This document shows, piece after piece, positions 1-40,110 of a DNA stretch of 40,110 nt. The position numbers were made by a program, and so were the translations under genes. This DNA is from a virus. Its lineage: Duplodnaviria > Caudoviricetes. Location of the stretch: positions 1 through 40,110 of IMG/VR virus record IMGVR_UViG_3300016636_000068. One strand, 5' to 3'. Position 1 is the stretch's first letter, and each line of letters starts with the position of its first letter. The notes below the pieces were generated by a model, which was not told the origin of the DNA, made no database searches, and saw nothing but the letters and a program-made list of their open reading frames with translations.

Positions 1-22
1 CAGTAGCAATAGACTGAAAATC
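1..22. repeat. Terminal direct repeat (circular assembly overlap), copy 1
   Basis: CAGTAGCAATAGACTGAAAATC identical to 40089-40110. Confidence 0.95.
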
Positions 23-79
23 TCCAGCAACAGTAGAAAGATTTGCTGAAGCAAAAATACCAAGAGATAAAGGTGTCAC
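1..79 (-). CDS. 5' part of tail-associated paralog A (continues across the join into 40088-39607)
   Basis: GTG at 79 overlaps upstream TGA; reads MTPLSLGIFASANLSTVAGDFQSIAT then [27 protein letters not shown] in frame with ORF 39607..40023. Confidence 0.9.
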   Translation of the reverse strand, partial: MTPLSLGIFASANLSTVAGDFQSIAT

Positions 80-429
80 GCTGAGGTATCTCCTATCAGA
101 ACCCAAGTGTTGGTGTCACGCTTGACGATAGTCGCAGCAGACCACTGTGCTCGAAGTTTCAACCCTGGAGTTCCATTGACTGTTACCGTTGCAGCACCTG
201 CCACAGTCACTTGACCTGCGCCAGTCTGTAAGATGTTGACCTGTGATCCGACAGGAAATGCGGTAGTCGCATTTGTCGGTACAGTCAGAGTAATGGCTGA
301 AGCATTGTTGAGTTCAACCATAGTGTTGTTAGCATCTGTCAATACGATGGTGTAGGTAGTTCCAGTCTGGGCATTAGTCGTATATGCCGTAGATGGGCTA
401 ACCGTTCCGCCAATAATTCCTACGCTCAT
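76..429 (-). CDS. Small tail-fibre-associated protein
   Basis: NAQTGTTYT...LIGD domain paralogous to the C-terminus of 749..1582. Confidence 0.75.
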   Translation of the reverse strand: MSVGIIGGTVSPSTAYTTNAQTGTTYTIVLTDANNTMVELNNASAITLTVPTNATTAFPVGSQVNILQTGAGQVTVAGAATVTVNGTPGLKLRAQWSAATIVKRDTNTWVLIGDTSA

Positions 430-749
430 TAGTTACCATCCGATCCGAACGCTGAGAATGAAGTTGTGCCAGTCGTTGAATAGACTGTGATGACATCTGT
501 GTTAGCCAGTGTGATACCACCTTGGAGGCTAAATACCGCTCCTGCTGCTAGTGGTACGCCATAGGCGATGTAGTGCTGGTTAGCCAAGGTTGCACCTGCT
601 GGACGTACCGCAATGCGGATTGTGTCCTGAGCACCACCGATATTGGCTGCATTGAGTGTAGATACAATCGTTGCACTACCTGCAGTGAGAAGTGTTGTAG
701 CAGTAGCAGCAGTAGGTGCGCTCTGCGCTAGTACTTTATATGTAGGCAT
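429..749 (-). CDS. Small virion/tail protein
   Basis: MPTYKVLAQSAP start overlapping upstream stop (TAATG); T/A-rich beta-type sequence. Confidence 0.7.
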   Translation of the reverse strand: MPTYKVLAQSAPTAATATTLLTAGSATIVSTLNAANIGGAQDTIRIAVRPAGATLANQHYIAYGVPLAAGAVFSLQGGITLANTDVITVYSTTGTTSFSAFGSDGN

Positions 750-1582
750 TAGGCGCTCAAGTCTCCAATCAGTGTCCAAGAATCAGTGCCAGTCTTGACT
801 AAGGCTGCCGCTGAATACTGTGTCCGTAACTTTGTTCCAGTTCCTGTAACTGTCACACCACCTGCTCCAGCCACAGTTACCTGTCCTGCTCCGATTTGCT
901 GGATGTTGATTACTGCACCAGTAGCGAATGCAACAGAGGCATTGGTAGGCACAGTCAGTGTTATGGCGGCAGCATTGCTCAAGGTAACAAGGCGACCATT
1001 ATCGGTCAGTACCAAGGTATATGTTGTACCAGTCTGGGCATTGAGAGTCAGATTCTGTCTAGCATCATTGATGGTAGGTGTATTGATTGTTGGACTGGTC
1101 AAAGTCTTATTAGTGAGCGTATCTGTTGTCGCTCTACCGACCAAGGTATCTGTCGCTGCTGGCAATGTCAGCGTTGTGCTTCCTGCTACTGCTGTTGCTT
1201 GGACTGTGGTAGTACCAGAGGTAGAACCAGCAAAACCTACGTTTGTTACAGGTGAGATAGATGCCTTGAAAGCATTGAGATCATCGCTAGTGAGAACGTG
1301 CTTGACTGTTGCACCTGCTGAGTGTTGCACTCCAGATGTTCCAGCTCGTGCTCTAGTAATTGTAAAAGTGTCACTTGATGATGCAGTGATAAATACGATT
1401 TCTTCGTTAGTGGTATCAGGGTCAAGGGCAACAGTGAACTGGTCTACGTTGCCTGCTGCGAGTGTGACTCCACCAAGCAAGGCAGAGCCAGTTCCTGATG
1501 CCACTGTCATTGTGGTGGCGCTAGACGATATTGTTGAGGCAAGCGTCGTCTCAACGCTAATCGACGAGTATTGTCTGGTCAT
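749..1582 (-). CDS. Tail fibre/spike-like structural protein
   Basis: T/S/A/G-rich; TDTLTNKTLTSP motif typical of phage fibres; C-terminal NAQTGTTY domain. Confidence 0.7.
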   Translation of the reverse strand: MTRQYSSISVETTLASTISSSATTMTVASGTGSALLGGVTLAAGNVDQFTVALDPDTTNEEIVFITASSSDTFTITRARAGTSGVQHSAGATVKHVLTSDDLNAFKASISPVTNVGFAGSTSGTTTVQATAVAGSTTLTLPAATDTLVGRATTDTLTNKTLTSPTINTPTINDARQNLTLNAQTGTTYTLVLTDNGRLVTLSNAAAITLTVPTNASVAFATGAVINIQQIGAGQVTVAGAGGVTVTGTGTKLRTQYSAAALVKTGTDSWTLIGDLSA

Positions 1583-1591
1583 TAGCCTTCC

Positions 1592-2506
1592 TTATTTGGT
1601 GTAGTGGATTCTGATAGGGAATTTGTCTTGCAGTTTCAACGCTTCCTCCTGTAGTCGCTGTTGATACAAAGCAAAGACATAACGAGAAGCAGATGCACCA
1701 GAGTTGTATGGGTTCTTGGTGTCATTGAGATCAGCCTCAGCGCTGGATAGATTGATACGACCAGCATCAAGGAATGATAGAAGTTTGTAGCAAGCGCCAA
1801 GGATAGTTACATCAGCAGTGCTGCCAGGAAGACCAGTAACATCTTCATAGTCATCAGTATTGGCATCAAGGGTATTAGGCGTTGTTGTGTACCACACCTG
1901 CACTGTGCGTCCAGGTTGAATGTTCTCGTAGATATTGATGGTGTTGTTGGTGTTGAAGGTAGCAGCGTTTGCCATAGGGTCTGCTCTCCAGCGATTGACT
2001 GGAAGCCATTCTTCAGATGAACCAGTGGTCTGCCACGATACATACAGAATCGCCTCTAGGTCATCTGGTAGGGCGTAGGTTGTCTGAGCTGCATTGAAAG
2101 TAAAGGTAGTTGAAGCCACTGCCCACAACTTCGGATAGTACGAGTTGATAGTGTCATTGATAGCCTTCTTGATTGACACTCGTGGGAATGTTGGAGCCAA
2201 TGTTACTTGAGCATAGCGAGCGTGTGGTGAGGCTGTAGTTCCTTGGAAACCGCGACCAATCGGGTTAGTTGGAGCACCCATTACATTGAGTGTGTTGTTG
2301 GTCTTGTTGAAGGAATCAATCCAGATGAGTTCATCGTCAATCTCAATCAAACCTTTAGCAAGGTTGTCAGATGAGCCGACTTGAATCTCAAGACTAGTGG
2401 TCGTTAGACCAGCAGTGTTATTGACATAAGTGATGCGATCTTGACGGAGCGAATAACCTTGTAGGTTAGTTCTCACCTCGTCGATCATCTCGGACAGTGT
2501 TGGCAT
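1592..2506 (-). CDS. Putative head-tail adaptor / tail tubular protein
   Basis: Start MPTLSEMIDEVR after GGAAGGAA RBS; position in structural block of podovirus-like layout. Confidence 0.55.
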   Translation of the reverse strand: MPTLSEMIDEVRTNLQGYSLRQDRITYVNNTAGLTTTSLEIQVGSSDNLAKGLIEIDDELIWIDSFNKTNNTLNVMGAPTNPIGRGFQGTTASPHARYAQVTLAPTFPRVSIKKAINDTINSYYPKLWAVASTTFTFNAAQTTYALPDDLEAILYVSWQTTGSSEEWLPVNRWRADPMANAATFNTNNTINIYENIQPGRTVQVWYTTTPNTLDANTDDYEDVTGLPGSTADVTILGACYKLLSFLDAGRINLSSAEADLNDTKNPYNSGASASRYVFALYQQRLQEEALKLQDKFPIRIHYTK

Positions 2507-3566
2507 TGTTTCCTTCCGTATACCAGCCATCTCCCCACAGAGTCTCTAGTCTGTGGAAGTATTGTTCGTATTGCTTTGCAATGACATCTACAGAGTAGAG
2601 CGATACTGCTCTATCTCTAATTGCCTTGCGGTCTAGATTCTTGACGTTCTGTGTTGCCAAGATAAACTCTTCTACATTGCGGCATCGATACCCTGTCACA
2701 CCTTGTACGACAGTTTCGGTAAATGCACCCCAGTCTGTAGTAATCACTGGAGTTCCACAGGCTTGTGACTCAATGTTCACATTGCCAAATGGTTCTAAGT
2801 AGAGCGTTGGAACGAATGTAGCGATTGCCCCACCCATCAACTCTGCACGCTTCTCAGGTCCTACTGGACCGATATATTCACCATAGTTTGGTATGTGATT
2901 ACCAGGTCCTGCCATAATCAACTTAGCGCCGATGGTCTTGCAGATATGTGCTGCAATGTCTACACCTTTGCGAGCAATCATTCTGCCTACATACAGGTAG
3001 TAATCTCCATCGCCTTTGCCTAGTGGAAACATCTCAGGATCTAGATAACCTGGAATGACCGCATCAAAGAATGAACCATCTACTGTAGCTGCATCTTTAT
3101 GCTGTGCGTACACTGCGTGCATCCAAGCGTAGGATTCAAATACTCGGTAGTTAGAAAATACTCCAGAGTATCCAACACCAAACTCTACGACCATCATTCC
3201 TGGTAGAGCCAGTGCTATCGGTTGATGTGAACCACCACCGATGACGCATACAAAGTCTTTCTGTTCTGCACGCTTGCGTATCTCAGCAGCAGCCTTCTTA
3301 TTGAACTTCTGCCAGTGAGGTAACTTGTAATCAAACGGTGCTTCTACGTATGGTCTATTACCTACAACGATGCGTCGTTGTGTCTCTGTAATACAAGGGA
3401 TGAGTTCATCTACCTCAGCTTCGTTTTCTTCGCCAGCGTAGAGATAGACTGTGTGGCCTAAGCCCTTCATCATATTGCAGAATCTGCGTACCTTTTCAGT
3501 GTACGCACATCCTGCGTAATCTTTAGTTGTTTGGGTATGTGGTAGTGATACAACGTGAAATCTCAT
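2466..3566 (-). CDS. Glycosyltransferase (GT-B fold, GT4-like)
   Basis: YVGRMIARKG and EPFGNVNIESQACGTPVITTDWGA motifs. Confidence 0.9.
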   Translation of the reverse strand: MRFHVVSLPHTQTTKDYAGCAYTEKVRRFCNMMKGLGHTVYLYAGEENEAEVDELIPCITETQRRIVVGNRPYVEAPFDYKLPHWQKFNKKAAAEIRKRAEQKDFVCVIGGGSHQPIALALPGMMVVEFGVGYSGVFSNYRVFESYAWMHAVYAQHKDAATVDGSFFDAVIPGYLDPEMFPLGKGDGDYYLYVGRMIARKGVDIAAHICKTIGAKLIMAGPGNHIPNYGEYIGPVGPEKRAELMGGAIATFVPTLYLEPFGNVNIESQACGTPVITTDWGAFTETVVQGVTGYRCRNVEEFILATQNVKNLDRKAIRDRAVSLYSVDVIAKQYEQYFHRLETLWGDGWYTEGNNANTVRDDRRGEN

Positions 3567-3571
3567 AGTGA

Positions 3572-4472
<901 letters not shown>

Positions 4473-4476
<4 letters not shown>

Positions 4477-4826
4477 GTAGTCACAGCTCCTGTCACGATG
4501 AACTTACCTTCAAGAATTCTTGTTATGGTAGTTCCTGAATCTAAAACTAAGTCATAGGCATATCGACCAGCATCGATATCGCCTGTAATGGTAGATGACA
4601 GAGTTACTGTCACACGTCCATTGATAGCATCAAAGACCATACGACCATTGGCAGTAGAAGCCACAACTGTTGTCGTAGATGCGCCAACGAAAGGGCGCAC
4701 TGTCATTGTCCCTGTGTATCCTGTCAGGTTCCAAGGAGTGGATGTACCACTGACGTTATTCTGTACTTGGAACTGGAAAGTGAATGTAGTTGCCTGGTCG
4801 CAAACCAGATTGTATTTAGCACTCAA
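4473..4826 (-). CDS. Structural adaptor protein (BppU-N-like beta sandwich)
   Basis: DQATTF...[10 protein letters not shown]...YAYDLVL...RILEGKF pattern commonly upstream of collagen/fibre genes. Confidence 0.55.
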
Positions 4827-5110
4827 GATGAGATTCCTCTGAGAGCTTGCGCTGCAGCCAATCCAGAAGTAGAAGCGAGATAATTACATACCCCAGTAAA
4901 ATCCAACCACTTACTTTTGTCAGTGATGCCAGCAATCTCATTGAGGACTCCTACTGTGTCTGTAACTGTAGTGGTCACTGTACGAGCCGTAGCCCATTGT
5001 TGGGCTGCTAGTGCCATATCAACCATCTCGCTCATCAAGCGATAGGTTCCACCATTTGCTAGGCGATTCAACTCATCATTGAGAGTTGTGCCATACACTC
5101 CTAGTGCCAC
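4823..5110 (-). CDS. Hypothetical virion-block protein
   Basis: AGGAG RBS, coupled to neighbour. Confidence 0.6.
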   Translation of the reverse strand: MALGVYGTTLNDELNRLANGGTYRLMSEMVDMALAAQQWATARTVTTTVTDTVGVLNEIAGITDKSKWLDFTGVCNYLASTSGLAAAQALRGISS

Positions 5111-5120
5111 TATCTACTCC

Positions 5121-5279
5121 TTACTTCTTCTTTTTTGCTACTGCTGCGTTATCTACCAAGTTTGGATATGGACGACCAGCAGCTTTAGCACGCTTCTTAG
5201 CAGCAGTCTTCTGCGCTGGTGTCAGTTTCTTAGATTTCTTCTTTGGGTTTTCTGTTTCCCAGAATGCTTTCTTCTTCAC
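5121..5279 (-). CDS. 52-aa Lys-rich protein (not in ORF track)
   Basis: MKKKAFWETENPKKKSKKLTPAQKTAAKKRAKAAGRPYPNLVDNAAVAKKKK; GTGA overlap with upstream stop. Confidence 0.8.
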   Translation of the reverse strand: MKKKAFWETENPKKKSKKLTPAQKTAAKKRAKAAGRPYPNLVDNAAVAKKKK

Positions 5280-5548
5280 CACTTCACCTTATCTGCCCAA
5301 TATGCGGCGCTCATTTTGCCTTTAGCAATGTTCTTTGCGTGACGTGCCTTGAATGATTTTTGTCTAGCGGTAGGTTGTCTATCGCCTGTTACGCCTTGTT
5401 GTCCGAATCGGATGGTCTTGACTTGACTTCCTTCTTTGGCAACGACGACGTGGCTCTTAGCTGGGTGAGAAGGCGTACGCTTGGGTTTGTTGAAGCCCGC
5501 AACGCCAGCTCTTGCAAGACGCGGATCACGCTTTGTCTTTCTTTCCAT
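5276..5548 (-). CDS. Basic hypothetical protein
   Basis: KSHVVVAKEG..KTIRFGQQG..SFKARH..SAAYWADKVKW, a widespread phage small-protein pattern. Confidence 0.75.
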   Translation of the reverse strand: MERKTKRDPRLARAGVAGFNKPKRTPSHPAKSHVVVAKEGSQVKTIRFGQQGVTGDRQPTARQKSFKARHAKNIAKGKMSAAYWADKVKW

Positions 5549-5669
5549 ACTCTCCATACTTTCCTAGAACTGCACGAACCGTGCCATTCTTGTTGAGTCT
5601 GACAACCATCCCGTCTCTGATAATGACAGAGTTGAACTTCTCGCGTCGGCGGTATTGACCCGACGACAT
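5526..5669 (-). CDS. 47-aa basic protein (not in ORF track)
   Basis: MSSGQYRRREKFNSVIIRDGMVVRLNKNGTVRAVLGKYGEYGKKDKA; TAATG overlap. Confidence 0.7.
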   Translation of the reverse strand: MSSGQYRRREKFNSVIIRDGMVVRLNKNGTVRAVLGKYGEYGKKDKA

Positions 5670-5854
5670 TACTTCTTCTTTGCCTTCTTCTTAGCCATAC
5701 CTGCTTGTGATAAAGCAATGGCGATAGCCTGCTTGCGGTTCTTGACGACTGCTGCCTTCTTAGGACCCTTTGGGTCTTTGCCAGCGTGTAACTTTCCAGC
5801 CTTGAACTCGCGCATTATCTCGGCTACCTTGTCTTTCTTAGCAGCCTTTTTCAT
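5669..5854 (-). CDS. Lys-rich protein (DUF6496-like)
   Basis: KVAEIMREFKAGKLH...RKQAIAIALSQAG motif. Confidence 0.75.
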   Translation of the reverse strand: MKKAAKKDKVAEIMREFKAGKLHAGKDPKGPKKAAVVKNRKQAIAIALSQAGMAKKKAKKK

Positions 5855-6009
5855 TTGTCTAGATACCGTCCTGGATTCTTATTCTTGGACTTCAATGGCT
5901 TCTGCTTCATAATGGCAGCATCAAGTGCATTCATTTTTTTGGTAGGCATCTTGGCTGGCTTTACACCTGGCTTCTTTGTAGCAGGCTTCTTCATCGCAGG
6001 CTTCTTCAT
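5851..6009 (-). CDS. 52-aa Lys/Pro-rich protein (not in ORF track)
   Basis: MKKPAMKKPATKKPGVKPAKMPTKK...; coupled at both ends. Confidence 0.7.
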   Translation of the reverse strand: MKKPAMKKPATKKPGVKPAKMPTKKMNALDAAIMKQKPLKSKNKNPGRYLDK

Positions 6010-6152
6010 TACTTGCCCTGCTTTGGTGCTGGCTTACCCATTGCGCCTGACATCAATTTGTCATAGGTCATAAATGGCTTGTCGTTTGTATCGCTAGGCC
6101 AAGGTAGGAAGTCTTCTTCCATCTCGTACTGTGCTGGATCGTTGGCTGGCAT
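6009..6152 (-). CDS. 47-aa hypothetical protein (not in ORF track)
   Basis: AGGAG RBS; MPANDPAQYEMEEDFLPWPSD...; TAATG coupling. Confidence 0.7.
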   Translation of the reverse strand: MPANDPAQYEMEEDFLPWPSDTNDKPFMTYDKLMSGAMGKPAPKQGK

Positions 6153-6494
6153 TTAGTTCTCCTTGAGTGTCATTGTGTTTCCATCGAAGGCTTTACCAGT
6201 CTCGTTGGAAAACTTCATTGCGGCATCTATATCTTTTTGCTTGGTGGATATAGGTTCAACTCCCTGACGTACCGCGTCGTAGTAGGAGTTGACTTCTTTG
6301 TCCCATTTGATTTCTTTGGTCTTATCCCAATGTTGCCGAGTAGGGAAGCACCCTGCAAAGTTAGGCATATTGATTGCTCTGATCATCTCGTTATCGCAGA
6401 TAGAGCAAATTTCTTTTCTTTCAAACTCTGCGTAAGACTTTGATATCTCTTCTTGCACTTCACAGGTCTGGCAAATGTAATCGTATCGTGGCAT
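6153..6494 (-). CDS. FmdB-like zinc ribbon protein with C-terminal extension
   Basis: MPRYDYICQTC...CSICDNEM. Confidence 0.75.
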   Translation of the reverse strand: MPRYDYICQTCEVQEEISKSYAEFERKEICSICDNEMIRAINMPNFAGCFPTRQHWDKTKEIKWDKEVNSYYDAVRQGVEPISTKQKDIDAAMKFSNETGKAFDGNTMTLKEN

Positions 6495-6817
6495 CAGATT
6501 TGTGTAAGGTAGGAGGAATAGCCTGCATCAATAAAGATTTGGGCTTCGGCATCGCTAATAATAGACTCAGTGCCACCAAGGTAGTACGAATCAGCAGCAG
6601 CTAGCGTGTCTTGGCTTGGTGTCTGCTCTACAGTCACTGTCGTTCCATTGACGATAAATGTATAACCACGTGGAATATCTGTTAGAAATGGATTAGTAGT
6701 TCCAGTAATTGAACCACCAGTAATAGGCTTACCAGCAAGACGAGAGTATTTATCGTGGACATCAAATGATGCGCCCCACGTTTCCCAACGCCAAGGTGTT
6801 GTAAGTCTGTAACTCAT
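6494..6817 (-). CDS. Hypothetical virion protein downstream of capsid
   Basis: GGAAAGGAAG RBS before ATG 6817 (MSYRLTTPWRWETW). Confidence 0.75.
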   Translation of the reverse strand: MSYRLTTPWRWETWGASFDVHDKYSRLAGKPITGGSITGTTNPFLTDIPRGYTFIVNGTTVTVEQTPSQDTLAAADSYYLGGTESIISDAEAQIFIDAGYSSYLTQI

Positions 6818-6846
6818 TTCTTCCTTTCCTAATTTATTCACCACCA

Positions 6847-6864
6847 GGCAGGGTTGCCCCTGCC
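6847..6864 (-). terminator. GC hairpin after major capsid gene (weak terminator or stabiliser)
   Basis: GGCAGGG-GCAA-CCCTGCC, GNRA loop, no clear U-tract. Confidence 0.5.
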
Positions 6865-6878
6865 CGATAGACAACAAA

Positions 6879-7808
6879 CTAGTTGATTGTTGTAGCAGTC
6901 TCGATGCGATAAAGCGCTGCTTCACGGAGGCGGTTCCAGCCACCGAAGAGGTACCAGCCGATGGTACGGAAACGACGGAGTGCGTCGATTTCTGGACCGA
7001 TAACGACTGAAGTATCTTGAGCAAGAGCTTCAGCGAGTGCTTCACGACCAGCAACAACTGCCTTGTAAACAACGACAGAAGATGCGTTGGTCTCGGATGG
7101 AACGCGAGGTGTCTCAACGATGTAAGCACCTTCAAGCGCTCCGACTGCACCTGCGACGAACGGAGTGCGCTCGACGTACTTGGTGAGTTCCTGGAATCCA
7201 CCAGTTCCCGCTTCAGCGCGGAGATCCGCAGACTGACGTGGGTGTAGGTATGCAGCATAGAGTTCGCCAATACGTGGTACAGCCTTGTTGGTACGAAGTT
7301 GTACAACAGCCTTACGGATAAGAGCAGTTGTCATTGTGCCAGATGCTGTAACAGATGCGGTACCAGTTGCGGTTCCGCCGTAGAGAGCGTTTGATCCACC
7401 AGTCAAGACGGATGCTACAACGGTGTCGATTGAATCTGCAGCGTTGTAAGCGATGATGTCAGCGAGTGCTGAATCTACGTCGTTGAAAGAAGTGAGGTTC
7501 AACTTCTTGGTGGTTGTTACGGCTGAGCCGTATTCATTGAGTGTAACAGTAACCTGTGATGGGTTACCAAGTGCGATTGAGGAAACATCAGAAGTTTCTG
7601 TCAAAGTACCAGTCGCTGTTGCGAGATCTGAGTAGATGGAGAATACAACTGACGAACCTGGCATTGCTTGCTGTACTGGCTTGACATCAGCCAACGCACG
7701 CATCACTGGGATGGAGCGAAGCGCCATACGGACGTATTGATCGTACGCCGTCTGGACGAGGTTGCTGATTGTCGAAGACGAAGTAAGCGTACCTGTAGGA
7801 ATTGCCAC
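6879..7808 (-). CDS. Major capsid protein (N4 gp56-like family)
   Basis: 309 aa, follows scaffold; TVTLNEYG, YAAYLHPRQSADLR, RFRTIGWY motifs; biased codon use. Confidence 0.85.
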   Translation of the reverse strand: MAIPTGTLTSSSTISNLVQTAYDQYVRMALRSIPVMRALADVKPVQQAMPGSSVVFSIYSDLATATGTLTETSDVSSIALGNPSQVTVTLNEYGSAVTTTKKLNLTSFNDVDSALADIIAYNAADSIDTVVASVLTGGSNALYGGTATGTASVTASGTMTTALIRKAVVQLRTNKAVPRIGELYAAYLHPRQSADLRAEAGTGGFQELTKYVERTPFVAGAVGALEGAYIVETPRVPSETNASSVVVYKAVVAGREALAEALAQDTSVVIGPEIDALRRFRTIGWYLFGGWNRLREAALYRIETATTIN

Positions 7809-7834
7809 TTATCTTGCCTTTCGGATAGGTTCGG

Positions 7835-8305
7835 TTAGAGTCCAGACGCTCTAATGATTTCATCCAATTCTTCGCGGCTATTTGCGTTCATCAACTTCTG
7901 ATGAATCTGTGCTTGGAACTCAGGAGTAACTCCCTGTTCTACAGCATTAGTCATTCGCTGATATGCAGCAGCTTGTTTCGGATCTACATTAGGTGTTGCC
8001 TGGGTTGCTTGGGTTTCTACACCAAATACATCGGCATAGTTCTCAAGCCATTTAGATACAGACTCTTCAGTTGGGTCTATATCCTGTGGGATAAATGCAG
8101 CGATTTTGCTGTTCACCCCGCGACTAGCGAGGGCATCTTTGATTGCTCGTTCTCTGTTTGCTTTTGCAAGTGACTCATACTGCGCCTTTAGTTCAGCGAG
8201 TTCTTTGTCTTTTGCCTTTGTTGCTTTACGCAACTGTTTGACGAGATCGCCACCATCATTGGATGGTGTATCAAAGTCGTCATCTTCGTAGTCGTAGTTG
8301 GACAT
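7835..8305 (-). CDS. Putative capsid scaffolding protein
   Basis: Acidic N-terminus, coiled coil, immediately upstream of MCP. Confidence 0.7.
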   Translation of the reverse strand: MSNYDYEDDDFDTPSNDGGDLVKQLRKATKAKDKELAELKAQYESLAKANRERAIKDALASRGVNSKIAAFIPQDIDPTEESVSKWLENYADVFGVETQATQATPNVDPKQAAAYQRMTNAVEQGVTPEFQAQIHQKLMNANSREELDEIIRASGL

Positions 8306-8425
8306 AGGTCCTTCTCCCTTTGTTAGTTGGTTTCGTAGACCTCATACAGATTCGGGGACTCTCTGTATGGCTTCTACTACTGGTATTGGTGTCTCTCTAA
8401 CGGGCCAGTCGTTCCGTTAGCAGGT

Positions 8426-9853
8426 CTAGAATTGGCCTGCTCTTTCGCGGCCTAGTGCGCCTACTCCTGTTTGACCAGAGAACTGTGCAGTCTCTAGTTG
8501 TGTCAGTCTCTTGCGCTTGGCTGCAGCATCTGCTGCGCCTGAAATACCGAACGCTTCTTGTTCGGCTACAGCTTGGTCGTATGCGCCAAGCCCTTGCTTT
8601 GCATAAATCTGTGAAAGTTTTGTAGCACTTGGTAATAGTTCAGCAATGTTCTGATAACCAGCACGTGCTTGCTCTGCAGTAACTCCATACTTCTGAAGTT
8701 CTTCTGCTCTAGCAAGACCAGTAGCAAGTCCAGCCTGCTTTGCACCAGCGCCAATTTCAGCAGCGCCTACCTTACGACGAATCTCTGTAAGGGCTTTATC
8801 TGGGTCAAGAGCGTAGGCAAGAATATCTCCACCAGTAATCTCTGGATAGAACTCGCGTAGTGATGTTGCTACCTCTGGAGCAGCGTTGATAACGCGGTTC
8901 TGTGCAGTCTGAATACGATCTTCTAACTCTGCTGCAGATACGTCGCCAGCGATAAACTTCTCAAATCCTTGTTGAACGCCCATATCTCCACGTGCATAAT
9001 ACGATGCAGGTAGACCATAGTTACGCATCACGTTCTGGTATTGGTCTTCGAGTGTGATGTACTCAGCCTCAGATAGAGCGCGTAGTCCTTTATTGATGCG
9101 TTGTGCATTAGCAGCAAAGCGCTTCTTGTAAGCATCTGTCTCGCGTAGGCGCAGAGTAAACTCTGCTGGAGACAGGCCTTCTACAATAAATTCTTGTAGT
9201 GGTTTCACTAAAGAACCAAGACCGTAGCGCTCAAACTCTGAGAATAATAGGTTGTAGGCAGACTGACCTTGGCGACGCTTATCTTCTGCCGCTGCCGCTG
9301 CTGCTTGTTGAGCAGCCAACGCTGCTGCAGCTTGTTGCGATGCTAGGAGTTTAGCAAGGTCAGAGGAACCTCCTCCACCACCACCTCCACCTCCGCCTCC
9401 GCCGCCTGCGCTGCTAGAGGTTTTTAGGATTGGGGTTTTTACTAGAGTCCATTTTCCGCCAGGACCGCCAACATCTTGTCTCCATACATAATCATATGTG
9501 AAGTTGGCATCTGCTGGAGGCGGAGTTGGCTTCTCGCCTTTTGCGGCATCTTGTGTGGCTTTATATGAAAAGGTCCTAAGTTCAGTGCCAGTGAGTCCTT
9601 GTGCTTTTCCAAGTTCAGTTGCAGCAGCACGGACCGCATCTAAATTGCCAGTATTTACTGCTTGCTCTAAAGCAATAGTAGGAATCTCTATGTTCTTTGC
9701 TTGGACAGTTGCTTTACTTGCTGCAACTCCAGATTGTAAAGCGGCAAGAGAGTCAGCAAGAGTGCCACTGGTTGCAGCGGAACCTTGAGTAGTACGACTT
9801 TGTGCTAGTAAGCGAGCCTGACGTGCTCTGCGGATGTCTTCATCTTCAGCCAT
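8426..9853 (-). CDS. Putative internal virion (ejection) protein
   Basis: 475 aa, Ala-rich helical, poly-Gly linker. Confidence 0.55.
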   Translation of the reverse strand: MAEDEDIRRARQARLLAQSRTTQGSAATSGTLADSLAALQSGVAASKATVQAKNIEIPTIALEQAVNTGNLDAVRAAATELGKAQGLTGTELRTFSYKATQDAAKGEKPTPPPADANFTYDYVWRQDVGGPGGKWTLVKTPILKTSSSAGGGGGGGGGGGGGSSDLAKLLASQQAAAALAAQQAAAAAAEDKRRQGQSAYNLLFSEFERYGLGSLVKPLQEFIVEGLSPAEFTLRLRETDAYKKRFAANAQRINKGLRALSEAEYITLEDQYQNVMRNYGLPASYYARGDMGVQQGFEKFIAGDVSAAELEDRIQTAQNRVINAAPEVATSLREFYPEITGGDILAYALDPDKALTEIRRKVGAAEIGAGAKQAGLATGLARAEELQKYGVTAEQARAGYQNIAELLPSATKLSQIYAKQGLGAYDQAVAEQEAFGISGAADAAAKRKRLTQLETAQFSGQTGVGALGRERAGQF

Positions 9854-9855
9854 TA

Positions 9856-10764
9856 TTACCCCTGGAATCCAAAGTCACGAAGTACTTGTAGTGCAACATT
9901 AGATACTTCTTCACGAGCATTGTCGGTATACTGCCAGCGTGGGTCCTTACGGACTGCACGTTGAAAATCATAAAGAGACATTTCTTTGTCTTGTCCGTAA
10001 GCGCTACGAAGTAGCGGATCATCTAGGCTGATTGCATCTGGAGTTAGTTCAAGCAGATTAGCCATACGAGTTCTGTATGGAGCATAGATGTTATCAAGGT
10101 CTAAGCCTTCATCAAGTAAGGCACCTACCTTTTCAGGTAGACCTAACTTGGCCTGTTGACGGATAAGGCGAGAAAAGTCATCAAGAGATTCTCCCTTAGA
10201 TATGCGTTGCAACCATCCATCTAGCTGCAAGCCAAAGTCTTTTTCTAGATTGAAACCATTAGCACGAGCAACAGAACGTAGGCTGTCAAGAGCATTACCA
10301 ATTTCACCTGCTGCACCCTTTGCAGAGATGCCACCAGCTAGTTCATCAAAGATAGTCTCATCATCAATGCCATCGATGTAATACTTCTCAAGAGTCTTGT
10401 CATCTGCCTTGAGGCCACGAGATGCAAGCTGACGCTTGATGGTGACCATCCAGTTCTTGAGCTTCTCTTTATACAACTTATCGTTTTCAAGTTGCATAAG
10501 AATGCGGTTTTGGGCATCGCTATCTAACTTACCCCAAGCAGATTTGAAGTATTCTTCTTCTGCCTCTGCTAACTTACCAGCATCAAGAAGGGCGAAAATC
10601 TTTTTGATTTCAGCGCCATAGATTGGGTGGTTGATAAGCGCTTCACCGATACCATACTTGGTGCGAACGTCTACAGTGTTTTTATTTGTGGAAGTATTTG
10701 ATGTATCGGCTTCTCCATCAAGAACACCGCCACCGTCTATTACCGAAACACGAGGTCTAGCCAT
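9856..10764 (-). CDS. Putative internal virion protein
   Basis: Start MARPRV with GGAGG RBS; ends DPRWQYTDNARE..LRDFGFQG. Confidence 0.5.
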   Translation of the reverse strand: MARPRVSVIDGGGVLDGEADTSNTSTNKNTVDVRTKYGIGEALINHPIYGAEIKKIFALLDAGKLAEAEEEYFKSAWGKLDSDAQNRILMQLENDKLYKEKLKNWMVTIKRQLASRGLKADDKTLEKYYIDGIDDETIFDELAGGISAKGAAGEIGNALDSLRSVARANGFNLEKDFGLQLDGWLQRISKGESLDDFSRLIRQQAKLGLPEKVGALLDEGLDLDNIYAPYRTRMANLLELTPDAISLDDPLLRSAYGQDKEMSLYDFQRAVRKDPRWQYTDNAREEVSNVALQVLRDFGFQG

Positions 10765-11540
10765 TATCGCTGACCTCCTTGGCTGAGAAGCCACTTAGTG
10801 TTATCAATACGCTTCTTACGTTCAACGGATGCAGGATCTTCTGCTTCGATTGTTGAGGTAATCTCTTGAGCAATCTGTTCTTTAGAAAAGCCTGGAGTCT
10901 GAGTAACAACCTTCTCCATCTTGCCAGTCTTAGGATTCTTTACTTCCTTGACAGTAGTAACGATACCTTCACTGTAAAGTTTGCTAATACCTTTGACCAA
11001 ATCCTGATACCAACCCATTTGCTTATCAGAGTCTTGGATTGTACGTCCTGCCTTCTTGAGCATAATTTCATCAATGTCAGCAGCAATCTCATCTTCAGTT
11101 ACTTGATAGACCTGACGGGTAGGTAGGGCTGGAGCCTTCTTCTTGCCGCCTGCATACCAACCAAGGTATTGCTCTGGCGTAATCTTTTGCTGTCCATTGG
11201 ATGTGGCATACCAGTCGGATGCTCCGTCTACTGATAAATCCCACAAAGCACGAGCCTGAATAGGGTCTGCGGTAATACCATTCTTGCGAAGGGTAGTGTT
11301 CCACTTATTACGCAATGCTTCGTCTGTAAGATATAAGCGCTTTGCATCAGCAATAGTCTTTGTTTCATCGCCTGCAGGAATTGTTACAGTCTGACCAGAA
11401 CGCTTCATAGTAACTTTTTTTGAAGCAGTTGCGCCAAAGTAAACCTTATTTGCATAGCCACCAGTGGAACTAGCGCCGCCGTTCCAATCATTGAAGAATG
11501 CGTCATTTTCATCTTTTGCATTTCCAACAGGAGATGTCAT
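10764..11540 (-). CDS. Hypothetical virion-block protein
   Basis: 258 aa, coupled to neighbours. Confidence 0.55.
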   Translation of the reverse strand: MTSPVGNAKDENDAFFNDWNGGASSTGGYANKVYFGATASKKVTMKRSGQTVTIPAGDETKTIADAKRLYLTDEALRNKWNTTLRKNGITADPIQARALWDLSVDGASDWYATSNGQQKITPEQYLGWYAGGKKKAPALPTRQVYQVTEDEIAADIDEIMLKKAGRTIQDSDKQMGWYQDLVKGISKLYSEGIVTTVKEVKNPKTGKMEKVVTQTPGFSKEQIAQEITSTIEAEDPASVERKKRIDNTKWLLSQGGQR

Positions 11541-14500
11541 CGGAGTCCTTCCAGCAATGTATCATTCTCAAGGATTCTGGTATAGACCCTATTGAATGTA
11601 ACGTCTTTATCAATCAAGTATGCAGTAAATGCTGACCATAGTTCTTTGATGTCTGCATTTTCTTCATTGTTTATATTCTTACTTGGACGCTGAGATAGCA
11701 TCTCAATAATTCTTTTACGACCATCTAAGTATTGAGCCATAGTCTTCATATCACTACGAGACGATAGGCGAGAGTCATTGACAGCTTTATCAGCAAAAGT
11801 CAAGAAATTCATAACCTTGCGAGTGTCAATCTTGCCACGTACTGAAGCCCAATCTGGATTTCTCTCAGATAGCCAAGCGATATAATCGCTACGCATCTGC
11901 TTCAAATCTTCAGCGCCTCTGGACTCTAGGCTCTTGAGGCCGCGATTGATACGCTCTGCTTCAATACGATCCATAGCTTTGTTGTACAGAATCCAACCGC
12001 GTTCCGCATTGGTATCTTGAATGGCTTCGTATGGGTCTTGTGCGCCTCTAAATGTTGTAGTTGAACCAGGAGCAACAGCCTGTTCTCTCTGATTACGGTA
12101 TACTGTAGGTGAGAACTCGCCAGCATTGGCATCTCCAACAAGGAACCAGCCATATTCTGGGTTGGTTGCAATCAAGTCAGATAGTTGTTTTGCTCGCTTA
12201 TCAGCTTCAACAGTTGCTGCTACACCTGTATAGTTCTTAGATAGGCTGGTTGTAAAGTAATAATACTCATCGCCGTACTTCTCATAGAACTTCTCAGCAG
12301 CATTGAGTGGGTCTTCTTCACGCATACGCTGATATTCGTCAATCCAGAACTGATAAGGACTGCGAGTTTGTGTAGCAAAAGGTAGAGATATTCTAGAAAC
12401 AACATCAAGGGCAATAATCCACTTGACCTTATTGTCAATTTCTTTTGGTGTTGGGGCAGCATCACGCTGACCTGTAGCAAATCTATGGCTTTCTTCTGCC
12501 ATAACAAGCACTGTGAGGTTAGAACGCAGAGGAGACTCTGGGTCAAAGCCATCAAACAGACGACGTGCTGCGGCATTTTGTAGCAAGAAGTTTCTAACGC
12601 TAGTATCTTGCGGTCCGTAAGGAAGGATTTCCTTGACAATACGGTTAGTTTCCTTCTCAGGATACTTCTTGATGAAAGAAGATAGCGGATACTGTACGAA
12701 CCAACCAGCACCTGGGTTCCACCACGCATTACCTTGGTAGATAAGGTTGAGCGATGGCTTTGGAATTGAGAATGGACGGCTATCAAATCGTAGCCACTTA
12801 GCCCATTCACCAGGAATGTTGATGTATTTGATTCCATCACGTTCCTCAACCATACCGCTACGATCTGGTGAGTCATAAATAGTTTCTAGTTTGCGGATTA
12901 CTGATGGGTCATTGAGGATAATACGACCCCACTTCTCAGCAACGTCAGCAAATGCGCCAAAGAATGGGAAGACATAACGCAGAGTAGAGGCTGCATCAAC
13001 GCGCTCTGATGTGTCATAAAGAGTACGGCGCATCTCAGCTCTAGCCCACTGGCGAGCCTTATTTTCTAGGTTGCGTAGATACTCAGGCGGAATGCTATCT
13101 CCAGGATAGGTTTCGATAGCGTTCTTTACTACAGCATCCATACGCTTACGGTATAAATCTACGAATAGAGAGTTACGGACAAGCGTTGATTCTGGTAATT
13201 CACCAAATCCTTTATAGAAATTATCAAGGAAGTTGGCCCATAATCTACCTACGCTACCGCGACCAAGTGCTGTGCTTACCTGTGCGCCGTTGACATCTGG
13301 ACGACCAGTAACAGGGATGTACTTAGCGATATCATCTGGTGTGATATTGCGCTTTGAGGCAATACGCTTGAGTTCTGGGCTGATGTACTTAGGAAACAAA
13401 GCCTCAATATTCTTCATATTAGCCTCAACGATTTCATCAACGTTGCGACCAAGTGCTAGATTCTTGAGAATCTCACGGCCTTCAGGGTTCTTGAGTAAGA
13501 ACATCTTAGCCTTGTTCATTACCTGCTCACGAGGAGCATCTTGCAGAAGAATAGATGCAAATTTAGAGCCACGAATCTGACGGTTGACTACACGTTCATA
13601 GGATGGAACCCAGTTCTCATCAGATCCTTTGATGACTACCCAGTCTCCAGTAAGTTCTGTAGCATTACGTAGTTTGCTTGATGATTCGCTGAAAGCGTTA
13701 TCCATCAAGGTAGCAGCGTTAGCAATAAATCTATCTTTGATGTATTTGTACTTCTCTGGTGTAGCACCGAGAGCATCTTCGTAGGTAAATACCTCATCGC
13801 CAATCTTTATCTGACGCAAGCCCATACCGAAGATATCTTTGATTTTGGTCTTACCCTCAAGCATTGCATCGATTTCTGCAATCTGCTTACGAATCAATTC
13901 TGGGTCATCGGCGTTATCAATACCGACAAGAAGTTCAGCCTTCTTGGTATTGAGTTTGACGCTATCTAGGTAATCAAATACTTCTGTAGGCTTGGCATCC
14001 TTGAATCTATTAGCAACGATATTCTTGAGACCAACACCTGTACGGTTGAGGATAGCCATTGCACCGACAGTGTTAGCAATACGAAGGAATCCTTCAGTAA
14101 CGCTACGGATTGGGTAACCAATACGAGCAAGAACCTCAAATTTGATAAGAGAGTCAATGCTCTGGGCTAGTTCTCCGAATCCACGCTGGAAGGAATAGAC
14201 AGGTCCAAGTGCTTCAAAGCGAGATGCTCTGCTTGCCTTAGTCAAAACTCCGTACATATTGTCAATGTCAAGGGTAGGTAGTTCCTTGAGTAGTTGAGTC
14301 TCAGTCAAAGGCATTGGGATAACTAACTGAGTTCCGTCAATACCTTCGATTGGTGTAATTTTACCACCGACAGGACCACCTGTAGCAGGATCTATCGCTC
14401 CAGTATAGGCACGCTCACGGATTAGGTTATGTGCTCTAGCACGAGCGCCTGCAAATGTGTTCCAAGCCTTCTGAACATCTTCAGGATTGGTGTACCCGAA

Positions 14501-16171
14501 CTGACGAGCGACTGTATCAAAGAGTTCTCGCTCAATTTCTTGGTAAACTCTGGCTCGTTCTAGGTCGCTTGTAGCCGCAACGTACTTATTGAAGAGTTCA
14601 TTCTTGCGCTCTACAGTAAACTTTGATAAATCTAGGCTACGCTTAGTGGAAGCAATCTGAGACTTGATGATTTTCTTCTGAGTATCATCTACGACAACCT
14701 CTAAGTCCTTCTCAAGTTGTGCAATTTTAGACTTGTAAAGGTTTTCTTGCTTCTCGGATACGCCACGAACACGGCTGAGCATATTATCAATGGTCTGAAG
14801 TGACTGATTATCTGTGAAATCAATCCAACCTTTAGGACGTTTATAGGCAAAACCTGTGATAACACGTAGCGGAGTGCTTGCAGCTCCTGTACGAAGGTCA
14901 ATAAGACCTTGGTTTCTAAAGGCCGCTGTTCTAAAGTCAGCGATTGCATCAACTCGTGGAATCATATTGGGGTTGATGATTGCTTCAGCGTTGAGTTTTT
15001 GGATATTAGAGGCTAACTCCTGCTCATATTGAGCAGCCATAGCGATATTCTTCTCAAGGTTGTCGCCCTGATTGACCAAATCCATTGTGTATTGACCGCT
15101 TACCTTGTCAACACCAGCGCCAAAGAACTTTGCTCCTACGATTTCATCTTGTAAGTTAGCAATATCTGCCGCTAAATCTTTATTAGTCTGAAGCAAGCGT
15201 GTGGCTGCTTCAACATCTCCCATTGCCCACTGGACAATATCGGTCTTTGCTGCGTGACGAGCAGCAGTATCTTCAATCTTGTTAGCCTTAGCGATAAGAT
15301 CAGAGAATGCTGCAGGTGCTGCAGATTCACGGATAGACTTGACGCGAAATAGTTCTGCGGCAGTAAGGTTATCTGTTCTTTCTACGAAATCTTGTAGCGT
15401 TGCCTTGATACGCTCAGCACGCTTGCCTGTCTTTTCTCCAGCAAGGACTGCTTTGAGTTCAGCAGTTCCCTCTACTGCATACTTAGCACCGCGAGCTACC
15501 TTGAGTGCTTTACCAGCAACAAGGGTTGGGTCAATAACAAAGCGAGCAACGACATCTGTTCCCCACGATGAGAAACGTCCGTATGTCTGCTCACGGAAAG
15601 CCTTCTCAGCTTGGTTCTTGTCATAGATATCAAAATCATTAGCAGCAAAAAGTAAGTGGTCTTTGATGAACTGCTCTGCCTTATTACGGCTTTTACCAAG
15701 TGTTGCAGCATTGAGAGCGTTCTCAACTAAATCAACTGGTTGACCAACAAGAGTTCTTACAAGAGCACGACCAGGGGATACAGTTCTTGCCTTCTCCCAC
15801 GATTCTCTAATCTTTGTTGGGTTGATAGTCTTGCCATCAAATAATGGATTGCCTTCTTCGCCAAGAAGTAAACCGAATGACACCGCTTGTGCAGAGAGGT
15901 TATACGCCTTCTCCATACCAGCAAAAAGGTTTCCCCAGAAACCTGCTCCGCCTGCCGCCTTTGCTTTTTCTTGACGGTAGAATATCTCTTGTGCTTCAGC
16001 ACGATTCTTTGGCGGTACTGCTTTACCAAAGTCAGCAGGAGCTGCTAGCGAGGTTGGCTTACGTGCATCATTGTAGGCTTGATTGAATGCACCCATTGTG
16101 TCAAAGGCAGAGGGATTCTTCGCTTTGAGTTTCTCAGAATAAATCCTCTGTGCAATTTCTCTATCACTCAT
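11537..16171 (-). CDS. Large internal virion / DNA ejection protein (LPD-like)
   Basis: 1544 aa helical protein; YVFPFFGAF motif typical of large polyvalent phage proteins; podovirus position. Confidence 0.6.
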   Translation of the reverse strand: MSDREIAQRIYSEKLKAKNPSAFDTMGAFNQAYNDARKPTSLAAPADFGKAVPPKNRAEAQEIFYRQEKAKAAGGAGFWGNLFAGMEKAYNLSAQAVSFGLLLGEEGNPLFDGKTINPTKIRESWEKARTVSPGRALVRTLVGQPVDLVENALNAATLGKSRNKAEQFIKDHLLFAANDFDIYDKNQAEKAFREQTYGRFSSWGTDVVARFVIDPTLVAGKALKVARGAKYAVEGTAELKAVLAGEKTGKRAERIKATLQDFVERTDNLTAAELFRVKSIRESAAPAAFSDLIAKANKIEDTAARHAAKTDIVQWAMGDVEAATRLLQTNKDLAADIANLQDEIVGAKFFGAGVDKVSGQYTMDLVNQGDNLEKNIAMAAQYEQELASNIQKLNAEAIINPNMIPRVDAIADFRTAAFRNQGLIDLRTGAASTPLRVITGFAYKRPKGWIDFTDNQSLQTIDNMLSRVRGVSEKQENLYKSKIAQLEKDLEVVVDDTQKKIIKSQIASTKRSLDLSKFTVERKNELFNKYVAATSDLERARVYQEIERELFDTVARQFGYTNPEDVQKAWNTFAGARARAHNLIRERAYTGAIDPATGGPVGGKITPIEGIDGTQLVIPMPLTETQLLKELPTLDIDNMYGVLTKASRASRFEALGPVYSFQRGFGELAQSIDSLIKFEVLARIGYPIRSVTEGFLRIANTVGAMAILNRTGVGLKNIVANRFKDAKPTEVFDYLDSVKLNTKKAELLVGIDNADDPELIRKQIAEIDAMLEGKTKIKDIFGMGLRQIKIGDEVFTYEDALGATPEKYKYIKDRFIANAATLMDNAFSESSSKLRNATELTGDWVVIKGSDENWVPSYERVVNRQIRGSKFASILLQDAPREQVMNKAKMFLLKNPEGREILKNLALGRNVDEIVEANMKNIEALFPKYISPELKRIASKRNITPDDIAKYIPVTGRPDVNGAQVSTALGRGSVGRLWANFLDNFYKGFGELPESTLVRNSLFVDLYRKRMDAVVKNAIETYPGDSIPPEYLRNLENKARQWARAEMRRTLYDTSERVDAASTLRYVFPFFGAFADVAEKWGRIILNDPSVIRKLETIYDSPDRSGMVEERDGIKYINIPGEWAKWLRFDSRPFSIPKPSLNLIYQGNAWWNPGAGWFVQYPLSSFIKKYPEKETNRIVKEILPYGPQDTSVRNFLLQNAAARRLFDGFDPESPLRSNLTVLVMAEESHRFATGQRDAAPTPKEIDNKVKWIIALDVVSRISLPFATQTRSPYQFWIDEYQRMREEDPLNAAEKFYEKYGDEYYYFTTSLSKNYTGVAATVEADKRAKQLSDLIATNPEYGWFLVGDANAGEFSPTVYRNQREQAVAPGSTTTFRGAQDPYEAIQDTNAERGWILYNKAMDRIEAERINRGLKSLESRGAEDLKQMRSDYIAWLSERNPDWASVRGKIDTRKVMNFLTFADKAVNDSRLSSRSDMKTMAQYLDGRKRIIEMLSQRPSKNINNEENADIKELWSAFTAYLIDKDVTFNRVYTRILENDTLLEGLR

Positions 16172-16614
16172 AGAAGATTGGCCCGTAGTTGCCTTACATA
16201 GTTACGAAATGCTTGTGATGATGTCGGAGAAGCAGCAACAACTTCGAGAGCTGGAAGATAAGACAGCATTCTGTCTCGATCTTCTTGTGTATCTAAGTTG
16301 TTGTTGATGCCTAAAACTTCTGGTCCTGCACCTGGACCAATAGGAGATCCGTTCATAACATCTTCATCTGGTCGGATAGAAGCATCATAAAGTCTTGTTC
16401 CAACCTGAACTGGATTTGCTGCTGCGGCGCGAACATCAGATGCTCTAGCGCCGCGCACATCTGGAGTCTTTGCAAGCGGAGCGCCTGCTTTATTAGCAGT
16501 GTTCTCTATACCTGCTCCATAAGTATCTGATTGAAAACGGAGTTGGTCTGTACGTGTGGAGAATGGTCCAGGACCTGCAGGGCCAGCTACTGGATTCATT
16601 GGTTGCTTAGCCAT
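16168..16614 (-). CDS. Hypothetical protein after portal
   Basis: GPGPFSTRTD..GSPIGPGAGPE motifs; GGAGG RBS. Confidence 0.6.
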   Translation of the reverse strand: MAKQPMNPVAGPAGPGPFSTRTDQLRFQSDTYGAGIENTANKAGAPLAKTPDVRGARASDVRAAAANPVQVGTRLYDASIRPDEDVMNGSPIGPGAGPEVLGINNNLDTQEDRDRMLSYLPALEVVAASPTSSQAFRNYVRQLRANLL

Positions 16615-16825
16615 TGTTGTCCTCCATCTTCTCTAAATCTGATGTGAATTGTTCCCACACTCTGGAAACTTTTGTTTTTCTATTTGCGTTATATACTGCT
16701 AAATCTAAAATTTCTGATGCGAACATCTCTATGGCTCGCGTTATATTCATAAATAAACCTGAGAGAACTACTAAGAAATCAGCGAAAGTAATAGAGCGCG
16801 GTACGTAATCTTTATCTTCGTCCAC
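16607..16825 (-). CDS. Small hypothetical protein with hydrophobic segment
   Basis: GAGG RBS; FADFLVVLSGLFMNI. Confidence 0.55.
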   Translation of the reverse strand: MDEDKDYVPRSITFADFLVVLSGLFMNITRAIEMFASEILDLAVYNANRKTKVSRVWEQFTSDLEKMEDNNG

Positions 16826-16846
16826 GCTCTATCCTCTCTAGTAACA

Positions 16847-16978
16847 CTAAGCCTTCTTGCCTTTACGAGCCTTAGCAGCAAAGCCAAACTTGACTGCACC
16901 ACCCTTTGGCATTGGAGCCTTCTTTGAGCCTTCTGTTGGCTTGGCTACTGAAGCCTTTGCACGACCACCTTTTTTCAT
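16847..16978 (-). CDS. 43-aa Lys-rich protein (not in ORF track)
   Basis: GGAGGTG RBS; MKKGGRAKASVAKPTEGSKKAPMPKGGAVKFGFAAKARKGKKA. Confidence 0.8.
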   Translation of the reverse strand: MKKGGRAKASVAKPTEGSKKAPMPKGGAVKFGFAAKARKGKKA

Positions 16979-16989
16979 TTCACACCTCC

Positions 16990-18723
16990 CTACCCTGCAA
17001 TAGATGCGAGTAATTGAGCAATGTCTGGACGAGAGCCAGCAGCAGGGGCCGCACCCATTTGTTCTGGAGTTGGCTGCGAGGCAGGAACGGGGGCCATACC
17101 TGCTGCTGGAACTTCTGCGCCCATTGGCACTTCTGGTTGTTCTACGGGTTCAGGCATAAATACCTTCTCCACAATAGTCTCTAGTTGTAATCCCTTTTGA
17201 CGACCTTTGATAACTTCAGCGATTCTGGAAACAATCTGAGAAGGATCTTGACCTTGGGCTGCAAGTGCTGGAATGGCCTGAGCGTATTGAGCAACAGCAA
17301 CACGCAAAGAATCGCGCATCTCTTCAATATCCACACGCTGTTCTTCTTGAGTGACATTCAACTCCATTGGGATTTCACGACGTACATAGTCGCGGCTGAC
17401 AAGTTTATCGCTACGCATCTGTAGCAAAGCAATGATGGCATTGTTTGGATTCATACCCGACATAATGCCGTAGCGAACATCTACGCCGTATTCGCCATTG
17501 ATTTGTTTATTTGGGATGTACTTCATATTGAATGGAGTACCATCATCAACACCCTTGATTTCTTTCTGGATGTTGCCGAAAATCTTCTCGTCTACTTCAA
17601 AGCAGAGTGATACAAGTTCAGTAAACAGGCGTGCAAACTGTGCTTGTGCTGCACGAACCTGAGTATCAAAGCCTGCTTGGAGCGCTTGAACTCCACGACC
17701 TGTGATGATAGAGGCATCAACGTTACCGCTGCGTACTTCTGGATAACGAGCGCCTAGACGAAGTTCACGTTCTAGAACTCCAGATTCAGTAAAGACTCCA
17801 GGTGGTAGTTCTAGTGGTACACGGCGAATTGCCTGTGGATTAGCAGAACGCATAATCGCATCTGGGCCAAGTGCAAGTTCTTGGACATCTTGCGGAATAG
17901 CAATAGGAGCCTGAATAGATTTCTCTGCTGCTTGGATTTGCAATACTGCAAAGCGAGCGCGAGCAAGTTGCACTGCCAAGATATCATCGAACTGACCGCG
18001 TGCTTCGCCATCAAGAGATGACCGAACAGCAACACGAGCCATACACTTACCCGTTGGGTTAGGTAGGTTTGATAAAACCAAGTTGTTGCGATCAGGTACA
18101 TAAATCAAATCTTGGTCTTTGTCGTGATAGCGAATCATTGTGATATATGGAGAGCCAGATGCGTATTGGTTCTTAGCAACAATCTGGTTGTAGAACTCTG
18201 GATACTGCATTGCTAATGATTCTGCATCGGTATTGATGACCTGAGTTAGCGAGATGCAACGACCAAAGCGGTCCATCTCAGGATAGACACCGAATGGATT
18301 GAGCAGGCGGATACGAGGATTATTTGATTCGTAATCCATCTCTACGATTGCTGGAAGCATACCGTAGGTGTTGAACCAGTCAGCACCGTTGTACATCTGA
18401 ATCTGTAGTTCAGACATTGAGACGTAATAGTTAGCGATACGAGTTCTGGTATCTGCAGACTTGCGTGCGCTATCAGAAACCATATTGGTAGCAGCGCAGT
18501 TGAAGGATGGAAGAGGTGCCATCACTTCTGCAAGATCACGAGCAGCAACGTCTACGAAGTTAGCAACAAGAGGCTTGGGATAATCTTCGGAGAACATAGC
18601 AGGGTAGACCTTGCTGATATCTCCTTGACGTACTGATAGTACGTCGCGCATACGTTGGTCGCGTGCAGCGTACTTCGTCTGAAGACGCGATACCTTAGCG
18701 ACTACCTCTTTGAGTGTAAGCAC
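16990..18723 (-). CDS. Portal protein
   Basis: 577 aa directly after terminase; Pro-rich C-terminal tail. Confidence 0.75.
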   Translation of the reverse strand: MLTLKEVVAKVSRLQTKYAARDQRMRDVLSVRQGDISKVYPAMFSEDYPKPLVANFVDVAARDLAEVMAPLPSFNCAATNMVSDSARKSADTRTRIANYYVSMSELQIQMYNGADWFNTYGMLPAIVEMDYESNNPRIRLLNPFGVYPEMDRFGRCISLTQVINTDAESLAMQYPEFYNQIVAKNQYASGSPYITMIRYHDKDQDLIYVPDRNNLVLSNLPNPTGKCMARVAVRSSLDGEARGQFDDILAVQLARARFAVLQIQAAEKSIQAPIAIPQDVQELALGPDAIMRSANPQAIRRVPLELPPGVFTESGVLERELRLGARYPEVRSGNVDASIITGRGVQALQAGFDTQVRAAQAQFARLFTELVSLCFEVDEKIFGNIQKEIKGVDDGTPFNMKYIPNKQINGEYGVDVRYGIMSGMNPNNAIIALLQMRSDKLVSRDYVRREIPMELNVTQEEQRVDIEEMRDSLRVAVAQYAQAIPALAAQGQDPSQIVSRIAEVIKGRQKGLQLETIVEKVFMPEPVEQPEVPMGAEVPAAGMAPVPASQPTPEQMGAAPAAGSRPDIAQLLASIAG

Positions 18724-18731
18724 TTGTTCTC

Positions 18732-20591
18732 CTAAATGAACTGTCTGTCTTTTTCAGCAAGCAGTTCATCGATATTGATAACTGCACGCTTGCTTCTTTC
18801 GTAGCGTGATAAGAATGGATTTCGCATATGGTGAGTCTGGTGAATACCTTGGTTGAGCCATTCACGTACTTTGATTTCACAGAACCAGAGAGCCATCACC
18901 ATATCTGTCTTACCTTTGGTCGTAGGCGACCAAGTAATAAGTTGTTCTATAAGACTCTTGATATTCTCTGTTTGGTCAGATGGAAGATGAATCAGATTAT
19001 CTCTGTGATGCTTTCCATCTTGCTGCTTAGTACCAAACAATGTGGACATAGAAGCCACACCAAAGCCTGCATCCCACTTGTTATTACCAGTGTGGTGCTC
19101 TCTTAGTACAGTTCCTTTGGATGCAAGGAATTGTCTAATTCCCTCATCTTGTGTGAGAAAAGATTGAAAGGCATTGCGCTCGACGATCCATTCCGAAGGT
19201 GCATATACGTTAGTCCAATCGGTAATGAGTTGTCTGATTTGTGCAGGCGTAGGACGCGTAATCTTGATAGCGTCAACAATGTAGCGCTTATGAGATATGC
19301 GATCAACTGCATAACAGACCGCCGCTGTGTCTCCGACCATTGCAGGGTCGAGTCCACAAACAAAACTGAAACCGTTGAGGTCTTTGGGATGACCTGGATT
19401 GCCAGGCACCAATCGACCTGCTCGTCGCATTCCATCGATAGAGCCTTTCACACATACTGGGTCAAAGATTGCATCATCAGATATATCTTGCTGTTGATAA
19501 ATCAAAGCCCACGTAGAGGCATCCATCGCTTGACGCTCGTTGAAAAGGTTACGTCCATTCCAGCGAGGCCATAGACCTTCTTCTGTCTTCTGCTCTTCTG
19601 GTTGACCATCAAAGGGTTGGTCTGAATAAGGCCATAGAGTAACCCACTTATCGGGGTCTTCGTTAGATTCCAGTAGGGCTGGCATAGCCAGATAAGTCCA
19701 AGGGACCAGACCACCAGGGTATCTATCAGGTGAGCGTAGTTCTTTGTATAAATCTACTGCAGCTACGCGGGTACCGATAACGATGAGCTTGCCTGTCGGG
19801 TTGAGACGGGATCTAACATCTTGGGTAAGCCACTTGATCTGTCGTTCAAAGTCATTTGCGTTAGAGAGGGTAACTGCGTCGTCAATGAGAATCATATCGG
19901 CACGCTTACCGTAAATCTGACCGCCGATACCTACTGCCTCGATATTCGGGTCCTTCTCAGAGGACTCACGGAGTTCATCACCGAAGGTGACACGGGTTTG
20001 CTGCCAGGAGGCAGTCTTAGATTTGAACCCAACCCCAGCGGCATATGCCTGCTGTAGTTCTTCGTACATTGGATGCGTCAGTCGCTGCTTGATAGCATAA
20101 AGGAAGTCTGCGGCTAGACGCTGGGTTTGGGAAACTATGAGAACTCTAAAGTTCGGGTTATTGACAATCTTCCACGTCACATAGTCTACGGTGACCGTAA
20201 TGGACTTGGCGTGGTTGGGTGGAATGTTGATAAGGATGCGGTTATCTGCCAGACCCTTTTCGTACTTCATTGAGGGATGAAGCCAGCTTGGGTCACGACC
20301 CTCAATAACATCTATCAGGTTCTGCTGATGTGGGAAAGTCTTGGACTTGAGGAACTTCTGGCGGAAGCCAGCGAAGTCTAAATCCTTGGTTTGTTCTTCT
20401 ATAAAGGATTGACCACGTAGGCCTAGCCTAGTTCTATCCATACGGTCTGCAAAGACCTTATCGGATCTGCGGTAGTACTCATACGTTTTGAGAGATTTAC
20501 CAGCGGCTTTACAGCCGTCTTCTACTCGCATTCCTTGAGCTACACATTCAAGAATGATGCGCTTTGCTATATCAGCGCTGTTTTCTGTAAT
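18732..20591 (-). CDS. Terminase large subunit with N-terminal HTH; probable ATT start
   Basis: INIPPNHAKS (Walker A variant), MILIDD (Walker B), GLDPA and DMVMALW RNase H-like nuclease motifs; frame open to 20591 with AGGAG 6 nt upstream. Confidence 0.9.
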   Translation of the reverse strand: MTENSADIAKRIILECVAQGMRVEDGCKAAGKSLKTYEYYRRSDKVFADRMDRTRLGLRGQSFIEEQTKDLDFAGFRQKFLKSKTFPHQQNLIDVIEGRDPSWLHPSMKYEKGLADNRILINIPPNHAKSITVTVDYVTWKIVNNPNFRVLIVSQTQRLAADFLYAIKQRLTHPMYEELQQAYAAGVGFKSKTASWQQTRVTFGDELRESSEKDPNIEAVGIGGQIYGKRADMILIDDAVTLSNANDFERQIKWLTQDVRSRLNPTGKLIVIGTRVAAVDLYKELRSPDRYPGGLVPWTYLAMPALLESNEDPDKWVTLWPYSDQPFDGQPEEQKTEEGLWPRWNGRNLFNERQAMDASTWALIYQQQDISDDAIFDPVCVKGSIDGMRRAGRLVPGNPGHPKDLNGFSFVCGLDPAMVGDTAAVCYAVDRISHKRYIVDAIKITRPTPAQIRQLITDWTNVYAPSEWIVERNAFQSFLTQDEGIRQFLASKGTVLREHHTGNNKWDAGFGVASMSTLFGTKQQDGKHHRDNLIHLPSDQTENIKSLIEQLITWSPTTKGKTDMVMALWFCEIKVREWLNQGIHQTHHMRNPFLSRYERSKRAVINIDELLAEKDRQFI

Positions 20592-20787
20592 GGCAGGCTC
20601 CTATAAATTGACAGACCTCTGGGTACTAAAAAGAGGCGCCGCTTGCGCCTATCTCGTGCTTGAGCGCCCGAGCTAGCCACAGCGACGCGAGGGGTAATAC
20701 TGCTCTCCCTTATCGGGAGCGCAGCGTAAGCGTAGCGACTGTAGACTCATCCCAGCCTGTCTACAGTCTCTATACTGTATTAGGCAG

Positions 20788-20817
20788 GAAAAAAAAGCGG
20801 TTTCCCGCTTTTCTTCC
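20788..20817. terminator. Intrinsic terminator-like hairpin, U-tract best on minus strand
   Basis: AAAAAAAAGCGG-TTTC-CCGCTTTT. Confidence 0.6.
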
Positions 20818-20832
20818 AAAAATCTTTATAGA

Positions 20833-20848
20833 TGTGACTAACGTCACA
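20833..20848. promoter_or_regulatory. Perfect CRP/GlxR-type site
   Basis: TGTGA-CTAACG-TCACA in the main non-coding region. Confidence 0.6.
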
Positions 20849-21282
20849 GATATATACGGACAAAATAGGACACGCAGAAATAGATCTCACTTTAGTGGAG
20901 ATATTTATGTGGGGACTATAGACCCTCGCGCCCTCCATTTTATCAACACGGGGTCCCCTTAGTGTTGCGCTGGCTCTCACGCTATCGCCTATCGGCGAGA
21001 GAGTGGGGGATAGTGGGTGAGAGTGGGGCGATAGCCCACTCGGCACACTCTCGCGCCCTGCCTTCCCCTAATAATTCTCTAGCCCTCAACTAATAAACCG
21101 CGCCAGCTCTCAGCACCCACGCCTTCACTCTCGCCCCTTGTTCTCAGCTCGCACTCAGCTCTCAAGTAATAGTTTAGATCCGAACACCTGTTCTATTTCG
21201 CAACACTTCCGTTGTGTAATTGCCAGCTCTCAACGGGCTAAAGGTCTGACCGATTATGACCGACACGCGGTGAGCTTCAGAC

Positions 21283-21312
21283 TTGCGTGTTAGATAAGCC
21301 TTACATTACACT
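21283..21312 (+). promoter_or_regulatory. Putative sigmaA promoter for early micro-ORF operon
   Basis: TTGCGT-18 nt-TACACT upstream of first + strand gene. Confidence 0.55.
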
Positions 21313-21362
21313 CGCCCCAAAGGGGCGTATTCCGCGCTCACTCTGAAAGGATAAAAACGATA

Positions 21363-21521
21363 ATGAACAAAACCTACACTCTAACACTCAACACACGAGA
21401 AATTGAATTGATAATTCACTCCCTAGACTGCGACACACAAGGTACTTGGGGCGACGGCAGGGAGGAAAATATCCAACAAGTAATCAAGAAAATCAGAAAC
21501 CAGCAGAAGGCGGGAAAATAA
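21363..21521 (+). CDS. 52-aa early protein
   Basis: GAAAGGATAA RBS; MNKTYTLTLNTREIELIIHSL...; TAATG coupling. Confidence 0.75.
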   Translation: MNKTYTLTLNTREIELIIHSLDCDTQGTWGDGREENIQQVIKKIRNQQKAGK

Positions 21522-21790
21522 TGTCACACACACTTACCGACTGCGAATACGCCAGCTCTGAATATCACGACACCTGCCCCGACTGCGGTGAGCTAACTGC
21601 TTGTGTCTGCCTCGCTTCCATAGTGTCAGAGTGGGCGATTAGCCCTACGGGGCAGGCAGGCTCTTTCGCCTATCGTTACCAATACAAGGAGAAGGAGGGC
21701 GACCTTGTAGAGCGTTTTGGATACGCGGAAACCTACCGCGAGGCAATGGACAGTATCGCTCACTCCGTGAATTGTGAGGGGAAGCGATGA
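21521..21790 (+). CDS. Early protein with CPDC motif
   Basis: MSHTLTDCEY...TCPDCGELTACVC. Confidence 0.7.
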   Translation: MSHTLTDCEYASSEYHDTCPDCGELTACVCLASIVSEWAISPTGQAGSFAYRYQYKEKEGDLVERFGYAETYREAMDSIAHSVNCEGKR

Positions 21791-21873
21791 GTGAGTGCGA
21801 AAGAGTGGCTTACAACCGCGAGAGCTGGTACTGCCTCACGCATCATCAACTAGAGGAGAGAGAGGGCGAGTAA
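21787..21873 (+). CDS. 28-aa early peptide
   Basis: ATGA overlap; MSECERVAYNRESWYCLTHHQLEEREGE. Confidence 0.55.
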   Translation: MSECERVAYNRESWYCLTHHQLEEREGE

Positions 21874-22038
21874 GTGAATACGATCGAGTTGAAGCGTCAA
21901 TTTTGGGCAGGTATAGCTAAAGAAAATGGGTGGTATAGCGAGCCTTTCTATGTTCAGGTGTGGCTCAACGGAGAGGGGGAGATTACAGATAGCGTTTCGT
22001 TCGCAGGGCTAGACCGCGACATAATAGAGCGCATCTAG
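21874..22038 (+). CDS. 54-aa early protein
   Basis: MNTIELKRQFWAGIAKENGWYSEPFYVQVW... Confidence 0.7.
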   Translation: MNTIELKRQFWAGIAKENGWYSEPFYVQVWLNGEGEITDSVSFAGLDRDIIERI

Positions 22039-22092
22039 TGCTTTACTATGGGAGAGAGTTAGTCTATCCTCTCTCCTGTGGTAGCTCACTAG
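22035..22092 (+). other. Long intergenic RNA hairpin
   Basis: CTAGTG/CACTAG outer stem plus 15-bp inner stem with 3 G-U pairs. Confidence 0.65.
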
Positions 22093-22124
22093 GAGCTAGT
22101 TACACCTAATGAAAGGATAAAGAT

Positions 22125-22607
22125 ATGTCGGCATTTATGGCAAATGACGACCACCTAGACCTATTGGCTAGTGTGGTGGAGTGGGGGAGAGAGGGCATCT
22201 ATGTTTATTTCAGCGATGAAATGTTGCCCCCTCGTTCTGATTTAGAAGCAACGCGAGGAGAGGGGAACTATTACAAGACACGCACTCACGCCTCACTTAT
22301 CAAAGAGGAGTTACGCCTAGAGAACCAAGCGAGCCTGTGGGCGCGATACCCGAAAGATGCTAACGAAATGTGGCACGAAAGCAAGCCTAACTATCGTCAC
22401 ATACTCAGCGACCAAGCTACCAAAGCTCAAGTGTTGGGTGCGCTGGCGTGTTACGAATACCAAGCCTGCGAGAGTGAGAATTGGAAGCACTCCTACGCTC
22501 ACGCACTTATTCAAGCGATGAGAAAGAGCATCTGCCGAAGCATATCGGGCGATAATTGGGAATATACCCGACCTGCGACAATGAGCGAGAGAGTGAGGAT
22601 TATCTAA
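22125..22607 (+). CDS. 160-aa early protein
   Basis: GAAAGGATAA RBS; ENQASLWARYP and ACYEYQACE motifs of a recurring phage family of unknown function. Confidence 0.8.
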   Translation: MSAFMANDDHLDLLASVVEWGREGIYVYFSDEMLPPRSDLEATRGEGNYYKTRTHASLIKEELRLENQASLWARYPKDANEMWHESKPNYRHILSDQATKAQVLGALACYEYQACESENWKHSYAHALIQAMRKSICRSISGDNWEYTRPATMSERVRII

Positions 22608-22732
22608 TGTTCAATGTATCTACGAGCTGGATCAACGGACTAGGACAGGTCATCACCTACGCGCTTATTATTGGTGGCGTGTTGTGGGTGCTAAGTAAAA
22701 TCGAAATCAAGGAGAGAGAGGGCGACAAGTGA
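22607..22732 (+). CDS. 41-aa membrane peptide
   Basis: VITYALIIGGVLWVL hydrophobic stretch; coupled. Confidence 0.65.
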   Translation: MFNVSTSWINGLGQVITYALIIGGVLWVLSKIEIKEREGDK

Positions 22733-22893
22733 AAAAGTATGAGTTGGAGAAGGTGGAAACCTACGCGGTGAGAGCGCGTAGTGTTGATGAAGCTATGGAA
22801 ATCCTGAACGGGCTAGACAATTCGTCAGCGTATCGCGTTGATGTGAGGGTGATTTACGCCAGCGCACCAACAGAAAGAGAAGGCGTGTTATGA
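22729..22893 (+). CDS. 54-aa early protein
   Basis: MKKYELEKVETYAVRARSVDEAMEIL; GTGA overlap. Confidence 0.65.
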   Translation: MKKYELEKVETYAVRARSVDEAMEILNGLDNSSAYRVDVRVIYASAPTEREGVL

Positions 22894-23012
22894 ATTGTGA
22901 GTGCGAGCTAGAGAACGATTACCTAACCTTATGCGATGAGCATAAACAAGAGCTGGAGAACCTAAAGAATAATCCGCCCTTATGGGCTATCAGAGCGAGG
23001 AGAAGCAAGTGA
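22890..23012 (+). CDS. 40-aa Cys/His peptide
   Basis: MNCECELENDYLTLCDEH. Confidence 0.6.
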   Translation: MNCECELENDYLTLCDEHKQELENLKNNPPLWAIRARRSK

Positions 23013-23158
23013 AGTGTGAATTACAGGACATTGAAACAATTATGAAGGAGGCAGGCGTGATCTTGACAGGTAACGCCTACGAGAAGGCACAAGACTACCT
23101 AGAGGCTAACTGCCCTTGTGCCACCTACGAATATCTAAATCAAAAGAGAGGCAAGTAA
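23009..23158 (+). CDS. 49-aa early protein
   Basis: GAGGAG RBS, coupled both ends. Confidence 0.6.
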   Translation: MKCELQDIETIMKEAGVILTGNAYEKAQDYLEANCPCATYEYLNQKRGK

Positions 23159-23388
23159 TGGAAATCAAGTTACTAGACCATACCAATACAGGGTGGGCGA
23201 GAAAGATACTGATTACCTATGAAGGAGAGAAATACCCGATTACCCTTACTTGGGAGAATTGGGAAGGCTACGAAATAGTAAGTGGCTATGACGATCTGCC
23301 CGAAAGTTTCAAGGAGAAATACACCGAAGGGCTAGACCTATACCGATTACTAGACGATACAACAAGTGAGGAGCTGGCTAATGTCTAG
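23158..23388 (+). CDS. 76-aa acidic early protein
   Basis: MEIKLLDHTNTGWARK...; TAATG coupling. Confidence 0.7.
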   Translation: MEIKLLDHTNTGWARKILITYEGEKYPITLTWENWEGYEIVSGYDDLPESFKEKYTEGLDLYRLLDDTTSEELANV

Positions 23389-23524
23389 CGAGTGGCTAAA
23401 TCATCAAGGTCACAAGATCGTTGTGGCTCGTTATACCGACACAGACAACAATGTTGTCAATGTATCTATTGAGTGTGAGGAGTGCTGGCAAGTGCTGGCA
23501 GATGAGGAGGTAGCTAATGTCTAA
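23381..23524 (+). CDS. 47-aa early protein (ECEEC)
   Basis: 8-nt overlap junction ATGTCTAG; HQGHKIVVARY...SIECEEC. Confidence 0.7.
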   Translation: MSSEWLNHQGHKIVVARYTDTDNNVVNVSIECEECWQVLADEEVANV

Positions 23525-23744
23525 AGAGCATTACTTTATTGTGAAGTGGAGTAGGGCAACAGGGTGGGAACTTGACCCTGAGAGCGAGGAAGCTCGCTTC
23601 CCTGACGGAACTGTATTCAACGGGAAAGAGTGGGAACTGCCTTACTTGGGGGAAGGTCTATACAACGAAGGCAACGACCTAATAACCCAAGACCTAGAAA
23701 TAATCCTAAGCCAAGCTAACGAGAGGGAGGGAGATCGTGCCTAA
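23517..23744 (+). CDS. 75-aa acidic early protein
   Basis: ATGTCTAA junction, GAGGAGG RBS. Confidence 0.75.
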   Translation: MSKEHYFIVKWSRATGWELDPESEEARFPDGTVFNGKEWELPYLGEGLYNEGNDLITQDLEIILSQANEREGDRA

Positions 23745-23904
23745 GTATGTTTTTCAAATTGAACAACAAATTGAAGTCAATGCCAAGTCATACGAACAGG
23801 CGTTAGAGGAACTACCTATCTATCCCACTACTCACGGAAAAGTGTGGGAGATACTAGACGAAACGACACAACTGCTTTATCAAAAGGAGGAAACTAATGT
23901 GTGA
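23737..23904 (+). CDS. 55-aa early protein
   Basis: GTGCCTAA junction; MPKYVFQIEQQIEVNAKSYEQA. Confidence 0.7.
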   Translation: MPKYVFQIEQQIEVNAKSYEQALEELPIYPTTHGKVWEILDETTQLLYQKEETNV

Positions 23905-24025
23905 TCTCTGCTCTGAGTATGGGGTTCAGACAGTATCGGTAAAAATCAGAAGCAAAAGAACAGAGGTTCAGATGTGCTTCAGATGTTTAGCGCAAGCACA
24001 ACAAGAGGAGGGTGACAATGCCTAA
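23897..24025 (+). CDS. 42-aa CxxC..CxxC zinc-finger peptide
   Basis: MCDLC...MCFRC. Confidence 0.7.
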   Translation: MCDLCSEYGVQTVSVKIRSKRTEVQMCFRCLAQAQQEEGDNA

Positions 24026-24146
24026 GTGCGAAGTCTGTTGGGCAGACAGTAAAGAAACTTATATCTACCGCTACAAGGGAGCTACCTATTGCGAGCAAGA
24101 CTTAGAGAGAGCGCAGAAGGAGGGGTGGCACAATGACAACGCCTAA
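24018..24146 (+). CDS. 42-aa zinc-finger-like peptide
   Basis: MPKCEVC...YCEQD. Confidence 0.7.
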   Translation: MPKCEVCWADSKETYIYRYKGATYCEQDLERAQKEGWHNDNA

Positions 24147-24297
24147 ATGTAAGTGGTGCGAGGGTGAAACCCGTATAGAACCGCTTGACTACTACCTTGA
24201 GGAGTTAGGGTGCGAGGTCACCTGTGAAGGGTGTGACACTTTGATCTGCTTGGAGTGTGGGCAAGATGTAGCCAATGAGGAGGTAGCCAATGTCTAA
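24133..24297 (+). CDS. 54-aa Cys-rich peptide
   Basis: CKWC...CEGC...CLEC. Confidence 0.7.
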   Translation: MTTPKCKWCEGETRIEPLDYYLEELGCEVTCEGCDTLICLECGQDVANEEVANV

Positions 24298-24427
24298 ATG
24301 GACAGTATGGGTGGGTGGTGGCGAGATCAACTCCTACTACCTAAGCAAAGAGGAAGCGTTAGAACTAGCCCAAGTCTGGAAAGACAATGGCTATGACGAG
24401 GTAGTTATGGAGGAAGTCAATGTCTAA
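24290..24427 (+). CDS. 45-aa early protein
   Basis: MSKWTVWVGGGEINSYYLSKEEALELAQVWKDNGYDEV. Confidence 0.75.
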   Translation: MSKWTVWVGGGEINSYYLSKEEALELAQVWKDNGYDEVVMEEVNV

Positions 24428-24566
24428 GTTTTACTGTGTTACCTGTAATTCTAATCTAACACGCATATCCGAAGGGGAGTGGATAGATAACGAGGGCTTT
24501 ATTTTCTGCCCTGTGACAGATGAAATCCACTATCGCACACTCAGGAAAGAGGTAGTCAATGCCTAA
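24420..24566 (+). CDS. 48-aa zinc-finger-like peptide
   Basis: MSKFYCVTC...FCPVTDEIH. Confidence 0.7.
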   Translation: MSKFYCVTCNSNLTRISEGEWIDNEGFIFCPVTDEIHYRTLRKEVVNA

Positions 24567-24708
24567 GTGTGGAGTGTGCGGTTGGACATTCTCAGATCGA
24601 ACGCTGATGAAACACGCTGAAACCCCGTGTGGGGAGGAGAGCGAGAAGGCGGGCAGATACCTGCCCGAAATAGATGATTTACTACGACAAGAGGAGGAAA
24701 GTAAGTGA
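24559..24708 (+). CDS. 49-aa C2HC zinc-finger-like peptide
   Basis: MPKCGVCGWTFSDRTLMKHAETPC. Confidence 0.7.
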   Translation: MPKCGVCGWTFSDRTLMKHAETPCGEESEKAGRYLPEIDDLLRQEEESK

Positions 24709-24872
24709 ATAAGGAATACTATCAAGCAAAGGCAGACCTATGCCGTGACCTAGCTATCAAGCAAATGGTAGAGGGAGATAGCAAGAGGGCAGGGGAGAAC
24801 CTGATCCGTATGGTCAATGCCCTGAACGAACTAAACCTAATCAACTACAAGGAGGAAAGGGATAATGGCTAA
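24705..24872 (+). CDS. 55-aa early protein
   Basis: GAGGAGG RBS; MNKEYYQAKADLCRDLAIKQM. Confidence 0.7.
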   Translation: MNKEYYQAKADLCRDLAIKQMVEGDSKRAGENLIRMVNALNELNLINYKEERDNG

Positions 24873-24981
24873 ATGTTTTGAGTGTGGTTGGTTTGATAAT
24901 GATAAGAGTTTTTTCTACGAAAGAGAGGGCGAGCAATACTGCTCGCTTCACATAAACAAGGAGGAGAAGGCAAGTGAGTGA
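24865..24981 (+). CDS. 38-aa zinc-finger-like peptide
   Basis: MAKCFEC...YCSLH. Confidence 0.7.
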   Translation: MAKCFECGWFDNDKSFFYEREGEQYCSLHINKEEKASE

Positions 24982-25114
24982 AATCCGTTGTAATAACTGT
25001 GGCTATGAGTGCGAGGAAGTAAATGAGGACACTCACTATTGTCAGACCTGTCAAGGGGCATACGACAAAGGGGCGCGTATGGGATACAAGATCGCTAAGG
25101 AGGAAAGCAAATGA
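24974..25114 (+). CDS. 46-aa zinc-finger peptide
   Basis: RCNNC...YCQTC. Confidence 0.7.
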   Translation: MSEIRCNNCGYECEEVNEDTHYCQTCQGAYDKGARMGYKIAKEESK

Positions 25115-25275
25115 AGGACAAGATGACAAAGCTGGAACGCCTAAATTTTGAGGCGTGGTGGTGTGCTGAGGAATTACTCAATAACACCTCTGAATACTCA
25201 GACGAATACCTACGGGGATACGCTGAGGCTATCAAGTGGGTCAAGTCTTTAGATCAACAGGAGGTATATGTATGA
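25111..25275 (+). CDS. 54-aa early protein
   Basis: AAGGAGG RBS, ATGA overlaps. Confidence 0.7.
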   Translation: MKDKMTKLERLNFEAWWCAEELLNNTSEYSDEYLRGYAEAIKWVKSLDQQEVYV

Positions 25276-25451
25276 ACAGGGAAATGTATCTGCTCATAGC
25301 AGACACGATTACCGCAGTAAAGAACGAGTTTGAGTCACCAGCTATTCAGATAGTGGTGGAGGCGTTAGCAGATGCCTTTGAAGGATACGACCCTCACTTT
25401 GATAGGGTTATATTCCTCAATGACTGCGAGTTAGCGGAGGCGAGCGTATGA
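25272..25451 (+). CDS. 59-aa early protein
   Basis: AGGAGG RBS; LADAFEGYDPHFDRVIFLNDC. Confidence 0.75.
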   Translation: MNREMYLLIADTITAVKNEFESPAIQIVVEALADAFEGYDPHFDRVIFLNDCELAEASV

Positions 25452-25672
25452 AACTGACCAATTTCTATGAGGTAATGGATCGCAAGGGAGATATTGCGTG
25501 GGGAGGGGCGAGCGCAAGCGAGGCGGTGGAGTGGTTTAGACGAGGACTAGATAACTCTATCTTTGTATCGGTCTGGAACGAGGAAGATATTGAGGAACCT
25601 GTCCTTGTCACCGACAAGATAGAGGTGACTACCCTTGTGCTGGCTACGATTACGAGTGAGAGGTCACGATGA
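25448..25672 (+). CDS. 74-aa hypothetical protein
   Basis: GGAGG RBS, coupled. Confidence 0.75.
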   Translation: MKLTNFYEVMDRKGDIAWGGASASEAVEWFRRGLDNSIFVSVWNEEDIEEPVLVTDKIEVTTLVLATITSERSR

Positions 25673-25752
25673 TATTCTTAGGCGTAATAGTGGCTACCAT
25701 AATTGCCTACCTGCTCATAGTGTGGGAGGATAAGCTCAATGAACCTAGATAA
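25669..25752 (+). CDS. 27-aa membrane peptide
   Basis: MIFLGVIVATIIAYLLIVWEDKLNEPR. Confidence 0.6.
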   Translation: MIFLGVIVATIIAYLLIVWEDKLNEPR

Positions 25753-26038
25753 ACGAAAGGCTAGTGCTGAGAAGCGAGCCGTATGGCTACGCAATTATCA
25801 GCGAGCACGAGGGCGAGCGCTCACACGCCTTGCTCAGCAATACCCCGACCAATTCAAGGAAATCTTGGAAGAAGAGAGGCTATCTGATGAGGCTAATGGC
25901 AAAGCGTGGAGTGATATTAGTGGCAGGACTATCAGCGTTGTGGGTAGTTCTCGCGCACCCCGTAGGAAACGTAAAGTTTCCTTCAGATATACCCACCGAA
26001 GTCGTAAGGGCAAAAGCAAGTTGGGAAGAAAAAAATGA
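25739..26038 (+). CDS. Basic hypothetical protein
   Basis: GGAGG RBS; RNYQRARGRALTRLAQQYPDQF. Confidence 0.65.
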   Translation: MNLDKRKASAEKRAVWLRNYQRARGRALTRLAQQYPDQFKEILEEERLSDEANGKAWSDISGRTISVVGSSRAPRRKRKVSFRYTHRSRKGKSKLGRKK

Positions 26039-26309
26039 GAACAGAGAATTGGCAAAGCAATATGCGTGGGTTGCGTTTGGTTGGCGAGGAAGAGAGTGGC
26101 TCTGCCTTCACGACCTTTGGACCCGTGAGAGCAGGTTTGACCACTACGCACAGAACCCAACAAGTTCAGCTTTCGGAATTGCTCAACTGCTTGGAGAGAG
26201 AAGTAGAAAGCCTTCACTCCAAATACTGCGAGGCTTACGTTACATTGACGAGCGTTATGGATCACCTTGTAAAGCTCTCAGCTATCATAATAAACGAAAC
26301 CATTATTGA
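25896..26309 (+). CDS. Membrane-anchored lytic transglycosylase-like protein
   Basis: N-terminal TM; CLHDLWTRES..NPTSSAFGIAQLL..QILRGLRYIDERYGSPC (SLT-like actinobacterial family). Confidence 0.8.
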   Translation: MAKRGVILVAGLSALWVVLAHPVGNVKFPSDIPTEVVRAKASWEEKNENRELAKQYAWVAFGWRGREWLCLHDLWTRESRFDHYAQNPTSSAFGIAQLLGERSRKPSLQILRGLRYIDERYGSPCKALSYHNKRNHY

Positions 26310-26334
26310 CAAAGAGAAAGATACTAAGTAGAGT
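26306..26334 (+). promoter_or_regulatory. Strong sigmaA-type promoter with no downstream ORF
   Basis: TTGACA-17 nt-TAGAGT. Confidence 0.75.
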
Positions 26335-26337
26335 ATT

Positions 26338-26419
26338 ACTACTAAGCGTTCCTTATCCTTTCGCTCAGTAGTAAGTAACCCCGCAGATCAAGAGTGCTAA
26401 CTGCGGGGTTATTTTATTT
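26338..26419 (+). ncRNA. Putative ~80-nt sRNA with anti-Shine-Dalgarno loop
   Basis: Promoter, hairpin with loop TTCCTTATCCTTT, then intrinsic terminator. Confidence 0.65.
26376..26419. terminator. Intrinsic terminator at convergence of + and - blocks
   Basis: TAACCCCGCAG...CTGCGGGGTTA then TTTTATTT. Confidence 0.8.
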
Positions 26420-26590
26420 GTCTTTATCTGTTGAATAGAAGCCTGATCCCCTGAAGGAAAGAGGAGGAGGAGACCAGACCCTATTCATCATTTCGCCACA
26501 CGAGCAGAAGGGGTTGCTCGCTTCAGCGTGGATAGACCTATCAACTTCGGAGGTTAGCTGACAGGTCGGACACTTGTATTCATAAATCAT
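26414..26590 (-). CDS. FmdB-family zinc ribbon protein (not in ORF track)
   Basis: MIYEYKCPTC...CSCGEMMNRVW...FRGSGFYSTD. Confidence 0.85.
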   Translation of the reverse strand: MIYEYKCPTCQLTSEVDRSIHAEASNPFCSCGEMMNRVWSPPPLSFRGSGFYSTDKDK

Positions 26591-27045
26591 CTAACTACTA
26601 CCACCGCAGAGGGAAAGGGTGCGGAGTTCTTCTGATTACCAAACTTCAACCTACCCTTGATAAATCTAACCTCGTGCTGAATACAATAAGAGTGCCACCA
26701 ATTCGTATCAGTGCGAGCAGGAACGAGGCAGACAACAACCCCACCTGCTTGTGCTTCAAGGTTAGCCTTTTTCATCCATTCACCGATAGTTCTTCCGTAT
26801 GGAGGGTTGAGCCAGATAGGTTTATTGCCAGCATCAATAGTCCAAAGACGTTGGAAAGCATCTCTACGTATCAACTGCGGATGATCTGGTCCATACCAAT
26901 TATCAGGCACGAGAGTAGAGGAGGAGAGCGCAGCCGCATCTAATCCAAAGTGGAACTCATCATTCAACTTATCAAAGAAATCTCTAGGCGTAGTCCACGT
27001 ATTATCATTAGAAGTACGCATACCTGTTGTAAATCCTTGTGTCAC
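26587..27045 (-). CDS. Phage DNA N6-adenine methyltransferase (phage Dam family)
   Basis: WTTP, LDAAA, WLNPPYG, LVPARTDTNWW, GRLKF, APFPS motifs. Confidence 0.9.
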   Translation of the reverse strand: MTQGFTTGMRTSNDNTWTTPRDFFDKLNDEFHFGLDAAALSSSTLVPDNWYGPDHPQLIRRDAFQRLWTIDAGNKPIWLNPPYGRTIGEWMKKANLEAQAGGVVVCLVPARTDTNWWHSYCIQHEVRFIKGRLKFGNQKNSAPFPSAVVVVR

Positions 27046-27674
27046 TGATAAGGACTTTCGCCACCAAGATTATTCTGTAATCTGCGTAGAGAGTTCTGAC
27101 ATCTACGATCAGCAGTAGAGGTAGCACACTCTAGGTAGGTAGCTAACTCTTGGAGAGTAAGGTTCTCGTGGTATCTCTTGATGAGAATATCTTTGTCCAT
27201 CACATCTAGTTTGAGATACGCCTTCTTGATGTCAATGAGCGTGGCGAGCAGGTTGCCACCTTCAGCAGGAGCAGACTGCTTCTTTGGTTGCCCATCGTTG
27301 ATGAGGTTCTGAGCCTGTTCTAATACTGTGTTATCTACAACAGAGGCGATAACGTGGGGGAGAAGCTGGGCTATGACGACAGTATCATAGAAGGCTTCAT
27401 CAGTAAGTTTATATCCGCTACGAGTAGCCTTCTCCCTGCGAGCGTAGCGTTCTGCGTGACGCTTCATCTGCCACGCCATACGCTTTTCGTTGATGACTCG
27501 CTGGACTGTGTTCTCTTCCGATAGTAATTGGTTGAAGTGTTCTGCTCGTGAGTAGTACCACGACCAGCACTCTTGAACTACATCTTCTCGCTCAACAAAG
27601 TTGCGGTATCTACTGAAGATAGTTCTAGCTACGCTAAAGACTATATCGCCAGCGGAAGGGTGAGTCTCAGTCAT
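27042..27674 (-). CDS. Sigma-70 region 2/4-like transcription factor
   Basis: EREDVVQE region 2-like; RYHENLTLQELA..STADRR HTH. Confidence 0.7.
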   Translation of the reverse strand: MTETHPSAGDIVFSVARTIFSRYRNFVEREDVVQECWSWYYSRAEHFNQLLSEENTVQRVINEKRMAWQMKRHAERYARREKATRSGYKLTDEAFYDTVVIAQLLPHVIASVVDNTVLEQAQNLINDGQPKKQSAPAEGGNLLATLIDIKKAYLKLDVMDKDILIKRYHENLTLQELATYLECATSTADRRCQNSLRRLQNNLGGESPYQ

Positions 27675-28083
27675 TGGGTAGTTCAGGCCACTTCTTATCT
27701 AATACAAGAATTGCAATAGCAGAATAGTTCATCAAATCTACAAAGGAATCTCTCAAGGATTCGTTGGAGGGGTGAGCGCCGCTATCGAGGAGATTATTGA
27801 TGCGAGCAATTTTGTCCCACATCCGCACTCGGAGTCCATTGAGTGCGCCACCTGGACTATGAGCGATGTTCTTCGGACCGTAATCGTGATGCTTTCTGAG
27901 CAAGAGCGAGCCTGCGGTGTCATAGATTCTCCAGACATCTTCGACAAACTGTCCACTTACTTTCTTGCTGGCATCGGTTGACAGGTAATAGTCCCAGCCT
28001 TGTAATCTATCGCTACTATTATCATCCCCATATCCATCAATAATCTGGCTGCCTCTTGGAGATCCTTTTTCTTGCTCACTCAC
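27667..28083 (-). CDS. Nucleotide-modification-associated domain 1-like (DUF1599) protein
   Basis: KHHDYG...RMWDKIARINNL...ESLRDSFVDLMNYS. Confidence 0.7.
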   Translation of the reverse strand: MSEQEKGSPRGSQIIDGYGDDNSSDRLQGWDYYLSTDASKKVSGQFVEDVWRIYDTAGSLLLRKHHDYGPKNIAHSPGGALNGLRVRMWDKIARINNLLDSGAHPSNESLRDSFVDLMNYSAIAILVLDKKWPELPND

Positions 28084-28724
28084 TTTGCTCCTCCTACTAG
28101 GTTGGCTGTTGCTTCTTTTCCATTCACCAGATAGAAGTCTGTTATGTCCATACCTGGTGGTAATTGTACGATTTGTGAGTTCGTAACCTCACCTGCGACA
28201 CGCCTAGAGAACTCTGCTCCAGGATTTGTGCCGTCATCTTTTACATCATTGTCTCCGAGAATATACACAACATCAAAGCCACCGAATAGTTTGGGATAGA
28301 AAGGCTTCCACGCCGCTACTCCAGGTACTCCTACTGCTGGTACACCTACAACTGCATCCATAATAATCGCATCGAACTCACCTTCACAGATGACGATGCT
28401 CTTGGTTGCAGACATTGTAGCTACAACATTGAACAGGTGAGTCTTCTGTCCTACAGGTGAGCCATACTTTGGCTTGCCATCATCAAGCCTGCGGAACTTG
28501 AAACCTACACAGAGGTCTAACGCAGTGAAGTATGGAATAGAAATCCATCCTTCATATCCTTGATGCCCTTCTATCGGATCGGTGATAGTGCCAAGGCGAT
28601 AGCGAGCAGCAACCTCTTCAGATATTCCACGTCCTGCGAGGTAGCCTAGCGCCCTGTCGCTTATTGCCTCCGCGTAATGATGAGCCGCCTCCTGCAACGA
28701 TTTCGCCTGCTCTTGCGAGAGCAT
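28080..28724 (-). CDS. DNA primase, Toprim part
   Basis: ICEGEFDA, LGDND motifs. Confidence 0.9.
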   Translation of the reverse strand: MLSQEQAKSLQEAAHHYAEAISDRALGYLAGRGISEEVAARYRLGTITDPIEGHQGYEGWISIPYFTALDLCVGFKFRRLDDGKPKYGSPVGQKTHLFNVVATMSATKSIVICEGEFDAIIMDAVVGVPAVGVPGVAAWKPFYPKLFGGFDVVYILGDNDVKDDGTNPGAEFSRRVAGEVTNSQIVQLPPGMDITDFYLVNGKEATANLVGGAK

Positions 28725-28995
28725 CTTTGAACCCCACATTCTCTAATTCCATAATGACATTGACTGCATTGCCACCCTTGCCACAGGTGTGACAGTAATA
28801 CAAATTGTTATATGTATCGATGACTGCACTCTTGCGAGAGTCATCGTGCATACAACAGCGCACCGATACATTGCGCCCCTCTTTTACTTCTCCTCCAAAG
28901 TGCCTGACTACTTCAGCTATGGAGACTGTGTTTGCATCGGAGCTGGCTTTTGACCTCTTCGTACGAACCACCCTGGACCAGTCTTGTGCTGGCAT
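28618..28995 (-). CDS. DNA primase CHC2 zinc-finger part
   Basis: CCMHDDSRKS...YCHTCGKGG. Confidence 0.85.
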   Translation of the reverse strand: MPAQDWSRVVRTKRSKASSDANTVSIAEVVRHFGGEVKEGRNVSVRCCMHDDSRKSAVIDTYNNLYYCHTCGKGGNAVNVIMELENVGFKDALARAGEIVAGGGSSLRGGNKRQGARLPRRTWNI

Positions 28996-29093
28996 CCGCA
29001 GTCTCCTTCACACTTCTCGTGAAACTCTTTGGCTAGGTCAGTCTTACCAATGGTGTTGTGATGACCTGCCCAACAACAACTACTGCAGATCAT
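28917..29093 (-). CDS. 58-aa Cys/His-rich protein (not in ORF track)
   Basis: MICSSCCWAG...HEKCEGDCGCQH. Confidence 0.6.
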   Translation of the reverse strand: MICSSCCWAGHHNTIGKTDLAKEFHEKCEGDCGCQHKTGPGWFVRRGQKPAPMQTQSP

Positions 29094-29208
29094 CTTCTTC
29101 TCTTTCTTCTTCTTTCTCTTCTACCTCAGTCGGTTCTTCTGGTAACTGCACATCTTCATCAGTCCAAATCTTGCTCGTCGTTATCTGTCCCTCTGGTACT
29201 GGCATCAT
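29080..29208 (-). CDS. 42-aa very acidic peptide (not in ORF track)
   Basis: AGGAG RBS; MMPVPEGQITTSKIWTDEDVQLPEEPTEVEEKEEEREEDDLQ. Confidence 0.6.
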   Translation of the reverse strand: MMPVPEGQITTSKIWTDEDVQLPEEPTEVEEKEEEREEDDLQ

Positions 29209-29572
29209 CTACTCCTAACTCTTCGGCTATGTTATTTACCCATTCGGATAATGTTTGTATTACCCACGCATCTGCAATGCTGGCATTCCTACGTTTGACT
29301 ATGACGAAGGCTGGTGGGTTGACGGGTAGTCCACGAGCCTTCGCATAGTTGGCTGCCTCAGTCTGAGCTTCTGCCCAGAACTGCGGAAGATTGATTGACT
29401 TACGGTTCTTACACTCCAGAATATAGGTCTGACCTGCGATTATGGTAACGATGTCACCTTCATCATTAGATCCCGCCTTGGCTAGGCGCTCAGCAAAGTG
29501 TCCCAGTTTCCTCAAGTATTTCATTACATCCGTCTCAAACTTGGAACCCTTAGCCTTATTGTATGAACTCAC
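29159..29572 (-). CDS. Holliday junction resolvase (archaeal Hjc-like PD-(D/E)XK)
   Basis: KAKGSKFE..DEGDI..ILECKN. Confidence 0.8.
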   Translation of the reverse strand: MSSYNKAKGSKFETDVMKYLRKLGHFAERLAKAGSNDEGDIVTIIAGQTYILECKNRKSINLPQFWAEAQTEAANYAKARGLPVNPPAFVIVKRRNASIADAWVIQTLSEWVNNIAEELGVDDASTRGTDNDEQDLD

Positions 29573-30402
29573 AAAGCCCTCGCTAAGTTAGAGTTATAGA
29601 CCATCCTGCCGTAAGCATCAGCGTCAGATATTTGGCAGGTGGCAAAGTTTACGAATAAACCTGCCCAGTCCTTGCCATCAACTGAATGCTTTCCGAAACG
29701 ATTCTTTACGGCTGCAACCCGAAGCGTATGCTCAAACGGGTTGTAACCCAGCGTGAGTATCAGAGCTGGCAACTGAGATACCTTACCTTGGATTGCTCGT
29801 CGGTGCGGTGGCTCAGTCATAGATCCGTACTCAGTCTGTTCTGATACGTGATGCAGAACAAGCACACAGGCTTCTGTCTTGCGTGCCATATCGTGTAGCT
29901 CCACCATTATCTGGCGTAAGCCTGCCCACTCATTATCAGATTCAGCGATGACATTCATCAGGTTATCTACGACTATCAACTGTGGTGCGATGCCATAGAG
30001 TTCAATGTAGGCCTTTACCTCTGCCTCAATATCATCAAGGTTTGGTGATGAATCAAAGACCCACTGTATGTGTGATATAGCCTGTAGATTTTCTTCATAA
30101 GCATCAGGATTGATACTCATTTGATTCTCTACAGTTTCTTGGGTGTGACCTGCTAGATGTGCTGCAGCACGCAACATCACCGTAGCAGTATCAGTATCTG
30201 CAGAAAAGAACAGAGTAGGCACCTTGGCCTTGATAGCATACACAAGAGCGAACATAGACTTTCCAGCGTTAGGTGCAGCGGCAACCATACACACTTGACC
30301 ACGCCGAAACTTTATGCCTTTAGTATCTAAGTCTTTCCACACAGTCGGAAGTGGCTGCGCCAATGTATGGGCAGTCTTCCAAGCGCGGTCTAACCTAAGC
30401 AC
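29569..30402 (-). CDS. DnaB-like replicative helicase (ATPase domain only)
   Basis: AAPNAGKS, LIVVDNL, LHH, VKNRFG. Confidence 0.85.
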   Translation of the reverse strand: MLRLDRAWKTAHTLAQPLPTVWKDLDTKGIKFRRGQVCMVAAAPNAGKSMFALVYAIKAKVPTLFFSADTDTATVMLRAAAHLAGHTQETVENQMSINPDAYEENLQAISHIQWVFDSSPNLDDIEAEVKAYIELYGIAPQLIVVDNLMNVIAESDNEWAGLRQIMVELHDMARKTEACVLVLHHVSEQTEYGSMTEPPHRRAIQGKVSQLPALILTLGYNPFEHTLRVAAVKNRFGKHSVDGKDWAGLFVNFATCQISDADAYGRMVYNSNLARAL

Positions 30403-30655
30403 TTTCCTCCCGTCGTATTACTATTCTTCTTTGTTTTCTTATCTGCTTTCGATGTGCCTCTGTAAGGCCACCCCAGATTCCGTAACGCTCGTTATGGATA
30501 CCCCATTCTGCACACTCAGCTTGATGGATACACTTACCACATATACTTCTAGCGAAGTAAGTTTCAGGTTTTGTCCCTTGTCCTGGTTCTGGAAACCAGA
30601 AGTCACCACCTGATTGAGCGCAGAGAGGATCCTCGAATTCACGAGGCTCTCGCAT
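30395..30655 (-). CDS. whiB: WhiB-family transcription factor
   Basis: C..WFP..CGKC..C..GIWGG four-Cys signature. Confidence 0.92.
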   Translation of the reverse strand: MREPREFEDPLCAQSGGDFWFPEPGQGTKPETYFARSICGKCIHQAECAEWGIHNERYGIWGGLTEAHRKQIRKQRRIVIRREESA

Positions 30656-30659
30656 TGGG

Positions 30660-31016
30660 TCATCGGACCCAGATAGTTTGGCACTTGTCAGTAGCACCCT
30701 TTGGTGCCTGACACATATAACCTTTCCAAGGACCCTTAGCACTTACGCCTTCTTTGTAAGCCATTGGTCCGTGTTTGCAGACATTAGCGCCACCTTGTGG
30801 CGCAGGTGCAGATGCTACTGGCGCAGCAGCACGTACGGGCGCAACAGATGGAGCGCCTGAGAATGATTGGCTAACGCTTCCAATGAGGGCAGAAAAGTCC
30901 TGCGCTGCAGCAAGCAGCGATTCCAGTTCCTCCTTATTAGCAGCGTACAAATTGATAAGAGTTCCATCTGGTGATTTGAAATTCACCTGGAACTTTGTTG
31001 ACTCTGGTGCAGCCAT
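30660..31016 (-). CDS. Conserved actinophage protein with C-terminal CxHG zinc motif
   Basis: Ala/Pro linker then CKHG..GPWKGYMC..KC; next to exonuclease. Confidence 0.6.
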   Translation of the reverse strand: MAAPESTKFQVNFKSPDGTLINLYAANKEELESLLAAAQDFSALIGSVSQSFSGAPSVAPVRAAAPVASAPAPQGGANVCKHGPMAYKEGVSAKGPWKGYMCQAPKGATDKCQTIWVR

Positions 31017-31954
31017 TATTTATCTCCAGTCTTTTTGACGGAAAGCCTTGCGCTTTCCTTCCCTTGTTTCATCGGCACGAAGCCTAGTGCTTTCTCCACT
31101 GCTTCCTTGTCGATGGTATTACTCTGAACAGTAGACCACTTGATCTCATATCCAGTAGTAGTAACTCCAGTTTTACCAAGCAACTTATCGCGTAGTGCTT
31201 GTTTCTTTTCTTCTAATGTTTTTATTTCGGTGTCTATCTGCGTGTAATGCAACGCATCCATCGCAGCTTCGAAGTCATCAAGCTGAGGTAACTCAGACTT
31301 GGTAAGTCCTTTTTTTATACCAACGCATCCCATCTCACCAGAGGCATCATAGAATTTGCAGTAGCTTTGACAGTAGCTCTCGTGTCTTTCAGGCGCGGGA
31401 GCATCAGTCATAGTCCGAATCGCTGCTAACCAATTCAGAGCCTCTAGTGCGATGGCCTCGTCATATGGTTCGGAGTGAACAAGAATATCTCGCTCATCTC
31501 CGTCACGAGGTATAGCTACTAGGTTCACGTTCTGGACCTTCCCCAAGCCAGACTTAGAGATCAGGTAGCCATAGACTTGTACTTGCCAGCGTTGCTGTTC
31601 TGACGGAAAGTAAGAAAGGTTCTTGACTTTCGTAGTCTTCCAGTCAACGACATCCCCTGTCCCAGGAATGAAGCAATCAACGTGGGCCTTCATACCGTCA
31701 AACTCAACGGTCTTCTCCAGAAGGACCTCTTGATTCTCTGCAAGTGCATTCTCTATTGCAGCGTGAATGGCAGTCCCCATAATCGCTGCGAGTTTTACCT
31801 CGTTGTCATTGGTTTCAGGTTGATTATTCAACCGATACCAAACTTTACGGCGACAGCCACCAAGCTCTGATGGACCGATTTGAACTTGTGTGGACCTGCC
31901 ACGCTTGTTCTCTTTCTCGTGAAGAGCCTTTACAAGTAGTTCTTTTATATCCAT
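31016..31954 (-). CDS. Cas4/RecB-like PD-(D/E)XK exonuclease
   Basis: GPSELGGCRRK, GTAIH, VVDWKT, QVQVYG, C-terminal Cys cluster. Confidence 0.85.
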   Translation of the reverse strand: MDIKELLVKALHEKENKRGRSTQVQIGPSELGGCRRKVWYRLNNQPETNDNEVKLAAIMGTAIHAAIENALAENQEVLLEKTVEFDGMKAHVDCFIPGTGDVVDWKTTKVKNLSYFPSEQQRWQVQVYGYLISKSGLGKVQNVNLVAIPRDGDERDILVHSEPYDEAIALEALNWLAAIRTMTDAPAPERHESYCQSYCKFYDASGEMGCVGIKKGLTKSELPQLDDFEAAMDALHYTQIDTEIKTLEEKKQALRDKLLGKTGVTTTGYEIKWSTVQSNTIDKEAVEKALGFVPMKQGKESARLSVKKTGDK

Positions 31955-32133
31955 CCGTTGCCCTGCCATCTCGTAAGAGTTATGTTGCATACTAGCAAAT
32001 TGATTTGCAAAACTCTAGCCACTGCACGCAGTGGTTGATAATCAAATACTTTGTAATAGTCCAGTCCTAATGACCAGTTGTCGAAGTGGTGTGCATTGAT
32101 ATGCACCGTCCACACTTTCCAATCTTTTCTCAC
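31945..32133 (-). CDS. 62-aa hypothetical protein
   Basis: GGGAG RBS inside HNH 3' end; GTGA overlap. Confidence 0.6.
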   Translation of the reverse strand: MRKDWKVWTVHINAHHFDNWSLGLDYYKVFDYQPLRAVARVLQINLLVCNITLTRWQGNGWI

Positions 32134-32585
32134 GTTAGCTCCCGTCTTTGAGTAACTAATTGAATCGGACCTTTACGCAGATTGCAAATAGCGTGCGCTG
32201 GTCTTACGTTCTCCAGCGTGTCGCCACCTCCAGAAGAAATTGGAATGATGTGATCTATATGTAATCCCATATGCCAATCAGTCCCTTCTCCCTGCTTTCT
32301 TGGAGCGTCCAAATCAATTTGTTCAGAGCAAATATGACAGACTAAGCCATACAATTCAAGTACCTGAGGCTCGGAATATGGGCGTGTCTCAACTTTCCTG
32401 ATTCTTGCACGCCTACGCCTAGCACCTTCTCTGGTTTTGTGAGGATTTTCAGCGTTATATCTTTGATGATACTCACGCATTTTAGCCTTGAACTCAGGAG
32501 TCTCACGCCTTGCTTTTCTTTTTGCAACAATAGACTCCCTGTTTTTCAGGTAGTAAGCTGATTGATATTCTTTATCGTAACTCAC
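32130..32585 (-). mobile_element. Free-standing HNH endonuclease
   Basis: CHIC..HIDHIIPISSGG..ENVRPAHAICN. Confidence 0.88.
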
Positions 32586-33138
32586 AGTACTGTGTCACTA
32601 ACTGTATGGGTGGACAGGTATTTATATCGAGCATCGAGGCTATCTGAACGGCTTTCTCGGCGTGTTGGTCTACATTACCTACAGTGAGACGGCCCACGCG
32701 GTCATAAAGATAACCAAGAGCAAACTGCCCACCACTACCAAGTCCATAAATATTGGCGGACGACTGGATGAACGAGAGGTCCGTCGCAATATGGAAGAGG
32801 TTGCCATCAAACGAAACAAGGTAGTCGAACCCTGCGTCTTTTTCTTTTGTCGATTCATACGGATCATATCCATTCTCCTTGAACGCCGTGATGATGGATG
32901 GCATTACCTTGGTACCCATCCACTGAACAGGGTTAGCTCCTTTGTATACGGGTGGCTTCCAGTTGTAGGCAAGGATGTCACCAGGACGTGAGTCGCCCGT
33001 AATACCTAACAAATACTTACCGACGTGAATTATTTTCGGAGTGGATGTACTAACGGTCCTCAAGTTATCTTCGGTAATCTGAGAATCTGCAGCCATCACA
33101 ACTCGATCTTCGAGTTGCACCCCTACCAATGTTGTCAT
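32572..33138 (-). CDS. Proteasome beta/HslV-like Ntn protease
   Basis: MTTLVG..AADSQ..K..G..GSGG. Confidence 0.85.
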   Translation of the reverse strand: MTTLVGVQLEDRVVMAADSQITEDNLRTVSTSTPKIIHVGKYLLGITGDSRPGDILAYNWKPPVYKGANPVQWMGTKVMPSIITAFKENGYDPYESTKEKDAGFDYLVSFDGNLFHIATDLSFIQSSANIYGLGSGGQFALGYLYDRVGRLTVGNVDQHAEKAVQIASMLDINTCPPIQLVTQYCELR

Positions 33139-33198
33139 AGCGGAACTATACATCTCTCGGCGTGTCGTCGCGGTAGCGACACACCAGTTCATTACAAT
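33139..33198. promoter_or_regulatory. Divergent promoter pair with GACAC motifs
   Basis: minus: GACAC-11 nt-TATAGT-6 nt-ATG; plus: GACAC-10 nt-TACAAT. Confidence 0.6.
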
Positions 33199-33240
33199 AT
33201 GAGCCGTTAGGCGAATTACAGTAGCGGCCCTCACGGGCCG

Positions 33241-33492
33241 ATGGGAGTGAGGACTGTGTTGTTCCGTCTACTTCGGCTGCTGAAATATAGCCAAGACATC
33301 CCACCAATTCAAGCCTCTGACCTCCGCGATGTAGGTCCAACCCACCAGTGTGTCTGTGGTTGTACCGTCTTCAATACCTATGTCCAGTTCGAGAACTACG
33401 AGATAGTCTGGTATGCCCTTGATGTGCAGTGTGCTAACTGTGGGAACCTGCTCAAAGCTCCGTGTCCGATAGATAATCCAGAGGCGCAATGA
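33241..33492 (+). CDS. Zinc-ribbon hypothetical protein (start uncertain)
   Basis: HQCVCGC...CANCG..APCP. Confidence 0.7.
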   Translation: MGVRTVLFRLLRLLKYSQDIPPIQASDLRDVGPTHQCVCGCTVFNTYVQFENYEIVWYALDVQCANCGNLLKAPCPIDNPEAQ

Positions 33493-33872
33493 ACGAAAAA
33501 GAACTCTTTGATTATCTGAAAGACAGCAAGTTCCCCGACCTAATCAAGAGTGAAGGAACCTTCGACTCCTTCGACTGCATCTCCGATGAGTTCGGTTTCT
33601 ATATAGAACTCAAGTGCAGACATACCCACTACCCAGAACTACTGATAGAGAAATCTAAATACGACAGGCTCTTACTAGAGGCTAAGTACCGCAACCTTGA
33701 GCCTTGGTATATCAACTCTACGCCTGCTGGTAAGTGGGCCTTTGATCTCTTCAAGGTACCAGAACCTGTCTGGTCTGAGCGCTGGATGCCAGCTACCACA
33801 GAATTCAAGGACACTCGCAAGATACGCAAGGTTGTCGGGTTCATCCATACTGACTACGGAGTTTCCGTATAA
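33489..33872 (+). CDS. PD-(D/E)XK-type nuclease
   Basis: FDC..YIELKCR..LLIEKSKYD. Confidence 0.7.
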   Translation: MNEKELFDYLKDSKFPDLIKSEGTFDSFDCISDEFGFYIELKCRHTHYPELLIEKSKYDRLLLEAKYRNLEPWYINSTPAGKWAFDLFKVPEPVWSERWMPATTEFKDTRKIRKVVGFIHTDYGVSV

Positions 33873-33876
33873 ATAC

Positions 33877-33911
33877 AAAAAGAGGCCCCATCACCTTTCG
33901 GTGACAGGGCC
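33877..33911 (-). terminator. Intrinsic terminator after lysis genes
   Basis: GGCCCTGTCACC-GAAA-GGTGATGGGGCC followed by TCTTTTT on minus strand. Confidence 0.75.
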
Positions 33912-33933
33912 ATTGCCTCGCGCTATCTACAAA

Positions 33934-34119
33934 CTACGCTGCTCCGCGTCCAAAATCCTTAGCGGATGTGTCGAGGTACTTCAATACAGGACCGAGAAAT
34001 CCTGCAAGAGCTGCAGTTCCTAGAGTCTTGAGATCAGTTTCACCTGCGAGGTAGAGTGCAATAGCAGCGGAAGCTGCAGCACGAAACCACGTCAGCGATA
34101 CTTGCTTGAGTGTTTCCAT
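33934..34119 (-). CDS. Putative holin
   Basis: Two hydrophobic segments, directly after endolysin. Confidence 0.65.
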   Translation of the reverse strand: METLKQVSLTWFRAAASAAIALYLAGETDLKTLGTAALAGFLGPVLKYLDTSAKDFGRGAA

Positions 34120-34655
34120 TAGTTGCCTTTCTTTTGTTTGCTGTGAACCTTGCAGCAGGTGCAAATAGGTGCCAAATTTGATACCAAATTAGCACCTTCT
34201 GCCACCTTCTTCTTGGGCTGAGGCTGTAGGGCAGCCTTGACCTGATTCACAACTTTAGGTTGATTCATCCACCAGAACCAAGGGCTAGTGTCATTAGCGC
34301 TATCAGCGTTGATAGAAATATGAAGATGCTTAGAGTGTGAATTACTGCCAGTATAAACACGATTACCAGCGCTAGCCTTGAGGCGTGACCAAATTTTCTT
34401 ATTGAAGATAAGGTAAGCAACCCTTTCATCTTCTTTGAGTTTTTCAAATATCTCGGCACAGTCAATACCTGCCTTTGGATCGTGGGTCAGGTCTACTGCT
34501 AGGCCTGTGTTGTGATCTGAGTTAGGACTTGCCTTGATGTGAGCCTTGCTTGGTAATAGTCCATCCGATAATTTGTTGCGCTTCGGAGCAAGCGCAGTTG
34601 CCTGCCGAAGAACGGCAATAGCAGCAGGTGTTGCACGTTTTGCAACAGGTTTCAT
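34119..34655 (-). CDS. Putative endolysin (zinc peptidase M15-like)
   Basis: SDHNTGLAVD..HSKHLHIS. Confidence 0.7.
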   Translation of the reverse strand: MKPVAKRATPAAIAVLRQATALAPKRNKLSDGLLPSKAHIKASPNSDHNTGLAVDLTHDPKAGIDCAEIFEKLKEDERVAYLIFNKKIWSRLKASAGNRVYTGSNSHSKHLHISINADSANDTSPWFWWMNQPKVVNQVKAALQPQPKKKVAEGANLVSNLAPICTCCKVHSKQKKGN

Positions 34656-34658
34656 TCG

Positions 34659-34862
34659 TCACTTCCTCAATGCTTCCTTGACTAGTTCGGTAAGTAAATC
34701 TACTTTTTCTTCCAGAGCGTTTACTTTGTCCTTCATAGAACTACCGCCATTAGGCTTGAGTTCATATAAGAATGATTTGACTAACCAACGCAGTCCCATA
34801 AGAACTGTTGAGGCTATTCCAAGTATGGTGGCAACAAGCATTGCCCAGTCTGTAGGTGTCAT
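34659..34862 (-). CDS. Membrane protein of lysis module
   Basis: TM helix plus PNGGSSMKD motif typical of actinophages. Confidence 0.7.
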   Translation of the reverse strand: MTPTDWAMLVATILGIASTVLMGLRWLVKSFLYELKPNGGSSMKDKVNALEEKVDLLTELVKEALRK

Positions 34863-37085
34863 TTATACGCTCCGTATTGTCACTACAAGTAAACCTCCAA
34901 AGCCAGAGAATTTCTTATCTTGTGGGGTTTTATTGATGAAGTCCATCTCTTCTATCAGGCCGATGTAGGACTCACCTGTTCTGAAGTCTTCTACACGGAT
35001 GGTATCGCCTGCATTTTCTACTGCTTCAAGTTGTTGCATACGGTCCCAAGCAGAACCTTCGTAACCTACTTCCACACCGAACTTATCGCTCTCGTGGTCA
35101 AAGCAGAATAATGGATACTGAATCAGCCTCTGACGAGGTACTGCTGGCAGTGATTTGAGTTGGTAGCCAGTAAACAATGGACCAGCAGTAGCGCTGGTAG
35201 TTGAACGAGTCAAGACAAACTTGAACCCAAGATACTCTTGCGCTCCGACTGGGTATGGAATACCAATTTCTTGAACAGTTCCCTGTATAGCAATAGAGCC
35301 AATAAGATATTCAGTCTCATCGTAGGCAATAGAATAGATGTTTAGACCACCATTGGTTGTATCAATGCGTGGATTGAGTAACTTGAATAACTTACCTTCA
35401 AGGGTATTGTAACGGACAAATCCTGTTCGTAGTTCACCTTGAAATACAAGTCTTTCATTAGACTCTACGTAGACATAGCCATTAGAGCCGTCGTAATTGG
35501 TTGTAAAGGCAATACGGTCTGTTCCATTGATGAAGGCACAGGCGGTTGTCTTACGGCCTGTAACGCGGCTTCCAGCGCTTTCTGGGTAGTAGTAGGTATC
35601 CCAAGCATAAGGAAATACCAGAGGCGCTATCTGTGTACCAAGGTCAATGCGGGTAGTTCCAGGAGCGCCATCTACGTTAGTAGCGCACCAGACATACTTA
35701 TCACGGGCAGCGAAGTCATAGACTGGTTGCTCTGATTCAAACAGTAGCGGTCCATAGGCTAGAGATCCATCATCAGATACTGCTGCTACTCGTACACCTT
35801 TAGATGTACCAATGAGCATATAGCCAAGGTAATAGAAGATACGAAATACTTGCTCACCTACTGGTAGTTCAGCAGCAGTAATAGCGCTGGTGAGGGTAGG
35901 CATCGTTCCGTTAGAAGCCAAAGTGAACTTCTGGATATTGGATTGTCCACCAGAGAAACCTGTTACATAGATAGCAGCACCAGATGAAGTAATGCTGGTA
36001 TAGACGAAGTTGGCTACAGGGTTGGTATAAACAGCAGTAGGCAGAGCTGATGCTGTTGTAGAGATTTCATAAACTTTGTCATTGATACAGGCGACGATAC
36101 GTTCTTTAGTGAACTCAAGGACAGCGTTAGTCACTACTACAGATGATGTCTTCCACATCAAGGTAGGCGATACAGTCTGATCGTCATTGAGTAACTTCTT
36201 ATACATCGCAGTCTTGTCAACACCAGCATCGTCAATAAGAGCCAGCCAATAGGCATAGACTCCATCATCACAGAGTCCATAGACTCGATAAGCGCCAGTG
36301 GCTGTGTAATCTTGGAAGTGGGTATCGTTACTGTAAGCAGTACCAACTGGGCTAACAGGCGTTGAGGCTACGTTAGATGCAGTCTTGGCATAGGAAAATG
36401 TGGTGCTAGTAACTGCAGTAATTGTGTAGTCACCATTGAAGGTGGCATCTACACCAGAGATGCTTACTGTCATACCCACAGCAAAGCCGTGAGCAGCAGT
36501 AGTAGTCAGTGTGGCTACGTTAGAAGTGAGCGCCTTGTTATTGACTGAGGCAGTAATCGTTGGGTAAATCTTATTGATGTCATAACCATCAAGCAGTAAG
36601 CAGCCATCATAGGTATTGCCACTCTTGGTCCACTTGATAGAACGCAGGTGTTGTCCTGGTCTGCCATCGCTATACATAGCGGTAGTTGTGTTATGTCCTT
36701 GGTCTACATCTAGGATCAAAGTTGCCTGACCTTTGGTCCAGACATCTACACCTTTGGATTCGGTGTACTGGAATCGCAGTGATTCATCCTGAGCAGGCTC
36801 AAAGTATTTGATGCCTTGACCTAGATGAAATGATGACTGCGATCTGAACCACCAACCAGTCAGAGACTGTTCACCAGCCTCACGGGTCTGGTCATACTGT
36901 TGCTTACGGTACTGAGCCGTGACACGACGATAGGGTGAATCATCACTGGCAGCCACAAAGAATGGCAAGCCGTTGATGGCTATATCGTAGGAAACTCCTG
37001 TGGCTTGATAGTTAGTTGAGCCAGCAGGATTAGACAGTACAAAGGGTATTGGATCAGTTATGTCTGAGCCATAAGGTGGAACCAC
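34863..37085 (-). CDS. Tail nozzle / stabilisation-like protein
   Basis: 740 aa beta-rich; last large gene of the structural block. Confidence 0.6.
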   Translation of the reverse strand: MVPPYGSDITDPIPFVLSNPAGSTNYQATGVSYDIAINGLPFFVAASDDSPYRRVTAQYRKQQYDQTREAGEQSLTGWWFRSQSSFHLGQGIKYFEPAQDESLRFQYTESKGVDVWTKGQATLILDVDQGHNTTTAMYSDGRPGQHLRSIKWTKSGNTYDGCLLLDGYDINKIYPTITASVNNKALTSNVATLTTTAAHGFAVGMTVSISGVDATFNGDYTITAVTSTTFSYAKTASNVASTPVSPVGTAYSNDTHFQDYTATGAYRVYGLCDDGVYAYWLALIDDAGVDKTAMYKKLLNDDQTVSPTLMWKTSSVVVTNAVLEFTKERIVACINDKVYEISTTASALPTAVYTNPVANFVYTSITSSGAAIYVTGFSGGQSNIQKFTLASNGTMPTLTSAITAAELPVGEQVFRIFYYLGYMLIGTSKGVRVAAVSDDGSLAYGPLLFESEQPVYDFAARDKYVWCATNVDGAPGTTRIDLGTQIAPLVFPYAWDTYYYPESAGSRVTGRKTTACAFINGTDRIAFTTNYDGSNGYVYVESNERLVFQGELRTGFVRYNTLEGKLFKLLNPRIDTTNGGLNIYSIAYDETEYLIGSIAIQGTVQEIGIPYPVGAQEYLGFKFVLTRSTTSATAGPLFTGYQLKSLPAVPRQRLIQYPLFCFDHESDKFGVEVGYEGSAWDRMQQLEAVENAGDTIRVEDFRTGESYIGLIEEMDFINKTPQDKKFSGFGGLLVVTIRSV

Positions 37086-37095
37086 CTAGAACTCC

Positions 37096-37320
37096 TTACT
37101 TAGAAAGGGCTGCGATTTCTTCTGCGGTCAATCCGAGTGCCGCTAGTTTTGCTTCGGCTGCAGCCTTTGCTGCTGCCTTTGCTGCTGCTTCTGCTTCTTC
37201 TACTGCTTTGCGTTCAGCGGCTGCTTGAGCATCTGCTTCTTGCTGAGCGATTTCTTCAGCGGTAAGTTCTACCTCTGTAGTAACGCCAGTGCTGCAATCA
37301 ACGACGAGTTTGGTTGGCAT
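37096..37320 (-). CDS. Small tail-associated protein
   Basis: [25 protein letters not shown], typical after fibre genes. Confidence 0.65.
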
Positions 37321-37996
37321 TGTTTTCCTTTCTTGAGATTAGGTGCGGTGCGTAGGTATTTATTATTTCTAAAGCATATTCAATTTTGTCATCAATGCGT
37401 TGACCTGATGGTTGAGATGTGTTCCATAGTTCAAGATTTTCAGGACGGTTGTCTTTCCTATTGCCGTTCTTGTGGTGAACATTCTCGTCTCCACGAAGCG
37501 GTCTACCTATCATTTTTGACATCACATAACGATGCTCTAGAACATAACCTCTAGCGTCAGCATTCTCGTGCTTAGGATCCCAAATAAGGGAGTAGGTCTG
37601 GCGCTTACCTTTATCTGCTACTTTGCGGCGAAATGGGTCGCCATAAAGTTTTACTCTGCGATAGTGCATTTGGCACATACCTTTAGCCTGTAAAGGTTTT
37701 GTGCATTGACGATTATCATTGCTAATAATCGTACATTTGCGCGAATCTAGTTTCTTTTTTCTAGGCTCAGGAACATTAGTTGAACCACTTCTTCTTATTC
37801 TTTGGCAGTGCATAGCACACATACCCTTAGACTTTTTTGGCTTATCACAACCTTCTATAGTGCAGTGAGTTACAAGCCTAGCCATCCACCTAGGACTTAC
37901 TCCTAATGGATCGCCGAACTTACGCCAAGCCCTATAATGATTAGAACACAGACCGCGAGCATTTACTTTATTGGAACAGTTTTCTACAGAGCACAT
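37298..37996 (-). mobile_element. HNH endonuclease with three Cys/His N-terminal repeats
   Basis: [25 protein letters not shown]. Confidence 0.88.
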
Positions 37997-38010
37997 AGTC
38001 TCAGTATATA

Positions 38011-38520
38011 TCAACTTGATCGGATTCCGTAAAGGGTTGCGGTTGAGTATTGTGAGAATGTAGAACCACTTGCATCAGGGGTAAGTGTAATACTACTAAT
38101 TGCAGCGTTATTAGACCATAGAGCAGCGTTCAAGTATGAAAACACAGTTGTTGTATTAGATTCCGCAACAGCATCGGAACTTGACGATTTATTATTACTT
38201 CCTGCGTAATTAGGAATATAAATTTCGCTATTGCCAAAAGTGCTAGTTGTTGCGGTGCTGCCTGTTCCCAATATCGGGTGTCTTGTTAGTGTTTGACTTC
38301 CCGCAGCAGAACCATTGCCGTATAAACCTCTCAAAGAAATGCTGCTCGTAGAACCATTGAAGGTTACATTTATTTCGGAAGTCACAGATGCTTGGTCAGT
38401 TCTCGCAGATACTTTCAAGAGTAAGTCTGTGTAAGTAGCAGGGATTGAAGAAAACGATATTGTCGCCGCCCCACCGCTACCCACAGTCACAGTTGCAATT
38501 GCTTCATAAGTAGTTGCCAT
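38011..38520 (-). CDS. Tail-associated paralog C
   Basis: [29 protein letters not shown]. Confidence 0.75.
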
Positions 38521-38529
38521 AGTATCTCC

Positions 38530-39099
38530 TTATGCCTTCTCGGTGGACAAAAGTTCAGGAGCATATTGCTCAAGGATCTCTATTGCGTATTTCACTTTAT
38601 CCTCTACTCTCTGTCCAGAGGGTTGAGCCTTGGACCATAACTCTAGATTTTCAATTCGGTTATCAGCGCGGTTTCCATTGATATGATGTACCGTTTCTGT
38701 TTTTAGCAATTCCCTACCAAGAAAATCAGACATTATTTTCCTATGCTCTAATACTCTTCCATTGAGAGTAGAATTTGGATGTTCTGGCGCATATATTTCT
38801 ATGTAACCATTTTGATTTATAGTTGGCTTGTCTTCTCTTGGGCGACCTACAACGATACTTGCATCACCGTATAAAGCATTCCTTCGATAATGCATTTGAC
38901 ATAGCCCTTGAGCACGATGTGGCTTTGTGCAATTTTCAAAAGTGCAATGCTCAAATTTGCTAAAGTTTCCAGATCCTGGACCGCCTAGTGGATCGCCATA
39001 CTTTCTAAATCTTGTATAGTGAGTAGCGCAATAGCCTTTGCCACGACGGTCTTTATTGCAGTCATCAACTGCACAAGGGTATGAATTTACATATGGCAT
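38530..39099 (-). mobile_element. HNH endonuclease with two Cys/His N-terminal repeats
   Basis: EHRKIM..VHHINGNRADNRIENLELW. Confidence 0.88.
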
Positions 39100-39112
39100 A
39101 TTTTAGTATGTC

Positions 39113-39607
39113 CTAAGTTGCACTTTGTATGCCGTAGAGGGTGAAGGTTGAGCCTGAAGCAAAGTTCTGACCACCAAGTATATTAAATCTAAGTTCATTA
39201 ATTGCACTTGTGCTGCGCCATAAACTTACTGTGGCTGCAACTCTATTTCCTGCAACTGATGAACGACCAAGAACTGTTTTATAAGTTGTTGTATTTGAAT
39301 AGTTTTGAATATTAAATATATTATTTCCAAAACCAGTTCCAAGAAAACCAGGATTCATTCCACCAGTAGTAATGTTTGAATCCCTGTCAGATACAGCAGC
39401 AGCACCTGTTCCCCAAATATATGTTGTGCTATAATTAGTACCAGTATCGCCATTTAAGCGCATTTGAACTTGACCAAATGATGATGCAGTTGTTCCATCA
39501 ATAACTACAACCAGGTCAGTATAACTGCCACTAATGCTAGAAAAAGTAACAGATGCAGTTGCAGTTGAAAGCGTTGTCGTTGCAATCGGTTCGTATGTTG
39601 TTGGCAT
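39113..39607 (-). CDS. Tail-associated paralog B
   Basis: YEPIATTTL..FSSISGSYTDL..TLYGI. Confidence 0.75.
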   Translation of the reverse strand: MPTTYEPIATTTLSTATASVTFSSISGSYTDLVVVIDGTTASSFGQVQMRLNGDTGTNYSTTYIWGTGAAAVSDRDSNITTGGMNPGFLGTGFGNNIFNIQNYSNTTTYKTVLGRSSVAGNRVAATVSLWRSTSAINELRFNILGGQNFASGSTFTLYGIQSAT

Positions 39608-40110
39608 TATGCGCTCTTTATTCCGTAGAGGGCGAAGTGGGAGTATTGGGCGAAATTGCCACTTGTTGTAAATTGTATGCTTGTAATTGCACTAGTGCTA
39701 CGCCATAAACCGCTTGCAAATAACACAATTCCATTTGTATTATCTTCGCGACCTGTTATAGAACGTGTTGTTTTGTTTTTATTAGTATTTGCATAATCTA
39801 AAATATCAATAACTCCAGCGGCAAATGTGCTTGCTAAACGAGAACTATTTGCAACAGAAGCAAAAGCAATACTAGGACTATTGATGTTGGCATCTGCCAC
39901 AGCAGAACTTCCATCACCATAAAGAACGTGCCTTACATAATTGTTTGCTGTATCAGAATTGAATTGATAAAAAATATTATTACCACTTGCATCTGTATTT
40001 CTCGCAATATAACGCACTTGCAAATGGGTATATGTTCCAGAAATAGAAGTAAAATCAATAGTTGATGCACCACCACTCCCAACAGTTACAGTAGCAATAG
40101 ACTGAAAATC
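39607..40110 (-). CDS. Tail-associated paralog A, 3' part (starts at position 79)
   Basis: [30 protein letters not shown]. Confidence 0.8.
   Translation of the reverse strand, partial: DFQSIATVTVGSGGASTIDFTSISGTYTHLQVRYIARNTDASGNNIFYQFNSDTANNYVRHVLYGDGSSAVADANINSPSIAFASVANSSRLASTFAAGVIDILDYANTNKNKTTRSITGREDNTNGIVLFASGLWRSTSAITSIQFTTSGNFAQYSHFALYGIKSA
40089..40110. repeat. Terminal direct repeat, copy 2
   Basis: Identical to 1-22. Confidence 0.95.

Follow-up and report, generated by a model that had tools for sequence, protein, structure and literature searches.

A predicted antisense RNA at the 3′ end of a phage early operon whose loop mirrors early ribosome-binding sites, and hairpins of similar layout in cultured actinophages

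Introduction

Chromosomal small RNAs (sRNAs) with a C-rich loop, such as the staphylococcal RNAIII and RsaE, have many unrelated targets. Phages encode antisense RNAs of their own, among them c4 of P1 and P7 and CI of P4. Further examples are sar of P22, OOP and aQ of lambda, and STnc6030 of BTP1 (PMC12197685). Most of the phage sRNAs described there take part in temperate decisions or act on host genes. In Vibrio cholerae, OppZ and CarZ are chromosomal, autoregulatory sRNAs derived from 3′ UTRs and processed by RNase E, with Hfq among the keywords of the paper (PMC7398697).

In cluster K mycobacteriophages, non-structural genes carry the start-associated sequence (SAS), a repeated extended motif at the position of the ribosome-binding site (RBS). 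Papers of 2011, 2024, and 2025 call its function unknown (PMC3203893, PMC11373665, PMC12699233).

The locus considered here belongs to a freshwater phage, the complete 40,110-bp virus record of which, with direct terminal repeats, is referred to as the window. A first-pass annotation had proposed that a stand-alone sRNA encoded at 26306–26419 blocks, through its loop, the RBSs of the genes that lead the early operon.

The phage and its early operon

The 32 proteins scanned in the window include terminase, portal, major head protein, WhiB, a sigma-like factor, primase, helicase, and a transglycosylase-like protein; no integrase was found among them. Among cultured phages, the nearest relatives of the sigma-like protein are the Planktophila phages E7 and F5 (PMC10202952) and 29 Streptomyces cluster BF records, with 25–31% identity, a kinship that suggests an actinobacterial host.

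The majority of the genes are on the minus strand. From 21363 to 26309, the plus strand carries a series of small overlapping ORFs, the last of which is the transglycosylase-like gene with a likely start near 25887–25896; by its position and the type of its genes, this chain would be the early operon. In its small-ORF part (21363–25752), the genes at 21363 and 22125 are the only ones whose start neither overlaps nor abuts an upstream stop, which agrees with the earlier claim that these two head the translationally coupled chains.

At the 8-nt gene overlaps of the chain, a junction motif, GAGGAGGTAGCTAATG, is repeated between 23361 and 24578 (families D1, D4, and D6), and these repeats are possible recombination or coupling modules. 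Elsewhere in the window, three ORFs resemble HNH endonucleases by eye (32130–32585, 37298–38014, and 38530–39099), two of them among the tail genes. The gene at 26587–27045, flanked by the FmdB-like and sigma-like genes, encodes a DNA methyltransferase; it is absent in some strains, since contigs from two RNA-library runs join across it.

Structure of the putative RNA

The element begins with a predicted sigma-A-type promoter on the plus strand (26306–26334), composed of a −35 TTGACA (26306–26311), a 17-nt spacer, and a −10 TAGAGT (26329–26334). This site matches the consensus at 10 of 12 positions; between 19 and 30 kb, 13 promoter-like sites were found against 13.0 expected, so a single match means little alone. 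The −35 overlaps the TGA stop (26307–26309) of the transglycosylase-like gene, and a 98-codon ORF in an alternative frame ends inside the −10. Hairpin 1 (26336–26374) has arms at 26336–26348 and 26362–26374, with 12 pairs and one A·C mismatch. Its anti-RBS loop, TTCCTTATCCTTT(C), occupies 26349–26362, of which 13 positions (26349–26361) are predicted to be fully unpaired. The RNA would start near 26340, leaving an eight-pair stem in hairpin 1. Hairpin 2 (26375–26419) resembles an intrinsic terminator, with a stem-loop (26375–26412), a 14-nt loop (26387–26400) that contains GAGTGCTAA, and a U-tract extending to 26419; it was missed by an automated terminator scan, which considers loops of at most 8 nt. 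The two-hairpin fold has a z-score of −5.97, and none of 200 shuffles was equally stable. Promoter, open loop, and terminator were all recovered in the places assigned to them by the first-pass annotation.

At the other side, the U-tract extends over the stop of the convergent gene 26414–26590. With the −35 lying over the stop of the last early gene, the element thus doubles as the 3′ terminus of the early operon. Its description as stand-alone holds for the promoter and terminator signals, which are its own as judged from the letters alone, but it is at the same time located in the 3′ UTR of the operon that it would repress, and two relatives (L018 and L019) lack a nearby −10. In metatranscriptome contigs, the flanks and one 98-nt piece (26358–26455) are covered, and no discrete RNA was seen in them; being assembled, these contigs carry no ends, strand, or level.

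Conservation in related phages

Of 94 sources, 80 contain a match of at least 52 bits to a model of the element (R1), which was built from 20 copies; the set includes the 20 training rows and 13 sources fetched by terminator pattern. Nine further sources have a one-hairpin form (20–31 bits) with the anti-RBS loop inside the terminator; among the remaining five, four contigs stop at the gene and one (L057) is without the element. The compact form, in which anti-RBS loop and terminator loop are the same, was seen in L016, L052, L053, L056, L119, L120, L135, and L148. With regard to position, loop and terminator are directly behind the transglycosylase gene in 53 of 79 cases (78 loci, after two truncated ones had been dropped, plus the window), and where other genes come after the transglycosylase, the element sits behind the last of them. 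Loci reached through the sigma gene carry more distant forms; one distant group (L174:3556–3646, L177, L181, L187, L248, and L264 (−)) has CCTTCCT in loop 1 and TTCATTT in loop 2.

In a 20-row alignment, 15 of 22 pairs changed on both sides, including 7 of 10 in hairpin 1. Paired cells amount to 90.2% against 33–49% in slid controls; relatedness inflates the shuffle control. Conservation and stem covariation, both of which the first-pass annotation had named as checks, are thus borne out.

Of 55 non-redundant contexts, 38 have a −10-like hexamer, TAnnnT, that ends 3–8 nt upstream of the stem (shuffles: mean 8.5, maximum 18; control windows: 17, 6, 6, and 4); this count includes some rows with a displaced anchor and one row taken on the wrong strand. 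Among 44 distinct regions, the −35 is TTGACA-like in 9 and reads TTGCT(C/A) at 17 nt in 19. The promoter is therefore conserved in relatives as far as a −10 at a fitting distance is concerned, and this points to a primary start rather than to release by RNase E.

No window sequence matched an Rfam family at gathering score, C4 included (best E 0.098; 20.6 bits against a cut-off of 103). The element was not found described in the literature searched, which covered few subscription papers; a catalogue of phage structured RNAs may list the motif (PMC10690425).

Correspondence between the loop and early ribosome-binding sites

The loop complement, GAAAGGATAA, has three exact matches in the window: two on the plus strand (21345 and 22111), as had been claimed, and one on the minus strand, which is the loop of the element. 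With one mismatch allowed, four matches were found against 2.81 expected, and the count by itself is not above chance. Predicted target 1 (21345–21354, plus strand) is the RBS of the first early gene (21363–21521), behind a promoter-like site and a small hairpin, and predicted target 2 (22111–22120, plus strand) is that of gene 22125–22607, behind a long irregular hairpin (22035–22092). The near match GAAAGGGATAA (24855–24865, plus strand), also indicated at first pass, is present as the RBS of the coupled gene 24865–24981 and is a possible secondary target. A cis-encoded antisense RNA of the sar or OOP type was rejected: the element does not lie opposite its targets, which are found on its own strand, 4.2 and 5.0 kb further upstream.

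The promoter-like site before the first early gene reads TTGCGT-18-TACACT and is followed by a small GC hairpin (21283–21332); a comparable −10 and hairpin are also present in L005, L015, L021, and L029. Long irregular hairpins such as that at 22035–22092 also occur upstream of matched RBSs in relatives. The hairpins before lead early genes are reminiscent of RNase III sites, and they could be processing sites.

Among the 71 starts of the window, the longest perfect pairing with the loop is found at the two lead genes (10-nt runs; next best 8). Early starts pair at −9.1 kcal/mol against −5.8 kcal/mol for minus-strand starts (p 7e-5). With opening energy included, target 2 ranks first of the 71, the RBS of the 24865 gene second, and target 1, which is partly paired in the folding model, sixth. 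When G·U pairs are allowed, the lead genes (−11.7 and −12.7) are equalled or surpassed by four other early starts (−12.5 to −14.2) and by one late start (−14.3). The selectivity for just two entry points that had been proposed is accordingly seen with perfect pairing (10 against 8 nt) but lost once G·U pairs are admitted.

The loop classes mirror GAAAGGAT, GAAAGAGA, GAAAGGTA, GAAAGGGT, and GAAGGGTA. A first set of 38 loci, each with at least 2.3 kb upstream, contains 70 RBS sites of the locus's own class, in 31 loci (permutation mean 31, maximum 59 sites). In a larger set of 71 loci, from which none was dropped for want of a match, there are 117 own-loop RBS sites in 46 loci (permutation maxima 85 sites and 37 loci, in permutations that ignore relatedness); the other 25 loci have no own-loop site, and some of these contigs lack the early region. 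Of the 35 non-majority loops in this set, 17 are accompanied by their own site and 8 by the majority motif. Of the 9 phages whose loop mirrors GAAAGAGA, 7 have two or more GAAAGAGA sites, as does 1 of 54 others.

When the loop class is mapped on a 63-row tree of the transglycosylase, at least 18 changes are needed, and loop and RBS can be seen to switch together in two GAAAGAGA groups, L022/L026, L052/L056, and L078. Tree-independent pairs number only two to four per class, without significance, and the GAAAGGGT class went either way; in L001, L091, L049, and L031, the majority RBS occurs together with a different loop. The tracking of loop and RBS suggested by these data is strong, reaching 46 of 71 loci where the permutation maximum is 37, but the co-evolution envisaged in the first-pass annotation is not proven, as the tree-corrected pairs are not significant.

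In the relatives, matched starts were scored as coupled in 31 of 61 cases against 423 of 507 for other starts, with a noisy coupling score, and the fold upstream of them is stronger (−24.8 against −13.3 kcal/mol). What precedes a matched RBS tends to be a strong hairpin or a promoter-like site, not an overlapping stop.

The second loop is a separate matter. Its sequence is kept despite a stem change in L140/L146. In all five related records, the loop-2 complement has an exact match only at the element itself, so no phage target was found; the other match in the window (4816–4824) is, within its mRNA, in the sense of the loop and not of its complement. The CIRCE operator consists of TTAGCACTC-N9-GAGTGCTAA (PMC13435591). 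It was considered and set aside here: only the right half is present, in loop 2 (26392–26400), and TTAGCACTC was not found 9 nt upstream. Loop 2 may possibly act on a host chaperonin leader. In the distant group, a correspondence of TTCATTT with start codons is weak, with one or two matches per locus in five of six loci against a background of 1.4 per 5 kb; the exception is L248, with nine.

Similar hairpins in cultured phages

A blastn search of cultured phages with the element region gave no match, and no R1 homologue was found in E7, F5, Immanuel3, or WRightOn (best E 0.33). Each of these four phages has a hairpin that mirrors its own early RBS repeat; given the result with R1, these hairpins are treated as analogues, homology not being established.

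The intergenic hairpin of cluster BF, located in Immanuel3 (NC_048686) at L272:38410–38475 on the minus strand, is conserved in 28 other BF records (29 in all). Its loop, CUCUCUCC, faces the RBS repeat AAGGG(G)AGAGA, its stems covary among six aligned phages, and it adjoins the end of the last block of tagged genes. In five BF phages, GGGAGAG accompanies 43 of the 57 genes listed upstream of the hairpin and 1 of the 22 listed downstream. In E7 (L270:31633–31690, plus strand) and F5 (L271:32650–32745, minus strand), a long stem behind an AT-rich stretch is topped by UAC(U/C)CUCCUGUC, which is complementary to the early RBS repeat GACAGGAGAA; since the gene after the hairpin has this same RBS, action in cis is possible.

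For K1 mycobacteriophages, Pope et al. noted a single reversed SAS away from any gene start (PMC3203893). In Anaya, this reversed copy forms the loop of a long hairpin within the gp96–97 gap (L278:33845–33910, plus strand), a stretch that 138 records match. The anti-SAS loop, with varying stems, is present in Anaya, Adephagia, Amelie, and Niklas; it was not found at the matching gap in Hammy, Keshu, Pixie, and Marshawn, the other four of the eight cluster K phages examined. The stretches examined in Kratio and ZoeJ do not clearly cover this gap, and the reversed SAS of ZoeJ is just where a leftward gene begins. In Adephagia, the hairpin (L282:1358–1422) occupies the 92–93 gap, where late transcription appears to begin (PMC11373665). 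This position fits a timing switch, as a correlation.

The BF and K1 antisense loops lie on the strand of the flanking genes, and the hairpins, which have no terminator behind them, are within longer transcripts.

Proposed mechanism and alternatives

On balance, the element is probably an antisense RNA that represses translation of the phage's own early genes through loop 1. Host RNA polymerase would make an RNA of ~80 nt (about 26340–26419) from the element's own promoter, and extra RNA would be supplied from the 3′ end of the early operon. Loop 1 would pair with the RBSs of the lead genes and exclude ribosomes at these entry points, coupled translation downstream would be lost once the lead genes are blocked, and the net role would be that of a delayed off-switch for early genes in lytic growth. 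This reading, in its core that of the first-pass annotation, is favored by the conservation, the covariation, the −10, and the tracking; the tree-corrected test and the mismatching phages speak against it.

The same targets could be reached by an RNA that comes mainly from the 3′ end of the early mRNA, by processing or by folding back in cis, which would make feedback proportional to early transcription and leave the promoter a secondary part. The element is invariably found at the end of the early operon, with which it has the terminator in common; the BF and K1 hairpins lie within longer transcripts, and in L018 and L019 (2 of the 44 distinct regions) the stem is fused to the stop codon with no −10 nearby. 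However, the −10 hexamer keeps its proper spacing even where the genes upstream are unrelated (the 38 of 55 contexts above), and we regard this source as rather unlikely.

It is improbable that the main targets are outside the genome, whether host mRNAs with a GAAAGGA-type RBS (shut-off) or the early mRNAs of superinfecting kin (exclusion). Most loops do end in CCTTTC or CTTTC, which resembles the actinobacterial 16S tail, but loop variants follow the phage's own RBS variant away from that tail, which argues against a main role in 16S mimicry. Because kin have the same class of RBS, exclusion would use the same pairing, and phage antisense RNAs that exclude superinfecting phages are known (STnc6030 and sas; PMC12197685); against this, with no integrase among the 32 scanned proteins, there is no evident resident state.

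The tracking of loop and RBS would be predicted equally if the minus strand were the functional one. Read-through from the middle operon would then present the RBS motif in a hairpin loop that serves as decoy to a protein that binds RBSs, for which CsrB-like RNAs provide a model. The minus strand folds as well as the plus strand (−29.9 against −28.1 kcal/mol), and the G·U versus A·C counts of hairpin 1 (13 against 11) are compatible with either strand. Over both stems, the counts are 42 against 26, and the wobbles of the terminator stem favor the plus strand, for which the −10 and the U-tract are also oriented; since the BF and K1 loops likewise lie on the strand of the flanking genes, we give the decoy little credence. 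Activation by pairing, in which the RNA would open or stabilize the 5′ ends of lead genes or help to recruit ribosomes, finds some encouragement in target RBSs behind strong hairpins and in the partly paired target 1, but the loop covers the Shine–Dalgarno core and would compete with 16S rRNA, which makes this option very improbable. An ordinary bidirectional terminator region whose complementarity is a coincidence carried by descent would suit the location between convergent operons and the non-significant tree-corrected test, but it is scarcely credible in view of the extra covarying hairpin, the conserved −10, the joint switches of loop and RBS in several clades, and the recurrence of this layout in K1 phages, which are unrelated.

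Comparison with known systems

More generally, many actinophages might tag a block of their early genes with a private, extended RBS and use one hairpin with a mirror loop as a protein-free off-switch, of which the freshwater phages, cluster BF, E7/F5, and K1 would be instances; in K1, late transcription would make the anti-SAS loop that silences SAS genes. We hold this broader scheme tentatively and put its chances somewhat below even. If true, such a tag-and-mirror switch would explain the purpose of the SAS in subcluster K1. Early-gene shut-off in phages that use host RNA polymerase is poorly known, and a tag-and-mirror RNA would be a compact answer to it. The function of the SAS is now testable, as cultured BF, K1, and E7/F5 phages carry the hairpin, and natural loop–RBS pairs are candidate orthogonal translation switches for actinobacteria.

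Like OppZ and CarZ, the element is predicted to be an RNA at an operon 3′ end that inhibits translation by pairing with the transcript of that operon. Unlike them, it belongs to a phage and has a predicted promoter of its own, and its loop, going by the nucleotide sequence, matches an RBS repeated at several entry points. With the phage antisense RNAs it would share the repression of phage genes by a phage RNA through pairing, which for sar takes place at translation initiation. Those RNAs serve lysis–lysogeny control or exclusion and mostly have one overlapping target, whereas the element has no Rfam match and its targets, 4–5 kb away, share a 10-nt RBS tag.

The SAS resembles the present system in being a repeated motif at the RBS position, with one reversed copy in a hairpin loop in K1 phages. 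It differs in sequence and in occurring in unrelated temperate siphoviruses, with 11–19 copies against 2–5 here. A pyrimidine-rich open loop directed at the Shine–Dalgarno region is also a feature of RNAIII and RsaE; the loop of the element, in contrast, follows a phage-specific RBS variant. The predicted mode of action would be akin to that of OppZ/CarZ and of the phage antisense RNAs, yet the element would belong to neither group.
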